Origin: Candidatus Thalassarchaeaceae archaeon
GTDB lineage: Archaea > Thermoplasmatota > Poseidoniia > Poseidoniales > Thalassarchaeaceae
DNA length: 64,000 bases
NCBI GenBank assembly: GCA_030748775.1
Contig: JASMLH010000006.1
Span: 3,074 to 67,073 of the forward strand
Direction of reading: 5' to 3'
The position numbers and the translations under genes are program-made. Below are positions 1-64,000 of the stretch, in pieces. Under the pieces are notes generated by a model. The model did not search any database. It was not told where the DNA came from and was given only the letters and a program-made list of their open reading frames with translations. Within the stretch, counting starts at the first letter, position 1. Every line of letters begins with the position of its first letter.

Positions 1-3000
1 GATGTTTGTCCATGGGATTTCTATCTGCCTGCATCTCTCATCTGCATTGGCGTCGCATGAGAAGTCTCCGGCTGAGTCGGAGTTCAGGTAGTACTCATCG
101 TCGCTCTGGACCCTGACCACTTGTATCGGCGTCGTTATGGTGATGGGGTCGAGGGAGATTCCCAAGGGTGTGAAGATCAAGTCCAAAGTCCCTGCCTCGT
201 CCCTGTAGTGATCTCCATGGAGTGCGGCCAGGCTGTATGTCAGCGAAGTCGACTCTCCAATGTCCAGATCCAGGGTTGTCGAACTGATTACTGCGTTCAC
301 GCTGAACCTATCCTCCTCAGTGTCTGAGTCAGTGGTGGTCCACTGCAAGTTGATTGACATAGGGGCGTTTCCGGCATTCTCGATCTCGTAAGACACAATC
401 CGGTCGTGACCTGGGACGATTGCAATCCTATCTGGTGCCTTGATGACGTTTACTGCGAACACCGGAAGGACCTCGATGCTGACCAGGGTGGTAGCGATTG
501 GGATGTTCTCTGTCACGTTCATCACCCTGATGGTGACGTTGTGGACCACCCCTGCCGAGAGGATTACCCCCGATTCCATCGGAGGGAGAGTTATAGATGC
601 GAGGAATCCCTCCATGCCGCCTATACCTGGTTCGATAGAGACGTTCGAGGCGTTCACCTCGAACGTCCAGTTTCCGGTATCTGAGGGGAAGGTAGCGGTA
701 ATGTTGACCCTTTCCATCAGATTTCCGTGATTTACCAAATCGATTGGGACGCTAAGTGTGGCTCCGGGGGCCGCAGTATACTCCTCGTTCATCATGAACT
801 GGATGAAGTGGAATGGGTTTACCTGCACCATAATCCCGCTTCTGTCATACTCTGTTCCGCCATTGGATACGGCGACTTCGAACTTGCTATCTATGTCAGC
901 CCTGGCATCCGTTCCAGCTAGAGCATAAACCCTCACGATTGCCTGGCCTCCTGGAAGTATGAGTTGCGACTTGTTCATCTGGACCGTCCCGTCGTCTGCG
1001 AATGAGACCTGAATCTTGTCTGGATCCAGGTTGTTGAGAGACAGGTTGAATGTCTTGTTGGAGTTGCCCGTGTTATTCAGTTGGAGCAGGATTGTCGTCT
1101 GGCCAAGCCTGTCAATTACTGCGGTAGAGTTCTCCGGAATCAACTCTGCAGAGACCAGTTCGGTCAGTTGGAAGTATGCGGGTGCTTGAGCCAACAATTC
1201 AATGCAATCGAAGACTGAAGCGTTTGTAGTCGAAGCCACCCAAAAACCGCCACGCAGCTGACATGAGGAAAGTGTATCATCTGGCTTGGTTGTGGTCGCG
1301 TTTACCGCTATCCAGATTTGATGAGTGGTGTCGGCGCTTGCAGTGGCAGGCGGGGTCGCAGTCACAGTGAATGAATTAGAGTCCGAGTTGTCGACCCCCT
1401 CCGAGAGGGGGTAGAGATTTGTCCTTGACTTCACGCTGTTTATCGATGGCTTGCTGATTTGAACGGTCCAGCCCGGTAGAGGGAGGTGGCCAATCGTGAA
1501 GTCCTGAACGTGGTTTCCCGTGTTCTTCATAGTCATCGTCGTAGCGATTGCAGTTCCAGGGTCCCCTGTTCCCGTGGGGCCACTTGTCAATTCTGCGTTG
1601 GTCATTTCTTCTATAGAAATCGATGCTACGCCCGTGGAGTTCTTTGTCACCGCCCCGGGGAAGCCCCCCCAACCTGAAGTGGCCTCGAAAGAGTAGGAGA
1701 ATACTCCAGCGGCAGGATAGGGGAAGTCGGTGGTAGGGTGGTGGGATATCGCAATAGTCCCGTATCCTGTCTGGCCGGGGCGAACTTCCATGGAAGATGG
1801 AACCATAGAGGCTGTCCACCGTGTGTGTTCGAAGCCGGTTGTATCTACAGTTGATTCACCGAAATTAACGAAGGTCTTGCCGTGCCCGGGCAGCTCGCCG
1901 TTGACAGAGATAGGTGTGAATTGGATCTGTGTGGCAGTGTCGTCCGAGCCTAGGTTGTTCTTCAGCTCGACTGCGAAATCCACGAACCTGTCTGTGTTGC
2001 CACTGAGGAAGTCGTCAACACCTATGTCGTTGGCCCCTCCAATTATCGAGACGTCGATTTCAACGTACTTGTCGATTATCAGCGTGGTCTGGTTGGTCGC
2101 TGGGACGCCCCCTTCCAGGGGAATGGCTTGGATTGCTAGGTTGATCTGCAAGTCTGCCCACACCTTCCAAGATGGGTCCAGGGGCATCTCGATCTCAGGG
2201 GTGATTATGGTGACGGGTATCGTTCTTTCCTCCCCGGGCATTACGACATCGGTTATCGTTACTGGCGAGAAGATGTTCCAGTATGGTACTGGTTGGATTG
2301 CTCCCACGTTTATCTGGTACTGGGTCGGGGCTGTACCGGTGTTCTTTAGGGTGTAATCGATGGTACGATCGGTGCCTGGGGTGATGTTTGCAAAGTCCTC
2401 TACGTAGACTGCTGGGACCGGGGGTGTTGTGCCTGGCCCTGTCCCAGGTTGAATGTAGCTGTGATTCTGCATGATGGAAGCCTCGTAGAGTCCTCCTGCC
2501 ATCACAGTGGTAGTCGCTTCTAGCAAGTAGCCCATTGCAACGCTCTGGACAGATATGGTCACTGAAACCGCATCTCCCAGACCGGCAGTGACCGGGACTG
2601 AGACCTCTACCTGGATCGCACTGGTTGCGCCCGCAGAAACCTCGAGTATCCCCGCTGGGCAGACTGAGCAGTGCATGTTTACGGGGGCATTTACCCAGTA
2701 TGGCGCTCCAGTGGAGGTGTTCGACTGTATCACTATGAAGGTGTCGTCCTCAGTGCCTGAGTTCTGAAGGATGAAGTTCAGAGTCGATGACGCTCCAGGG
2801 TCAAGGTTCCTGTCGTTTGCCGCAATCAGTGTTGCAGTCATCGTTGTGAATGTGATTGTTCTTGATTCTATGGTCAGTGATGATGATCCAGCTCCAGTGA
2901 TTAGTAGGCTTCCCCCCAGAGTGTACGTCCCCTCAAGGTTGGTCCCATCGAACGATAGGGAAATATTCTGAGGCTCGGGAGGGTTTGCCAGACTTCCTGC

Positions 3001-3702
3001 GATGACGGAAACCGTGTCCGAAGTAACTGGAGTCTGGGCCCCAGATATCGATGAGGTGAGAGTCAGTTGGGCCGTCACGGTGACATTCTGGTTTCCTGTG
3101 TTGACCACTGTTATGGCTCCGGCCCAGAGGGCCCTGGCGACATTTTGACCGTCTACAGGAAGTGAGTCAGCGATTCGTTCTGCATCCTCCACGGGGACAA
3201 CGGCAATCCCAGTCAGGGACATCTCATCGTTGGAAGAGTCGGAATCTGTGGAAGAGCCTCCTACGACCCACTCCGCCCTGAGGTTGTAGCCCGAGCCGAC
3301 TGAAGCGTCCCAATACAGTACGTGGTCCTGCTGTTCAATTGGGTTGATGCTGACGTTCCTTGAGTCAACCAGGACCCCATTGACCTTCAGTGTGAGGTTA
3401 CCATCAGCAGCAGACCCGCCGATATTCTGAATCGTGACCCGGATGATGTGAATCTGTGGGGCTAGGGTTGGTACCCCCGATACCATTACTGATGGAGTCG
3501 TGACGGAGAGGTCGGTTACTGCAACGTCAGCATCGGTGTTCTTCCCGGACGAAGGTAGTACTGTTGGCTGGACCGATTCGCCTGGTGCGTTGGCCAACAG
3601 GGGAAGCAGGAACAGAAGAGCGACGAGAAATGCGGCCGTGCATGCATTTCTTGGGGTTCCTCGGGGCTCCTTGCCCCTTCTTGAGATTGCTACGGTTCCC
3701 AT
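1..3702 (-). CDS. Large secreted/surface protein with tandem CARDB/Ig-like domains (partial, runs off window start)
   Basis: Manual translation from ATG 3702 after AGGAGGGG: MGTVAISRRGKEPRGTPRNACTAAFLVALLFLLPLLA signal peptide, then DVAVTDLSV..IRVTIQNIGG (CARDB-like) and repeated N-x-G-(N/T) strands (VVNTGN, LQNSGT, LKNTGT, MKNTGN, LNNTGN, VNHGN, IENAGN). Absent from ORF track, presumably because it is open at the edge; only segments were translated. Confidence 0.8.
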   Translation of the reverse strand, partial: MGTVAISRRGKEPRGTPRNACTAAFLVALLFLLPLLANAPGESVQPTVLPSSGKNTDADVAVTDLSVTTPSVMVSGVPTLAPQIHIIRVTIQNIGGSAADGNLTLKVNGVLVDSRNVSINPIEQQDHVLYWDASVGSGYNLRAEWVVGGSSTDSDSSNDEMSLTGIAVVPVEDAERIADSLPVDGQNVARALWAGAITVVNTGNQNVTVTAQLTLTSSISGAQTPVTSDTVSVIAGSLANPPEPQNISLSFDGTNLEGTYTLGGSLLITGAGSSSLTIESRTITFTTMTATLIAANDRNLDPGASSTLNFILQNSGTEDDTFIVIQSNTSTGAPYWVNAPVNMHCSVCPAGILEVSAGATSAIQVEVSVPVTAGLGDAVSVTISVQSVAMGYLLEATTTVMAGGLYEASIMQNHSYIQPGTGPGTTPPVPAVYVEDFANITPGTDRTIDYTLKNTGTAPTQYQINVGAIQPVPYWNIFSPVTITDVVMPGEERTIPVTIITPEIEMPLDPSWKVWADLQINLAIQAIPLEGGVPATNQTTLIIDKYVEIDVSIIGGANDIGVDDFLSGNTDRFVDFAVELKNNLGSDDTATQIQFTPISVNGELPGHGKTFVNFGESTVDTTGFEHTRWTASMVPSSMEVRPGQTGYGTIAISHHPTTDFPYPAAGVFSYSFEATSGWGGFPGAVTKNSTGVASISIEEMTNAELTSGPTGTGDPGTAIATTMTMKNTGNHVQDFTIGHLPLPGWTVQISKPSINSVKSRTNLYPLSEGVDNSDSNSFTVTATPPATASADTTHQIWIAVNATTTKPDDTLSSCQLRGGFWVASTTNASVFDCIELLAQAPAYFQLTELVSAELIPENSTAVIDRLGQTTILLQLNNTGNSNKTFNLSLNNLDPDKIQVSFADDGTVQMNKSQLILPGGQAIVRVYALAGTDARADIDSKFEVAVSNGGTEYDRSGIMVQVNPFHFIQFMMNEEYTAAPGATLSVPIDLVNHGNLMERVNITATFPSDTGNWTFEVNASNVSIEPGIGGMEGFLASITLPPMESGVILSAGVVHNVTIRVMNVTENIPIATTLVSIEVLPVFAVNVIKAPDRIAIVPGHDRIVSYEIENAGNAPMSINLQWTTTDSDTEEDRFSVNAVISSTTLDLDIGESTSLTYSLAALHGDHYRDEAGTLDLIFTPLGISLDPITITTPIQVVRVQSDDEYYLNSDSAGDFSCDANADERCRQIEIPWTNI

Positions 3703-3832
3703 TGCTTGCGCTCCCCTCCTCGTAGAGGAGACTAACCATGATTATGAAACAACCGGCGGTAATTTACAAATTGCATTGGCCTGACCACGGTTCGACCGAT
3801 GTAATGAAAAGTCACTGCGCAGGTTCGGTCAT

Positions 3833-5014
3833 GTGGCGGACGCTGTATCCCTGGTGCTCATTGCAATCATCGTAATGGCAACTGCTAGTGGAGCGTACCG
3901 AATCCTACAATCTGGAAAGCGCAGGACCATCCTGCCATCTACTCGACGGAACCTACCCGAACACATTTCTGATGCAGCTATAGCTAGGATGGGGAGAAGA
4001 GGCAGAGGAAGGGACAGGTCACTCGTTCAGACCGCCACTGATTCTCTTGGAACTGGTTCCGACGCCATTGGTGCTGGAGTCCAGGAAGCTGAGATCAGTA
4101 CCAAAGAAGTCTCGGCTCTCGAGAAGAGGCTGGAGCGTGAGGGCGCCAAGAGAGGGGCAGTACAGATCAGCCTGATGTGGGATAACTGGAACGACCTTGA
4201 CTTGCACGTTATCACTCCATCCGGGGAGCACGTCTATCACGACAACAGAAAGTCCAGCTGTGGCGGAGAGCTTGACATAGACATGAATTTCAAGCCTACA
4301 TCCAAGTCTCCCGTCGAGAACATAGTTTGGACAAGGACGCCTCCTCCGGGGATATACAGAATTGGAGTGAGGCACTACAAGATCCATACAAAGGGCATTT
4401 TCTCATGGATTCCTCTCCTTTCCAGCGTCCACAGAAAGAACGAGACGGCTTTCACCGTGAGCGTGACCATAGGCGAGAGCAAGAGGTTCTTCGAGGGGTC
4501 ACTGGTGAAAAGCAACGAGTTGCAGTTCGTAGCAAAGTTCGCTATCGCTGGACCCGATGGAGAAGTTCCTGATGAAGCCCGGGAAAGCGTCACCGTACCC
4601 GGTGAGCAGGAGGATTTCACAGAGGCCCGTGATATTGATGCCATGAGGCGTAGAGTGGGTACCGTCCAAGATGGGGTTTCAGTGGAGCTAAGCTGGGAGT
4701 CCGGAGCTGACCTTGGTCTTTCCATTGTGGATGGAGATGGTGCCGAGGTGTCGTTCTTCGAACCCGAGGGGATAGAGGGGGCTTCGTTCGACATGGGTGA
4801 TTTCGCGCCGGGTGAGTTGCATAGAAGAATCGCATGGACAGACAGTCCTCCCACCGGAAGTTATACCGTCAGGGTAAGGCATTTCGAGAGAGAAGGAGAG
4901 GGGGAAGAGACTGAGTTCAAGGTAAGTCTCAACAACCGCGGTGACGAGCAGGAGATGACCGGTACCATCCCAAGTGATGGTTCGATAATCGAAGCGGGGA
5001 CCTTTGAGATTTAG
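3833..5014 (+). CDS. Membrane-anchored YfaP/DUF2135-like protein with two repeated domains
   Basis: N-terminal TM helix; [47 protein letters not shown]; second degenerate copy [27 protein letters not shown]. Confidence 0.7.
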
Positions 5015-5018
5015 CCCT

Positions 5019-5777
5019 CTAGAAACCATGCATGTGTAGTACTCTAGACATCCAAGTGAGTTTTTCCATTTTTCTTTCTTCGTCGGTGTTTCCCGACCAC
5101 CTGCCAACTATGTCGGTCCTTGTACCAAGAAGGGAAATTCTGTCCCTTTCAACTCCAAGTGCCAGGAGGAAGCAAACTGCGCGATCTCCGTCGGTGAACC
5201 CTCCCGGATTATGCATTCCAGGAATGTCCCGAGAAGTCTGATGTGTGAGTATCAAGTCCGGAGGTTCGGCTTGGGACTTTGCCTGTTCGAGCAATCCTTC
5301 CCAGTCCTCCCTGTTGTCTCCATGAGCGTGCAGGACTATCGGAATCGCCCGCTTTACCGCTTCAATGGTCCCGCTACCTCCATCTGCATCGCTTACAACA
5401 CAGGCTAGCCGAGACCAGGCCTTTTCAGAAGTAGAGCTAGGAAGTTCCGAGAGCACCCCCGTTGCCCCGTCCGCGGAAACGAACAGTACGGGGTTAACGA
5501 GTACTTGGATCAATTCTTCGGGTTCCACAGCAGCTCCCAATACTGCAATTTCTGTCTTCCTAATCACCATCCTTCGATATAGTTTGGAAAGAGCAACCAG
5601 GCGATTGTGGCCTTCCCAAGAAGGAATCGCGGAGTCTTCGACGGAAGCAAGCAGAGAGCGGGCACTGTCATGATCTTCTGACTCTCTCCACCCGAAGAAA
5701 TCCCTGAATTGGGATTGTATCTCCAACGAGGCGTCAACTGTGGGTGACAGGTCAGTAGGAAGCGAGGAGCTAGGCAT
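5019..5777 (-). CDS. mptE: 6-hydroxymethyl-7,8-dihydropterin pyrophosphokinase MptE-like (DUF115)
   Basis: SADGAT, VVSDADG, LHAHGDN, NPGGFTDGDRA motifs; start taken at ATG 5777 to avoid overlap with priL. Confidence 0.8.
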   Translation of the reverse strand: MPSSSLPTDLSPTVDASLEIQSQFRDFFGWRESEDHDSARSLLASVEDSAIPSWEGHNRLVALSKLYRRMVIRKTEIAVLGAAVEPEELIQVLVNPVLFVSADGATGVLSELPSSTSEKAWSRLACVVSDADGGSGTIEAVKRAIPIVLHAHGDNREDWEGLLEQAKSQAEPPDLILTHQTSRDIPGMHNPGGFTDGDRAVCFLLALGVERDRISLLGTRTDIVGRWSGNTDEERKMEKLTWMSRVLHMHGF

Positions 5778-5844
5778 CTCCAGTGGAAGGGCTCGGTGAG
5801 TGTTGAAGAACCCTCGTGGCCCACTGTGACTTGTGCCCCTACCC

Positions 5845-7002
5845 ATGAAACCCCCAGAAATAGAGGACGAGGGGATTCTAGCTAGATATCCATTCCTTCC
5901 TCAGGGAAGCCACTTCATCAGAAAGGTTCTGCAGGACAATGGAATTTCGGTTTCTGAATTGATTGACGAGCCATGGCTGGAAGACGTGAGAATTAGAGGA
6001 AGATTACGACTGATTGACTCCGTACTACAGAAGGACGGGATAGGTTCATCTTCGAGTATCGATCTATCTACAGATGTGGGAAAAATGACGGAGGTTCTCT
6101 CATTTCTTCATGCCATGTTGGTTGTTTGCGCCTCTTTCGACGAGAGGCTGATGACCAGGTGGATAGAAGGAGAGTCCAGTAGGGCAGACCTTCTTCTGGG
6201 GATGGATGATGACAACTTTCCAGTTATTTCTTCATCGTACCTTTCGGGTGTCAGAGCTGAGGATAACGGTCGCGGCGATCTCGAATACTGGGTCCCTCTA
6301 ACTGACTTTATTGAGCTAAGTCCGAGAATCTCTGGAAGCTACTGGAGGCTTGTCAATAGGCCGATGAGAGACGGTTGGGTATGCCTTGACGCAGGGGCCG
6401 GAGAGACAAGCAGGCAGAGAGCTGCTCGGCTGATTAAAGAGAGAATCAGAGAGTCTCTTCTACGTGATTGCGAGGGCAGGATGGAGAAGATGGATGACGA
6501 ATTCGCAGCCAGGTTCTCAGAGCCAGTGGAAAGGATCACTGGTCTACTGTCGGAAAGAGTCGAGGCTGAGATGCCGATGACTGCCGCTATCAGAGATGAC
6601 TGGCCGCCCTGCTTCGAATCTGCGGTTTCTGAATTGAACCAAGGAGTAAACGTGAACCATGTAGGCAGAGTTTTCCTCGCAGCCTTCTCTAGAGCGGTCG
6701 GCCTCAATAGAGAGCAGACTTGCAGCTTCTTCGCGAACGCTCCGGACTACGATTCAGAGACTACGGCCTACCAAGTAAACCAGATTTACGAGCGCGAATA
6801 CACTCCTCATGGTTGTGCTACGCTGAAGACTAATGCCAGGTGCCCGGTTCAGCTTGGTGAAGACCAATTATGCGACCAGGAATGGCTTACTCATCCACTG
6901 AAGTACATTCGAGCGAAGCAGAGGAGGAGGTACCGGGACGAACGAGGGTCTGATGGCGGAGCTAAGGAGGAGTCGGGGAGCAGTTCTGCCAATGCCTCAT
7001 AA
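5845..7002 (+). CDS. priL: DNA primase large subunit
   Basis: ARYPFL N-terminus; Fe-S domain WPPCF..HVGRVFLAAF..APDYD..TAYQVNQI..YTPHGCATLK..CP..C..HPLKY. Confidence 0.85.
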   Translation: MKPPEIEDEGILARYPFLPQGSHFIRKVLQDNGISVSELIDEPWLEDVRIRGRLRLIDSVLQKDGIGSSSSIDLSTDVGKMTEVLSFLHAMLVVCASFDERLMTRWIEGESSRADLLLGMDDDNFPVISSSYLSGVRAEDNGRGDLEYWVPLTDFIELSPRISGSYWRLVNRPMRDGWVCLDAGAGETSRQRAARLIKERIRESLLRDCEGRMEKMDDEFAARFSEPVERITGLLSERVEAEMPMTAAIRDDWPPCFESAVSELNQGVNVNHVGRVFLAAFSRAVGLNREQTCSFFANAPDYDSETTAYQVNQIYEREYTPHGCATLKTNARCPVQLGEDQLCDQEWLTHPLKYIRAKQRRRYRDERGSDGGAKEESGSSSANAS

Positions 7003-7040
7003 GTGGAGGCTGCCCAACTCGGTGCAAACGGAGGGGGAGC

Positions 7041-8159
7041 ATGGTACGGACACTGGTCCTAACATTAGATAGAGACAATGACTTGGGAGTCAAAGCTGGC
7101 ATCAGAGGGCCCGTAGTAGGACGAAAGTCCTGCCTTACCGCAGCATTGAGACTGGGGATAGCCGACCCGGAGGAGTCAGACACAAATGCAATTCTAGGCG
7201 CACTGCACCACCATGACAGGATTTCCGAAGGAGCCTCGACTTCAGACGAGGTCGAGATTGCGATTCTAACTGGAGATGTACGGGTCGGTCCGAGAAGCGA
7301 CCGGGCGATAGCCAGCCAGCTTGACGAGGTAATCCAGGACTTCCAACCAGACAGTGCGATGCTGGTGACTGATGGAGTCGATGACGAGGCCGCCCTTCCA
7401 ATAATCACCTCAAGAATAAGAGTCGACACAATAGAGAAGGTAATAGTAAGACAATCCAAGGGAATCGAGGGGACTTACTACTACATCATCAAGGCAGTCG
7501 AAGACCCAAGGTTCAGAGCCAGGCTCCTTGTACCTCTAGCCGTATTCCTGATGATTCTAGGCCTTGGGCTAATTATTCCAAATGGGATTGCACTGATAGG
7601 GTCGCTGCCACTTCTAATCGGAATTTGGCTACTTGGAAAGGGGCTCGGTTTAGAGGCACAAATGGAAAGAGTGGCTATGGAGATGCGTGATAGTGCGACT
7701 GGGGGGTTGTTCTCCTCATTACTGTGGGGTGGATCGGTAGTCTGCATTTTCCTTGCAGTAGCGACAGTATGGGAAGGCATGAACGACCCGGTTCCCGTAG
7801 AGGGCAAGATCTACCAGGTGATCGATCTTGTTGACGAGGCACTTCAGTGGATTATAGGTGCAATATTCTCTTTCCTCCTTGCCTTGGGGGTTCTGCGTTG
7901 GAAGGAGGGTTCTTTCACGGGACGGAGCGTGCTTCTCATCGGCCTCAGCGTTGTAATCTACACGTTCGTTGACGCTTCCATTGGCGTGGCACTGTTGATA
8001 ACGGGTGGAAGTGAATATAGCCCGACCTTCGACCAACTCGGGCAGGACTGGTGGCTTCCCTTTTTCTCTTTGGTGCTTTACTACCTTCTAAGGACCGTAG
8101 TTCAGTCATTTTCGGAAGACGAGGAGTTTGGCTCAGGAAACAGATTCTGGGGAGTATAG
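7041..8159 (+). CDS. DUF373 family membrane protein
   Basis: LVLTLDRDNDLG..PVVGR..ADPEESDTNAI, VTDG, VIVRQS..IEGTYY; C-terminal TM helices. Confidence 0.85.
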   Translation: MVRTLVLTLDRDNDLGVKAGIRGPVVGRKSCLTAALRLGIADPEESDTNAILGALHHHDRISEGASTSDEVEIAILTGDVRVGPRSDRAIASQLDEVIQDFQPDSAMLVTDGVDDEAALPIITSRIRVDTIEKVIVRQSKGIEGTYYYIIKAVEDPRFRARLLVPLAVFLMILGLGLIIPNGIALIGSLPLLIGIWLLGKGLGLEAQMERVAMEMRDSATGGLFSSLLWGGSVVCIFLAVATVWEGMNDPVPVEGKIYQVIDLVDEALQWIIGAIFSFLLALGVLRWKEGSFTGRSVLLIGLSVVIYTFVDASIGVALLITGGSEYSPTFDQLGQDWWLPFFSLVLYYLLRTVVQSFSEDEEFGSGNRFWGV

Positions 8160-8160
8160 G

Positions 8161-8400
8161 ATGGGAAAATCTCAGACAACGATAGTCTGGAACGGTCCCA
8201 AGGAAAGAGGAGAAGCTTTGCTCTCCGCTATATCTCCAGACGACCCGAATGACTTCGAAGCCGAGATAACTGGAGACGGCGAAGTTGTTGAGCTCCGGAT
8301 AGTGGTTAATTCGGATGGTCTGCGGCAGTCGAGAGCAACCGTTGACGATATTCTGGCCTGCCTTGTTGCAGCAGAATCTGGACTTGATGTGATAGGCTGA
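8161..8400 (+). CDS. pcc1: KEOPS complex subunit Pcc1-like
   Basis: 79 aa; A(L)LSAISPD..LRIVV..LRQSRATVDDILACL pattern. Confidence 0.65.
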   Translation: MGKSQTTIVWNGPKERGEALLSAISPDDPNDFEAEITGDGEVVELRIVVNSDGLRQSRATVDDILACLVAAESGLDVIG

Positions 8401-8420
8401 CTATTCGGACTATTCAAGGC

Positions 8421-9386
8421 ATGGCCACTTCTCCAAGGAATGTGGAAAGGCTCCCCCATGACCGTTCTAGCCTCCTGTACTCGACTGATGAAGGAGGTGG
8501 GCCCTCGGGAATGCTATTGGATTCTATTGACAGGTGGACGGGCGCCATGCTTGCAGATGATGTTGCGAATGATAGGATCGAAGGTGGATTCATAGTGGGA
8601 AGGGTCATCTCAAAACAGAGTGGAGTCGTTGCAGGAAGATTTGCTGTGAACAGAATGATGGAGAGGTGTTTCCAGTCATGCATAGCCTCTTGGTCTGTCG
8701 AAGAAGGTCAGATGGTTTCTGAAGGAGATCTGATTCTATCAATAGAGGGTCCCTCTGAGGGAGTTTTGAGGTGCGAAAGAGTGATGCTCAACATTATCGG
8801 TAGGATGTCTGGAATTGCAACTGAAACATCGGAATGGCTGAGTTCATCTCAGGGCTTCCCTGTTGCCTGTACTAGAAAGACGGAATGGGGCCTATTGGAC
8901 AAGTGGGCAGTTCACGTTGGCGGGGGACTTACCCACAGACTGAACAGGGAAGATGCCCTCATGATCAAAGAGAACGACCTAGCGGTTTTGGAAACGGAGG
9001 TGCCCGATGAAAGCTCGGTTGTGGCTATTGCTGTAAACAAAGTAGATTTCGATAAGGAGGCTTCATTCTGCACTGTAGAGGTTTCGGATACCAAGCAAGC
9101 CATTGAAGCTGCTAAGGCATGGTCAGAATGCCAAAATAGACGAAGTGGAAAGGAAAGGATCGTCCTACTGTTGGACAACATGGGGCCATCAAGATGCTCC
9201 GAGGCGGCGATGGAATTGAATCGTGAAGGATTGCGTGACTGGTGTATTCTGGAGGGTTCTGGTGGCATAGAAAGAGAGGCCCTTGGGGAATGGGTGACTC
9301 AGTCAGAGGTAGATCTGGTTTCGACTAGTGCTGTAAACATGGGAGTGGCCCCTTTGGATATCTCTATGATTGTAGGAGGCGAGTGA
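8421..9386 (+). CDS. nadC: Nicotinate-nucleotide diphosphorylase (quinolinate phosphoribosyltransferase)
   Basis: ERVMLN..MSGIAT, TRKT, AVHVGGGLTHR, MIKEN, VEV, LLDNM, EGSGGI. Confidence 0.85.
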   Translation: MATSPRNVERLPHDRSSLLYSTDEGGGPSGMLLDSIDRWTGAMLADDVANDRIEGGFIVGRVISKQSGVVAGRFAVNRMMERCFQSCIASWSVEEGQMVSEGDLILSIEGPSEGVLRCERVMLNIIGRMSGIATETSEWLSSSQGFPVACTRKTEWGLLDKWAVHVGGGLTHRLNREDALMIKENDLAVLETEVPDESSVVAIAVNKVDFDKEASFCTVEVSDTKQAIEAAKAWSECQNRRSGKERIVLLLDNMGPSRCSEAAMELNREGLRDWCILEGSGGIEREALGEWVTQSEVDLVSTSAVNMGVAPLDISMIVGGE

Positions 9387-10172
9387 ATGGCAGATTTACC
9401 TGAAAGCCATCCTCGTAGAAGCTCGCTTTTGGCTAGGCAGAAGATTGTTGATGGAACCAAAAAGGGACTATTGGCAGACTCGTCCATGATTGCGCATGGC
9501 AGGGGTGAAGCCTTTGACTATCTACTGGGAGAGAGAACGACCGATTCTGCTGCCATGGCAATTAGACATGTTGCAACACTACTGATCTCAGCAGAGAGGC
9601 CGGTGATTTCCGCAAATGGTAATACTGTCGTCCTAGCAGGTGAGAGTCTGATCAGAGTTGCCGCAGTAGTAGGTTGTCCGATAGAGGTTAATCTGTATTA
9701 TCGCACACCGGAAAGAGTGTTCGGGCTGCTTTCTCTGCTACAGGAACAGCGGGATTCTGTCGCCGAAGAGAAAGGGCCGAGCGAGTTCAAAGGCGATTGG
9801 GGAAAGGCGGTTCGTTCGGTACGGCTTCTTGGAGATGAGGCGGACTTCAGGATTGAGGGGCTCGAAGGTCCGCGTTCGTTATGCACCGAAGATGGAATTG
9901 GTTTAGGCGATTTGATTCTAGTTCCGCTAGAGGACGGAGACAGATGCGAAGCTCTGATTTCTTTGGGAAAGCAGGTTTGCGTAATCGACTTGAATCCTCT
10001 TTCCAGAACCGCCAGGACTGCGAGTGTAACAATCGTAGACGAGGTGTCCAGGGCTTCAATTTCCCTACTCTCAGAGGTCCTCAACCCCACAAAGATAGAA
10101 GGTGAGTGGGATAACGATGCTGCTCTGAGAGATTCACTGAAACACATGTCTAACTCAATTGATAGGCTCTAG
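9387..10172 (+). CDS. Archaeal phosphopantothenate synthetase (4-phosphopantoate-beta-alanine ligase)
   Basis: HPRRSSL, IAHGRGEAFDYLLGERT, PVISANGN, VPLEDGDR, IDLNPLSRT. Confidence 0.92.
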   Translation: MADLPESHPRRSSLLARQKIVDGTKKGLLADSSMIAHGRGEAFDYLLGERTTDSAAMAIRHVATLLISAERPVISANGNTVVLAGESLIRVAAVVGCPIEVNLYYRTPERVFGLLSLLQEQRDSVAEEKGPSEFKGDWGKAVRSVRLLGDEADFRIEGLEGPRSLCTEDGIGLGDLILVPLEDGDRCEALISLGKQVCVIDLNPLSRTARTASVTIVDEVSRASISLLSEVLNPTKIEGEWDNDAALRDSLKHMSNSIDRL

Positions 10173-11356
10173 TTGCTCATCGAAGAAAGAGTCTCTACGC
10201 ATCGGCCAGCAATTGCCTCTCCCACTTCACTGGTGGAGGCGTTGCCCCCGAGATCATAGGTTACCTTACCTCCAGATGAAAGGTGGGACGAAATAGCCCC
10301 CTCTAGAACCTCAGCGCATAGAATTGCGTCATTATCATCATGACGCGCACCGAGTGTCTCGAACATCAGTTGTATCGAGGAGATTGCCGCAATTGGATTG
10401 ACCATGTTTTTTCCGGCATACTTTGGGGATGAGCCATGAACAGGTTCGAAGAGCATGTGATTGTCTCCAATGTTGGCACTGGCGGCCATTCCCATTCCAC
10501 CCTGAAGAACCGAGGCGAGATCTGTGGCTATGTCCCCAAACATGTTCGGCAGGACCACGATGTCTAGGTCCTCTGGATTCCTAACCAGCCACATTGAAAA
10601 CGCATCGATATACGCCTCATTTGTCTCAATTTCTGGATTGTCGGCAGAAACCTCCCTGAACACCTTCCGAAATAGCCGGCATCCTCTGGTCACATTGCTC
10701 TTGTCTACGCAAGTAACCTTCTGAGGTGATTTCTGACGCATTGATCGCCTCTTGGCCAAATCAAATGCGAACCTGATGACTCTTTCACTACCCATTCTGG
10801 AGATTGGCCTTGCATCCCATTCCACCTGACCTTCTAAGCCTGGGAATTTTTCAATTACGATCGGTGAGTCCTTCTCCCCTCCCTGCGCGGACATAGCAGA
10901 CCTGCGAAGTAGAGAATGATAGAGCCCTTCTGTATTCTCTCTGATCAGCACCATATCCACAAGACTGTGGTCCCAGACATCGCTGAAGTTGCCATGTACC
11001 TTGTGGTTCACCCCCTGGTAAAGCTTCACAGGCCTAACGTTTGCGTACAGATCCAAAGCGGACCTGAGGCCCAACAGAACCTGTCCACCTGCCACGTCGC
11101 CATTTGGTAGAGAAGCCCCGGGCCAGCCCACTGCACCTACGACGATTGCATCGGAATTGTCCCTGCAGTGTTCGAAAGAACCCGATGGCCATTCTTCTCC
11201 AGTTTCTAAGTAGTGTTGCCCCCCGCAAGGTATCTCCGTGGTTTCGAAAGAAATGGGGCCGAACTCCTCAAAGGCGGAAATGACCTTCTTTGCCTGATCT
11301 ATAACCTCTGGGCCTGTTCCATCTCCCGGCAAGAGGGTCAAACGGTAGGCCGCCAT
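10169..11356 (-). CDS. Isocitrate/isopropylmalate (beta-decarboxylating) dehydrogenase family protein
   Basis: LPGDGTGPEV, LYANVRP, RENTEGLY, DKSNV, NMFGDIATDL, EPVHGSSP; substrate not determinable. Confidence 0.88.
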   Translation of the reverse strand: MAAYRLTLLPGDGTGPEVIDQAKKVISAFEEFGPISFETTEIPCGGQHYLETGEEWPSGSFEHCRDNSDAIVVGAVGWPGASLPNGDVAGGQVLLGLRSALDLYANVRPVKLYQGVNHKVHGNFSDVWDHSLVDMVLIRENTEGLYHSLLRRSAMSAQGGEKDSPIVIEKFPGLEGQVEWDARPISRMGSERVIRFAFDLAKRRSMRQKSPQKVTCVDKSNVTRGCRLFRKVFREVSADNPEIETNEAYIDAFSMWLVRNPEDLDIVVLPNMFGDIATDLASVLQGGMGMAASANIGDNHMLFEPVHGSSPKYAGKNMVNPIAAISSIQLMFETLGARHDDNDAILCAEVLEGAISSHLSSGGKVTYDLGGNASTSEVGEAIAGRCVETLSSMSN

Positions 11357-11455
11357 GAATGCTGGCACCTGCTTTTCATTCATCAATCCAACCCCGAGGA
11401 AATCAGAGTGAGTATAGGAGATAATTCATAGACGGTCGGTGTCACAACACCGCCG

Positions 11456-12064
11456 ATGGGCAGTAGGTCAGAAGATGGGAACGAAGGGTCCAAGATTGAC
11501 GTGAGAACCCTACCTGAATCGGTTGCCCTCCTTTGGGAAGCAATGCTCCGGCAGAATCCAAACTGGGATTTGTCAGAATGGCTAAACGAAAGGGCATCCG
11601 AAGAGCTAGGGTTGCTGGAATTGCATCTGGGAAGGGAGCGGCTTAGGCACGAGCAGAAATTGCATAGAATTGAGAACCTGGTAAAGCAACTGAAGAGAAA
11701 ACGAGAGACTGCTCAGGGAACTACATGGATGGACCCGCACCAGAGGAATTTATTCGATGTTTATGGGGCCAAAGAGGGTGGTGAAACTGAGCATTCTGAG
11801 CAAATCGATGAAATCGTTCCACTAGTTGATCTAGGCTCCCTGGGTTCTGATGATGATCCCATTCTATCGATTGTCGCAGAGCATATCATTAGTACCATCG
11901 AAGAGGTTGATCCTGCTAGGAATGGGGTGCATTTTGAGACTATCAGCAAGGCACTAGGTACCATTGGAATCAGGACTGACGAGGTGGACGAGGCCCTCTC
12001 TTGGCTATTGCAGAGAAGCATTGTATTCGAGATGGACCAAGATGTCTTCGTGATTGACGGCTGA
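11456..12064 (+). CDS. Hypothetical protein, putative DNA-binding (RHH-like N-terminus, coiled coil, C-terminal winged helix)
   Basis: IDVRTLPESVALLW..DLSEWLNE; helical RERLRHEQKLHRIENLVKQL; C-terminal GVHFETI..DEVDEALSWLLQRSIVFE..VF; fold calls by eye. Confidence 0.55.
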   Translation: MGSRSEDGNEGSKIDVRTLPESVALLWEAMLRQNPNWDLSEWLNERASEELGLLELHLGRERLRHEQKLHRIENLVKQLKRKRETAQGTTWMDPHQRNLFDVYGAKEGGETEHSEQIDEIVPLVDLGSLGSDDDPILSIVAEHIISTIEEVDPARNGVHFETISKALGTIGIRTDEVDEALSWLLQRSIVFEMDQDVFVIDG

Positions 12065-14101
12065 ATGAATTGGTTCGACCCAATAGTATCCTTCAAAGAA
12101 GATGAGCTGTTGGCTCGGCCAGACATGTCGAGCGAAACTTCTGGTTGGTATGCAAGGCTGGATCACGCATGCCCCGAAAGGGATTCTCAGATTCAGATAT
12201 GGCTTGATTCCTGGATGGATGCCACGCTGAACGGTCAGCCAGTCGCAGCTGCCCTTCCTGTTGGATGGCCCACCCTTCCAGCAGGCCTTGTAAGTAACCC
12301 GGGTGGGGTACTAGATCACCTACTTGCCAGACATGAGGCCGAGAGTGATGGTAGATCCCCACGAGGAGTTTATGCAACTCCTGCAAAGTTCGTCGATGGA
12401 ATCCTTTACGATGAGTTGCAAAAGGGAAGAAGCCAGAGAAAGGAGCCTCCAGCGACTCTCTCTCTAGCAGCACTTCCCCCTAGTTTCAGGTCGTTCGCAA
12501 GGCAGGTGAACGAAGACATTCGGGGACCTCCCTCAATTGAAAACAGTTGCTCAGGTGGCTTGGAGGGAAGCACCGAGTCCGGAATTCCTCTGCCGTTTTC
12601 GGACCCGTGTGTAGGAGCAGGGCTATTTGCCGAGAGGGTCCTTCGAATTCACGCCGAAAGAACGATGTCTATGAACCCTGAAAAAAGGAAGGAAGACACT
12701 CTCAGGCTCCTAGAAGGACTTCAGTTGATTGACTCTTCTGAAATCGCCGTGGAGAGTGCCAGAAAGAGGCTACTAATTGTCTTGGCAAGATTGGGTTTGG
12801 TAGATCTTAGGGGAGAGGGGAGCATAGGAGAGATCGGCAAAGACGAAGCCATGCTGATTCTTGAGGGCAATGTCCGCTGCGGCGATCCACTACGCGGTGA
12901 GTGGCCTTGGAACGAAAGGCCAAAACTAGTTGTTTCGAGGCCTCCTTGGCTCCGAATAAAGGACAGGTTCAGAGGACATCCCGATGGGAGTAGGATGAGG
13001 AAGGATCTATCCAGGGAGCTACGCGAGTTCAAAGATTCGAACGGAAAGCCAAGATTCTCCGCGATAAAGGGCAATGTCAATCTGTACAGACTTTTCATTG
13101 AGAGGAGTCTACAACTCTGTGAAAATGGGGGAAGGGTCAGGCTGATTGTCCCAGACTCCGTACTCAGGGAAAAGAGCAGTTCACCTCTGAGGAGGATAAT
13201 GGTCCAGGAGAACGATTGGGAGAGTGTCTGGTCCTTCCCGGATGACAATCAACTTCTATTCGGAGGCTCGCAAGGGGTTGCAGTACTGGCAATTACAGCC
13301 GGTGGAAGCACTGAGGTTCTAACGAGTTTTGGACCACTAACGACTGCAGACATCGTCCCAGGCAAGGGCCTAGACTCATCTTCCCCCTTCCTTGAACTAG
13401 AGAGGGGGCCGTGGTCGATGTGGACAGACACTAAATGGGCGGTTCCAAAAATGCCAAGGAATTCTATGGAGCGCGAGAGCACTCTAAGAGCGATTGGTTC
13501 ATTGGCGGACAAGCCCAGATTGGTTGAGGAGGGCACTTGGCTGAACCCCGGTGGTAAGCGAATAAAAGTCAGAGTTGGTGAGATTGACAGAGGATCCTGG
13601 TCCAGCAGCATCAAAGACTGGGATCCAGAAGTTCCTGGGATTCCTTTCATTCGTGGGACACACATAGATTTGGTAGATGGAGAGGTTTGCCTTGTGCACC
13701 CGGCCATCAACCCCGATGCTTCTAATGATGTCCATAACAAACTGGCGAAGTGGGAGGGTCCAGGAGAAATGCAGTCCGGACATCGAATTGCATGCCAGGC
13801 GATTGTAAATCCTCAAATTGAGCGTAGGCTTCTATGGACGGTGATTCCCCCAGGTTGTGTAATCGGGAACTCCGTCAGCTTCCTGGATCTCCCTCCCCAT
13901 GTAGTTAAAGGTCTGAAAGAGAGATTCGGGAACATCGGCAAGGGGATGGAAGTTCTGGCTAAACAACTCAATTCTGAAGAATTGGACTTGTGGTCTAAGG
14001 CTTGGGCTGCGAACAACAACGTGAACAACTACGAGATAGAGACTCTGCCATTCGAAGACTTGGAGGCGGCCCGCTCAGATTCGTATATCGGAAATCAATG
14101 A
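12065..14101 (+). CDS. N6-adenine DNA methyltransferase-like protein (gamma class, TaqI/Eco57I/Alw26I-like) with non-canonical motif IV
   Basis: GVYATP, DPCVGAGLF (SAM motif I), VVSRPPW (motif IV position), NLYRLFIERSL, LIVPDSVL, C-terminal TRD-like LNS..NNNVNNYEIETLP. Confidence 0.8.
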   Translation: MNWFDPIVSFKEDELLARPDMSSETSGWYARLDHACPERDSQIQIWLDSWMDATLNGQPVAAALPVGWPTLPAGLVSNPGGVLDHLLARHEAESDGRSPRGVYATPAKFVDGILYDELQKGRSQRKEPPATLSLAALPPSFRSFARQVNEDIRGPPSIENSCSGGLEGSTESGIPLPFSDPCVGAGLFAERVLRIHAERTMSMNPEKRKEDTLRLLEGLQLIDSSEIAVESARKRLLIVLARLGLVDLRGEGSIGEIGKDEAMLILEGNVRCGDPLRGEWPWNERPKLVVSRPPWLRIKDRFRGHPDGSRMRKDLSRELREFKDSNGKPRFSAIKGNVNLYRLFIERSLQLCENGGRVRLIVPDSVLREKSSSPLRRIMVQENDWESVWSFPDDNQLLFGGSQGVAVLAITAGGSTEVLTSFGPLTTADIVPGKGLDSSSPFLELERGPWSMWTDTKWAVPKMPRNSMERESTLRAIGSLADKPRLVEEGTWLNPGGKRIKVRVGEIDRGSWSSSIKDWDPEVPGIPFIRGTHIDLVDGEVCLVHPAINPDASNDVHNKLAKWEGPGEMQSGHRIACQAIVNPQIERRLLWTVIPPGCVIGNSVSFLDLPPHVVKGLKERFGNIGKGMEVLAKQLNSEELDLWSKAWAANNNVNNYEIETLPFEDLEAARSDSYIGNQ

Positions 14102-14233
14102 CTTTGTTGAAACAGACATCAGGATTCCGATTCCCACAATCCGGAAAATCGATCGAGCAGGGAGAATGGATTAATATCCTTGCTACGCGTACGCTGGACG
14201 TTCCAGTCCCCGGAGCGCTAGTAGGAGAACATA

Positions 14234-14812
14234 ATGGGCATTAATCCCAAGATTGGAATAACCGGTCTTCCTCGATCTGGGAAGTCTGCGGTGCTTCAGA
14301 AAGTAATGGACATGATCAGTGAAGAGGGTGGTGGATCCATCCGGACCCGAGGGCCTTCCCCCCCAGAACACATCATAGGAGGAATGAGGTGTGAGGCAGT
14401 CATCGAGGATGGTGAACGAGTGGGTTATGCTTGTGTGAACATCATCACTGGGGAGAAGGGGGTCATGGCTCATAGGAATATTGACTCCAGAAACAGGGTT
14501 CTTGGTTTTGGGATTGACCCGAGTGAGATCGACCGGGTGGGCGTGCCGGCAATAATGGATAGTATTGGGAACTGTGAAATCCTGGTAATCGACGAGGTTG
14601 GGAAGTTCACTGTAGAGAGTGAGGGTTTCGTTAATGCGGTGAGAGTTGCGCTACAGCACGATAAGCCAACGTTGCTAACACTTCACAAAAAAAGCAGACA
14701 TCCTCTGTTGCAGGACATTAGAAGGAGAGACGATGCTAGAATTCTGGAGGTTACCCCGGTTAACAGGTCCCTCCTGCCCTACAAGATTCACAAGCTAATT
14801 CAGGAGTTTTGA
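14234..14812 (+). CDS. NTPase (THEP1/NTPase_1 family)
   Basis: ITGLPRSGKS Walker A; LVIDEVGKF; LTLH. Confidence 0.88.
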   Translation: MGINPKIGITGLPRSGKSAVLQKVMDMISEEGGGSIRTRGPSPPEHIIGGMRCEAVIEDGERVGYACVNIITGEKGVMAHRNIDSRNRVLGFGIDPSEIDRVGVPAIMDSIGNCEILVIDEVGKFTVESEGFVNAVRVALQHDKPTLLTLHKKSRHPLLQDIRRRDDARILEVTPVNRSLLPYKIHKLIQEF

Positions 14813-14839
14813 GGCGATTTTCTCGGTCAAGTTGATTCG

Positions 14840-15217
14840 GTGTCCTCCAACCAAGATGGTGTGGATGCGCCCGCGGAACGTCTTTCGAGGATTGTAATCT
14901 CCTTGTCCATATCTCTATTCCTGATTTCATCCATTGCATACATGGATGATAGAATGGAGCTTACCGAGATTGGGCTGTGGACGGTTTTCGCTGGATTGGC
15001 AGTTCTATGTTCAGTTTTCGCACTGCTATTGACTTTCTCTACTGGAAGACCCCATGGCTCACTCCCAACGGATGATTGGATAAGTAGAGAGGACGAGGAA
15101 GTAATGAGAGAACGTCTCCAGAGAGAGATGGACGAGGCGGGAGTAGACCGTCTTGGCTCCAATTGGGCAAGAATGGAGATGAGGCATCTCGAGTCGAAGC
15201 ATAGTGAGGAGGAGTAA
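14840..15217 (+). CDS. Hypothetical 2-TM membrane protein
   Basis: Two hydrophobic segments plus acidic tail; fills the gap between NTPase and gcvH. Confidence 0.55.
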   Translation: MSSNQDGVDAPAERLSRIVISLSISLFLISSIAYMDDRMELTEIGLWTVFAGLAVLCSVFALLLTFSTGRPHGSLPTDDWISREDEEVMRERLQREMDEAGVDRLGSNWARMEMRHLESKHSEEE

Positions 15218-15267
15218 GGAGCGAAACCTTGACCCGCCCTAGTCATTACGTCGAAATAAGTGAGACC

Positions 15268-15654
15268 ATGGGAGAAGTGCCGAGCGACCTTAGATACACC
15301 GCAGAACATGAGTGGGTGAGAATTGATGGGGAAAATCTGGAAATAGGCATTACCGACTTTGCCCAGGACGCATTGACAGAGGTCGTCTGGGTGGAATGGG
15401 AAAAAGAGGAAGGAGAGTCAATTGATGCTATGGAATCTTTCGCTAGCATAGAATCTGTAAAATCAGTAAGTCAGATCTACTCTCCTGTATCAGGAGAGAT
15501 TGTTGGCTTCAACGATGAACTAATGGATAATCCAGCAAGCATTAACGAGGACCCCTATGGCGAGGGTTGGATCTGTAAAATAAAGGCTTCAGACATCTCT
15601 GACTTAGGTGGTTTGCTTGACGCAAGTGGCTATGCCGAATTGATCGGAGATTGA
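15268..15654 (+). CDS. gcvH: Glycine cleavage system H protein
   Basis: LRYTAEHEWV, GITDFAQDAL, lipoyl-Lys IESVKSVS..SPVSG, INEDPYGEGW. Confidence 0.95.
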   Translation: MGEVPSDLRYTAEHEWVRIDGENLEIGITDFAQDALTEVVWVEWEKEEGESIDAMESFASIESVKSVSQIYSPVSGEIVGFNDELMDNPASINEDPYGEGWICKIKASDISDLGGLLDASGYAELIGD

Positions 15655-15656
15655 AA

Positions 15657-16196
15657 ATGACCAATCTTCGAAGGGTAAACGTGTATGTTGACGGGTCCTG
15701 CTTCGAGAATCGAAACGTAACTTCCTCTACAAGGGCTGGATGGGGATTCTGCGTCGTAGAGGGAGACTTAGGTAGAGGTAACGGGAAGGGCCAAATCATC
15801 GAAGAAATGAGTGGGGAAGTGGTGACTTCCCCGATGTCAGACGGATTCCTAGGAGCCGAGGTGGGTTCTAACAACACTGCTGAGCTCTCTGGAATCGCCA
15901 ATGCGTTGAGGTGGCTGCTAAGTCAAGGAGACGTCGGGATTGCGACAATCAAGGCGGATTCGGAGTATGCTTTGAATATCGCATCGGGGTTGTGGAAGGC
16001 TAAGGCCAACAAAGAGCTTGCCAGCAAGACCAGAAATCTGTGGGAGGAGACATCTCAGATTCTCGATCTTCATGGGGAGCATGTCAAGGCACACAGAGGC
16101 CATCGATGGAACGAGCGAGCTGACCATCTGGCGTTCCGAGCAATGCGAGGCGAGGTTCCTTTACCATTGCAGTTCTGGAAGCCCGGAAACAGGTAG
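15657..16196 (+). CDS. rnhA: Ribonuclease HI
   Basis: YVDGSC, SNNTAEL, ADSEY, HVKAHRGHRWNERADHLA. Confidence 0.9.
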   Translation: MTNLRRVNVYVDGSCFENRNVTSSTRAGWGFCVVEGDLGRGNGKGQIIEEMSGEVVTSPMSDGFLGAEVGSNNTAELSGIANALRWLLSQGDVGIATIKADSEYALNIASGLWKAKANKELASKTRNLWEETSQILDLHGEHVKAHRGHRWNERADHLAFRAMRGEVPLPLQFWKPGNR

Positions 16197-16610
16197 TCAG
16201 TTCTCCTTTAGTGGACCTAGGCTTAGCAATACATACAAAGATTGCAAAATCATTAGCATCGCAACTAGGGAGATTAGAAGGCCCGTGGGGTCAGGAAGAT
16301 GTGGTTGAAGTTGGTTTCCAGCCACCCAAGAGCAGGCAAGAAGAAGGATGGCTGCTCCCAACTCTATCTTGGCGGCTCTTCTGGGTTCTTCCCAAAGATC
16401 GAGCCATGGAATCAAGCCACTCCTGCGGAATGTAGCCCGATACCAGGCGACATAGCCCATGGATGCGCCCACTAGGCCAATGATGCCTCTCGAGAAGCTC
16501 TTATCGTCCCAAGGCCCGGATGGTGCGAAGCCAATGAAAAGAGCATTCAGAATGAGTAATGAAGAGATTGCAGCCATTACCCGCCATTCTGGTTCTCCGT
16601 CTTGTGTCAT
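16197..16610 (-). CDS. Hypothetical 4-TM membrane protein
   Basis: ATG 16610 (MTQDGEPEW); four hydrophobic segments; the longer ORF-track extension overlaps the next gene. Confidence 0.6.
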   Translation of the reverse strand: MTQDGEPEWRVMAAISSLLILNALFIGFAPSGPWDDKSFSRGIIGLVGASMGYVAWYRATFRRSGLIPWLDLWEEPRRAAKIELGAAILLLACSWVAGNQLQPHLPDPTGLLISLVAMLMILQSLYVLLSLGPLKEN

Positions 16611-16689
16611 ACTCTTTCCAAGTGGCCCTAGTGCTTCAACACGCCGCAGAAATGATGAGTTGCGAGTTCTTGGAGAGAGCGGTGGAAGC

Positions 16690-17640
16690 GTGTACGCGAT
16701 AGGTTTCTCAGATGTTAAAGAGGCTGCAGAAAGGCTTGACGGCGTAGTGAAAAGAACCCCAGTGGTAAACTCCCCAAGGATTGACGAAATGGCCGGGAGA
16801 AGGGTGCTGATGAAGTGTGAGAATTTACAGCACGTCGGGGCTTTCAAATTCAGAGGGGCTAGCAATGCTTTGCAGCTTCTTGAAGACGCTTCCAACGGAG
16901 TCTGCACACACAGTAGTGGCAATCACGCACAAGCAGTGGCACTAGCGGCCAAGAACCATGGAGTTCCAGCATACATCGTAATGCCCAGCAATGCCCCCAA
17001 GGTCAAGGTAAGGGGGGTTGAGAGTCATGGCGCTGAGATAACCTTCTGCGAGCCGACCCTAGAGGCAAGGATGTCCACAGCAGACTCAGTGATGAAGAGA
17101 ACTGGTGCCTCTTTCATCCACCCTTTCGATAACGATCATGTGATTGCTGGTCAGGGAACAGCGGCATTGGAATTGCTACAGGATCACGGGCCATTGGATT
17201 CCGTAATGGCCCCCATTGGAGGTGGTGGCCTAATGTCTGGAACTTGCATTGCAACTAGAGATTCTGTACCTCATGCTAGGCTGTTCGGGGCCGAACCAAA
17301 GGGGGCAGACGATGCTGCTAGATCTCTTTCTTCCGGAGAGTTCGTACAACAGACTGCACCAGAGACGATTTGTGATGGGTTGCTAACTAGTATGGGGATC
17401 AAGACGTGGCCCATAATTCGTGATCATCTGGAAGGGATAGTTACGGTCAACGATAGCGAGGTTCTCGAGGCAATGACGCTTATTCACAATGAGTTTGAAA
17501 TGGTGGTTGAACCGAGCGGAGCGGTAACGCTTGCTGCCATCATGAAGGAGGAGTTTGTCCGATTGGAAGGAATAGGGAGCATAGGGATAATCCTTTCCGG
17601 GGGCAATGTCGACGTTGACAAGCTCCCGTTCGAAACATAG
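16690..17640 (+). CDS. PLP-dependent serine racemase / threonine-serine dehydratase family protein
   Basis: KCENLQHVGAFKFRGA, SSGNHAQA, IHPFD..IAGQGT, PIGGGGL, VEPSGA, ILSGGNVD; GTG start estimated. Confidence 0.88.
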   Translation: MYAIGFSDVKEAAERLDGVVKRTPVVNSPRIDEMAGRRVLMKCENLQHVGAFKFRGASNALQLLEDASNGVCTHSSGNHAQAVALAAKNHGVPAYIVMPSNAPKVKVRGVESHGAEITFCEPTLEARMSTADSVMKRTGASFIHPFDNDHVIAGQGTAALELLQDHGPLDSVMAPIGGGGLMSGTCIATRDSVPHARLFGAEPKGADDAARSLSSGEFVQQTAPETICDGLLTSMGIKTWPIIRDHLEGIVTVNDSEVLEAMTLIHNEFEMVVEPSGAVTLAAIMKEEFVRLEGIGSIGIILSGGNVDVDKLPFET

Positions 17641-17642
17641 AT

Positions 17643-17716
17643 TGGAGCACGAGCCGGGATTTGCACCCGGGTTCACGGATCTGCAGTCCGTTGCATAGCT
17701 ACTCTGCCACTCGTGC
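17643..17716 (-). tRNA. tRNA-Cys (GCA), CCA encoded
   Basis: Acceptor GCACGAG/CTCGTGC, anticodon arm ACGGA-CTGCAGA-TCCGT, T arm CCGGG-TGCAAAT-CCCGG, discriminator T, CCA. Confidence 0.93.
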
Positions 17717-17783
17717 TTGGATTATCCGAGCGTCTTCCCTCTCTTGAAGACTATCCGAGGCCCTGCATACCTTCATTGGGCGG

Positions 17784-18938
17784 ATGTGTCCTGTCAAACT
17801 CGTGCCAAGGGTGTCCTCTCGCTATGATGGCCTTGGTGTTGGCTTTGCTCCCTATCTGCAACCACCGGGTCCTGAGGTAGTCAGATGGACGGTCGGAGAG
17901 CCGGGTTTCGATACCCCAAGTGAGATTATCGATGCAGCGATTGGGGGTCTTGCACAGGGCGATACAAAATACACTCGCGGTCCCGGTTCCATAGAGCTAT
18001 GCGAGGCTGTAGCAGGGTATCTCGGACACCATCACGGAATCACCGCTTCCGCGGAGGACATTGTAGTTACACCGGGAGCGAAACAGGCTCTCCTCTACTC
18101 ATTTATGATCACAACAATGCCCGGAGATGAGGCAATCCTACTGGCTCCCTCGTGGGCATCATACGAGCCAATGCTAGAATTCATTGGAGCCGTGCCAGTT
18201 CATGTTCCAGTAAATATGGAAAATTTCCACCCAGATATGGATGCGATCAGGAATGCAATAACTGAAAGGACCAGGATGATTCTAATCAATTCTCCTTGCA
18301 ACCCCACAGGTGCAGTTTTCACTCCGGAAGAGATTGCTGAGATTGTACAAATTGCAGTAGAATTTGATCTCTGGATTGTCTCGGACGAGATCTATGCCAG
18401 AATGGTATGGGTGGACTGGCCTCATGTTTCTCCTGCGACTCTTCCTGCGGGAAAAGAGAGGACGATAGTGATCAATGGTTGGTCAAAGTCCTGGGCAATG
18501 ACTGGAATGAGAGTCGGCTTCCTAACGGGGCCTCCCGAAGCAGTAAGCGCTGCGATGAAAAGTCAAGCGAACTCGGCATCACACATCCCCACATTCATGA
18601 TGGAGGCAGCTAGGGTAGCACTCGGTTGCGAAGACTACGTTGAGTCATTCAATCAAGAATACCTGAAAAGAAGGAAAATTATGCAGAACGGACTATCTTC
18701 GATTCCAGGGATTCGGGTGCCCGAGCCAGAAGGAGCGTTCTACGTTTTTGCCGATATCACTGGAACGGGAATGACGGACATAGAGTTTGCAGATGGTGCT
18801 CTTGGTGCAGGTGTTCAGCTAATCCCAGCTTCCCTAATCACTGGTGGGGAGGGTTTTGTGAGGGTTTCCTACGCAGCAGATGAAGAGGCAATTCTCGAGG
18901 GTCTTCGTAGAATTAGGGCATGGCTTGTAGATGAGTGA
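17784..18938 (+). CDS. Class I/II PLP aminotransferase (aspartate aminotransferase-like)
   Basis: VGEPGFDTP, TPGAKQAL, INSPCNPTG, SDEIY, NGWSKSWAMTGMRVG, PEGAFY. Confidence 0.92.
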   Translation: MCPVKLVPRVSSRYDGLGVGFAPYLQPPGPEVVRWTVGEPGFDTPSEIIDAAIGGLAQGDTKYTRGPGSIELCEAVAGYLGHHHGITASAEDIVVTPGAKQALLYSFMITTMPGDEAILLAPSWASYEPMLEFIGAVPVHVPVNMENFHPDMDAIRNAITERTRMILINSPCNPTGAVFTPEEIAEIVQIAVEFDLWIVSDEIYARMVWVDWPHVSPATLPAGKERTIVINGWSKSWAMTGMRVGFLTGPPEAVSAAMKSQANSASHIPTFMMEAARVALGCEDYVESFNQEYLKRRKIMQNGLSSIPGIRVPEPEGAFYVFADITGTGMTDIEFADGALGAGVQLIPASLITGGEGFVRVSYAADEEAILEGLRRIRAWLVDE

Positions 18939-19353
18939 GTTTGAAAACTCCGATATGTACAGTCGAAGTATGGGTGCCGGTCCACCAACGGGAGCACACG
19001 TTCTAATTGACTACGTAGACTATGCTTCACCTTCAGATGATGAGGCTCTCTGGATCCTCGATTTGATGAGGAAGTGCGTTATTGACTGCGGAATAAGAGA
19101 GGTTCACTCACATGTTGAGGAATTCGATGGCAAGCAAAGTCCACCAGGCTTCGCAGCGGTGGTTCTGATAGACGAAAGTCATGTGACTGCTCACTGCTAC
19201 TCAGAAAGGGGGATTCTGGCTGTTGATGTATTCACATGTGGGACCCACGACCCGGATCTGCTAGCCGATTCTATTCACAATGCAATGTCCTCTGAAATCC
19301 CAGGACTAAGAATCGTTAGTAGGGAGAGAGTTGAGCGATTCAAGGGTGATTGA
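18931..19353 (+). CDS. speD: S-adenosylmethionine decarboxylase-family pyruvoyl proenzyme
   Basis: GAHVLID, VLIDE|SHVTAHCYSE self-cleavage site, VDVFTCG; substrate not proven. Confidence 0.85.
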   Translation: MSEFENSDMYSRSMGAGPPTGAHVLIDYVDYASPSDDEALWILDLMRKCVIDCGIREVHSHVEEFDGKQSPPGFAAVVLIDESHVTAHCYSERGILAVDVFTCGTHDPDLLADSIHNAMSSEIPGLRIVSRERVERFKGD

Positions 19354-20299
19354 TTTGGATATTAGGAGCTTCATTTCCAAGCACTATTCTCACTTCAATG
19401 CAGGGGAGCTGTCAAGGTGTTCAGACTCTCTACGAGAGTTCCTAGATGGTGACGGGAGACTGATGGTTACTCTAGCAGGAGCTATGTCAACAGCGGAAAT
19501 TGGAAAAAGTCTGGCGCCGGCAATCAGGAATCAGCGAATCCACGCAATCTGCTGCACAGGAGCGAACCTAGAGGAGGACTTGTTCGGATTGATTGCTCGT
19601 TCCCAATATGAGAGCATCACAGAATGGAGGCAGCAAAGTGCTGACGATGATGCTTTGCTCGCAGAAAGAGGAATGAATAGGGTCACTGACGTTGCCATTC
19701 CTGAGACTGTAATTCAGGCGGTCGGCAAGAAAGCGCTGGAATTGTGGGAGGAAGCGGAGGCAGTAGGTGACAGTCGCTTCCCTCACGAGTTCTTGTACGA
19801 CCTTGTTCTCCATGGTGAGATGGATTTCTCTAGTAATCCTGAGGATTCGTGGATAATAGCGGCGGCAGACGCCAACCTTCCAATTTTTACTCCGGGATGG
19901 GAGGACTCGACGCTTGGGAACCTACTGGCAGCCAAGGTTCTGGACTGCACCCTGAAGGGCAATGGAATGGTCAGGGGAGGCTTGGATGCGATGCAAGCGT
20001 TGGCCGACTGGTACAGGGAGGACGACTCGCCCACTGGAATGCTACAAGTGGGAGGAGGGATTGCTGGAGACTTCGCTATCTCAGTTGTTCCTATGCTCAG
20101 GCAAGATGCAAACCTGGAAGTTCCGCTATGGGCATGGTTCGCACAAATCAGCGAGTCTCGTCCATCATATGGAGGCTATTCGGGGGCTCCTCCAAACGAG
20201 AAAATTAGTTGGGGTAAAATTGATGCTGGAACTCCTAGCTTCGTTATTGAGTCCGATGCGAGCATAGTGCTTCCTTTGCTTCTGGCTTCCCTAGAATAG
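19346..20299 (+). CDS. Deoxyhypusine-synthase-like protein (bacterial-type; possible homospermidine synthase)
   Basis: HFNA, TLAGAMSTAE, CTGANLEED, NRVTD, PGWEDSTLGN, GGGIAGDF, YSGAPPNEKISWGK, IESDA. Confidence 0.88.
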   Translation: MIDLDIRSFISKHYSHFNAGELSRCSDSLREFLDGDGRLMVTLAGAMSTAEIGKSLAPAIRNQRIHAICCTGANLEEDLFGLIARSQYESITEWRQQSADDDALLAERGMNRVTDVAIPETVIQAVGKKALELWEEAEAVGDSRFPHEFLYDLVLHGEMDFSSNPEDSWIIAAADANLPIFTPGWEDSTLGNLLAAKVLDCTLKGNGMVRGGLDAMQALADWYREDDSPTGMLQVGGGIAGDFAISVVPMLRQDANLEVPLWAWFAQISESRPSYGGYSGAPPNEKISWGKIDAGTPSFVIESDASIVLPLLLASLE

Positions 20300-21532
20300 C
20301 TGGCAATAGTCTTGAACCTGCTCTGAAATCCTAATCAGTTGGTTGTATTTCGCCGTCCTATCGCTTCTAGCCGGTGCTCCTGTTTTGATTTGCTCCGAAT
20401 CCAGGCCTACGGCGAAATCTGAAATAATGTCATCCGAAGTTTCTCCGGATCGATGGCTCATTATCGTTGCAAAACCTGCTTCTTTTGCCATGTTAATTAC
20501 ATTAATTGTCTCCGTGACTGTTCCTATCTGATTCAACTTAATCAGTATTGCATTGGATGCGGCCCGTTGGATTCCGTGTGACAGTCGTTCCGGATTAGTC
20601 ACATACAGATCGTCGCCGACTATTTGCACTCTTGATCCCTCTCTAGAGGTGAATTCGACCCATGATTCCCAGTCATCCTCTCCAAATGGGTCCTCGATAG
20701 AGACTATTGGGAACCGGTCCAACCAATCGGAGTATTTGTTGCCAAGCTCTGAGCCTGTTAGATTCTCCCCATCTATGCTGTACTTTCCATTCCTATAGAA
20801 TTCCTGTGCGGCCACATCCAGAGCTATAGATATCTGTTTCCCCGGTGAGAAGCCGGCCTTCTCGATGGCACGGTGAACAAGTCGCAGCCCTTCCTCATTC
20901 CTTGGGAGATCCGGTGCAAACCCTCCCTCATCGCCGACCCCGCCAAGCATTCCCTCATCGATTAGTAGTACACGTAGAGCATGATATGTCTCAACACCGG
21001 CTCTGAGTCCCTCGATGAATGATGTGAATCCATGAGGTACCACCATGAACTCCTGGACATCGACATTGGAGGATGCATGGGCACCGCCGTTCAGTATGTT
21101 CATCATAGGCACGGGTAAACTGGCATTCTTTTCCGAAGAAATGTGCGCCCAGAGGGGGCCATCTGTTGAAGCCCTCAGGCATGCCATCGAAACACCCAGG
21201 ATGGCATTTGCGCCCAGACGAGATTTGTTGTTGGTTCCGTCAAGTTCGATCATTCTAGAGTCAATTGCTACTTGATCCGATATTTCCATGCCGACGATTG
21301 CATCCCTTATCTCCCCATTGACATTGGACACGGCCTTACTCACACCCTTGCCCATCCAGTGGTTGCCTCCATCTCTGAGTTCGACAGCCTCATGAGAACC
21401 GGTGCTAGCACCAGATGGAACCGCGGCTCGTCCCCGCAATTCACCGTCGACGAAGCAACTGACCTCTACAGTGGGATTGCCACGAGAGTCAAGGATCATT
21501 CTTGCGGAGAGGTCGCTGATAGCGCCACTCAT
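20291..21532 (-). CDS. eno: Enolase
   Basis: ILDSRGNPTVEV, VPSGASTG, NGGAH, VGDEGGF, IEDP, VGDDL, SHRSGET, IKTGAP. Confidence 0.97.
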   Translation of the reverse strand: MSGAISDLSARMILDSRGNPTVEVSCFVDGELRGRAAVPSGASTGSHEAVELRDGGNHWMGKGVSKAVSNVNGEIRDAIVGMEISDQVAIDSRMIELDGTNNKSRLGANAILGVSMACLRASTDGPLWAHISSEKNASLPVPMMNILNGGAHASSNVDVQEFMVVPHGFTSFIEGLRAGVETYHALRVLLIDEGMLGGVGDEGGFAPDLPRNEEGLRLVHRAIEKAGFSPGKQISIALDVAAQEFYRNGKYSIDGENLTGSELGNKYSDWLDRFPIVSIEDPFGEDDWESWVEFTSREGSRVQIVGDDLYVTNPERLSHGIQRAASNAILIKLNQIGTVTETINVINMAKEAGFATIMSHRSGETSDDIISDFAVGLDSEQIKTGAPARSDRTAKYNQLIRISEQVQDYCQLF

Positions 21533-21579
21533 TGGTATTGCGATGTGTGCAATGCTTCTCAAGGTAGCGCAACGCTCAG

Positions 21580-22014
21580 CTATTCGTTTAGCCAAGTTAG
21601 CCAACGAGAAACCTTGCTCTGCACCTCGGGGACCTCGAGCTCTGATCTGCACGAACACTCCCAGCACAACTGTTCCTCGTTTGGAGAAATAGAAAATAGC
21701 TCGGCACGCATAATTACCCCGTCTGCATCCTTCTGATTGGACCTGTTGTCGTCTACGAAACAGTGCAGAAGATTCTTTGGGAAATGGTGTATCCTTCCTG
21801 ACTCCGGGCAGCAAAGCATAGCACTTCGCTTGAGAAATATCAGAGAAGTCCCAGAATCTGGATCTAGCTCATGGCCAACAATGCTTGACCCATTTAGTAG
21901 CGATGCTACATCTACATTGTACCACTGTGAAAAAGAGTGGGGGATGTCCAGCTCCGAAACCTCATCCAAGTACTCTTGAATTGCAAGATGGGAGACCTTC
22001 TCCTCCGAGCTCAT
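21580..22014 (-). CDS. Hypothetical protein
   Basis: 144-aa ORF directly upstream of and co-oriented with eno. Confidence 0.6.
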   Translation of the reverse strand: MSSEEKVSHLAIQEYLDEVSELDIPHSFSQWYNVDVASLLNGSSIVGHELDPDSGTSLIFLKRSAMLCCPESGRIHHFPKNLLHCFVDDNRSNQKDADGVIMRAELFSISPNEEQLCWECSCRSELEVPEVQSKVSRWLTWLNE

Positions 22015-22144
22015 GAGTCGCGAAGGTGGGCCATCCCATTTGAACGCAACCAAATTTGTTGAGTTTGTAATTGGTTGAAAAACGGAAAGAGACCGGTAAA
22101 ATTATCTGGAATTAGCCAAGAAATCTACATAAATTGTTCTTTTT

Positions 22145-22157
22145 TCGGATAATCCGA
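22145..22157. promoter_or_regulatory. 13-bp palindrome TCGGA-TAA-TCCGA, candidate Lrp/FFRP operator
   Basis: Perfect inverted repeat ending on the A of the Lrp ATG, within an AT-rich divergent promoter region. Confidence 0.5.
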
Positions 22158-22579
22158 TGACTAGCGTTGATTCGTTGGATAGAGCAATACTGTCTGTGCT
22201 GAGGGACTCTGCTAGGGCCCCCTACGTAGACATCGCAAAGAGTGTGGGAGTAACTGAAAGGACGGTAAGGACAAGGATGCGCCGTCTGGAGGACGAGGGA
22301 GTAATCAGAGGATACACTGTAAGGGAGGCGGGGATTGGTCTTTCCGCCTTGATTAGACTCAAGGTAGGTCCGGGTACAGAAATAGGAACCCTTGCCGGGG
22401 AGTTCGCGGGTTGGCCTGGTGTAGAATGTGTGTTTGAGATAAGCGGAGATGCGGATTTAGTTGCTGTTGTCCATGTTGATGACACCGTCGCCCTTCGAAA
22501 TATGCTTGACAAAATGTGGCTAGCCGCGCCTGGAGACATCAGTTCTACGCAGACAGAATTGGTCCTAGAGCAGTATTAA
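22157..22579 (+). CDS. Lrp/AsnC family transcriptional regulator
   Basis: DSLDRAIL..DSARAPYVDIAKSVGVTERTVRTRMRRLEDEGVI HTH; RAM domain VFEISGDADL. Confidence 0.92.
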   Translation: MTSVDSLDRAILSVLRDSARAPYVDIAKSVGVTERTVRTRMRRLEDEGVIRGYTVREAGIGLSALIRLKVGPGTEIGTLAGEFAGWPGVECVFEISGDADLVAVVHVDDTVALRNMLDKMWLAAPGDISSTQTELVLEQY

Positions 22580-23421
22580 CTTCGGGAACTTGTCAAGCGG
22601 TACCTGAAGTAGCTGATGCGTCCTGACTTCAATGCCTCATAGATCGGAGTGCCCGGCACTCCTCCGAATGTTTCGAAGCTCTTCCTAAGTGAGGCTGGCG
22701 CTCTGTCTCGAATCATTTTCCTCCTGTCTCGATCAATCTTGTCCAAAGCAGAAACCACGTTCTCCGTAATCTCACTGTTGGAGTCGATTTCGAAGCCCGC
22801 CTCTAGAAACTGCTCGTGCAGACTATCCATGGATTTTCGGTCTCGAAGATCTGTCCAGCAGAATTTCCCCCCTGGTTTTAGGACGCGGTGAACCTCACTT
22901 AGAAACGCTGGAATATTTGCATAGCAGTGAGATGATTCGACATTGTAGACTACGTCGAATGTATTCGATTCGAGAGGAAGGCTCTCTGCATTGCCCTCCC
23001 GGAAAGTCAGGTTCTTCTGGTTCGAGTACCACTTAGAGCATAGCCTTACGGCCTTACCTGAGTAATCAACGGCTACTAGTGTCTCGGGATGCATGGTCTT
23101 TGCTATCCAACTTGCCCCTCCACCTCTTCCAGAACCGACCTCCAGTACACTCTTTCCTTGTAATTCGGTGTCTCTGACATTCATGTTGTACAGCTGGATA
23201 AACAGACGGTTTGGTTCGTCCCCCTCCTTCAGCAGAGGGCGGTCGTCATCCTCAAACCCATAATTCATGAATCTGAAGTCGGAGTCTGTCTGCGAATTGG
23301 CCATCCTCTGGTAGAGCCCCTTCCACATTCGGCTGCGGATTTTCGGAGGTACTATTCGCATTATTACGTAGAAGAGCCTTGCAGGAATGCCCATCGCCAA
23401 GCTAGCACCTACGCCTTCCAT
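22576..23421 (-). CDS. Class I SAM-dependent methyltransferase (resembles lipid O-methyltransferases of the Rv2952 type)
   Basis: FMNYGF, VLEVGSGRGGG, GNAESLP, FDVVYNVESSHCY, RVLKPGG; start may be 23394. Confidence 0.82.
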   Translation of the reverse strand: MEGVGASLAMGIPARLFYVIMRIVPPKIRSRMWKGLYQRMANSQTDSDFRFMNYGFEDDDRPLLKEGDEPNRLFIQLYNMNVRDTELQGKSVLEVGSGRGGGASWIAKTMHPETLVAVDYSGKAVRLCSKWYSNQKNLTFREGNAESLPLESNTFDVVYNVESSHCYANIPAFLSEVHRVLKPGGKFCWTDLRDRKSMDSLHEQFLEAGFEIDSNSEITENVVSALDKIDRDRRKMIRDRAPASLRKSFETFGGVPGTPIYEALKSGRISYFRYRLTSSRS

Positions 23422-23963
23422 TTTACTGAGCAGCCGATGCTTTCAGTTCTTGGGACCGAGATTGAATCGCCTGAGATCATTTGTGCTATGGCATCTGTTA
23501 ACTCCGACGTGGTGGCGTGTGATGGATCTCTGGGGGAGTCATCCAACCTCCCTCGGTAAACTACTTCCAAATCTGTGTCAATCAGATAGAATTCAGGTGT
23601 CCTCTCTGCCCCGTAAGAAATTGCCACTTCTTGGGTGGGGTCGTGCAGATATGGATATGACATCCCTCTGGAAGCTCTCTTGACCATGTTGTCCCATGAG
23701 TCGGACTCGTACATCACTGGGTCGTTTGAGTTGATGCCGGCAAACCCCAAACCTTCTGAAATAGCAATATTTGCTGCACTCTCTATCCGTGGCTCTGAGC
23801 CTACAACGTAGGGACAGTGGTTGCAGGTGAAGAAGACTACGGCTCCGTTCTCGCCCATGACCTCTGCAAGAGACATTGTGGGCTGCCCAGAATTGGGATT
23901 TGCGTTCGGCAACTGAAAGTCCGGGGCCTTGGTTCCTGGTTCCACATTATTATGGGAATTCAT
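23409..23963 (-). CDS. Thioredoxin-like / AhpC-TSA family protein
   Basis: APDFQLP, CNHCPYV, INSND, YPYLHD..YGAERTPEFY, YRGRLDD, SIGCSVKW. Confidence 0.88.
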   Translation of the reverse strand: MNSHNNVEPGTKAPDFQLPNANPNSGQPTMSLAEVMGENGAVVFFTCNHCPYVVGSEPRIESAANIAISEGLGFAGINSNDPVMYESDSWDNMVKRASRGMSYPYLHDPTQEVAISYGAERTPEFYLIDTDLEVVYRGRLDDSPRDPSHATTSELTDAIAQMISGDSISVPRTESIGCSVKWKA

Positions 23964-23988
23964 GTTACCCGGGCTGTGCTTAGCCTGT

Positions 23989-26283
23989 TCAATCCTTTGG
24001 AAGGGCCTGCTCTCCTCTTACAGAAACCTGGCCCTTGCATTCAGACAAACGCCTCCTAGCCAGTCTGTGCTGTGGATCGATGTCCAATACCTGCCTCCAC
24101 GCCACTGCTGCCTTATTGGAGTCGTCACCCTCATGCAATATTGCTGCAATTCTTAGTTTAGCGTCTATGTGGTGTGGGTCCGCCTTCGCCGCTCCCTGGA
24201 AGTCGGACATTGCCTCATCCATTCTTCCAAAGTCGAGATAGAGAAGGCCCCTTTGATACCATGCCTCTGAGAGATTTGGACTGGATTCAATGGCCTTATT
24301 CAACGGACCTTCTGCCTGTTCAGACTTGCCCATGGCAATCATGCACGTTCCAAGGTGGACCAAAGCCATCGGGTGTTCCGGTCTGAGGCTCAACAGTGAC
24401 CTTAACTCGCTCTCGGCCTCTTGCCAGTCACTATGGTTCATCAGAATCTCAGACCTTCTGAGTCTAGCCATCTCGTGGTTAGGTCGTGACTCGACGAGGT
24501 GGTTCGCATCATCCAGGGCCATCGCTAGGTCCCCGCACAATAGAGCCGCTGAGCATCTGTTCAGCCTCGCTCTGACATGATCGGGGTCTGCTTGCAATGT
24601 TGTGGAGAATAGGTCTCTGGCTTCTTCTAGCCTTCCCAGTCTGGCTGCAATTATTCCCCGTATGAAAGGTACTGTTGGATTGTTCTTCAGAACTGTAGTG
24701 GCTTCTAGGGCGAGGGCGTTTGCCTGCTCAAGGTCACCTACATCTAGGCTCAGTTGTGCCTCCTCCAGCGGTATTGATGGGTGGCTGGGAATTAATCTCC
24801 TAGCCCTAACAAGTGCTACTTCAGACTCGTCGAATGTGCCCTGATACCTCAGTGCGCGTGCCCGACCTAGCCAAGCGAGGCCCGCTTCCCTGTCAATCTC
24901 GATAGATTTGTCGAATGACACTAGGGCATCTATTATCGACATCTGATCGTGATTGCCGGTCTCGTCCCTGTTATCGTCGGAATCTACCAGATGTAGCCTG
25001 CCCTTCATGATATGCAAAGCTGCACTGTTCCAAGACTCCTCGGGGGCGTCTTCGAGAGTCTCTCTTGATGATACTAAAGCACCCTTCCTGAGCCAGAGTA
25101 GGCTTAGTCTGCCTCTAGCTTCTGCGTCAGCGGGGCTTCCCTCGAGATGCTCCTGTAATACTTCTATTGCTGCGTCAGACCTTCCATCGTTATCCAGAAT
25201 CTCAGATTCTAGCATCACGGTATGCTCTCCAAGCGCGTTTGCCCTTCGAATGCACCTGATTGCTTCCTTGGTGTTATCGTTTCCAGCAGAAAGCAACCTA
25301 GATTTCAGAAGCCAGGCTTGTCCGTTACTCTTGTCTGCCTCCAAAGCCATTTCAACTGACTCTAAGGCCACTCGGACCTCTCCGAGCATTAGTTGCTTTG
25401 AGGCCCTCTCCACAAGGCTAGAAGAGCTCTCCTGGATGCTGCTTCCGAGGGGGATTCCCTTGTCAGCTTCTCTAGCTCTTTGGGCAATCTCAGACAGCTC
25501 TGACTCGGCCTCCGAGACTGTAGGGTCCTCTCCGAGAGCTTCGAGTCGCTTGCGGTTCCTAGAAACCCTTGAGTAATCTTCTCCAGCAAGTAGTATAGTT
25601 TGTTCTTTCAGGATGGCAACATCGTCTGGAGCGATTGCAAGAAGGCGCTCAAGGGTTCTGTCGAGAGCGTCTAGCTCCCCCTTTTGCCTCTGTATCTCTG
25701 ATAGTGATCTGAGAGCAGATTCGTCTTCAGGGTCTAGCTCATTGGCCCTCTGGAAACAGTCTGATGCCCAATCAGACCTTTCCGTAGAGTGGAACAGCTC
25801 CCCTAGGCGTCTGTGCTCATCTGCAGATAGTTCGATGTCTTCGGCCTTCATCTCGGCTTCCGTGAGCATTGCCCCTAGTCTCTTAGTCAGGGGACTCAGG
25901 CCTGGGACATTTGGACGGTTTTCATCTCTAGAACTGGGATAATGTTTGAGGATAGCCTTACTGGCATGGCTAGCAATCGCACAAGACTCGCTGTTGCTAA
26001 CAGGTATGCCTTGGTTGAACAACAATGTCTCTGCCGATTCAAGGGCCTGATGGGCTCCTAGTAGCCCATGTACTTCAGGAGAGTCAGAGAGAATCGTGTC
26101 TACACCACGAGAAAGCAAGTCCAACCGTTGTGAAGTGTCATTCAGATTACCCTTTACTGAGCCTAATTTGTTTAGCATCCTCTCTCTCTGCGAGAGTACC
26201 GACCTATGTTTGAGCCATAGTACGAACAATGCTATCGATAGCACCCCATAGAGAGTGAGGATTGCCATGGTTGTCTCTTGCAT
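23989..26283 (-). CDS. Membrane-anchored TPR-repeat protein
   Basis: N-terminal TM, coiled coil, many TPR units (AWLGRARAL, AWYQRGLLY..A..DP). Confidence 0.82.
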   Translation of the reverse strand: MQETTMAILTLYGVLSIALFVLWLKHRSVLSQRERMLNKLGSVKGNLNDTSQRLDLLSRGVDTILSDSPEVHGLLGAHQALESAETLLFNQGIPVSNSESCAIASHASKAILKHYPSSRDENRPNVPGLSPLTKRLGAMLTEAEMKAEDIELSADEHRRLGELFHSTERSDWASDCFQRANELDPEDESALRSLSEIQRQKGELDALDRTLERLLAIAPDDVAILKEQTILLAGEDYSRVSRNRKRLEALGEDPTVSEAESELSEIAQRAREADKGIPLGSSIQESSSSLVERASKQLMLGEVRVALESVEMALEADKSNGQAWLLKSRLLSAGNDNTKEAIRCIRRANALGEHTVMLESEILDNDGRSDAAIEVLQEHLEGSPADAEARGRLSLLWLRKGALVSSRETLEDAPEESWNSAALHIMKGRLHLVDSDDNRDETGNHDQMSIIDALVSFDKSIEIDREAGLAWLGRARALRYQGTFDESEVALVRARRLIPSHPSIPLEEAQLSLDVGDLEQANALALEATTVLKNNPTVPFIRGIIAARLGRLEEARDLFSTTLQADPDHVRARLNRCSAALLCGDLAMALDDANHLVESRPNHEMARLRRSEILMNHSDWQEAESELRSLLSLRPEHPMALVHLGTCMIAMGKSEQAEGPLNKAIESSPNLSEAWYQRGLLYLDFGRMDEAMSDFQGAAKADPHHIDAKLRIAAILHEGDDSNKAAVAWRQVLDIDPQHRLARRRLSECKGQVSVRGEQALPKD

Positions 26284-26390
26284 CGGCTCCAGCGGGCATG
26301 AGAGACTTTTGATGGCTTCTGCTGAGCACCACTAGTAGGTGGCCATTATTGGCAGGGCTATGCCCTGCCAGAAAGGCAGTCAAAAATTGA

Positions 26391-27560
26391 CTATTCCAAG
26401 TCTCTAATCGAGTATGCCTGTACACCCAGTTTTAGCGATTGGGGGCCTACTGTCTTACCCACAACGTTACTGATTCCAGCACCCGAGGCCAACTCGTAGA
26501 TCCTATCCGAGACCTTTCCGGAGAAGACCAATCCTTGCGCCCCCTCGGTTTCGCCCAGTTTGGATTCAAGGTCTTTGGGACTCAATGGCTTTGATCCGGA
26601 GCCGTCTTCGAGGACGATGACCGTCTGGTTTCTCTTCAATCCATCCATCAATGGTGCCCAATCCCTGACGGCGTCCGGTGCTTCGAGGGAGGGCTTGCCC
26701 TTACCCACAGATGCATCATCATCCTTCTGGACCTGGGTCTGAATCCGAGCCACGGCTTTTGATGCAGGCTCCTTCTGACCAAGGCACTTCGTAACCACTT
26801 TGCCCTCTAGGTGCTCGACCTCGCGGCTCTGTGGGGCGAATGCAACATGGGTCAGAGACTTGCCCAAAGTTCCGCTAATCTCCAGAAGCAGAAGCTTTCC
26901 GCCCCTGTCTCCATCCAAGAACGCAGTAACGGTCTTCTTCTTTGAAGCCAATTCTGCTAATTGTGGCTTTATTCCCGAGCCCATGGTGGCAATTGCGTTA
27001 TTGATACCATATTTCAGCAAGTTTCGAACATCGTTCCTTCCTTCAACGATAATAATTGCATCGGACTCCCTTACATTGGGTCCCGCGGTCATCTCCTCGT
27101 AGTCGATCTCTGTGCCCAGAGTGAGCACCGATCTGACCTCATCCAGGATGTTCTTCGACTCTCCCGATGCAGAGCTAACTATTCCAAGAAGTAGTTCCTT
27201 GGCTCGATCTATTACCGTGTCTCTCTTTGCAGAGCGAACGTTCTCAATCTCCTTGACTTTGATCGATGCCTTGCATGGCCCGATTCTGTCTATCGTCTCA
27301 AGAGCAGCTCCGATTACGGCGGTTTGCACTTGATCGAGCGATGAAGAGACCTCTATCTGCCCTTGTACCCGGCCCTTGTTGTTGTTTAGGTTGACATCGA
27401 CGTGGCCGATGCGTCCGGTCCTTTGCAGCTTTCTAAGTTGCAACCCTTCTCCTAGCAGGCCCTCGGTTTGACCGAATATTGCTCCCACTACGTCTTTTCT
27501 TGCGACGGTCCCATCGACTCGAATTGTTGCGTGTATGACATATTTTCCTTCTGTTGACAT
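26391..27560 (-). CDS. dnaG: Archaeal DnaG (TOPRIM; exosome-associated primase-like protein)
   Basis: KYVI..DVVGAIFGQTEGLLG..LQRTGRIG, ETIDRIGPC, VEGRNDV, FLDGDRGG, REVE; ATG 27560 after AGGAG. Confidence 0.93.
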   Translation of the reverse strand: MSTEGKYVIHATIRVDGTVARKDVVGAIFGQTEGLLGEGLQLRKLQRTGRIGHVDVNLNNNKGRVQGQIEVSSSLDQVQTAVIGAALETIDRIGPCKASIKVKEIENVRSAKRDTVIDRAKELLLGIVSSASGESKNILDEVRSVLTLGTEIDYEEMTAGPNVRESDAIIIVEGRNDVRNLLKYGINNAIATMGSGIKPQLAELASKKKTVTAFLDGDRGGKLLLLEISGTLGKSLTHVAFAPQSREVEHLEGKVVTKCLGQKEPASKAVARIQTQVQKDDDASVGKGKPSLEAPDAVRDWAPLMDGLKRNQTVIVLEDGSGSKPLSPKDLESKLGETEGAQGLVFSGKVSDRIYELASGAGISNVVGKTVGPQSLKLGVQAYSIRDLE

Positions 27561-27584
27561 ATTTTCATTTCTCCTTTGCCTCTC

Positions 27585-27716
27585 GGCCCCAAAACGGGGC
27601 CTTGCCCCCTTTTTTCGCCATTTTGGCGGGGGGGTTCGGATGGGCGCAGGGCGCCCGCGAGTAGGGCTGATTAGCAGTCCTCGGGAGATAGGGGGATTCA
27701 TGAAGGCTCCTATCCC
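27585..27716. other. Cluster of five GC-rich hairpins in the dnaG upstream region (candidate structured leader/ncRNA)
   Basis: Stems at 27585-27601, 27605-27634, 27642-27656, 27663-27681, 27687-27714. Confidence 0.55.
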
Positions 27717-27779
27717 ATTATTGCTGAGTTCTTTGCTCCCTATACCCATGCTTAAGTCATAAGGCCGGTATCGAGATGC

Positions 27780-28256
27780 GTGAGTGATGCGGAGTCAGAT
27801 CGGCGCAGGGTTTTCTGGAATGCTGCGAGGTTAGCACTGCGTGACGGGCAACTGTCAAACGGAGAAAAGAGGATTCTGGTGAAGCTGGCTCATGCTTTGA
27901 GACTGGACGATGACGAGCCGAAGATGATCTACGACTCTATCATCGAAGGGCGCGAACCGGATGAGGGTGGTGTTCTGGATCACTGGGAAATGAGAATAGT
28001 GTACGGACAGGTGCTCGAGGCTATGCTGATTCACACCGACAGGTCAGATGACGTGCTCGCCCAGATTGCGTATCTGCGAAGGATGTTCGGAATCGATGGG
28101 GATGAACACAGAGCAATAGCAAGAAGTCTAGACAGGCAACTCGAGGAGATAGTGCATAGGCCATTCATAGACGAGTTCAGGGTTCGCCTGAAAGACTCGG
28201 TTGAGAGGATGGGGGAGATTTTCGAAAACGTCAAGATTATCTCCAGGAAAGAGTAG
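27780..28256 (+). CDS. Hypothetical protein, TerB-like helical domains
   Basis: ALRDGQLSNGEKRILVKLAHALRL and a second degenerate repeat ..IAYLRRMFGI. Confidence 0.55.
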   Translation: MSDAESDRRRVFWNAARLALRDGQLSNGEKRILVKLAHALRLDDDEPKMIYDSIIEGREPDEGGVLDHWEMRIVYGQVLEAMLIHTDRSDDVLAQIAYLRRMFGIDGDEHRAIARSLDRQLEEIVHRPFIDEFRVRLKDSVERMGEIFENVKIISRKE

Positions 28257-28260
28257 GAAT

Positions 28261-28911
28261 ATGAGTGGGGCTGCAGTATTAGACGAGCTCCTTTCTAGGC
28301 AACCTGCCAGTATCCACAATTCCGAACGCAGACTGGCCAAGTTTGTACGCGAGGCGTATCCCATCGGAGTGCCGGCTATGATTATGAAATCTAGTACGGA
28401 TCGGATTGGGGAGTCTGCTGGATACTCGTTCCACTTGGGGACTCCAGATGAGATATTGAGGCTGATAGCATCATGGCTACTTACAGGGGCGGGAGATGAT
28501 CAGCGTGTCCTACTGAAGCTTGTGAAGAGACTTTGGAAAAGGCACGGCAGAGAGGATGTGGCACTAGCGGCACTAATTCTAGCAAACCTGGACCTCTCAA
28601 GAGAAAAGTCGGATCCTTGGGGGATACTAGCATCCAGCATCAATCAGAAGGAGCCGGCAGATGCTATTCTGCTAAGTATTGAGGAGATATTGAGAGCCGG
28701 ACATCCCCCGCCGACGGTGGAGATGCTGGTGACTTGGTGCAATGGCCGGATGGTGGATTCTCATCTAGCACTAATCTCGACGTACGTAGCATTCACCAGA
28801 AGTGGGGAGCTGAATGAGGAGATCAAAGAGATCCTAGCTGACGTTGAGGTCCCATCCGAGGATTCTCTACTTGGAAGAATAAAGGACAGATTGGAAGAGG
28901 TTGAGCCGTAG
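28261..28911 (+). CDS. Hypothetical helical-repeat protein (weak AlkD/ARM-like)
   Basis: LWKRHGREDVALAALIL pattern; ATG 4 nt after the upstream stop. Confidence 0.5.
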   Translation: MSGAAVLDELLSRQPASIHNSERRLAKFVREAYPIGVPAMIMKSSTDRIGESAGYSFHLGTPDEILRLIASWLLTGAGDDQRVLLKLVKRLWKRHGREDVALAALILANLDLSREKSDPWGILASSINQKEPADAILLSIEEILRAGHPPPTVEMLVTWCNGRMVDSHLALISTYVAFTRSGELNEEIKEILADVEVPSEDSLLGRIKDRLEEVEP

Positions 28912-28942
28912 AGCTCATTCGTAAAGGTGCTCTCTGGGGGGC

Positions 28943-29152
28943 ATGACGGAAAGGCTGCTGCCCTCCGATGATCCCGTTCTGGAGGAGGTTTTGGAGTGGA
29001 CTATCAAAAGAGACGCCCAGGATATATCTCAACTTATGGGCTGGCTGACAGAGGCAACGGTTAGGCGAGATCGCCAGATGTTAGTAGACCGTGCGCTAGA
29101 CCTAATGGAAGAAATTAGCCATGCAATGAGGCGTTTGGACGACCTAAGGTGA
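28943..29152 (+). CDS. Small hypothetical protein
   Basis: 69 aa helical ORF after G-rich RBS, in apparent operon with mobA. Confidence 0.6.
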   Translation: MTERLLPSDDPVLEEVLEWTIKRDAQDISQLMGWLTEATVRRDRQMLVDRALDLMEEISHAMRRLDDLR

Positions 29153-29156
29153 TGGT

Positions 29157-29723
29157 TTGCGTTCCTTATTGCTTGCAGGAGGTCGTTCTTCTAGGATGGG
29201 GACCGACAAGGCGCTAGTGCGCATAGAAGGGGCCACCATGATTTCCAGAATGGCAGAATCACTATCGAAAGCCGGATTGGAGCCAATCAGGATCTCGGTT
29301 TCATCGGCAGAGGATGTGGAGAGTTACGGTTCCACCATAGAAGTAGGTGCAAGCATAGAATGGGTTTTGGATAGCAAGCCCCATTCGGGCCCAATCGATG
29401 CGATAGCCGATGCGATTCTGGACCCACAATTACAAGGGACAGAGACCTTACAAATCTCACCAGTAGACTATCCCTGGTTATCCCCTGATTTGTTCCGGGC
29501 ATTGGAAGATGGCCTTGGAAAGTCCGATTCACTCATTATGCCCCATGATGGCGACAGGGCCCATCCACTGCTAGCATTAGTTAGGGTCGAGGCAATGAGA
29601 CTGATGCTGGGAACTGGTGACCGTAGGCCGCTACACCGCCAATTTGTAGAGGTTCCTCATTCAATATTGTTGGAGGATCCAACCTTGCTTAGAAACGTCA
29701 ATTCTCCCAAAGACCTAGAGTGA
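29157..29723 (+). CDS. mobA: Molybdenum cofactor guanylyltransferase
   Basis: LLAGGRSSRMGTDKA, SGPIDAI, PVDYP, HPLLA, NVNSPKDL; TTG start after GGTGA. Confidence 0.85.
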   Translation: MRSLLLAGGRSSRMGTDKALVRIEGATMISRMAESLSKAGLEPIRISVSSAEDVESYGSTIEVGASIEWVLDSKPHSGPIDAIADAILDPQLQGTETLQISPVDYPWLSPDLFRALEDGLGKSDSLIMPHDGDRAHPLLALVRVEAMRLMLGTGDRRPLHRQFVEVPHSILLEDPTLLRNVNSPKDLE

Positions 29724-30350
29724 TATCTCTCCTGTCGATAGCATGTCGATAATTTTGGGATATAGGGAATGCTCTACCTCCTTGACTCGCTCCTGAAGAG
29801 ATGTCTCGTCATCATTGGGTTTCACGGGGATGGACTGCTGGGCAAGAATTGGTCCGGAATCTACTCCCTCGTCAACTAGGTGAACAGTACAGCCAGTGAC
29901 CTTGGCACCTGCAGAAAGGACGTCCCTGTGGGCATGTGCACCTGGAAAATCAGGAAGCAGGGATGGGTGTATGTTCACCAGTCTTCCCTTCCAGTGGCCA
30001 ACGAACCATGGAGTTAGTATTCGCATGTAACCGCTAAGCACAACTAACTCGATTTCACATTCGATCAGCTGTCTGTGAATCTCTTCCTCATGAGTAGTCC
30101 TCTGAGCAAGTGAGTCAGTGATATCCATCAAAGGAATTGAGAGCGTTTTGACTCCTGAATCTCTACCATGCTGCAGGCCACCTGCATTTTCTCTGTCCGA
30201 AAGAACGAGCACGGTCCTGTGCGCGCAGCTTGACGCTGATTGGTGCTCCAATAGGGAGAGTAGTCCCGAGCCTCCTCCAGAAATCAATACAGCCAGCCTC
30301 AGCGGGTCATTCGAGGAGGCGGTCCTGGGAAGTATGAATTCGCTCCCCAT
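29715..30350 (-). CDS. purN: Phosphoribosylglycinamide formyltransferase
   Basis: VLISGGGS, LSGYMRIL, NIHPSLLP, TGCTVHLVDEGVDSGPI. Confidence 0.95.
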   Translation of the reverse strand: MGSEFILPRTASSNDPLRLAVLISGGGSGLLSLLEHQSASSCAHRTVLVLSDRENAGGLQHGRDSGVKTLSIPLMDITDSLAQRTTHEEEIHRQLIECEIELVVLSGYMRILTPWFVGHWKGRLVNIHPSLLPDFPGAHAHRDVLSAGAKVTGCTVHLVDEGVDSGPILAQQSIPVKPNDDETSLQERVKEVEHSLYPKIIDMLSTGEISL

Positions 30351-30427
30351 GGCACATTGGAGGTAGTTCGGCGCTTGAGGGTTGGCAAGACGCTATCTTA
30401 AACGCAATATGTAATTCCGGCCACACA

Positions 30428-30913
30428 ATGGATAGGCTAGAGGCAATTGACGAAGTCGTTGATGCGTACTGCGTGGCTAGCAGTCCTTCGAAAAGCAAGT
30501 TGTACGTCGGAATTGGTTCCATTCTCCTAGTATTTGCGTTTGTTGGGATTTGGGTACCGGGTTTGCCGACCGTCTCATTCGCTGTTCCTGCTGCTTTCCT
30601 GTTCTCACTTTCAAGTGAGAGAATGTTCAGACTCACTCTGACAAACCGGTTCTTTGGTGAGGCGCTATTCGAATACTATGCTACTGGAAAGACTATCCCG
30701 GCCCACGCCAAATACACTACAATTGCCATGATTGGCATAATGACTGCCCTGTCATCTTACTTCGTTTGGTATGTTTCTACAAAAGGAGAAGGAGCGATTG
30801 GGGATCCGGCTTCATGGAATGGCCCGGACCCGGGGTTCGGAGCTGTGTCAATAATTCTTGTAGGTCTACTGGGAATGTGGTACGTCGGATTTAAGGTTCC
30901 GTCCAGAAGATAG
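30428..30913 (+). CDS. YbaN/DUF454 family membrane protein
   Basis: GIWVPGLPTVSF..A..FSLSS..FG..Y..IPAHAK. Confidence 0.8.
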   Translation: MDRLEAIDEVVDAYCVASSPSKSKLYVGIGSILLVFAFVGIWVPGLPTVSFAVPAAFLFSLSSERMFRLTLTNRFFGEALFEYYATGKTIPAHAKYTTIAMIGIMTALSSYFVWYVSTKGEGAIGDPASWNGPDPGFGAVSIILVGLLGMWYVGFKVPSRR

Positions 30914-30966
30914 CTGCCAAACTGAAACACTATTGCAGGGCCCCGCTTCGGGTTAGAACGAAGGCC

Positions 30967-32109
30967 ATGAATTTTGACACCAACGCGGTAAGGGGTAAGA
31001 GTAAGCCTGACCCAACTACTGGGGCGATAATCCCCCCGATATACCAAACAGCGACTTACGTCCTAGAAGAGGTCGGCAAGGACAAGGGGTTCGACTACAC
31101 AAGATCTTCCAATCCCACTAGGCAGGACTTGGAAGAGCACCTAGCTGCGATAGAAGGGGGTAAGCATGCAATTGCCTTCTCAAGCGGGATGGCTAGCGCG
31201 GATAGTTGCATGAAGTTGCTAAGCAAGGGTGACCACGTTGTCTGCTGCGACGACGTCTATGGTGGAACCGCTAGACTGTTCAACAAACTGATGACCAACT
31301 ATGGGGTTGAGTTCACCTATGTCGACTCACAAAATGCTGCAAATGTGGAGGAGGCAATTAGGCCAAACACGAAGATGCTTTGGATTGAGACCCCAACGAA
31401 CCCGTTGCTGAAGGTGACGGACCTCGAGGCAGTCGGGAATATAGCGAATGAGCGCGAACTGCTGTATGTGGTAGACACGACTTTCGCCACACCTGTTTTT
31501 CTTCGTCCGCTGGAATATGGGGCTGACATTGTACTTCACAGCCTGACAAAATACCTCAGTGGTCACAATCAGTTAATCGGTGGGGCTCTAATTACTAACC
31601 GACAGGACTTGTTTGAGGAGCTAAAGTACATCCAGAAGAGCGTGGGTGCGGTTCCCAGTCCATTTGACTGTTGGTTGACAATAATTGGCCTCAAGACTCT
31701 TCATCTGAGGATGAGCAGGCACTGGGAAAACGCCGAGAAGATTGCTGAATACTTAGTGGGCCATCCTAAGGTTTCCCGGGTAATCTACCCTGGCCTAGAG
31801 TCCCATCCAATGCATGAGGTGGCAAAGAGTCAGATGAGTGGCTTTAGCGGGATGATATCATTCGAACTGCATGGTGGCCTAGAGGCAGGGAAGAAGCTGA
31901 TGAACTCGGTGGAGTTATGCATGCTAGCGGAGAGTCTCGGCGCAGTCGAGACCATGATCACTCATCCGGCAACAATGACGCATGCAGAAGTCCCCAGGGA
32001 AGAGCGTTTAGCAAGGGGCTTCGGAGACGGCCTTGTGAGATTGTCTGTTGGAATTGAAGATGTTGAAGACCTGATTTCGGATCTTGACAGTGCATTCGAG
32101 AAGGTCTGA
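30967..32109 (+). CDS. Cystathionine gamma-lyase/gamma-synthase (trans-sulfuration family)
   Basis: PPIYQTATY, DYTRSSNPTR, DDVYGGT, ETPTNP, HSLTKYLSGH, AESLGAVE, RLSVGIED. Confidence 0.92.
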   Translation: MNFDTNAVRGKSKPDPTTGAIIPPIYQTATYVLEEVGKDKGFDYTRSSNPTRQDLEEHLAAIEGGKHAIAFSSGMASADSCMKLLSKGDHVVCCDDVYGGTARLFNKLMTNYGVEFTYVDSQNAANVEEAIRPNTKMLWIETPTNPLLKVTDLEAVGNIANERELLYVVDTTFATPVFLRPLEYGADIVLHSLTKYLSGHNQLIGGALITNRQDLFEELKYIQKSVGAVPSPFDCWLTIIGLKTLHLRMSRHWENAEKIAEYLVGHPKVSRVIYPGLESHPMHEVAKSQMSGFSGMISFELHGGLEAGKKLMNSVELCMLAESLGAVETMITHPATMTHAEVPREERLARGFGDGLVRLSVGIEDVEDLISDLDSAFEKV

Positions 32110-33147
32110 TTAATCCCATTTCTCCGGATCCCAACCGTTCTCGCGGAGCCATTCGTCGTTGTAGAATTTAGAGAGGTAGGGGTTTCCAGCATCCGGAAGG
32201 ATGGCCACAACCATAGCAGTCTCCCCCTTTTCCTCGGCCCTCCTAGCAACATCTAGGGCTACTTTGATCGAGCCCCCGCAGGATCCTCCGCAGAACATTC
32301 CCTCTTTCTTTGCCAGAGTCCTTGCCCATTGGAAGCAGTCTCCGTCGTCAACCTGGTGAATCTCGTCAATCAATGAGAAGTCGGTGGCAGATGGAATGAA
32401 ATCCTCGCCGAATCCCTCTACTTGGTACGTATGAGGCTCTCCCATCGTACCCTCTTCAAACCATTCCTTTAGTATGGAGCCTGCTGCATCCACTCCAATT
32501 ATTCTAGGAGGAGCCTTGTCGTTTGACTCGGACAGTTCCCTCAAAGCCCTCGCCGTTCCAGAAATTGTTCCGCCGGTGCCCATGGTAGCCACATAATGTG
32601 TTATGCTGCCCTCTGTCTGCTCCCAAATCTCGGGTCCCGTGGATAGATAGTGGGCTAGGGGGTTGGACTGGTGAGAGTATTGGTCGGGATACCAAGCCCC
32701 GGGAATCTCCCTGCCAAGTCGGGCTGCAACTTCGTAGTATGATTGGGGGTCTTCTTTCTCGACGGCAGTTGGGCAAACGTGGACTTCGGCACCTATCGCA
32801 CGTAATAGGTCAATCTTCTCCTTGCTCATCTTATCAGGCATTGTGAAAACGCATCTGTATCCCCTCTGAGCAGCCACCATTGCAAGTCCAATTCCCGTGT
32901 TCCCAGAGGTTGCCTCAACTATGGTCCCCCCTTTCTCCAGAAGACCCTTCGACTCAGCATCGAGTACCATCTGCAGTGCAATCCTGTCCTTGATTGAGCC
33001 ACCTGGATTGCACCTCTCCAACTTGACCCAAACAGAGGATGACTGCAAATGCTCAGTCAATCGATTTAGCCGAATCAGTGGAGTGTTCCCAATTGCAGAG
33101 ACCACGTCTGGGTAGGTGTTGGGTGGTCCTGACGAGCCGCCAGCCAT
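32110..33147 (-). CDS. Cystathionine beta-synthase / cysteine synthase family protein
   Basis: IGNTPL, NPGGSIKDR, EATSGNTG, MPDKMSKEK, SYY, GTGGT, VEGFGEDF, YLSKFYNDEW (CBS-like features). Confidence 0.9.
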   Translation of the reverse strand: MAGGSSGPPNTYPDVVSAIGNTPLIRLNRLTEHLQSSSVWVKLERCNPGGSIKDRIALQMVLDAESKGLLEKGGTIVEATSGNTGIGLAMVAAQRGYRCVFTMPDKMSKEKIDLLRAIGAEVHVCPTAVEKEDPQSYYEVAARLGREIPGAWYPDQYSHQSNPLAHYLSTGPEIWEQTEGSITHYVATMGTGGTISGTARALRELSESNDKAPPRIIGVDAAGSILKEWFEEGTMGEPHTYQVEGFGEDFIPSATDFSLIDEIHQVDDGDCFQWARTLAKKEGMFCGGSCGGSIKVALDVARRAEEKGETAMVVAILPDAGNPYLSKFYNDEWLRENGWDPEKWD

Positions 33148-33198
33148 GAAGGGCCATCGTATCACGAGGTATGATGATGTCGCAATGAATAGTAGAAT

Positions 33199-34782
33199 TC
33201 AGTGTAGGAACAGTCTGGTTCCCGTGAAAATCATAGCAATTCCATGCTCATTGGCGGCATCTATTACCTCGTGATCCCGGACTGAGCCTCCTGGCTGGAC
33301 AATCGATTTCACCCCGACATCATGTGCTGAGTCTATACTGTCTCGGAAGGGGAAAAATGCGTCGGAGATTAGCATGGAGCCAGCTGATCTCTTACCTGCC
33401 CTAGCAGAAGCAATTCTCACCGCCTCGACCCTACTTGTTTGTCCTGGCCCGACTCCCACGGTACAGAATCCTGTTTCATTTCTAGAAACAAGCAGAATGG
33501 CGTTTGACTTTGTCTCTGCAATAACCATGCAACCGAACCTAGCCAAATCCCTGTCAGATTCTTCTATCTGCTTCTCAGTTACTGATGAGCAAGTCGACCA
33601 ATCGAACGAGGGGGGTCCCTGGGACTGCGAAAGCCATCCACCGTCTACTTGACGGAGCCTGATTCCATCTTGCTTGGAGTTTATCGGGTCAAGAGACATC
33701 ATCCTCCTGTTTTTCTTTGTGGAAAGTACTTCCAAGGCCTCGGGTTCGTATCCAGGTGCAATCATGCACTCGAAGAAATGCTCGCCAATCTCCAATGCTG
33801 TTTCCAGTTGGACCTTTGTGGTGAATGCGATTACGCATCCGAACGCACTTTCTGGGTCGCTTGAAAGTGCACTCTTCCATGCTCCCAACTGGGATTTATC
33901 GATTGATGCCCCACATGGATTTGTATGTTTCACAATGACACAGGCATGGTTCTCTGGGAACTCAGTCACGAGGGATCTTGTCACTCTCAGAGCTCCATCG
34001 AGATCGAGATAGTTATTGTATGAAAGTGGCTTTCCTCCGCTCTGAGTGGCCAAGGAGAGGCCGGATTTCTCCCTACTAGAGTCTGGATAGAAAGCAGCTG
34101 TCTGGTGAGGGTTCTCCCCGTATCGTAGAGGAGTCCCCTGCCCAGAAGAGACTTGCACTCTTGATGGGGTAACGGAATCCGAGAACCTCCTATCGAGCTC
34201 GTTCGAAACTGAGGAATCGTACGAAGCTGTGCATTGGAACGCTGCCAGTGCAAGCTCCTTCCTCTTTTCGATGCCTATTCCTGTCGGATTACCCTCAGAC
34301 GCCTTCAGGTCTTCTAGAAATCCCATGTATTGGCTTGGGTTGGTTAGAACAATTACGTCTTCATGGTTCTTTGCTGCAGACCTGATCATGGTAGGGCCAC
34401 CGATGTCTATCATCTCGATGAGTTCGGGAAGAGTTGCTTTTGGCTCTCTTTCGGCCGTATCTTCGAAAGGATATAGATTAATGCAGACCAGGTCAATTGT
34501 TCCATAGCCAAGACCTTCCAGTGTTTCCATGTCTTGCTTGTTCTTTCTTCTTGAAAGAATGCCAGCATGCACTGCGGGGTGTAGAGTCTTGACCCGCCCT
34601 TCGAGAACCTCGGGATGATTCGTAATTTCTGACACATCGGTTACCGCAATTCCAGATTCCCTAAGCGTCCTTGAAGTTCCGCCGGTAGATATGACTTCCC
34701 AACCCAAACCCGCCAATTCAGAGGCGAGTTCGGAAATTCCTGATTTTTCCCAGACGCTAAGAAGTGCGCGAGGGGGGGCCAT
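33199..34782 (-). CDS. purH: Bifunctional AICAR transformylase/IMP cyclohydrolase
   Basis: ALLSV, STGGT, GRVKTLHP, IDIGGPT, LRYGENPHQ, KHTNPCG, SDAFFPF, QPGGS. Confidence 0.96.
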   Translation of the reverse strand: MAPPRALLSVWEKSGISELASELAGLGWEVISTGGTSRTLRESGIAVTDVSEITNHPEVLEGRVKTLHPAVHAGILSRRKNKQDMETLEGLGYGTIDLVCINLYPFEDTAEREPKATLPELIEMIDIGGPTMIRSAAKNHEDVIVLTNPSQYMGFLEDLKASEGNPTGIGIEKRKELALAAFQCTASYDSSVSNELDRRFSDSVTPSRVQVSSGQGTPLRYGENPHQTAAFYPDSSREKSGLSLATQSGGKPLSYNNYLDLDGALRVTRSLVTEFPENHACVIVKHTNPCGASIDKSQLGAWKSALSSDPESAFGCVIAFTTKVQLETALEIGEHFFECMIAPGYEPEALEVLSTKKNRRMMSLDPINSKQDGIRLRQVDGGWLSQSQGPPSFDWSTCSSVTEKQIEESDRDLARFGCMVIAETKSNAILLVSRNETGFCTVGVGPGQTSRVEAVRIASARAGKRSAGSMLISDAFFPFRDSIDSAHDVGVKSIVQPGGSVRDHEVIDAANEHGIAMIFTGTRLFLH

Positions 34783-34823
34783 GACTATGCGTTAGTGAGA
34801 TGGCCTTGAATGGTTCGTGTGGC

Positions 34824-36392
34824 CTAATCCCCTCTGGATGAGATGACCTGATCTATCCTGAGCATACTCATCGCGGTCTCAGTTGCTGACTCTAGAGATT
34901 TCTCGATGACTGAGCTGGGATGCCAAACCCCGTCAACTGCCCATGTCTTTCCATCTGGTGAGACGCCCATTGGTTCAGTCCCGTCCCTAGCCGAGGCACG
35001 AAGTTCCAGCACCCTATCGAGTGGATCGCCCCCTCCATTTTCTGCCAGAGTAGCGGGTATCGTCTCTAGTGCCCTTGCAAATGCCTCCATGGCAAGCCTC
35101 TCTCTGCCCCCCTGCGCATCGGATGCATCGCGGACTGCCTGGGCCATCCTACAATGAGTTGCGCCAGCACCCGGAAGGACTGTCTCGCCCATAGCAAGGG
35201 AGGTGGCCCTCAAAGAGTCGTGCAGTCCTCTGATTACCTCCTCGGTTCCCGTCTCGCCGGCTCCGCCGACCTCGATGGTCACTACCGATGGACTGGGGCA
35301 ATCTTCAATCCTTATGATGTCCTCAACGCTATCTGACTCCTGTTTTCTCTCCCAGGAGATTTTTCCGCATTTGCCAAGGTCTCCTGTTTCGATATCCATG
35401 GGTGATTCTACAATCCTCGCCCCCAGAGTATCTGCTGCGTTTCTAATCTCACTAGAGTCAAGATCTCCGATAGCTAGTATACCACTGTCTGAGAGTTGGT
35501 GGAGAATGTCACGGTCTATTTCACCGGAACATAGAATGGCCATTGCCCCACTATCAATTATACAGTTACAAATCTCATCCTTGCGTTGAGACTCCGCCTC
35601 TATGAACAAGTCAAGCTGACCAGAATTGGAAATTTTAACCTCTGCGTCGCGAGTAAGTTCTCTTATCTTCAGATCACCATCGAAGCAAGCTACTCGAGCA
35701 TCTTTCAGGTTGTTTGGAAGCCCATCCATTTGCACCCTCCGCCTGAATGTAAATCCCCTCACTAAACGTGAGTTCCGAAGTCCCCCGGTTCCCGTCTTAA
35801 ACATACAAACGTGCTCGGCAGAAGCCTCGCCTCTGTTTTGATACACCGTCTCTAGGGCTTCTACAATTATCGGGGAGAAGTGGTCCAGTGCAGACTCTGC
35901 CCCCTTGCCTCTGAGGGCTGTTTCCGAAACGGCCTCAATCTGGCGTTCATCTGGCTCTATTGCGTCGGCATTTGCCTTTTTTCTTGCGGCCTCCAGAGCA
36001 AGGGAATATCCCTCTATTAGGGTAAGTGGATGAAGCCCCTTCCGAAGAAGATTGTTTGCCTCAATGAGCAATGAGCCACATATCAGCATCGTTGTAGTTA
36101 CTCCGTCTCCGCAGCTCTCTTCCTGGGACTCTGCCATAGACACCATCATCTTCGCTGCTGGATGCCGGACGAGCAGCTCTGCCACAATCTTCGCACCGTC
36201 ATTAGTTACCGCTGTTGTTCCATCCGTTTTGTAGAGCATCTTATCCAGTCCACGTGGTCCGAATGTGGGCTTTAATAAATCAGAAAATACACGGGCTGCG
36301 ATGATTAGTTTCTCTTGGACCTCGGTTCCACTAGTGACGTTGGTGTGCTCGGGAAGAATGGTAACTCTGGGCCTATCGGTTCCCTCGCTCAT
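34824..36392 (-). CDS. Group II chaperonin (thermosome) subunit, divergent
   Basis: PTFGPRGLDKML, TNDGAKI, HPAAK, GDGVTTT, ALETIPATLAENGG, LRID. Confidence 0.9.
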   Translation of the reverse strand: MSEGTDRPRVTILPEHTNVTSGTEVQEKLIIAARVFSDLLKPTFGPRGLDKMLYKTDGTTAVTNDGAKIVAELLVRHPAAKMMVSMAESQEESCGDGVTTTMLICGSLLIEANNLLRKGLHPLTLIEGYSLALEAARKKANADAIEPDERQIEAVSETALRGKGAESALDHFSPIIVEALETVYQNRGEASAEHVCMFKTGTGGLRNSRLVRGFTFRRRVQMDGLPNNLKDARVACFDGDLKIRELTRDAEVKISNSGQLDLFIEAESQRKDEICNCIIDSGAMAILCSGEIDRDILHQLSDSGILAIGDLDSSEIRNAADTLGARIVESPMDIETGDLGKCGKISWERKQESDSVEDIIRIEDCPSPSVVTIEVGGAGETGTEEVIRGLHDSLRATSLAMGETVLPGAGATHCRMAQAVRDASDAQGGRERLAMEAFARALETIPATLAENGGGDPLDRVLELRASARDGTEPMGVSPDGKTWAVDGVWHPSSVIEKSLESATETAMSMLRIDQVISSRGD

Positions 36393-36498
36393 GCATTACG
36401 GGCGTAACAGGCTGACATGAATGCTTTGAGGGTGCAATTCGTTCCCTGGTCTCTGCTTCATGGCGAACTTCTATGTCATACATGATTGACGATAATAC

Positions 36499-37449
36499 GT
36501 GGGAATAGGAAGTCGGGCCTTCTCTGTTTCGATTTTGCTTGCAGTATCATTGCTAGCCTATCCAATATCATCCGCACAGCAAATCTTCCCCTCAATTGAA
36601 TTGGACTGTCTGGAGTCGGAAGTAGAGTTTGATCTTCCGGATTCCGAGGTTTCAACAGTTCAATGTTCAGTGGAGAATCCCCACACTTACTCAGAAAAGG
36701 TAGAGTTGGACTATGACTCTGCAGACATCATAGTTTCTGGACCCGATTCTATATCGGTGGAAGGCGGGGGCAAGGAGTCCTTTGAAGTCAGCATGAGGGC
36801 AGGCAACTCAGTCTATTATGGAAACCATGAGGTTAACGTATCGGCTCATGTAACCGAAGCTGGAGGGGTCCCTGTCGGAATAATAACCGATTCAGAGGAG
36901 GTTGTGATTACTGCATTGGTCCCTGAGTGGATATCATGTGACGCGAACTATGGAATCGGGACTCTGACTGTCGAGGCAGGGCAAGATGCTGCTTTCTCCG
37001 CATCATACTCTTGTGAGGGCAACAAAAACCAGAGTCTGGATGTGGAGCTTCACTTGGTCTCAGAGGGAGCCTCCCAGGAATCAATGTGGCCCTCTGGATT
37101 CAATGACATAAGCAGCCAAGATTGCAGTGTGGAAATCTCGGGTGGTGACGGGGTCGTCAATTGTCAATTCATAGTGACAACGCCCCCGAATCTTGAAGAC
37201 TCCTGGAGTGGTTGCATAGTGCTGTTGGATGAGAGGTCTATGAGCTCATTGTCATGTGAAGTAGAGGACTCTCTGGAGTTCGTTGTCAATTCCAAGGAGT
37301 CTGGAATAGGGGATATTGGGATAGGAGGCAATGGTAGCATTTTCGAGGATTTGGGCGTGTCCGAAGAATCGGGACTTTACCTGATAGGAGCGGGAGTGGT
37401 GGTGCTTTGTGCTATTGGCCTTGGATTCTATTTCAGAAGAAGGGGCTAG
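36499..37449 (+). CDS. Secreted, C-terminally anchored Cys-rich surface protein (choice-of-anchor-T-like)
   Basis: Signal peptide, CSVENP Ig-like domain, several Cys, C-terminal TM followed by RRRG. Confidence 0.65.
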   Translation: MGIGSRAFSVSILLAVSLLAYPISSAQQIFPSIELDCLESEVEFDLPDSEVSTVQCSVENPHTYSEKVELDYDSADIIVSGPDSISVEGGGKESFEVSMRAGNSVYYGNHEVNVSAHVTEAGGVPVGIITDSEEVVITALVPEWISCDANYGIGTLTVEAGQDAAFSASYSCEGNKNQSLDVELHLVSEGASQESMWPSGFNDISSQDCSVEISGGDGVVNCQFIVTTPPNLEDSWSGCIVLLDERSMSSLSCEVEDSLEFVVNSKESGIGDIGIGGNGSIFEDLGVSEESGLYLIGAGVVVLCAIGLGFYFRRRG

Positions 37450-37772
37450 CCCAATACGGCTACCAACCACCGTATGGAAAGCGAAGAGGTCAGGGCTAGA
37501 GGCACGGACGCACTAGTTGAGAAGTTGAATGATTCTGTGAAGATGTAGAACTGTAGGACTGTTAGAGCTAGAATTATGGAGGCGTCGATGGCCATCGGCT
37601 TTCCTATTCCCGAGTGGTGCAAGATATGGGACCTCTCTCTGATTGCAACGATTGCTATTGCGATTGAGAATGCTAGAATTGCATGGCCCAAAACCCAACC
37701 TACCGTCTCTCCAAAGACATCGACTATATCATTCTGGAACCGTCCCAACACCATCGCAGCGAAGTCGACCAT
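37446..37772 (-). CDS. Hypothetical membrane protein
   Basis: 108 aa, about 3 TM segments. Confidence 0.6.
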   Translation of the reverse strand: MVDFAAMVLGRFQNDIVDVFGETVGWVLGHAILAFSIAIAIVAIRERSHILHHSGIGKPMAIDASIILALTVLQFYIFTESFNFSTSASVPLALTSSLSIRWLVAVLG

Positions 37773-37819
37773 GGAGGTGGGCGGGGTTGGAGATTCTTGA
37801 ACTGTGCGAGTAGGGGAAA

Positions 37820-38467
37820 TCAGTTCTTTCGTAGAATGAACTGCCCCCCGATTATCTTGTGAATCTTGACGTCGTTTTCACTAACGAAATCAGAAACTGC
37901 CTCCTTAACCGGGATTTGTTTTGCATCTTCTCTAGAAGGCTGGAGGTAGTCGTCACCAGTTAGGTATCCCCCTGTTTTGACCTTAGGCAGGTATAGCTCC
38001 AAATCCAACCTAACGAAATCATAGTCGTGGTTACCATCGACATACACCCAATCAAAGAAGTCATCTGGGAAATCGGCGTGGGCTATTTCTGAGCGGCCTC
38101 TATGCAAAGAAACCTCGGTGTTTTCGGAGAACCTTTCTCTTACGGAGGTAAAAATCTCATCCATATCTGACTGGTCAGACGCCTTAGTTCCACCATACCA
38201 GCGAGTAGGGAAATTTGGTTGGAATTCCCATGGATCAATTAGATGCAATTCTGCTGGTTTCGTAATTTCTAGAATTCTCTTGGAAAAGTCTCCTTTCCAG
38301 ACTCCTATCTCAGCACATATTGACCCCTTTGGCATCATCTTCAGAAGACGTTTTCTGTGGTCTGTGATGAAAGAGAAAATTCCAGTCAGCCCCCTAATGT
38401 CAAATGCGAACAACAATTTGGGTGGGGGTTCGATTATCAAGTCTTTCAGTTCTACATTACGCGACAC
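37820..38467 (-). CDS. Class I SAM methyltransferase (Methyltransf_24-like)
   Basis: AEIGVWKGDFS, LIDPW, DWVYVDGNHDY, GGYLTGDDY. Confidence 0.85.
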   Translation of the reverse strand: MSRNVELKDLIIEPPPKLLFAFDIRGLTGIFSFITDHRKRLLKMMPKGSICAEIGVWKGDFSKRILEITKPAELHLIDPWEFQPNFPTRWYGGTKASDQSDMDEIFTSVRERFSENTEVSLHRGRSEIAHADFPDDFFDWVYVDGNHDYDFVRLDLELYLPKVKTGGYLTGDDYLQPSREDAKQIPVKEAVSDFVSENDVKIHKIIGGQFILRKN

Positions 38468-38495
38468 TAATTACCACGGTTCTCCTGCAGGAGTC

Positions 38496-39311
38496 ATGAA
38501 ATCGGAGGTCGATGTGGTAATTCCAACTTTCAGGAGACCCGATGCATTGGCAGCTTGTCTGAAGTCCTTAGAGAGGCAGGCGGTCCAACCACGCTCGATA
38601 GAGGTCGTTGACGACTCAGACACTAATCACGGTCCGGGAATTTCAAGAAACATTGGTTGGCGGAGGGGTTCTGGAAAAATAGTTGCATTCATCGATGACG
38701 ATTGCTTGGCGGATGAAGGTTGGATTGAGCAAATCCAATCAGTCTTTGATGTATACGATATCGGGGGAATTGAGGGTGGCATTACAACCACAAACACTTC
38801 GGGAGAAGTGGTCGACTTCAATCCCTCCAACCGGTTCAAGTGGGATCGCTTCAAAACTGCAAACATGGCCATCAGGAGGGACGTCCTGGAGGAAATTGGC
38901 GGATTCGACGAGAGGTACTTCCTTCACCGGGAGGATACCGATGTCGCTTGGAGAGTAATTGACTCGGGGCATAGGATGATCTGGGTACCGGAATGCAGGG
39001 TTCACCACCCAGAACCTATTGGGATTCACGGTGCTGTCTACGGGGCATATCCTCGCTCGGAGCAACTTCTATACCACTGCAATCCAAAGAAATTCGTTGA
39101 GTGCGCAGCATCAATGATTTCTAGAGAAAGCGTGAGAAATGGAAAATTGTGGAAGTTGCAAAGAGATATGCGGTCACTCCAGAAGCCACCAGACGTAAAG
39201 CCGCTGTCAAGACTGCAGTCCTGGTCCCTATGGTCCCGAGCATGGATTGTTGCAGTTTTCTGGCTCCTTAGGAAACACACCCTTGGAGAGCCAAAGAGTT
39301 CCTTCCACTGA
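38496..39311 (+). CDS. Glycosyltransferase family 2
   Basis: VVIPTFRR, VVDDS, SRNIG, AFIDDDC, GGFDERY..EDTD; ATG 38496 after GGAG. Confidence 0.9.
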   Translation: MKSEVDVVIPTFRRPDALAACLKSLERQAVQPRSIEVVDDSDTNHGPGISRNIGWRRGSGKIVAFIDDDCLADEGWIEQIQSVFDVYDIGGIEGGITTTNTSGEVVDFNPSNRFKWDRFKTANMAIRRDVLEEIGGFDERYFLHREDTDVAWRVIDSGHRMIWVPECRVHHPEPIGIHGAVYGAYPRSEQLLYHCNPKKFVECAASMISRESVRNGKLWKLQRDMRSLQKPPDVKPLSRLQSWSLWSRAWIVAVFWLLRKHTLGEPKSSFH

Positions 39312-39334
39312 TTTGAATGAGGCATTCTGGAAAA

Positions 39335-40048
39335 TCAGTCCCTCTTGTCCTCAAACTCGTAACCAAATCTATCAATCTCCCAATGACAATGTTTAGCAAT
39401 CAACGAAACCGATGAGTCGTCGTACATCAAGGAGTAATGTTCTCGGTTCTTGCGGGAGTCTGACTTAGCCCGTGGGAGTTTTACTCTTCCTAGACCTAGT
39501 GAGTCCAAGAGCTCGGGCCACTCCTCTTTCAGATTCTCGAACCTGATGAAACGATCTATTGCTGGTTTGTCGCCAAGCATGAAAATTGAGGTGTTAGTAA
39601 TTCGATCTGGGGAGGTCTGAATGAGAAAATCAGCGAATGTTAGTGTTTCGGGCAGACCTGGCATTCCATGTCCATACTTGTTGAAGTAGAAGAGTGAAAC
39701 AGCCCTATCCCATGGATTTCTTACAACGCAGAACTTGTAGTATTCATCGAAGGTCTTGGCATCTAGGCGCCTACTCAGAAGTTTCGCTGGTGTGTGATTG
39801 AAATGGTGAGCCGGGCCGCCTCCTCTTAGTCTGAACCATAGATCCCATTTCCTGTACATAGTTAGCGGAATTTGCGTATTCTGACTCCCTCTGTAGCCCA
39901 AATCCACCCTCATTTTCTCTTCGGATGGAGCAATTTGAGTGATTATGTCCTCTGGTCCGCAGTGCTTCGAGAGGGCGATTTCGATACTCGAACCTGCAGT
40001 CTTCCTAGTCTTCAGGAAGATGAATCTATTCTTATGCGAGACTATCAT
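39335..40048 (-). CDS. Sulfotransferase family 2 protein
   Basis: FIFLKTRKTAGSSI (5'-PSB), VRNPWDRAVSLFY (3'-PB), RFENL, FGY. Confidence 0.88.
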   Translation of the reverse strand: MIVSHKNRFIFLKTRKTAGSSIEIALSKHCGPEDIITQIAPSEEKMRVDLGYRGSQNTQIPLTMYRKWDLWFRLRGGGPAHHFNHTPAKLLSRRLDAKTFDEYYKFCVVRNPWDRAVSLFYFNKYGHGMPGLPETLTFADFLIQTSPDRITNTSIFMLGDKPAIDRFIRFENLKEEWPELLDSLGLGRVKLPRAKSDSRKNREHYSLMYDDSSVSLIAKHCHWEIDRFGYEFEDKRD

Positions 40049-40113
40049 TCACACCACTAGTTACCATCTGGAAAAAGAGTCAATCTTTCTAAATGTGTTT
40101 GTAGGTTCTTGAC

Positions 40114-40144
40114 TATATAAACAAGGTAGAGTGTGGGACTCTAC
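40114..40144 (+). promoter_or_regulatory. TATA box followed by a 7-bp inverted repeat
   Basis: TATATAAA at 40114-40121; GTAGAGT-N5-ACTCTAC at 40126-40144. Confidence 0.45.
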
Positions 40145-40197
40145 ATTGGGTTCAATCTTAGAGAAGAAGCAATATGCATCAGAGTTGGGGGCTGCTC

Positions 40198-41121
40198 GTG
40201 GGTTCCGTAATTGGCGTTGATGATGCCCGATGGATGCTGGATAATTCTGGATTGGCGGGATTGGAAAGGATCGAGCCCCTTGAAGGGGGCTGGGACAACA
40301 CTAGCGTTCTACTGACCCTAAAAGACGGGGGCTTTGTGGTTCTCAAAGCGTGGTTCGCGAATACGGTAGAAGAGGTGGCGAGAGTCATTGAACGACACTG
40401 TCACTTGGACTCACATGGCATCCCCACCCCGGTTCCATTTAGACTAGAGGGAGGGAGGATGCTAGCAGAGAAGGACGGAGTGGCATGGACGTTGCTTCCG
40501 TACTTCTCAGGGGGAATTCTCGACTCTGATGAAGAGTCCCTGAGAAGCCTGGGGGAGGTCCAGGCAAAGATGCACATGGTTCCAACCAGTGAGTGTTTCC
40601 CTGATGTTTACACAATGGGATTCGGGCTCTTCGAACAGATATTGAGTATTGGAGGTGAATGGGAGAGTCATCCATTCCTGGAATTACTCGAGAACGAGGT
40701 TCCTGCACTGAGAGAAGGGGTTTCTCCAGAACTTCCGTCAGGGATTCTGCATGGGGATTTGTTCCCGGACAACGTAATCGGTTCGGGAGGGGAGGTATCG
40801 GCAATTCTCGACTTGGAGGAGGCTTGGATTGGTCCTCTGGCATTCGACTTAGCGATGTCTTTCGTTGGTTTCGGGTGGGAGGATGGCAGACCCGTCGAAA
40901 GTCGATGGGTGGCGCTCGTAGAAGGCTACCAGTCGGTAAGGAGCCTGACTTCGGCCGAGGTGTCTGCACTGCCTGTCTTGCACCGCTATTCCACGCTATC
41001 CATTGCATGCTGGAGATTCTGGAAGCACAATATCAGTATTCCAGACTATTCTCTGTCGGATAGGTACCGTGAGATGGTTGATAGGTTGAAGGTCGACTTC
41101 GACCTCAGGGGGGCCTTCTGA
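40198..41121 (+). CDS. Homoserine kinase type II / APH-family phosphotransferase
   Basis: LEGGWDNT, VLK, LPSGILHGDLFPDNV, AILDLEEA, FDLA; start uncertain (40174 or 40198). Confidence 0.8.
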   Translation: MGSVIGVDDARWMLDNSGLAGLERIEPLEGGWDNTSVLLTLKDGGFVVLKAWFANTVEEVARVIERHCHLDSHGIPTPVPFRLEGGRMLAEKDGVAWTLLPYFSGGILDSDEESLRSLGEVQAKMHMVPTSECFPDVYTMGFGLFEQILSIGGEWESHPFLELLENEVPALREGVSPELPSGILHGDLFPDNVIGSGGEVSAILDLEEAWIGPLAFDLAMSFVGFGWEDGRPVESRWVALVEGYQSVRSLTSAEVSALPVLHRYSTLSIACWRFWKHNISIPDYSLSDRYREMVDRLKVDFDLRGAF

Positions 41122-41600
41122 TGAGCGGGATTGTGCACTCGGTGAACATCAGCTCTGGGGGGGTTCCCAAGTCCCCGATCGATTCGGCGCACGTTAGTGA
41201 AGAAGGAGTCGAGGGGGACTTCAACAGGTTCCGAGACGGGAATAGAGGGGGCGATCCGGATCGTGCCGTGTGCATCTTCTCGATTGAGAGAATCGAGTCT
41301 CTCAAGGAAGAGGGGCATCCCATAGAAGTGGGTTCAACTGGAGAGAACCTCACAATTCGGGGTGTCGAGTGGGGCTCTCTGAAGGTGGGAGCTATTCTTG
41401 AGATAGGGGATACATCCCTGGAACTGAGCGAGCCGTGTGCCCCCTGCAGCAAGATAGGTGGATCATTCTTGGAACGCCGTTTCGCGAGGGTTGACCACAA
41501 TCAGGAGTTCGGCTGGTCGAGGTGGCTCGCCCGAGTGCTGCGAGAAGGCACTGTTTCCGTAGGGGATTCCGTAGATATCGTTTTTACAGGGAAGGACTAA
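41121..41600 (+). CDS. MOSC domain protein (YiiM-like)
   Basis: GGVPK, GVEGD, DRAVC, GENLTI, PCAPCSKI, ARVLREGTV. Confidence 0.88.
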   Translation: MSGIVHSVNISSGGVPKSPIDSAHVSEEGVEGDFNRFRDGNRGGDPDRAVCIFSIERIESLKEEGHPIEVGSTGENLTIRGVEWGSLKVGAILEIGDTSLELSEPCAPCSKIGGSFLERRFARVDHNQEFGWSRWLARVLREGTVSVGDSVDIVFTGKD

Positions 41601-41609
41601 GGTGATTGC

Positions 41610-42506
41610 ATGATGATGAACAGTAGGGGCACTCGTGTCGGTTTCTGGAATAGAATATCAAGAGGATGGAAGGTTACAAAACTCGGAATGGCAGTAATCA
41701 GGGCTGACCCTGAACTGATGGTCTACACCTTTCTGTCTGCAGTTCTCTCAATTTTCGCGATTGGTGCGGCTATCTCGGGATCTATTGGCCTAGAGGCCAT
41801 CACCCAATCTGAAGCAACAACTAACGAAGAGGGTGCCAACTTAGTCGATGCAGGTCACCTGGCCATCTGGTTCGCATTCTACCTAGTCATCTCGGTAATC
41901 ACCGTCTTCTGGAATGCAGCAATTATAGCCAGCGCATACGAGCGCATGACCACCGGTACCAATCCCAGTTTCTCTTACGGAATCAGGCAGGCGATGAAGT
42001 GCCTGCCCCAGATTCTGGTATGGGGGGTTATATCAGGAACAGTCGGGTTGTTTCTGCAAATACTGGAGGGCATCTCCAGAAACCCTGAATCCCCTATCCC
42101 CCTGAGAGTAGTTACAGGATTCGCCTCGTTCATACTAGGCATAGCCTGGTGGGTTGTCACCTTCTTCGTGATTCCAGTGATTGTGCTAGAGAGGGCGGGG
42201 GTATTAGAGGGAATGAACCAGAGCCCCAAGCTGTTCAAGAAGACATGGGGGGAGGACATTGTGTCCCACGTAGGGACAGGCCTACTGCTGACCCTCGTCA
42301 TTTTCGTCCTGTTCCTTGTTTTCGTCCCGATAATGAGCGTGGGCGGATCGGTGGCGGTCCTAGGCGCAGTCGCACTGGTTTTGTCGGTGCTTCTGACTGC
42401 CCTCTTCTTCACTACAGTGGAGGCCGTCAACAGGGCATCACTCTACTATTACGCAAAGACAGGTGAGGCTCCCCCTATGGCGCAAAAGTACGGACTGAGC
42501 TTCTGA
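41610..42506 (+). CDS. Multi-pass membrane protein (DUF6159-like)
   Basis: About 6 TM; FVIPVIVLE..S..LFKKTWGE, LYYYA. Confidence 0.65.
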   Translation: MMMNSRGTRVGFWNRISRGWKVTKLGMAVIRADPELMVYTFLSAVLSIFAIGAAISGSIGLEAITQSEATTNEEGANLVDAGHLAIWFAFYLVISVITVFWNAAIIASAYERMTTGTNPSFSYGIRQAMKCLPQILVWGVISGTVGLFLQILEGISRNPESPIPLRVVTGFASFILGIAWWVVTFFVIPVIVLERAGVLEGMNQSPKLFKKTWGEDIVSHVGTGLLLTLVIFVLFLVFVPIMSVGGSVAVLGAVALVLSVLLTALFFTTVEAVNRASLYYYAKTGEAPPMAQKYGLSF

Positions 42507-42520
42507 AATCGGGGGATGCT

Positions 42521-42691
42521 ATGCCCATCGGTGGAGAGCAAATCATCGAGGAGCTGGGTGCTGCCATCGCTGATAGCGTCCCCGATGGAAAGGAGGGGGG
42601 CATTTGGAGAGTCATCCGTCTGTGCTTAGCCTACTTATTGCCCCTTATCCCGATAGGTTATCTGTTCCTGTGGATTGCAGGATACCTCTGA
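42521..42691 (+). CDS. Small (56 aa) membrane protein, below ORF-track cutoff
   Basis: MPIGGEQIIEELGAAIADSVPDGKEGGIWRVIRLCLAYLLPLIPIGYLFLWIAGYL; GGGGG upstream; fills the gap before the tRNA. Confidence 0.55.
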   Translation: MPIGGEQIIEELGAAIADSVPDGKEGGIWRVIRLCLAYLLPLIPIGYLFLWIAGYL

Positions 42692-42722
42692 AATAGACCG
42701 TAGTACGCCCGCGCAACCAATA

Positions 42723-42807
42723 GCAGAGGTACCCGAGCGGTCAAAGGGGCTGGGATGAGGTCCCAGTGCGTAGTGCTTCGCAGGTTCGAATCCTGCCCTC
42801 TGCACCA
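42723..42807 (+). tRNA. tRNA-Leu (GAG), CCA encoded
   Basis: Acceptor GCAGAGG/CCTCTGC, anticodon arm CTGGG-ATGAGGT-CCCAG, long variable arm, GCAGG-TTCGAAT-CCTGC, ACCA. Confidence 0.95.
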
Positions 42808-42823
42808 ATATTGGCAGCATCGG

Positions 42824-43420
42824 TTAGTGGAGGGCCACCCAAAGAGCCACTCCAAACAGTGAAGCGCCCATTACACGATTGAGGACAACAGCCGACTCTG
42901 GGGTACTGAAGGCCCTCCTCAAACGGTTCCCAAAAGAGGCCCAAATCATCACTGCAGGGAGGCCGAACACCAGGTTAAGGAGGACGAGGAGAGCCATTGC
43001 AAGCATTCCGCTACCGAATAGGCTCCCGAAGCTAGTCATCAGGACAAGGAAGTGTATCCAGGCCTTCCCATTCACCAGTTGTAGGGAGACCCCGGTCGGG
43101 AAGCCCAGCCTCTCTCTGCTCTGCTCCTCGTCGGAAAGAGGGGACGCGGTAGCGATTTTGAATGAGAGGAGCGCGATGTACGCTGCTCCGACTAGAGTAA
43201 GGGCGTCGAAAGCCTTCCTGTTCTCCTCGATGAACACGGTCGCTCCGCCCACGAACAATCCTAGCGATGACCAACCTACGGCCATTCCGGCGATCAGAGG
43301 CATTGTCCCTCTGAGGCCATGTTGGGATCCATGGGCGGCGCATAGGACGTTGTTAGGCCCGGGTGAGAAGCACATCGGGACAATGAATGCAAGAGTGAGC
43401 AAGAGTAGCTCGGTATCCAC
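42824..43420 (-). CDS. LysE/RhtB family translocator
   Basis: SPGPNN, GAAYI, LQLVNGKAW, LNRVMG. Confidence 0.88.
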   Translation of the reverse strand: MDTELLLLTLAFIVPMCFSPGPNNVLCAAHGSQHGLRGTMPLIAGMAVGWSSLGLFVGGATVFIEENRKAFDALTLVGAAYIALLSFKIATASPLSDEEQSRERLGFPTGVSLQLVNGKAWIHFLVLMTSFGSLFGSGMLAMALLVLLNLVFGLPAVMIWASFGNRLRRAFSTPESAVVLNRVMGASLFGVALWVALH

Positions 43421-43432
43421 GTTATAGCCTCC

Positions 43433-44626
43433 CTAGGCGGGTTGGCAGGCCTTGTTCAATGCCTGGTCGATATCGGACCACAGGTCCTCTACATCCTCTA
43501 TCCCTACGCTCATCCTTACGAATCCTGGTACTATTCCTGCCTCTAGTCTGACCTCCTCGGGAACGAAAGAGTGGCTGGTATTGAAGGGGCATTCGACTAG
43601 GCTCTCGACTCCACCCAAGCTTGTGGCCTCGAATATCACCTCTAGTGCGCGCACGAATCTCAAAGCGGCATCGTCGCCACCGGAAACTGCGAATGAGAGC
43701 ATCCCAGTTCCCCTTGGGACTATTCGCTTTGCAACCTCATAGTCAGCATAGCTGGGGAGTGACGGGTGGTTCACGCTTTCTATAGAATTGTGATTCTCTA
43801 GCCTACGCGCTAGTTCGGCTGCGTTCGAAGCATGTATCGGCATTCTAGCGTGAAGTGTCCGCATCCCCCTTTCCAGAAGGTAACACATTTGCGGATCTGC
43901 AGCCCCTCCGAATCTGGACTTGAAGTGGAATACCTCCTTGATCAGGTCCTCCCTGCCAACCACAATCCCGGCTGTCAGGTCAGTGTGCCCATTCAGGAAC
44001 TTGGTCCCAGAGTTGATTACAAGGTCAAAGCCCATCGAAATCGGTCTGCATGCCCATGGAGTTGCGAATGTGTTGTCGACTACAGATACAAGGCCATGCT
44101 TCTTTGCCAGCGACACCATTTCCTCTAGGTCGCATACCTTCAGCACTGGATTGGTAATAGTCTCGACGTAGAGGACCTTGGTGTTCTCCTTTATCGCTGC
44201 CTCAAATGATGAGGGTTCTCGGATGTCGGCCATTGTGACCTCGATACCGTATCTTGGCAGTTCCGAAGTCATTAGTCCGTAGGTGCCTCCGTAGATGTCA
44301 GCTGACGTGACCACGTGGTCTCCCTGAGAGAGCAATGAAAGCAGCGTTGACGAAATTGCAGACATACCACTGGCGAACGTCTCCCCGTCCTCTGCACCCT
44401 CCAACGAGGCCACCTTTGCAGACACTGCCTCCGAGTTAATGCTGGAGTATCGGCTGTATAGCAGAGTATGCTGGCCCCCGGTCTCCATCCATTTGCGATA
44501 CCTTTCATCAGTCAGTTGGTAAGTAGAAGTCGCAAAAATGGGAGTGGTTGCTGACCCCTCGATGTTATTGGTGCCCGACCATACTGCTCTGGTGTCGAAG
44601 GCCCTGTTGGAGAACTTGTCTGCCAT
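43433..44626 (-). CDS. Trans-sulfuration PLP enzyme (methionine gamma-lyase / cystathionine gamma-synthase-like)
   Basis: YSRY, FASGMSAI, IYGGT, DNTFATP, SGTKFLNGH, SLGGVESL, RMSVGIED. Confidence 0.9.
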   Translation of the reverse strand: MADKFSNRAFDTRAVWSGTNNIEGSATTPIFATSTYQLTDERYRKWMETGGQHTLLYSRYSSINSEAVSAKVASLEGAEDGETFASGMSAISSTLLSLLSQGDHVVTSADIYGGTYGLMTSELPRYGIEVTMADIREPSSFEAAIKENTKVLYVETITNPVLKVCDLEEMVSLAKKHGLVSVVDNTFATPWACRPISMGFDLVINSGTKFLNGHTDLTAGIVVGREDLIKEVFHFKSRFGGAADPQMCYLLERGMRTLHARMPIHASNAAELARRLENHNSIESVNHPSLPSYADYEVAKRIVPRGTGMLSFAVSGGDDAALRFVRALEVIFEATSLGGVESLVECPFNTSHSFVPEEVRLEAGIVPGFVRMSVGIEDVEDLWSDIDQALNKACQPA

Positions 44627-44659
44627 GGTCCCGGATTGGTGGGGTGGACATAACCGTAC

Positions 44660-45721
44660 TCATCCTAGGCCAATAGCAGACAAGACGGATTGCAAATTGG
44701 GGTTCACGACCGTCGATCTGGACTTAGCATTCTCAATCGCCACTCCCGGGTCCTTGAGCCCGTGTCCTGTGACTGTGACCACCACTGTGGAGTCCTTAGG
44801 AATGGCCCCCATGGAGTGGCTCTTGACGATGCCTGCTATGCCTGCCGCGGAAGCTGGCTCGACGAATATTCCCTCTGTCCTAGCAAGCATCCTTTGGGCG
44901 TCTAGTATCTCTTCATCGCTTACGCAATCGATTGTTCCAGAAGACTCCTCTGCAGCTCGGGCTGCTTCCTCCCAACTTGCTGGATTTCCGATTCTAATTG
45001 CTGTGGCAACGGTTTCTGGTGACTTCACGACTTCTCCTCTTACTATTGGGGCTGCACCCTCTGCCTGCCATCCCATCATTCGAGGAAGCGAAGATGTGCG
45101 TCCTGCATCCCTATATTCGTTGTATCCCAACCAGTATGATGTGATGTTTCCAGCATTTCCCACGGGCAGGAAATGCATGTCTGGGGCCTCTCCAAAATCG
45201 TCGCATACTTCGAATGCCGCTGTCTTCTGTCCTTGGATCCTAAAGGGGTTTATGCTGTTCACTATCTCAATCTCTTCCCTCTCGCCAAGCCCCCTAACTA
45301 ATTCCAGAGAATCGTCGAAATTTCCCCTAACCTCCAGGGTCTTGGCACCGTGAATCAGGGCCTGGGACATCTTTCCGTACGCTATCTTTCCTTCGGGAAT
45401 AAGGACAACGCAGGTCATCCCAGCCCTGGCTGCATATGCTGCTGCAGATGCACTGGTGTTTCCGGTACTCGCACAGACGATAATTCTAGCACCTCTTTCG
45501 AGGGCCTTAGTTACTGCCAGTGTCATCCCTCTGTCCTTGAAAGAGGCAGTTGGATTCAGTCCTTCGAACTTGATGTAAACACGGAAGTCCCCTCCAAGGG
45601 CACTGACCAGGTTTGGAGCTTCTATTTGGGGGGTGTTTCCCTCTTTCAGCGAAACTATTGGAGTGTCGCTCTCAACAGGTAAGAATTCCCGGTAGCGACG
45701 AATAATGCCATGTCCGGTCAT
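44660..45721 (-). CDS. thrC: Threonine synthase
   Basis: EGNTP, EGLNPTASFKDRG, CASTGNTS, NSINPFR, PVGNAGN, AIRIGNP, TGHGLKD. Confidence 0.95.
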   Translation of the reverse strand: MTGHGIIRRYREFLPVESDTPIVSLKEGNTPQIEAPNLVSALGGDFRVYIKFEGLNPTASFKDRGMTLAVTKALERGARIIVCASTGNTSASAAAYAARAGMTCVVLIPEGKIAYGKMSQALIHGAKTLEVRGNFDDSLELVRGLGEREEIEIVNSINPFRIQGQKTAAFEVCDDFGEAPDMHFLPVGNAGNITSYWLGYNEYRDAGRTSSLPRMMGWQAEGAAPIVRGEVVKSPETVATAIRIGNPASWEEAARAAEESSGTIDCVSDEEILDAQRMLARTEGIFVEPASAAGIAGIVKSHSMGAIPKDSTVVVTVTGHGLKDPGVAIENAKSRSTVVNPNLQSVLSAIGLG

Positions 45722-45786
45722 GGATGAGCCTGAGCGTGATACAACATGAACCTGACCGAATGACGAGATGTTATCGAGGGTCCCTG

Positions 45787-46458
45787 CTAGTCCGCAGAGC
45801 CAATCTTTCCTGCAGTTGCGAGGCAAACTGCTACTACAGGTCCAATTGCAAACGCAAACAGAACCGTTCCGAATCCGAAAGTCCCCCCCAGCAAAACCCC
45901 AATTACTAGAACGGAAATCTCAATGGTTACCCTCACTCTTCCAATTGGGACGCCTGTTACCCTCTGGAGTCCGGTCATCCAACCATCTCTTGGGCCGGGT
46001 CCTAGGTTTGCTGTTAGGTACATAGAGCTGCCAATTCCAACGAGGATTATTCCTGAGGAAGCCATTAGAATAGAGCCGACAAAGCTCTCAGGCTGGGGCA
46101 ATATTGGGACCATGATGTGGATCGTGAGGGCGATTATGATGGCATTCAGGATTGTTCCGATTCCGGGAATCTCCTTGATGGGTATCCATAGAAGCATTAC
46201 TGCGACGCTGACGAGGAACGTAGCCTCTCCAATGGTCCAAATTTCGGCATAGATAGCTATGCCTTCTGCTAAGACTGTCCAAGGGGTATTTCCGATCCCA
46301 GCTGCAATCAGAAGTGAGTCGCCCAGACCGAACAGAAATTCTCCGATCACCAGAATGGCCATAGTAGGCCACTTTGGCCTAATCGACATTGGTTCCGGGG
46401 AGCTCCACCAGACGGTGGGCACCTTCTTTGCCGGCCTCAGAAAATCCCATGTCCCCAT
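45787..46458 (-). CDS. YczE/YitT-like membrane protein
   Basis: GIGNTPWTVL, GIGTILNA, LGPGPRDGWM, GFGTV..IGP. Confidence 0.85.
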   Translation of the reverse strand: MGTWDFLRPAKKVPTVWWSSPEPMSIRPKWPTMAILVIGEFLFGLGDSLLIAAGIGNTPWTVLAEGIAIYAEIWTIGEATFLVSVAVMLLWIPIKEIPGIGTILNAIIIALTIHIMVPILPQPESFVGSILMASSGIILVGIGSSMYLTANLGPGPRDGWMTGLQRVTGVPIGRVRVTIEISVLVIGVLLGGTFGFGTVLFAFAIGPVVAVCLATAGKIGSAD

Positions 46459-46476
46459 CGAGCAACGCTGGAGGAT

Positions 46477-46791
46477 TCAGCCTTCAACCCAACTGGTGTA
46501 ATCAGTGCTAGAGTCGGCCTTCCATGCTATTATCTGGGGTGTATCATATGGGTGATTTTTCGAAACCATGCAGTTCAATTCTTGGACTTTCGACTTAGAG
46601 GTCTTCATCTGGACTCTCCACTCCTGCGATTCCTCTATCTGATCCTCCCACTTGTAGACTGATGTGACCAAATTCCTCTGAACACAGGCAGCCAAGCCAG
46701 ATTCAACCAGTTCGAATGCCCATTGTCCGACAAGAGGCTCGGGCCAGTCACCGGGAAGAGTGGTCTGTACCACCCAGACATTCCCATCCAT
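46477..46791 (-). CDS. cutA: Divalent-cation tolerance protein CutA
   Basis: LVESGLAACV, SVYKWE, MKT, HPYDTPQI. Confidence 0.92.
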   Translation of the reverse strand: MDGNVWVVQTTLPGDWPEPLVGQWAFELVESGLAACVQRNLVTSVYKWEDQIEESQEWRVQMKTSKSKVQELNCMVSKNHPYDTPQIIAWKADSSTDYTSWVEG

Positions 46792-46870
46792 GTCTCTGCG
46801 TGAGGACTATCACGGATGAATCCCATGGCATAATTTGAATGAGGGTGCGGGTATCGGCGAGGTGAATACG

Positions 46871-48232
46871 ATGGAATCCTGGGAGAACCCTATCGAGACC
46901 GGGGAGGTTCCGGAAGACGGTTCAAGGTTTGACGTGATTGTGGTTGGTGGTGGGCCGTGTGGTTCTGCTGCAGCTGCATACCATTCGATGAATGGATGCA
47001 AGGTACTTCTGATTGAGAAGGAGGTTTGGCCGAGAGACAAGCCCTGTGGTGATGCAGTGGGTGGTAAGTCGCTCTCACACGTGAAGGAGCTGGGAGTAAA
47101 GAAGATGATAGAGGAGACTCCTCACTTCACTGTCGATTCTATCGTTTTCGGAAGCGCCAACGGTAACAGCGTCAGAGTAATGCTCCCTAAGGAAGAGCTC
47201 GAGAAGAAGATGGCTGGCTACTCGCTGCCCAGGGTTCAGTTTGACTACATGATGTTCAAGAGAGCGACGGAAATTGTAATTGGAGCCGGGGGCTCGGTGG
47301 TTCAGGGCTTTGCAGTAGGAGAAGTGCACGATGACGATGGGAGAATTTCCGGAGTCTCAGGTAGCTTTGGGAAGAGAGGGTCGGGCAACCCTACTCTGCG
47401 CTTCTCGGGGGCTCTGACTATTGGTGCCGGTGGATACAGATGCCCAGTTGCTACAGCACTAGTGGAGAGGATTCACGGCGAGGCGATGAGAGACGATGAC
47501 CACTACTGCGGTGCATACAGGGAGTATTGGGAGGGAGTCGGTGGCTTCCAAGGCAGCGAGGGGCCAATAGAAATTCACTTCATAGATGAGGTGGTTCCGG
47601 GCTATTTCTGGTTGTTCCCGGTTCAAGAGGGCGTGGTTAACGTCGGAATAGGGATGGTTATCTCAGAGCAACGAAAGCAGAAGGGTGCTGACAAGTCCCT
47701 GAAGAAGAAGCAGAGATGGGTGATTGAAGAGCATCCGATATTCAAAGAGCGATTCAAGAACGCGAAGCTTGTACAAGGTTCACAGAAAGGATGGCAGCTT
47801 CCATTCGGTTCTCCAAGAAAGGATCCCGCGCCGGAGTTCCAACCGAGGAGATCCGCGGGGGCGGGGGTAATGTGCGTAGGCGACGCGGCTAGCTTGGTAG
47901 ACCCTTTCACCGGGGAAGGAATAGGGAACGGTCTCGTATCTGCCAAGATGTCCGCCAAGTACTTCGACAAGGAGGCTCATTCAGAGGGCTTCCCCGAGGA
48001 AGCCGCTATAGAGTACATGGAGGATCTCTGGAGCACACTTGGCAAGGAGCTTACTAACTCGCATAGACTGCAGAAGTTAGTGAAGTGGAAGAGAGTAATG
48101 AACTGGTTTGTCGGAAAGGCCTCGAAGAAGGAAGAGATGGCAGACATGATGACAGGAATGATAGCGGACAAGGAAGCACAGAAGGCTCTATGGAGCCCGT
48201 GGTTCCTGTTCAAGACGATAATTCTGCCCTGA
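46871..48232 (+). CDS. Geranylgeranyl reductase family FAD oxidoreductase
   Basis: DVIVVGGGPCG, RDKPCGD, PGYFWLFP, NVGIG, VGDAASLVDPFTGEGI; ATG after GGTGA. Confidence 0.9.
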   Translation: MESWENPIETGEVPEDGSRFDVIVVGGGPCGSAAAAYHSMNGCKVLLIEKEVWPRDKPCGDAVGGKSLSHVKELGVKKMIEETPHFTVDSIVFGSANGNSVRVMLPKEELEKKMAGYSLPRVQFDYMMFKRATEIVIGAGGSVVQGFAVGEVHDDDGRISGVSGSFGKRGSGNPTLRFSGALTIGAGGYRCPVATALVERIHGEAMRDDDHYCGAYREYWEGVGGFQGSEGPIEIHFIDEVVPGYFWLFPVQEGVVNVGIGMVISEQRKQKGADKSLKKKQRWVIEEHPIFKERFKNAKLVQGSQKGWQLPFGSPRKDPAPEFQPRRSAGAGVMCVGDAASLVDPFTGEGIGNGLVSAKMSAKYFDKEAHSEGFPEEAAIEYMEDLWSTLGKELTNSHRLQKLVKWKRVMNWFVGKASKKEEMADMMTGMIADKEAQKALWSPWFLFKTIILP

Positions 48233-48241
48233 GGTGAAAGC

Positions 48242-49030
48242 ATGGTGAAGGAAATCAATGAGTCACTCAATGGGATTGAGGCAATCTTTCTCGATCTAGA
48301 CGGGACGATATACCTAGGAGACGAGCTGATCGAGGGTGCTATCGATTTCCTCAATCGCCTTGGAAGCAGAGGCATTGCACGCTTTTTCCTATCAAACAAC
48401 TCAAGCAAGTCAGTTGCGCAATACCTGCATAAGCTCCATGGAATGGGAATTGATGCTAGCAAGGATGAGATTCTTCTATCTACACACGACCTGCTCGCAT
48501 GGCTATCAAAGGAAGGTGTTAGCAAGACCTACCTAGTAGGGACCGAGGGTATGAGGGAGATGCTTGAGGAGCGTGGTCTAGACACCGAATCAACCGACCC
48601 GGAGTTCGTAGTTCTCGGTTATGACACGGAAGTAACCTACGAGAAGCTCGCGGTTGCCTCTGTCCACCTCCACAAGGGGGTGCCTATGGTGTCAAGCCAT
48701 CCTGACATGGTATGCCCCTCCCCCGAAGGAGGTCTTCCGGATACTGGGGCCTACATGGCCCTATTCGAGGCCACCACAGGGGTCAGGCCTGTCCACGTTT
48801 GTGGAAAGCCAAACAAGGATATGATACTACATAAGATCGAGGAAATGGGTCTTAGTCCCTCCAACTGCGCGATGGTGGGTGATCGCCTGTACACTGACAT
48901 GGAGATGGCGGAGAGGGCTGGGGTAAACGGCATTCTTGTCCTCTCCGGAGAGGCGACCAGGGAGGACCTAGTGGGAAGCGGCATGAGTCCGTCGCTTGTT
49001 GTTGATTCAGTCTCATCCCTAGCTACATGA
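48242..49030 (+). CDS. HAD-IIA family phosphatase (NagD-like)
   Basis: DLDGTIY, SNNSS, GKP, MVGDRLYTD, LVLSG. Confidence 0.92.
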   Translation: MVKEINESLNGIEAIFLDLDGTIYLGDELIEGAIDFLNRLGSRGIARFFLSNNSSKSVAQYLHKLHGMGIDASKDEILLSTHDLLAWLSKEGVSKTYLVGTEGMREMLEERGLDTESTDPEFVVLGYDTEVTYEKLAVASVHLHKGVPMVSSHPDMVCPSPEGGLPDTGAYMALFEATTGVRPVHVCGKPNKDMILHKIEEMGLSPSNCAMVGDRLYTDMEMAERAGVNGILVLSGEATREDLVGSGMSPSLVVDSVSSLAT

Positions 49031-49087
49031 AAGTTCTCAACATTGCAATTGGAGAACTAGATATACGCGCCTTTTCCGGCGCGGGTC

Positions 49088-51301
49088 GTGGAAAGGATGC
49101 TGTCAAGGGCCGGCAGGTCCGTTCATCGAAACAGGAGTCTGATAATCGCAGTCTCCCTCGCTTCCATTCTTTTCTCGGTCGTACTAATCTCCCAGGGTAA
49201 TGAGTTCGAAGACGGTAATTCCCCTCCCACTTCCATCGAATCTGGGAGGGCCTTGGAACTGGTGAACGAAGAGTTGCCAATAGTCTCGACTAACAGCGTG
49301 AGCTACATTTTTACCCACGAATCTCTGGAATGGGACGAACCCGATTTCGAGCAAGAGGTAAGGGATTCTCTGAAGGGACTAGAGTCGGTTTCACTCGATG
49401 TACTAGAAATCAGTTTGGCTTATGACAACCCAAATGACCCGTATCACCTTGCAAGACACGTTTCCATAGATGGACATAGAGTCGCCGCGTTCGTGAGTTT
49501 CAATGGGACCGAGGAGGAAATTTCCAAGGAGGTAGGGGCAATCAAGGAAGCCGTAGAAAGCAATGAGATGGAAATCCTGGTTTCTGGAAGCCTAATCATT
49601 GACTCGGACTTCGATAGAATGCTGAAGGAGGACCAAATCAGAGCGGAGATTATTGGCATCCCTCTATCTCTAATCATCCTCCTCTTCGTTTTCAGGACAG
49701 TAGTCGCCTCCCTGTTACCAATGGCAGTTGCAATGTGCATGTTCCCCCTAGCCACAGGATTGTCTTACTTCGTATCGAAGTGGTTCTCAATGACGGAGTA
49801 CTCTGTCTCGATGATCACCCTGATAGGTCTAGCAGTCTCAATCGACTACAGTCTATTCATGGTTAGCAGGTTCAGAGAGGAGCTTAGGAAGGGGCAGGAT
49901 GTGGAGGGGGCCCTAGCGACGATGATGGATACCGCAGGGAGAGCCATTCTTTTCTCGGGGGCCACAGTAGCGGTTGGCCTATGCACCCTCTTCTACTTCA
50001 GCGCCACGCACATGCCATCCATGGGGATGGGCGCATTTCTAGCAGTATTCGGGGCATTGATTTACTCGTTGACGCTGCTTCCTGCATTGCTCTCCATTAT
50101 CGGGCATGGGATAGACAGGCTGCCGGTGCCAATCCCAGGAGGGCGGGACGAAGGGAGGTTTTGGGAGGAGTTCTCTACAAGGGTCATGAAGAACCCCGTC
50201 GGCTGGCTAGTTCCTTCCATGGGATTTCTATTGCTACTAGGAGTTCCCTTCCTTCACGTCGAGTTGACGGCTGGTGGCCTTGACACGCTTCCTCCAGATC
50301 TTGAGTCACGACAGGCCTACGAGATACTGGAGGAAGAGTTCCCTGCCTTCACGGCCTCGGTCGTACCGTTGGTGATAGTGTTCGAGGAGGGACAGGACCC
50401 GTTCTCGAAGTCTCTATCCACAGATATTGCAGGGATGTGCGAGGGGGTGGCTACCGTGGAGGGAGTCATAGGAGTGGAACATCCGCTTTGCAATCCCTCG
50501 CTCTTCGACACTGATTTCGACCAATGGCCTGAGGGAATGCGTATGGAGTGGTTGACCACAGTCTCGGACTCTGTTGCGATGATTAACGTCCCGATTGAGT
50601 ACCCAAGTGGGAGTGACGAAGCGGAGCAGCTGATTAAGGACGTGAGGATGTTCACCTCCTCAAACCAGGAGGAGGTCCTAGTGGGAAGCTGGACTTCTTA
50701 CGAAGTCGACATGAAAGACCACCTGAGGGAGCGGATTCCAGTTGCGCTTGCCTTCGTTCTTCTTGTTACCATGGTTCTCGTGTGGTTCCAAGTTCACTCT
50801 GTTTTAGTTCCAATAAAGGCGGTTTTCATGAACATACTCTCCATTTCGGCTTCCTTCGGACTAATCGTTGTTGTATTCCAGGACGGTTTCTTGGCGGGAC
50901 CGCTGAACTTCACCCCCCAGCCCCTAGATCTGATGGTCCCCCCCTTGGTCTTCGGAATCGCCTTCGGTCTTTCAATGGACTACGAAGTACTCATGCTCTC
51001 CAGAATTCACGAGTCGTGGCTCGAGACGGGTGACAACACGCGAGCGGTGTCGGAGGGCCTGCAAGCCTCCGGGAGGCTGATCACGGGAGCTGCTGCAATT
51101 ATGATTGCAGTCTTCTCTGGATTCATCTTCGCTGATGTGATGATAATCAAATCCATCGGGTTTGCCTTGGCTGTGGCGGTGTTCGTCGACGCTACTATTG
51201 TCAGGGCAATAGTTGTTCCATCGGCGATGCGTCTCATGGGACGGGCAAACTGGTGGTCGCCTAGTTTCTCTGGTGCCCGTAAAGACAAAGGCGACGCGTA
51301 G
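49088..51301 (+). CDS. MMPL family (RND) transporter
   Basis: GLAVSIDYSLFMVSRFREE, AGRAILFSG, FGLSMDYEVLMLSRIHE, GRLITGAA, DATIVR..VP..LMGRANWW. Confidence 0.93.
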   Translation: MERMLSRAGRSVHRNRSLIIAVSLASILFSVVLISQGNEFEDGNSPPTSIESGRALELVNEELPIVSTNSVSYIFTHESLEWDEPDFEQEVRDSLKGLESVSLDVLEISLAYDNPNDPYHLARHVSIDGHRVAAFVSFNGTEEEISKEVGAIKEAVESNEMEILVSGSLIIDSDFDRMLKEDQIRAEIIGIPLSLIILLFVFRTVVASLLPMAVAMCMFPLATGLSYFVSKWFSMTEYSVSMITLIGLAVSIDYSLFMVSRFREELRKGQDVEGALATMMDTAGRAILFSGATVAVGLCTLFYFSATHMPSMGMGAFLAVFGALIYSLTLLPALLSIIGHGIDRLPVPIPGGRDEGRFWEEFSTRVMKNPVGWLVPSMGFLLLLGVPFLHVELTAGGLDTLPPDLESRQAYEILEEEFPAFTASVVPLVIVFEEGQDPFSKSLSTDIAGMCEGVATVEGVIGVEHPLCNPSLFDTDFDQWPEGMRMEWLTTVSDSVAMINVPIEYPSGSDEAEQLIKDVRMFTSSNQEEVLVGSWTSYEVDMKDHLRERIPVALAFVLLVTMVLVWFQVHSVLVPIKAVFMNILSISASFGLIVVVFQDGFLAGPLNFTPQPLDLMVPPLVFGIAFGLSMDYEVLMLSRIHESWLETGDNTRAVSEGLQASGRLITGAAAIMIAVFSGFIFADVMIIKSIGFALAVAVFVDATIVRAIVVPSAMRLMGRANWWSPSFSGARKDKGDA

Positions 51302-51307
51302 GGAACG

Positions 51308-52360
51308 ATGTTCATGCCCGAGGGCCACGATGCTGGTGGACTAGTCGTTGTCACTGGTGCCAGTGGATATATCGGAAGCCACATAGTTGCCAATTTGCTG
51401 GCTAGGGGCAGAGAGGTAAGGGCAACAGTTCGAGACTCGTCAGATCCGGAGAGAGTTGATCATCTAAGAGCCATGCCAATTGGGGATGGCGGGAGCCTAG
51501 AAATAGTTGAGATGGACCTTCTTGACTCTGAATCGGTAAATAGGGCGATTTCAGGCTGCAGAGAGGTGATTCATACTGCGGCGGTTGTAGTCCTAAATGC
51601 GAAGAACCCTCAGGAGAAAATAGTCGACCCAAGCGTAATCGGGACGAGGAATGTGCTTGGGGCAATTGATTCTGCCGGGTCGGTGGAATGCCTGGTTCAT
51701 ACTTCATCAACTGCCGCAATCAGACCGCAAAATTGGGTAGACGGCCAGGTGCTAACGACAGAAACATGGGCAGACGACTCCAACATCGATAACAACCCGT
51801 ACGGCCTAGCGAAGTTCAGTGCGGAGAGGCTGGTCAGGGAGTGGCACGATTCCAAGGGCAATGGGGCGCCAAGGATGGTTACCATCAACCCCTGTGTAGT
51901 GCTTGGGCCCCCTCTTTCCAGAAGGCACCTTAGAGGGAGTCCGTCATTCGTAATGACCCTGCTAAACAGGGAGATTCCATTCGTTGTGCCGATGCATATC
52001 AGCATAGTGGATGTCCGAGATGTGGCTGAGGCGCATGTTAGGGCTCTGACTCAGGGAAGGGAAGCAGGTAGGTACCTCGTAGTCTCAGGGCAAATGTGGT
52101 TCAGAGATGTCGCCCGGGCCGTGAAGGCAGCTAACCCAGAGCTCAAGATTCCCACTAAACAAGTTCCTTACCTTCTTTCACTGGTGGTCTCAATTTTCCA
52201 CCCCAAAATCAGCCTCTCGTGGGCCAGAATGCATCTTGGGAAGAGGCTATTTTGGGATGCGTCGCCCGCTGAGAGAGACCTTGGTATGGAATGGAGAAGC
52301 CCCAAGGAGTCCCTGCTCGACACCGTACCACCTGTACTGGAGAACGGTTGGATGAGATGA
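51308..52360 (+). CDS. Extended SDR, dihydroflavonol/cinnamoyl-CoA reductase-like
   Basis: VTGASGYIG, HTA, TSSTAA, YGLAK, INP, VDVRDVA. Confidence 0.88.
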   Translation: MFMPEGHDAGGLVVVTGASGYIGSHIVANLLARGREVRATVRDSSDPERVDHLRAMPIGDGGSLEIVEMDLLDSESVNRAISGCREVIHTAAVVVLNAKNPQEKIVDPSVIGTRNVLGAIDSAGSVECLVHTSSTAAIRPQNWVDGQVLTTETWADDSNIDNNPYGLAKFSAERLVREWHDSKGNGAPRMVTINPCVVLGPPLSRRHLRGSPSFVMTLLNREIPFVVPMHISIVDVRDVAEAHVRALTQGREAGRYLVVSGQMWFRDVARAVKAANPELKIPTKQVPYLLSLVVSIFHPKISLSWARMHLGKRLFWDASPAERDLGMEWRSPKESLLDTVPPVLENGWMR

Positions 52361-52364
52361 TTCA

Positions 52365-53882
52365 ATGAGCAAAGCAACCCAACTCCTGTGCCTGCTGGTA
52401 CTTTCCTCTACCACCACGGGTTGCATGTGGTGGGAAGAGGCCCCCGAGCTGGAGATAGTCGAGGGGGCATTCGACTTCGGCAGGGACACGCCCATCACGA
52501 CATGGTACCACTTCCCAGGAACGCCCTCAGAGAGGTGGGCCGTCGATGCCACTGACGCTACTGCGATGCTCGCTTCCAACATCACGGCGGAGTTTTCAGG
52601 GAACAGCACCCCCTTCTTCTCGAGTGCAACCTACTATGGAACAGGTTTCGACACCTTTGAACCGACTCTAGGAATCACCGCATCGGGGGCCATCTTCTTC
52701 ACGAGCTGGAACGGATTAGGAGACGGGACTCATATCATCCGATCGACGGACATGGGGCAGACTTGGGAGGATATTGGTCCGTTCGGACAGATCGACGAGG
52801 ACTCAGGGCAGACGCCTAACTCCAACGACCCCTACATCTACGTAGACAAATTCACTGACAGGCTGGTAAAGTTCGATATGCACGCTCTAGCAGCGATGTT
52901 TGTCGAGTTCTCAGACAATGACGGTGAGACATGGAGCGTACCCTATCCTGTAGAGGGGTACTACGTTACACAAGATCACCAGAGCATCGCCTCCATGCCT
53001 CCTCCTCCAGGAGTGACTGCTTTCCACCCGGTAATATACGTCTACTGCATAAACACCGGTTCACCAGCTGCAGGGGCTCAGTGTTCGCGCTCCCTGAATG
53101 GAGGGCTTTCTTGGGATGTTCAGAGGCTGGGTTACCCAAGCAGCAGCTTCCCTCAGTGCTCGGGCCTCCACGGACATGTCGCAGGAGGCATAGACGGGTC
53201 AGTGTACCGTGGAAACCCCTCTTGCGAGGGGCCAGCAGTTTACCGTTCCCTAGACGGAGGCTACAGCTGGACCGAGCACACTATCACCACTGAAATTGGA
53301 ATGCAGGACGGTTGGCACGCGCACGAGGTTGCTACGGCTGTGGACGATGGCGGCAACGTGCACGCCACATGGATTGGAGACGACCTGAAGCCTTGGTACG
53401 CAAACTCGCGGGACCAAGGAGGGACCTGGAGCGAGCCGATGATGGTGGCGGCCCCCGGCGTTGTGGAGACTGGTTTTCCGACAATCTTCGCTGGAGCAGA
53501 GGGAAGAGTAGTCCTTGGTTACATCGGCGAATCACAGGACTACGACGAGGCAAACAAAACCGGAGGTTGGTCGGGTTACATGGCGATAATGACTGACTCC
53601 TTCGCAGAAAGGCCGCTAATTACTAGCGTTGCAGTGAACAACCCCAACGACCCCCTGGACATCACCCCAGACTGTGGTGATGTTAGGTGTGGGGGATTCG
53701 GGGACTTCATAGACGTGGAGATCGATGATGAGGGGAGGCCTTGGATAGCTTTGGCCCACAACACGGCCGGTTTCGATGAAGCCATAATTGGAACCCTGAT
53801 GGAAGGTCCCAAGCTATACGGGGAGCTAGGATACCTCGAGCCGCTTCCTGAAGGAGGCAACTCAACCCTGCTACTCGGGTAG
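52365..53882 (+). CDS. Putative lipoprotein with BNR/Asp-box repeats (sialidase-like beta-propeller), copy 1
   Basis: Signal ending TTTGC; Asp-boxes STDMGQTW, SDNDGETW, SLNGGLSW, SLDGGYSW, SRDQGGTW. Confidence 0.82.
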   Translation: MSKATQLLCLLVLSSTTTGCMWWEEAPELEIVEGAFDFGRDTPITTWYHFPGTPSERWAVDATDATAMLASNITAEFSGNSTPFFSSATYYGTGFDTFEPTLGITASGAIFFTSWNGLGDGTHIIRSTDMGQTWEDIGPFGQIDEDSGQTPNSNDPYIYVDKFTDRLVKFDMHALAAMFVEFSDNDGETWSVPYPVEGYYVTQDHQSIASMPPPPGVTAFHPVIYVYCINTGSPAAGAQCSRSLNGGLSWDVQRLGYPSSSFPQCSGLHGHVAGGIDGSVYRGNPSCEGPAVYRSLDGGYSWTEHTITTEIGMQDGWHAHEVATAVDDGGNVHATWIGDDLKPWYANSRDQGGTWSEPMMVAAPGVVETGFPTIFAGAEGRVVLGYIGESQDYDEANKTGGWSGYMAIMTDSFAERPLITSVAVNNPNDPLDITPDCGDVRCGGFGDFIDVEIDDEGRPWIALAHNTAGFDEAIIGTLMEGPKLYGELGYLEPLPEGGNSTLLLG

Positions 53883-53966
53883 CTATTGCTGCAGAATTAC
53901 GGGGCCTCGGGACCGTTGTGCCATCAATCCGTTTAACTGATGTAGGAAAGACGCGGCCGCTACAAT

Positions 53967-55427
53967 GTGCGAGTAGCGGCCCTGAGCATGGTCTCACTTC
54001 TGGTTATGGCCTCTCTTGGGGGTTGCTTCGGCGATGAAGAGGAGTTGATTGAAGAGAGTAGCGTGTTCGATGCCTTGTGTACAGAAAACGGAGGTTCGGT
54101 TAGCAATACTACTTGGTATCACTATGGTAATGCCACAGACGCAACAATGGTCTCGCACATGAAGAACGGGACATCGGTCCTAGTCGGAAACAACGCACCG
54201 GTATGTGCAGTTGGGACCTACTACGGGATTGGAATGACCACCTTCGAACCCACGATTGGAGTGACATCCCTGGATAACCTGTACATGACGAGCTGGGGCA
54301 ATGGAGCTGCTGGTTCCACAGCCATAGTGAGGTGCTCAGGTATGATTGGAATGACGAACATCAGCGATTACGTCTGCGAGGACGTCTACAGTGCGCTCTT
54401 GCCAGTGGCCAACAGCAATGACCCCTACGTCTACGTAGACCCATGGACAGACCGTATCATGAAGTTCGACATGCATGCCCTCTTAGGCATGACCGTTGAG
54501 TGGTCAGACAACGAGGGGCAAAGCTGGACGGGCCCATCGGTGGCGACGGGGTGGTCCGTCCAAGACCACCAGACAATAGCATCCTCACCTTACCCGGCCG
54601 CGTTCCACCAGACTACATGGGTCTTCTGCGTCAATGGTAACTATCCCTATCCTGTGTGCTCCGCTAGCAACGACGGGGGGCTCACTTGGGGTCCAGAGCT
54701 ACCCGGGACTCCCTCTGACTGCGAGAGCGGAGGTCTGACCGGCCATATCACAGGGAGCGAGAACGGGAACTTCTACAGGGGCAACAGGGGATGCAACGGA
54801 GGAGAAGGTTACTCTATCTACAGAAGCACCAATGGAGGCATTACATGGACAGAGCACCCCCTGCCTACAGAGACTACCGGTACTGCAGAGACATGGAACT
54901 TCGAAGAGGCGCAGGTGGCGACGGACTCCGAGGACAACGTCCATGCATTCTGGATGGGCTTCGACAACATGCCCTACTACTCGTACTCCACAGACGAAGG
55001 AGGAACCTGGAGCGACCCGATAATGATCGCGCCGCCAATCGGTCTGAACGGGACCGGTTTCCCCGTTGTTACAGCTGGCAGCGCTGGCAAGGTGGCACTA
55101 GGTTACCTAGGTGACTCTGGAGGTGATACTTGGAATGGATATCTGACTGTAATAACCGATGCATTCAACGACATGCCGCTTCTAACCACCGTGCAGGTGA
55201 ACGCCTGGGGGGACCCCCTGGACACGTCGGCGGACTGTGGCTACAACCGATGTGGTGGTTTTGGTGACTTCAACGACATAGTCATCGATCAGCATGGGAG
55301 GGTTTGGTTCGGGCACGCTCACAACGTGGGAGGGGAGATTGGAATCTACGGGACAATGGCGATTGGCCCGACGCTCAGGGACTTGCCCCTACAGCCTCTG
55401 CCGCTTGGAGGACCGGGGACCCTGTAG
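53967..55427 (+). CDS. Putative lipoprotein with BNR/Asp-box repeats, copy 2 (paralog)
   Basis: Lipobox LGGC; SDNEGQSW, SNDGGLTW, STNGGITW, STDEGGTW; shares TFEPT, NSNDPY, MKFDMHAL, QDHQ, RCGGFGDF with copy 1. Confidence 0.82.
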   Translation: MRVAALSMVSLLVMASLGGCFGDEEELIEESSVFDALCTENGGSVSNTTWYHYGNATDATMVSHMKNGTSVLVGNNAPVCAVGTYYGIGMTTFEPTIGVTSLDNLYMTSWGNGAAGSTAIVRCSGMIGMTNISDYVCEDVYSALLPVANSNDPYVYVDPWTDRIMKFDMHALLGMTVEWSDNEGQSWTGPSVATGWSVQDHQTIASSPYPAAFHQTTWVFCVNGNYPYPVCSASNDGGLTWGPELPGTPSDCESGGLTGHITGSENGNFYRGNRGCNGGEGYSIYRSTNGGITWTEHPLPTETTGTAETWNFEEAQVATDSEDNVHAFWMGFDNMPYYSYSTDEGGTWSDPIMIAPPIGLNGTGFPVVTAGSAGKVALGYLGDSGGDTWNGYLTVITDAFNDMPLLTTVQVNAWGDPLDTSADCGYNRCGGFGDFNDIVIDQHGRVWFGHAHNVGGEIGIYGTMAIGPTLRDLPLQPLPLGGPGTL

Positions 55428-55428
55428 G

Positions 55429-56067
55429 CTAGAAGGCATCTGGAAGCAAGCCATAGGCCTGGTAAAGGAAGACAGCCGCGAATCCGAACATTCCCAACCC
55501 ACAGATGCCTAGGGCACCCCTGTATGCCCGTGGGGATAGTGCCTCTCTAGTCCTATCGAAGAATAGTGCTATCGTCATCTTGACGATAATGATAGAGAAC
55601 AGGAATGAGAGGGCATAAGCCACAGGAGCGAGGGGTTCGACGGCTGCCTTGCTAGCCATCAGTGGCCCACCGATTAGGAACCAGAAGACGTACACGTTTG
55701 GATTGAACAGATTTGTGATGACGCCCCTCCTGAAGGACCCGGTGACATCTGCCTGTTCTAGTTCGAGATCTGGGGGCTCAATCCTGAAGCAGTCTACCCC
55801 GAACCAGACTAGGAATCCTGCGCCAAGAGTCGAAATCAGAAAAAGGAGGGTGGGCTGCTCTGCGACCCACCCGGACAACAGGACGCTGACCACGATGAGG
55901 GGGCCGTCGGTGAATATCGGTGCGGATGCCGCCCGAGCTCCGGCTGGCCAGCCGCCGGTTAGTGTCTCCCGGATTACCATGGTCAGGAGGGGTCCGGGCC
56001 TTATTCCCTCCATGACACCAAGAGCGATGCCTGCAACCGTGAGCGCTAGAATCTCCTCAACTTGCAT
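55429..56067 (-). CDS. LysE family translocator
   Basis: PGPL, TDGP, GVITNLFNPNVYVFW. Confidence 0.82.
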   Translation of the reverse strand: MQVEEILALTVAGIALGVMEGIRPGPLLTMVIRETLTGGWPAGARAASAPIFTDGPLIVVSVLLSGWVAEQPTLLFLISTLGAGFLVWFGVDCFRIEPPDLELEQADVTGSFRRGVITNLFNPNVYVFWFLIGGPLMASKAAVEPLAPVAYALSFLFSIIIVKMTIALFFDRTREALSPRAYRGALGICGLGMFGFAAVFLYQAYGLLPDAF

Positions 56068-56070
56068 CTT

Positions 56071-56829
56071 CTAGCGCCTCGATGCTATCTTGGCTAGTAG
56101 CTTCAGAATCTCGAAGTAAAGCCAAGTCAGAGTTACCATCAGCCCGAATGCTGCTCTCCACTCCAACTTCTTGGGAGCCCCTCTTTGCACGCCCCGTTCA
56201 ATGAAGTCGAAGTCTGCCACGAGGCAAAGAGCCCCGATGCCGACAACAAATAGAGAGAATGCAATTCCGACTTGCCCTGCTCCATGGATATAGGGGACGT
56301 GGAACCAGCCGGATATTGCTCCGATAAATGAAACCAGATATATCAGAAAAATTGCGGCCACAGCTGAGCTCACCGCTATCGCAAGATTCCTGTCCCATGC
56401 GATTAGCCCCGCCCTGTAGATTGCTATCATGGCCCCAAGTATGAGGAAGGTGAGAAGGGCTGCCAATATGCCGATTCCTGGCATTTCGAGGGGGCCCTCG
56501 AAGAACCATGTTATTCCTCCGAGGAAAAGGCCCTCGAAAGCTGCGTACACGCAGATCAGAGCAGGATTCATCGAACCGGAAAGTACGACCATCATCGCAA
56601 CGATGAAGCTGCCCAGTAACCCAACGAAAATCAGTGGGGATGCTTCTGGCATAGAGAATGCCGTTGCAAGGGCCGTGAATGTCGTTATCAGCAGTAGCAG
56701 TCCGGTCTTCTCTGCTACTCCCTCAATTGTCATCATGTTAGTCTCATAGTCCTCCCACCAAGAGGCTCCCTTGTAGGCAGATTTTTCGAATGTCGAGTCA
56801 TTGAGTGCGGGGTTTCCGGACCTGTACAT
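56071..56829 (-). CDS. Bax inhibitor-1/YccA family membrane protein
   Basis: SGNPAL, MTIEG..KT, YAAFEGLFLG, DFDFIE..GAPK..EW..AFGL..TL.WLY.EIL. Confidence 0.9.
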   Translation of the reverse strand: MYRSGNPALNDSTFEKSAYKGASWWEDYETNMMTIEGVAEKTGLLLLITTFTALATAFSMPEASPLIFVGLLGSFIVAMMVVLSGSMNPALICVYAAFEGLFLGGITWFFEGPLEMPGIGILAALLTFLILGAMIAIYRAGLIAWDRNLAIAVSSAVAAIFLIYLVSFIGAISGWFHVPYIHGAGQVGIAFSLFVVGIGALCLVADFDFIERGVQRGAPKKLEWRAAFGLMVTLTWLYFEILKLLAKIASRR

Positions 56830-56878
56830 CGGGTTCCGGTATCCATTGGCCTTCTCAAGGATTGGGCCGGAAAGGTCC

Positions 56879-59857
56879 TCAAACCATGCCGATTAGATGC
56901 TGGCCAGTGTAGCTCAGTGGCTCTCTGGCAACCTTGTCGGGAGTTCCAGTTGCAACAACTTCCCCCCCGAATTCCCCTCCCTCAGGTCCGAGATCGATTA
57001 TCCAGTCAGCGCACTTGATAACGTCCAGGTGGTGTTCGATTACAATCACAGTATGCCCATTTCGCCTCAGACGGAGGAGGACCTCAATCAGTTGGTGGAC
57101 ATCGGATAACCCAAGACCAGTAGTAGGTTCATCGAGGATGTAGAATGTATGCTTGCGAGGGGTCCGGTGTAGCTCAGTGGCCAGTTTAACTCTCTGTGCC
57201 TCCCCGCCTGACAGAGTCGTCGCGGGTTGCCCGAGACGGATGTAGCCAAGGCCCACGTCTCGTATTGTCTCGAGAATTCTGTGAATTCTTGGTTGTTTCT
57301 CGAAGAAGGAACAGGCCTCCTCCACACTCATCTCAAGAATGTCGTGGATGGTCTTGCCCCTCCACTTGGCCTCCAGGGTCTCGCGCGTGTACCTCTTGCC
57401 CTTGCACACCTCACAAGTGACCCATACGTCGGGAAGGAAGTTCATCTCTAGTTTGGTAGAGCCGGCACCACTGCAGGCCTCACACCTGCCCCCTCTGACG
57501 TTGAATGAGAATTGGCCTGGCTCATACCCCCTTTCCTTGGCCAACTTGGTCTTGGTGAAGAGTTCGCGGATCGGACCAAAGGCCCCAGTGTAGGTGGCTG
57601 GATTGGACCTTGGTGTTCGGCCTATGGGGGATTGGTCGATGACTATCGCCTTGTCGACCATCTCCAGACCGGATATCGAATCCACTGCTCCAGGGGATGA
57701 GTCGGTTCCGTGTAGTTCCCTGAGAAGCGCGGGGGCAAGGGTCTCGGACACCAAGGATGACTTTCCTGAGCCGGAGACCCCTGTGACAGCCACCATGCAG
57801 CCGAGAGGAATACTTACTTCTATGTCCTGGAGGTTATTCTGCCTAGCCCCCGAGATGGTTACCCATCGGTCCTTCTGAGGTGTTACGCGATCATCTGGAA
57901 TTGGAATGATTTGTCTCCCTGAAAGATAGGCCGCTGTGATGCTTTCCTCATTGGACAGTAGTTCATCGTAGGTTCCGTTGACCACCAGCTTCCCTCCGTC
58001 TTTCCCCGCACCCGGGCCTAGGTCGACTAGCCAGTCGGCCTGCTTCAGAGTGGCCTCGTCGTGCTCAACCACTAGTAGTGTATTACCTAGGCCTGTCAAC
58101 TCTCTAAGCGTCTCCAGTAATCTGCCATTATCGCGGGGGTGCAGGCCGATGCTAGGTTCATCCAAGACGTACATTACACCGGTTAGTCTTGTGCCTATCT
58201 GGGTTGCAAGGCGAATCCTTTGGCTCTCCCCACCCGACAGGGTATTTGCCCTACGATCCAGAGTCAGGTAGTCTAGTCCCACTAGTGCCAAGAAGCGGAG
58301 TCTGGACTCAATCTCCTTGACTATCTCCTTCGCGATGTACATCGTACGCTCGTCCAGTTTTTTTGTGGAGCGGACCGTGTCACTTGTTGGTGGCTCTCTT
58401 TCCAGCTTCTCCCAGGTATCGTCAAGTCCCCCGAGTCTCCAGTGCTGCACTACCGCAAGAGCCTCTAGAACACTGCAACGGGAAATTCCGGGAAGGTTGA
58501 CGCCCCCCACAGTCACTCTGCCCACTGCTTCATTCAGTTTGTCGCCGTTACATTCCGTGCAAGGCTCGTCATTCATGAAAGAAGAGAGCCGGGATCTGGT
58601 GCGGTCGGAACTTGTGTCTGTGTATGTCCTTCGGAGGCGAGAGAAAACCCCCTCCCATGGACGTGCCATTCGGTAAGAAGATCCTTTCTCAGAGGTAAAC
58701 TCGAATTCAATTACCGTAGATCCAGTTCCATTCAATAGGATGTCTTTGCTGTCATCGTCGAGTTCTCCGAAGGGCACGTCAGTTGGAATGGAGTAGTGAT
58801 CGCATGTCTGAGTCATCTGGCCCCTGTACCATCCCGACATCATCGAGCGTCGAAAGGGCCTGATGCAACCATCTGCAACAGTTGCAGTCCTGTCAATAAC
58901 AAGATCAGGCGAAAAGGAGCGTTGAACACCGAGGCCCTGGCACGCCGGACAGGCCCCCAATGGGTTGTTGAAAGAGAAAACCCTGGGGCTCATCTCAGGC
59001 AGGAAGGAGCCGTGCTCTGGGCAAGCGAACTCCTCGGAGTATGCAATAACCTCACCCTCTTGGGTTCTGAACCTCTGCTCCTCGGCGTTGTCTTCTCCTG
59101 GTTTAGGGGAGCTGAGGCTCTCCACGGCAACGGTTCCGGCTCCAAGCCTCAGTCCGGACTCCACCGCCTCGGTAAGCCTCTGACGGTTCGATGGGCTGAG
59201 TAGCAGTCTGTCCAACCGGACATCTATGTCATGCCTCAGGTTCTTCTCGAGCACTGGTGGCTCTTCGAAGCTGGCTTCCCTGCCATTCACCTTCCCTGCC
59301 AAGAGTCCCTGGTCAACTAAGGCAGAAAACAAATCCGCGTGAGTTCCCTTCCTGTTCCTTACTGTGGGACTCCAGATGGCAATCCCGTGTCCCTCAAACC
59401 TCCAGAGGACATCGTCGACTATCTCCTGCACGGTCCGCCTGCTAACCTCCCTACCACATTCCGGGCAGTGGGGTAATCCGACACGGGCCCAAAGTAGCCT
59501 CATGTAGTCCATCATCTCAGTAACCGTTGCTACTGTGGATCTTGGGTTATGACTGCCCTGCTTCTGATCTATACTAATTGCAGGAGAAAGTCCCTCGATA
59601 GAATCGCAATCGGGCTTCTTCATCTGACCGAGGAACTGCCTAGCGTACGAGCTCAGGCTCTCAACATATCTTCTCTGTCCTTCGGCATACAGAGTGTCGA
59701 AGGCGAGGCTTGACTTGCCGGACCCGGAAACACCTGAAATAACGACGAACTTTCCTCTCGGGATACTGACATTGATGTCCTTGAGATTGTGAGTCCGGGC
59801 ACCCCTAATCTCTATCCATCCATCCTTGGCGAATCCGTTTTTCTTCCACTGGGACAT
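56879..59857 (-). CDS. uvrA: Excinuclease ABC subunit A
   Basis: GARTHNLK, two GVSGSGKSSL Walker A motifs, LSGGESQR and LSGGEAQR, Zn-finger motifs. Confidence 0.97.
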   Translation of the reverse strand: MSQWKKNGFAKDGWIEIRGARTHNLKDINVSIPRGKFVVISGVSGSGKSSLAFDTLYAEGQRRYVESLSSYARQFLGQMKKPDCDSIEGLSPAISIDQKQGSHNPRSTVATVTEMMDYMRLLWARVGLPHCPECGREVSRRTVQEIVDDVLWRFEGHGIAIWSPTVRNRKGTHADLFSALVDQGLLAGKVNGREASFEEPPVLEKNLRHDIDVRLDRLLLSPSNRQRLTEAVESGLRLGAGTVAVESLSSPKPGEDNAEEQRFRTQEGEVIAYSEEFACPEHGSFLPEMSPRVFSFNNPLGACPACQGLGVQRSFSPDLVIDRTATVADGCIRPFRRSMMSGWYRGQMTQTCDHYSIPTDVPFGELDDDSKDILLNGTGSTVIEFEFTSEKGSSYRMARPWEGVFSRLRRTYTDTSSDRTRSRLSSFMNDEPCTECNGDKLNEAVGRVTVGGVNLPGISRCSVLEALAVVQHWRLGGLDDTWEKLEREPPTSDTVRSTKKLDERTMYIAKEIVKEIESRLRFLALVGLDYLTLDRRANTLSGGESQRIRLATQIGTRLTGVMYVLDEPSIGLHPRDNGRLLETLRELTGLGNTLLVVEHDEATLKQADWLVDLGPGAGKDGGKLVVNGTYDELLSNEESITAAYLSGRQIIPIPDDRVTPQKDRWVTISGARQNNLQDIEVSIPLGCMVAVTGVSGSGKSSLVSETLAPALLRELHGTDSSPGAVDSISGLEMVDKAIVIDQSPIGRTPRSNPATYTGAFGPIRELFTKTKLAKERGYEPGQFSFNVRGGRCEACSGAGSTKLEMNFLPDVWVTCEVCKGKRYTRETLEAKWRGKTIHDILEMSVEEACSFFEKQPRIHRILETIRDVGLGYIRLGQPATTLSGGEAQRVKLATELHRTPRKHTFYILDEPTTGLGLSDVHQLIEVLLRLRRNGHTVIVIEHHLDVIKCADWIIDLGPEGGEFGGEVVATGTPDKVAREPLSYTGQHLIGMV

Positions 59858-59966
59858 CGGTTCACCTCGTACAGGGGGGCGGGTCGTGTCACGCTCCTTT
59901 GAATCCATGCATACATCCTCATACATCGGATTGCAATCGCAATCGGACGCACTTAGGGATAGTGGC

Positions 59967-61235
59967 TCAAATCAGCCAGAGAGCGTCGATCGTCTCGCCC
60001 TCTTCAGAGTCTGTTCCCGGAGGGAGAAGAGACAGGGCATTGTGAGCGACCATGCTGTGTATGTTTCCACTTCCTTGGTGGGTACTGGAGGAGCCCACGA
60101 GGGAGTCTCCCTCCTGCCTGATGAAAATCCGTCTCAAGCAGAGTTTGCCTTTTGCACCTTTCAGAGGCTCTTCCATTATCACCCTGACTCTATGTGCCAA
60201 CCTAGGTCCCGTTTCATAATCTGCACCCATGCACTTGGATATCCACTCGGATACAAGAACTGTGAACACTACATGGCTGCTAACAGGGTTTCCAGGCAAG
60301 CCGAAAATAGGAGTTCCATTCCATTTCCCGAAGAGGGGGGGTCCTCCTGGTCTCATCATTACTCTCCAGAAACCAATGTCCCCTTCATCCTCCATTAGGG
60401 TACGAACGATGTCCCACTTGCCCATACTCACCCCCCCGCTGGTGATTATGGCATCGCATGACTCTGCGGCTTCATCGAGGGTTTCCCTCAATAGTTCGAT
60501 GGTGTCCGGGATTATTGCGAATCTTTCAGGGTCTCCTCCCATCTTCTTAATCAAGGCGGCAATTCCATACGTGTTCGACTCGAAGATTTCTCCGTCGGCT
60601 AGTGGTTCTCCTGGAGGAGTAAGCTCGTCACCTACACCAATCACAGCAATCTTGGGTCTGGAAACCACTTCCAGCACACTGTGCCCCATGGTGGCAGCAA
60701 GAGAGGTTGCTGCTGGGGTTAGGACGGAGCCGGCAATCAGTGCTATGGCCCCCCTCTCTAGGTTCTCACCTTTCTTGCGGATGTAATGGGGTCTAGCTGG
60801 ACCGTTGATGGTTACACGTTCTCCCTCCGTTGACGAGTCTTCGATTATGACAATCGCATCCGCCCCCTCCGGAAGGGGGGCACCGGTCATGATACTGCAG
60901 GCCTCGCCCTTGCCTATTGAGGGAGTTGTGCTGGAGCCGGCCTGACTCGAGCCAACTATCCTCAAGACGGTTCCTTTGTCCTTGCAGTCGGCTTTCCTAA
61001 CGGCCCATCCGTCCATTGCCGAGTTGTCGAACCTGGGATCGTCCACCTTTGACGCCATATCCCTCGCAAGCATCCTTCCCGCTGCATCCTCCAATGGAAC
61101 GGTCTCTGTCGTCCTGAGAAAAGGAGACTCGAGGGCTATTTCCAAGGCCCGGGCCAGAGTTACACCCTTCTCCACGGCCTGCGAGAACCGATGGAGTTGA
61201 AGTGTGCTTCCCAGACCGGTCCTCGTGGTTTCCAT
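59967..61235 (-). CDS. moeA: Molybdopterin molybdotransferase
   Basis: FDNSAMDGWAV, IMTGAPLPEGAD, GDEL, SGGVSMG, FGLPGNPVS, QGSG; start uncertain (61235 or GTG 61175). Confidence 0.93.
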   Translation of the reverse strand: METTRTGLGSTLQLHRFSQAVEKGVTLARALEIALESPFLRTTETVPLEDAAGRMLARDMASKVDDPRFDNSAMDGWAVRKADCKDKGTVLRIVGSSQAGSSTTPSIGKGEACSIMTGAPLPEGADAIVIIEDSSTEGERVTINGPARPHYIRKKGENLERGAIALIAGSVLTPAATSLAATMGHSVLEVVSRPKIAVIGVGDELTPPGEPLADGEIFESNTYGIAALIKKMGGDPERFAIIPDTIELLRETLDEAAESCDAIITSGGVSMGKWDIVRTLMEDEGDIGFWRVMMRPGGPPLFGKWNGTPIFGLPGNPVSSHVVFTVLVSEWISKCMGADYETGPRLAHRVRVIMEEPLKGAKGKLCLRRIFIRQEGDSLVGSSSTHQGSGNIHSMVAHNALSLLPPGTDSEEGETIDALWLI

Positions 61236-61245
61236 CGAGCTCAGC

Positions 61246-61983
61246 ATGGTTCTGGTGGGCTTGTTCGCAATTGCGGTACTCTACTCTTCGGTAGGGCATG
61301 GAGGAGGTTCGGGGTACTTGGCTGTACTTTCCATGACCTCCTTCGCAAGCACGCAGGCGATTTGGCTCAAGCAGTATGCATGGTCTCTGAACCTGATTGT
61401 CGCTTCCCTGGCATTCTGGCATTACAGTAAAGAAGGACATCACGACATGCGACTGTCCTTACCATTCATCGTGGCGAGTGTGCCCCTAGCGACACTCGGG
61501 GGGTACCTGCTCGTCGAGGGTCGTTTGTACGACCTGCTGCTCTCAGTCGCATTGGTAGCAGCCGCATGGCGCCTGTTGTCGAGTGATGCGGGAATTGGGG
61601 AGGTCGCTAGGCCTGATACATCCAGAGCAGTAGCGGTAGGTGGGAGCATCGGGCTCGCTAGCGGGGTAATTGGGATTGGAGGAGGGATATTCCTCTCCCC
61701 AATTCTGATGCTAAACAAATGGGCCAGTGCGAAGGAGGCAGCAGCCACCGCATCCCTGTTCATCTGGATGAACTCGTTGGCGGGCCTAGCGGGTGCGGGC
61801 CTTTCAGGCAGGCTGGAGATTGACCTGGGGCTGCTGTTCCCTTTCTCATTGGCTGTGCTACTGGGTGGTTTGATTGGGTCGAGGCATGGTTCACAGGTGT
61901 CTTCCCAGACGAGCATCAGGGGTTTGCTTGTGGTGATTCTAATCGTCGCTGCGGTTAGGAGGATTATTGGCACTACAGTCTAA
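61246..61983 (+). CDS. TauE/SafE (TSUP) sulfite exporter family protein
   Basis: YSSVGHGGGSGY, GVIGIGGGIFLSP, FIWMNSLAG; start uncertain. Confidence 0.88.
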   Translation: MVLVGLFAIAVLYSSVGHGGGSGYLAVLSMTSFASTQAIWLKQYAWSLNLIVASLAFWHYSKEGHHDMRLSLPFIVASVPLATLGGYLLVEGRLYDLLLSVALVAAAWRLLSSDAGIGEVARPDTSRAVAVGGSIGLASGVIGIGGGIFLSPILMLNKWASAKEAAATASLFIWMNSLAGLAGAGLSGRLEIDLGLLFPFSLAVLLGGLIGSRHGSQVSSQTSIRGLLVVILIVAAVRRIIGTTV

Positions 61984-62790
61984 CTAGCCACCAAGGACGT
62001 GTTTGACTGCGTTGTGGAATATCGGCATACCCTCGCCCTCTCCGTGAGTGGTTTCCTCCCTTGTCCAGGTGGCACCCAGCCAAGTAGAGTGGTTCGCCTC
62101 AGGATGAGGCATTAGGCCGAACACCAACCCGGAGGGATCGCAGACTCCTGCCACGTTCCTCCAGCTTTGGTTGGGGGATGTGGGGTAGGGCAGTATCTCA
62201 TCTCCGGCGCTCGGGTAATCGTCACACGGATCGACGTACCTAGCGACCAGTTGGCCCGAGTCTGCCCATCTGTCCATTAAAGACAGGTCATCGGTGACGA
62301 ACTTGCCTTCGCCATGTCGGACTGGGACACGGATTCTCTTCAGTCCATTTGTCCAGATGCACGGACTCTCTGGGTCGAACTCAAGGGTAGCCCATCTGTT
62401 CTCGTAGTGGCCGCTATCGTTGAGCGCCAGTGAGGCCGTTTGGGATAGGCTGACCTCATCATCACCTGGGAGCAGCCCCATCTTGACAAGTACCTGGAAC
62501 CCGTTGCATATTCCGATAACGGGATTTCCTGCCTTCACGAACTCCCTGACCTGTTCCCTCAAGCCGAACCTCAACCTGTTTCCGAGCAGTCTCCCGCTGC
62601 CGAGGTGGTCTCCGAAGGAGAATCCCCCCGGGATGGCAAGAATCTGGTATTGAGAAAGACTGGAGTCACCGCTCACAAGCCGGTTCAGGTGAATCTTCTC
62701 TGCAGAGGCACCTGCCATCTCGAAGACGGCAGCGGTCTCTGTCTCGCAGTTTATCCCGAAGCCAGAAAGTACGGCTACCTTGGGAGTCAA
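61984..62790 (-). CDS. purQ: Phosphoribosylformylglycinamidine synthase glutaminase subunit
   Basis: GINCE, PGGFSFGD, GICNGFQ, HGEG, GLMPHPE. Confidence 0.95.
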   Translation of the reverse strand: MTPKVAVLSGFGINCETETAAVFEMAGASAEKIHLNRLVSGDSSLSQYQILAIPGGFSFGDHLGSGRLLGNRLRFGLREQVREFVKAGNPVIGICNGFQVLVKMGLLPGDDEVSLSQTASLALNDSGHYENRWATLEFDPESPCIWTNGLKRIRVPVRHGEGKFVTDDLSLMDRWADSGQLVARYVDPCDDYPSAGDEILPYPTSPNQSWRNVAGVCDPSGLVFGLMPHPEANHSTWLGATWTREETTHGEGEGMPIFHNAVKHVLGG

Positions 62791-64000
62791 CGGGGACCAC
62801 CTCCGTGTAGGGCCCCCTTCCAGGAGCTCCTCAATTCTGGCATGGATGCGGACAAAATTTGCTCTCCACCCCTGAAGACCGTGATATCGTCTCCATCCGA
62901 GACCTCTCCCAGAAAGTGACAGGAGATTTCCCCCATGGAATCCTCGAAAGCCGCTCTATCGTCTGGCTTCACACTGACTAGGATTCGCCCGAGGCTTTCT
63001 CCGAACAATGCGCCCCAGGAATCCAGATTTTCACAATCGGACCAGAGTGGCGAGATGTCCACTGAAGCCCCAGAGTCGGAGCCGAAGCAGCATTCGGCAA
63101 GGGCAACTGCTAGGCCTCCGTCGCTGCAGTCGTGAGCACTTGCTACGAGCCCGTCGCTCATCGCTGAAGTTAGAGCGCGGTATGCGGACAAGTTCCGCTT
63201 AGGGTCTATCTCCGGTACTGCCCCCCCTATGCCACCAATTCCCTCTTCCCGAAGCATGAAGGACAGTTCGCTGGCACCCAATTCCTGATGGGTCTCCCCA
63301 ACCAGGAAAATTGAGTCTCCCGGCCTCTTGAAGTCGGACGAGACCGCCTTCTTGACGTCTACGTGGTTCCCAAGAAGGCTGAACAGGAGGGTGGGTGGAA
63401 CGCTGATCTTCTCGCCTCCCAACATCGCGTCGTTCTTCATCGAGTCCTTGCCACTGATGCATGGAAGCCGGTAGGCCCTGCAGACATCGTCGAGAGCCCT
63501 GTTGGCCCTAACCAGTTGGGCGAGCTTGTATCTCCCATCCGGGGTCTTGCTAGACTCTATGGGATCTGGCCAGCAGAAGTTATCGAGACCCGCTATCATC
63601 TCTAGATCCACCCCTACGCAAACCGCATTACGCAGAGCCTCGTCTACTGAAGCGGCTGCCATTGCGTAAGAGTCGATGTCGGAGTACCTGGGAGCGATTC
63701 CATTCGAAATCACAAGGCCCTGGGTTCCCCCCTGGATTGGGGCGATTACTGCTGCGTCGCCAGGGGCGTCATGGTTAGCTCCGCAGAACGGCTTAATGAC
63801 ACTCTGAGCGATGACCTCGTGATCGTACGAGCGTACCCACCACTCCTTGCTGGCTACGTTTGGCCTTGCAATCAGCCTCCCCAGAAGCCCTCCCATTCCT
63901 CCTGGGTCTAGTTCTGGTGTCTCGATGGGCAAGTGCACTGGGGGGTCCCACTCGGATTCCAGTCTGAGTTGCGGGCATCCCTCATGCAGAAAGTGTATGG
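62787..64000 (-). CDS. purL: Phosphoribosylformylglycinamidine synthase synthetase subunit (partial, 5' end outside window)
   Basis: FLHEGCP, YDHEV, LDNFCWP, ISGKDSM, AHDCSDGGL, LFGES; frame open to the window edge. Confidence 0.95.
   Translation of the reverse strand, partial: IHFLHEGCPQLRLESEWDPPVHLPIETPELDPGGMGGLLGRLIARPNVASKEWWVRSYDHEVIAQSVIKPFCGANHDAPGDAAVIAPIQGGTQGLVISNGIAPRYSDIDSYAMAAASVDEALRNAVCVGVDLEMIAGLDNFCWPDPIESSKTPDGRYKLAQLVRANRALDDVCRAYRLPCISGKDSMKNDAMLGGEKISVPPTLLFSLLGNHVDVKKAVSSDFKRPGDSIFLVGETHQELGASELSFMLREEGIGGIGGAVPEIDPKRNLSAYRALTSAMSDGLVASAHDCSDGGLAVALAECCFGSDSGASVDISPLWSDCENLDSWGALFGESLGRILVSVKPDDRAAFEDSMGEISCHFLGEVSDGDDITVFRGGEQILSASMPELRSSWKGALHGGGPR

Follow-up and report, generated by a model that had tools for sequence, protein, structure and literature searches.

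CamA, the closest described relative of the protein studied here, is an orphan N6-adenine DNA methyltransferase of the gamma class from Clostridioides difficile (PDB 7LNI/7LT5). In such enzymes, motif IV is taken as diagnostic of amino-methyltransferase activity. The consensus of this motif is given as (D/N/S)-P-P-(Y/F/W) (PMC8187626, PMC10915109), and the CamA paper describes an active CAAAAA methylase with NPPY at this place, in which the side chain of Asn165 bonds adenine N1 and the carbonyl of Pro166 bonds N6 (PMC8187626). Precedents for other uses of the fold have been described: METTL14, which carries EPPL, is reported to be inactive and kept for substrate binding (PMC10915109), and BrxX, of the BREX systems, is reported to have a role beyond methylation, with SAM enhancing its binding to DNA (bioRxiv 10.1101/2024.04.12.589305).

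Here we describe a CamA-like gene with arginine at the position of the catalytic asparagine, found in 64,000 nucleotides of Candidatus Thalassarchaeaceae DNA (the window, meaning the whole stretch analysed). Marine Group II archaea, in which the gene resides, are very abundant, mostly uncultured ocean organisms.

Results

An orphan gene in a conserved neighbourhood

By homology, the open reading frame at 12065..14101 (+) encodes a CamA/Eco57I-like gamma-class adenine DNA methyltransferase. The earlier note on this DNA had reported an uninterrupted frame of 678 aa. No interruption was found, but the protein itself is probably 658 aa long, with its coding sequence at 12125..14101, because ortholog alignments begin at about residue 21 and Met21 is invariant throughout the clade of orthologs with Arg or Lys at motif IV (the R/K clade; its proteins are called R-type below, and those with Asn N-type).

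Upstream lies a co-oriented ORF for an acidic coiled-coil protein of 202 aa without a family match (11456..12064, +), which precedes the methyltransferase-like gene only in the sister genus and the R/K genera. Downstream is a conserved neighbour, an NTPase (PF03266, NTPase_1; 14234..14812, +), adjoining the gene in 58 of 60 loci; the remaining two loci stop at a contig end. An Iso_dh-family dehydrogenase, GCV_H and RNase_H complete the neighbourhood. Family assignments of the neighbour genes revealed no cognate restriction endonuclease, and PADLOC returned no match for them, the methyltransferase itself matching generic MTase models (MTase_II) only. The gene is thus an orphan adjoined by neither nuclease nor defence gene, as first proposed, and its location amid housekeeping genes extends beyond this genome, since the same synteny is found across the whole order, where the gene is near-core and single-copy (158 of 201 genomes).

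Domain architecture and fold

The motifs follow the gamma-class order (X, I, II, III, IV, V, VI, VII, VIII, then a C-terminal target-recognition domain, TRD) on a Rossmann-type fold. Motif X (GVYATP, 12365..12382, +) contains Y103 and T105, equivalent to CamA Tyr30, part of the adenine cage, and Thr32. Motif I (DPCVGAGLF, 12602..12628, +) is the SAM-binding GxG loop, followed by the motif II acid D223 (12731..12733, +), which corresponds to CamA Asp114 and its contact with the SAM ribose hydroxyls. D274 of motif III (GDPL, 12881..12892, +) is the counterpart of Asp149, which binds SAM adenine N6, and F344 of motif V (NVNLYRLF, 13073..13096, +) that of Phe200, which stacks on the SAM adenine. 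Motif VI (IVPDS, 13145..13159, +) contains D364, and the motif VIII region (QLLFGGSQG, 13250..13276, +) has Leu in the column of CamA Phe253 at the bottom of the cage, with Phe one residue later. The predicted SAM-binding residues D180, G184, G186, D223, D274 and F344 are all present in the window protein. All motifs other than motif IV that the earlier note had quoted were located, so that its description of an otherwise intact gamma-class architecture stands.

The C-terminal TRD (residues ~411-678, 13295..14098, +) is homologous to that of the Alw26I/Eco31I/Esp3I family, was also matched with the CamA TRD by the fold search, and includes the TRD-like string LNS...NNNVNNYEIETLP (13967..14050, +). 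At the other end, a helical, Trp-rich domain (residues 21-95, 12125..12349, +) is specific to the family. It lies outside the alignments with CamA and with outgroup proteins, whose matches begin at residue ~175 or later, and is the best-conserved part of the protein in both clades (mean major-residue frequency 0.79 in each).

CamA was both the best profile match (E=3.2e-34 for the family profile, motifs X to VIII) and the best fold match (E=1e-18 over ~633 columns, C-terminal TRD included). Foldseek of the AF2 model (pLDDT 87.4, pTM 0.85) retrieved CamA, M.BseCI, BrxX/PglX and M.TaqI with E values of 1e-18 to 1e-13; in a single-sequence search of the PDB the M.TaqI match was marginal (E=0.047) and placed the motif V-VI region on M.TaqI 130-185. 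In Pfam, the Eco57I domain (PF07669, M.TaqI-like) scored 39.9 bits (E=5.9e-10) against a gathering cut-off of 25.3, and 42.1 bits in the genome search, the match spanning the second half of the model only (positions 78-169 of 171).

The likeness to CamA extends to the gamma class, orphan status, lineage-wide conservation and lack of a linked nuclease. The two proteins differ in motif IV, which is RPPW in the window protein, and in the extra conserved N-terminal domain of ~75 aa, and they are 12-14% identical in the structural alignment. More generally, the gene shares lineage conservation and the absence of a nuclease with the lineage-wide orphans of the CamA/Dam/CcrM type, but the R/K clade lacks the catalytic Asn, which is likewise replaced with respect to the Eco57I/M.TaqI-like domain. 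TIGR02987 (Alw26I/Eco31I/Esp3I type IIS adenine methyltransferases) was the only NCBIfam match of the window protein and of all 16 orthologs tested, and it takes in the TRD; the scores (76.8 bits for the window protein, 64.8-103.9 for the orthologs) fall below the curated cut-off of 353.5, so none of these proteins is a member of that family. Unlike the Alw26I/Eco31I/Esp3I systems, moreover, this is a chromosomal gene passed on vertically, without a nuclease or a fused C5 methylase. PglX/BrxX has the same fold class, but the PglX score was 12.7 bits against a cut-off of 500, BREX neighbours are absent and the window protein is half the size. For the MADS systems, MAD2 scored 16.6 bits against a cut-off of 720.

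Arginine replaces the catalytic asparagine of motif IV

Motif IV reads S-R-P-P-W (12935..12949, +), encoded by TCG AGG CCT CCT TGG for S291, R292, P293, P294 and W295, with the R292 codon AGG at 12938-12940. The sequence falls outside the gamma-class consensus at its first residue: in the family profile alignment, R292 occupies the column of the Asn of CamA NPPY (Asn165), in agreement with the earlier assignment of Arg to the place of the catalytic Asn. The pattern xPP[YFW] occurs once in the protein, as RPPW, which leaves no second NPP-like motif to serve as the active site.

Among 121 close proteins, 113 have SRPPW, seven TRPPW and one SHPPW, and R or K is found at this position in 53/53 genomes of five genera. 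Two RNA-library contigs, from two studies, span the R292 codon and are identical to the genome; the shares in the RNA runs were all small (0.05-0.09, eight short contigs) and DNA carry-over in RNA libraries is possible. The close-protein motif counts, the R/K genomes and the RNA-library contigs agree in ruling out a base-call error, which had been argued against from the codon. Our literature search found no paper pairing RPPW, RPPY, RPPF, KPPW or KPPY with a methyltransferase, and none on the present family.

A single origin, followed by purifying selection

All 74 outgroup proteins of at least 450 aa carry NPP[YFW]. The orthologs outside the R/K clade have N in 45 of 46 cases, the remaining one being DPPW, and the sister genus has N in 15 of 15. 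The five genera of the R/K clade, with 49 R and 4 K, are monophyletic (SH-aLRT 98), and again so in a 53-tip tree. Judged from the sequences, NPPW is the ancestral state of motif IV, and a single N-to-R change marks off the five genera, a monophyletic group that includes the window genome. This bears on the suggestion that the gene had been domesticated: an orphan gene embedded among housekeeping genes was indeed found, but its domestication is far older than the Arg. Since the whole order carries the gene vertically with the canonical NPPW, its setting was not brought about by the substitution.

The earlier note had also considered that close orthologs might carry NPP(W/Y) and that the Arg copy might be under relaxed selection. 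Other genera of the family, the sister genus among them, do have NPPW, but selection on the Arg copy is not relaxed. dN/dS was 0.046-0.147 in 14 R-type pairs, after pairs with dS of at least 1.5 had been dropped as saturated, compared to 0.020-0.124 for the adjacent NTPase of these genomes; the R-type values are about twice those of N-type orthologs. The MT/NTPase distance ratio was 2.2 versus 1.9. None of the 53 R/K orthologs examined has a broken reading frame, the gene is kept in 52/52 sampled genomes of the five genera, and all six Arg codons (AGG, AGA, CGA, CGC, CGG and CGT) are in use at position 292. The low dN/dS, the intact frames and the maintenance of Arg through six codons indicate a fixed, selected state of the whole clade rather than decay specific to one lineage.

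Cofactor and substrate contact positions

Only at position 292 do N-type and R/K proteins differ by a radical clade-diagnostic change, and the comparison of clade-diagnostic sites showed no compensating or co-evolving pocket substitution alongside the switch. At 16 contact positions, fixed a priori and consisting solely of the residues named in the CamA paper, there were 47 changes in the R/K part versus 22 in the N part (p ~0.001), a roughly 2-fold difference compared to a rate ratio of 1.03 for the whole MTase domain. The pocket residues drift genus by genus, without convergence on a shared solution. In genus g4, 5 of 13 genomes have Gly in place of D223 at the SAM ribose site, the motif I glycine is A or S in 4 of 9 genomes of g7, and the cage Phe is shifted by one residue in 14 of 15 sequences of g1, most of which also have S or E at D364 of motif VI, a residue invariant in N-type orthologs. 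In genus g12, on the other hand, every SAM-binding residue is intact throughout, and the pocket, position 292 apart, is identical to that of the sister genus; g12, g4 and g7 all retain the aromatic cage. P293, P294 and W295 are invariant. As a counter-point on size, the relaxation of pocket sites amounts to about 2-fold only.

Two other site sets were discarded. A first set of pocket sites (5 vs 23 changes) had been chosen partly post hoc and did not stand out from other N-conserved sites (43 vs 247 changes); it was replaced by the a-priori CamA set. A group of 22 sites conserved in N-type and variable in R/K proteins was rejected as evidence of relaxation after a symmetric control, in which 211 N-conserved sites gave 47 vs 265 changes and 185 R/K-conserved sites gave 248 vs 46. 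Because the changes are symmetric both ways, the 22-site pattern reflects regression to the mean.

Discussion

Our best reading of the R-type protein, which we hold to be somewhat more likely than not, is that of a catalytically disabled methyltransferase retained for DNA binding. The ancestor would have been a gamma-class orphan N6-adenine DNA methyltransferase resembling CamA, with the canonical NPPW, whose gene joined the vertically inherited core genome of Marine Group II archaea. Arg then took the place of the catalytic Asn in the common ancestor of a clade of five genera with small genomes, and later gave way to Lys in one genus and to His in a small sub-lineage. Such basic side chains would accept no hydrogen bond from the adenine amino group and would bring a positive charge close to the methyl of SAM, so that canonical N6 methylation was probably lost or strongly reduced. 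Strong purifying selection would then have acted on a role without methyl transfer, most likely the sequence-specific binding of DNA by way of the intact fold, the TRD and the family-specific N-terminal domain. The basic residue may itself be functionally required, for instance by filling the base/SAM pocket or by contacting DNA.

Of the features of a pseudo-methyltransferase, the gene shows a degenerate catalytic motif and retention under purifying selection; a non-catalytic role would be the third. The SAM residues intact in the window protein and in g12, and the cage intact in g12, g4 and g7, would also be expected of an active enzyme. METTL14 provides a functional analogy, being a conserved, selected protein with a degenerate motif IV, although it is eukaryotic, of the beta-like MT-A70 class, acts on RNA and works in an obligate heterodimer whose other subunit is an active paralog. 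An inactive R-type protein would offer a clear case of a prokaryotic DNA methyltransferase domesticated as a non-catalytic protein and never shed by streamlined genomes, and would point to a methylation-independent job, perhaps common to the N-type enzymes.

The earlier choice between a dead reader and altered chemistry still names the best pair of readings, but the Arg can no longer be seen as a lineage oddity, since it is clade-wide. We consider it doubtful that the basic residue represents a new catalytic solution, whether N6 methylation with donation to N1 or methylation of another atom or base, as far as the sequences allow us to judge. Such proteins would be the first DNA enzymes of the amino-methyltransferase fold with Arg, Lys or His at the first position of motif IV, and in the N-type and R-type orthologs nature would have provided a specificity switch of one residue.

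One form of this solution, which we regard as improbable, is an enzyme that still methylates adenine N6, with Arg, Lys or His donating a hydrogen bond to adenine N1 and the Pro293 carbonyl activating N6. The roles reported for CamA Asn165 and Pro166 (PMC8187626) would allow it, and all derived states (R, K and H) are hydrogen-bond donors, but N or D occupies the position in 74/74 outgroups and in all orthologs outside the R/K clade, and a positive charge near N1 and the sulfonium would be expected to hinder methyl transfer. The invariant P293, P294 and W295, the preserved SAM residues and cage, and the strong purifying selection fit an active enzyme; the loss of the SAM ribose acid in part of g4, the altered motif I glycine in part of g7, the roughly doubled rate at contact sites and the lack of any paper linking such motifs to a methyltransferase do not. 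If activity of this kind exists, the textbook motif IV needs broadening.

We give an equally low probability to an active SAM-dependent enzyme whose chemistry or target has changed. There the basic residue would contact a carbonyl oxygen or ring nitrogen of another flipped base, or else RNA or some other substrate, and the methyl group would be redirected. Arg appears to be selected as a residue, SAM-binding residues are largely kept, and a sole radical diagnostic change at 292 would suit a single-residue functional switch. However, compensating pocket substitutions are absent, the pocket drifts per genus, SAM binding should be poor in the D223G sub-lineage and the TRD is still of the DNA type. 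Decay into a pseudogene, or an artefact of sequencing or assembly, for which NPPW in other genera of the family and the doubled dN/dS might speak, is refuted by the intact frames, the dN/dS of 0.05-0.15, the distance ratio, the symmetric site changes with no net excess of lost constraints, the retention in every sampled genome and the same codon in RNA-library contigs, and we give it practically no credence.

The matched orthologs, down to the sister genus, are radically different at the catalytic residue only, and the derived Arg has been maintained by selection over five genera. Annotation pipelines and the pairing of motifs with genes in metaepigenomes would score the R-type gene as an active adenine methylase. 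Marine SMRT metaepigenomes report the unassigned Marine Group II motifs GGTAG, GAAAC and GTNAC/GTWAC, in bins not split by R or N type, along with weak M.BsmBI/M.Alw26I-like genes without an assigned motif (PMC8919816, PMC9516812). In the R-type genomes examined, no active methyltransferase paralog was found; searches for the two families PF02086 (Dam) and PF02384 gave 0/5 genomes each. The R-type gene may be the sole amino-methylase-like gene in many genomes of the clade. A beta-class methylase (PF01555) is present in 7/52 genomes of the R/K genera, compared to 88/99 in f3, the other large family; the R/K genera have thus mostly lost the beta-class methylase yet keep the R-type gene.

A methyltransferase-like gene with arginine in motif IV

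The maximal frame of the methyltransferase-like gene (MT; 12065..14101, forward strand) is open across 678 codons. Its motif IV, at 12935-12949 on the same strand, reads S-R-P-P-W (codons TCG AGG CCT CCT TGG), with the AGG codon of Arg292 at 12938-12940. This bears out the RPPW reading of the earlier note, and every other motif quoted there was found in the frame as well. Since ortholog alignments begin at about residue 21 and Met21 is invariant across the close clade, the actual protein probably comprises 658 aa and starts at 12125, 60 nt past the end of the upstream ORF. Two antisense ORFs inside MT (12721-13248, 175 aa, and 13249-13740, 163 aa, both on the reverse strand) appear to be shadow frames of the coding strand rather than genes, judging by their Ser/Leu/Pro-rich translations.

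In metatranscriptomes, eight short contigs from four libraries (three studies) have at least 92% identity to the locus, two of them mapping to the upstream ORF and six to MT, and two contigs from two studies span codon 292 with no difference; as DNA carry-over is possible, they show the presence of the sequence in RNA libraries rather than its transcription.

Against Pfam, the protein matched Eco57I (PF07669) at 39.9 bits (cut-off 25.3), and its sole NCBIfam match, TIGR02987 (Alw26I/Eco31I/Esp3I adenine methylases), reached 76.8 bits, well short of the cut-off of 353.5. An AlphaFold2 model built from an alignment of 62 sequences was confident (pLDDT 87.4, pTM 0.85). Its best Foldseek match was CamA, the orphan N6-adenine DNA methyltransferase of Clostridioides difficile (E=1e-18), aligned over about 633 columns that take in the C-terminal domain; further top matches were M.BseCI, BrxX/PglX and M.TaqI. 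The family profile also matched CamA (E=3.2e-34), spanning motifs X to VIII, and aligned the R292 column to the Asn of the CamA NPPY. RPPW is the sole xPP[YFW] string in the protein, so there is no alternative active-site motif of the kind that the earlier note had considered.

Residue equivalences were taken from the CamA paper (PMC8187626), as far as residue roles are described there, and from the profile alignment. The adenine cage residues Tyr30 and Tyr168 of CamA correspond to Y103 and W295 of MT, and the cage-bottom Phe253 to column 398. Asp114 (SAM ribose), Asp149 (SAM adenine) and Phe200 (stacking on the SAM adenine) correspond to D223, D274 and F344, and within motif IV the catalytic Asn165 corresponds to R292 and Pro166 and Pro167 to P293 and P294.

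Position 292 across the order

The earlier note had proposed tabulating the motif IV residue across orthologs. We read codon 292 in 99 of them and found Asn (N-type) in genus g6 and other genera, and Arg or Lys in five genera (g1, g4, g7, g12 and g13; the R/K clade). Arg is present in 15/15 orthologs of g1, the genus of the window genome, which is included, in 13/13 of g4, 9/9 of g7 and 12/12 of g12; Lys occupies the position in 4/4 of g13 and Asn in 15/15 of g6. These tallies cover all genomes of the six genera in a 201-genome sample of the order. Of 121 close proteins, 113 carry SRPPW, seven TRPPW and one SHPPW; with Arg, Lys and His seen at 292, every derived state there is basic. The His variant (P0078, 662 aa) and a second His-bearing fragment (P0144) represent a small sub-lineage among the close relatives.

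Genera g2, g3, g8, g9 and g10 of the same family, f1, have Asn in 11/11 orthologs, six sampled genera of family f3 (presumably Poseidoniaceae) have 19 Asn and one Asp, and NPP[YFW] is found in 74/74 outgroup proteins of at least 450 aa. In a maximum-likelihood tree built from 60 orthologs with 8 outgroups, the R/K clade had an SH-aLRT of 98 and g6 as its sister, and three changes were required at the position: Asn to Arg, Arg to Lys and Asn to Asp. In a 99-sequence tree the 53 R/K sequences again formed a single clade. The outgroups sit on long branches and the deepest splits within the ingroup lack resolution, yet Asn lies on all sides of the root.

Distribution and inheritance

An MT match is present in 158 of the 201 genomes (86/99 in f1, 71/99 in f3 and 0/2 in f2) and in 51 of the 61 high-quality ones, with one copy in nearly every genome; the window genome (0.89 Mb, 58% complete) contains one Eco57I-family match. 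Close homologs come from sources named Candidatus Poseidoniales and Thalassarchaeaceae. The family is sharply bounded, since in an all-against-library search full-length orthologs had E<=1e-188 and the next full-length proteins only about 1e-19. The order MT, NTPase (PF03266), GcvH, RNase H is common to f1 and f3, and the NTPase directly follows MT in 58 of 60 loci, the remaining two reaching a contig end. The GcvH (PF01597) and RNase H (PF00075) genes, at 15229-16196 on the forward strand with a 4-nt overlap at 15651-15654, come after the NTPase in this arrangement throughout most of the order. No MT neighbour matched a defence model, which, together with the synteny held in both families, agrees with the orphan, non-defence setting described earlier. 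MT is a chromosomal, vertically inherited gene and not a mobile restriction-modification module. It was not found in the sampled genomes of g5 (0/4), g11 (0/3), g14 (0/2), g19 (0/6) and g21 (0/2) and is only partly present in g10 (4/10) and g17 (2/10), all at 79-94% completeness, a level at which absence is not proven; MT thus seems dispensable in some lineages.

Selection on the gene and its pocket

Lineage-specific decay, raised as a counter-case in the earlier note, would combine close NPPW orthologs with relaxed selection on the Arg copies. Such orthologs exist, but dN/dS of MT is 0.046-0.147 in 14 R-type (Arg292) pairs (0.019-0.045 in 6 N-type pairs) and the frame is intact in 53/53 R/K orthologs. 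The neighbouring NTPase of the same genomes gave 0.020-0.124 (R-type) and 0.007-0.051 (N-type); all values are NG86 estimates for within-genus pairs with dS<1.5, more saturated pairs being excluded. Between genera, protein distances in MT are 2.2 times those in the NTPase for R/K pairs and 1.9 times for N pairs. All six Arg codons (AGG, AGA, CGA, CGC, CGT and CGG) occur at 292 within the clade, so the residue has been kept through changes of codon. MT is present in 52/52 genomes of the five R/K genera. Each of six MT matches of the order sample contains a single stop; four of them (L012, L016, L055 and L059) were retrieved, and their frames are open for 649-667 aa from the conserved Met, so these stops fall upstream of the true start. 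The gene is not decaying.

Of the three sites diagnostic for the clades, only position 292 shows a radical change, the others being L463M and L658I; 139 further sites at least 95% conserved are identical between both clades. At 17 pocket/SAM positions each N-type genus is invariant, with four exceptions: position 103 alternates between His and Tyr, one g10 sequence is divergent, one g22 sequence has Tyr at column 398, and one partial g6 sequence is gapped. Apart from the Asn to Arg change, g12 equals g6 at these positions. The remaining R/K genera differ from one another in their substitutions, which were found in g4 (D223 to G in 5/13, confirmed in raw sequences as QLMG[FS]S), g7 (G184 to A/S in 4/9, D274 to N in one), g13 (Y103 to T/S, T105 to M, and Phe to Ile at column 398 in 1/4) and g1 (T105 to P in 6/15, D364 to S/E in 11/15), and the cage-bottom Phe is displaced by one residue in 14/15 g1 proteins, including that of the window. 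For 16 positions chosen in advance from the CamA paper, parsimony placed 22 changes on the N part of the tree (length 9.04) and 47 on the R/K part (length 8.46), with a binomial p of about 0.001. As the rate ratio of the whole methyltransferase domain is 1.03, constraint on the SAM/adenine pocket is about two-fold lower in the R/K clade, not abolished.

A list of 22 N-conserved, R/K-variable sites was dropped as evidence of relaxation, since a symmetric control shows the mirror pattern (211 sites with 47 vs 265 changes, and 185 sites in the opposite direction with 248 vs 46). In both clades the protein is most conserved in its first ~75 residues (12125-12349, forward strand), which form a helical, Trp-rich domain that gave no alignment to CamA or the outgroup methylases.

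A putative non-catalytic role

The Asn or Asp of motif IV places the target adenine, and in the classical account of M.TaqI its side-chain oxygen accepts from N6. In CamA, as described in PMC8187626, the Asn amide bonds N1 and a Pro carbonyl binds N6. According to a review (PMC10915109), even Glu at the first position of motif IV is not known from any active methyltransferase, and METTL14 (EPPL) is inactive with a role in substrate binding. We lean towards R/K proteins that are catalytically disabled and kept for putative DNA binding or partner interaction, in which the basic residue at 292 would itself be required. In BrxX, SAM is described as enhancing DNA binding and ordering the catalytic domain (bioRxiv 10.1101/2024.04.12.589305), so a non-catalytic descendant could keep most SAM contacts.

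Two readings retain an active enzyme, one still making m6A, which we consider unlikely, and one with altered chemistry, which appears equally improbable. In favour of both, the SAM site appears intact in the window protein and g12 and the adenine cage in three genera, as judged from aligned residues, and Arg, Lys and His are all able to donate to adenine N1. The fate of a second amino-methylase in the same lineage argues that the Arg variant does something other than methylate, since the lineage drops that enzyme yet keeps all Arg-variant copies. This beta-class N6/N4 methyltransferase (PF01555; ~320-350 aa, E about 1e-50) is near-universal in f3 (88/99 genomes) and present in 19/25 genomes of g2, g3, g8, g9 and g10, intermediate in g6 (5/15) and rare in the five R/K genera (7/52), counts given without a statistic because related genomes are non-independent. 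In three R-type genomes (93-97% complete) MT was the sole match among PF07669, PF02086, PF01555 and PF02384; both N-type genomes searched have PF01555 besides MT. Genomes of the R/K genera are small (1.2-1.6 Mb).

A literature search for the MT family or a basic motif IV residue found no description. In marine metaepigenomes, an MGIIA bin has a GGTAG motif to which the text and Supplementary Table 2 of PMC9516812 assign no methylase, and the text and supplement file 1 of PMC8919816 list Euryarchaeota bins with m6A at GAAAC, GTNAC/GTWAC and GATC. The latter also list genes best matching REBASE M.BsmBI or M.Alw26I at 20-23% identity with no motif assigned, and one such bin lacks any motif at 114x subread coverage. 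Such identity fits the distance of the MT family from TIGR02987; the two studies serve as leads only, as they do not allow R-type bins to be told apart.

Upstream genes

An acidic, coiled-coil-like ORF of 202 aa (11456-12064, forward strand), whose end abuts the start of the maximal MT frame, gave no match in Pfam, NCBIfam or PADLOC. By tblastn it lies upstream of MT only in g6 and the five R/K genera (29 loci), so its arrival predates the Asn to Arg change. In N-type genera except g6, tandem paralogous TerB-domain genes (PF05099; 141-158 aa) are found directly upstream of MT, for example at 1556-1987 and 1993-2418 on the forward strand of locus L042 and likewise in the nine other non-g6 N-type loci inspected. 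In the window locus, the position of this pair is taken by the acidic ORF together with the Iso_dh gene.
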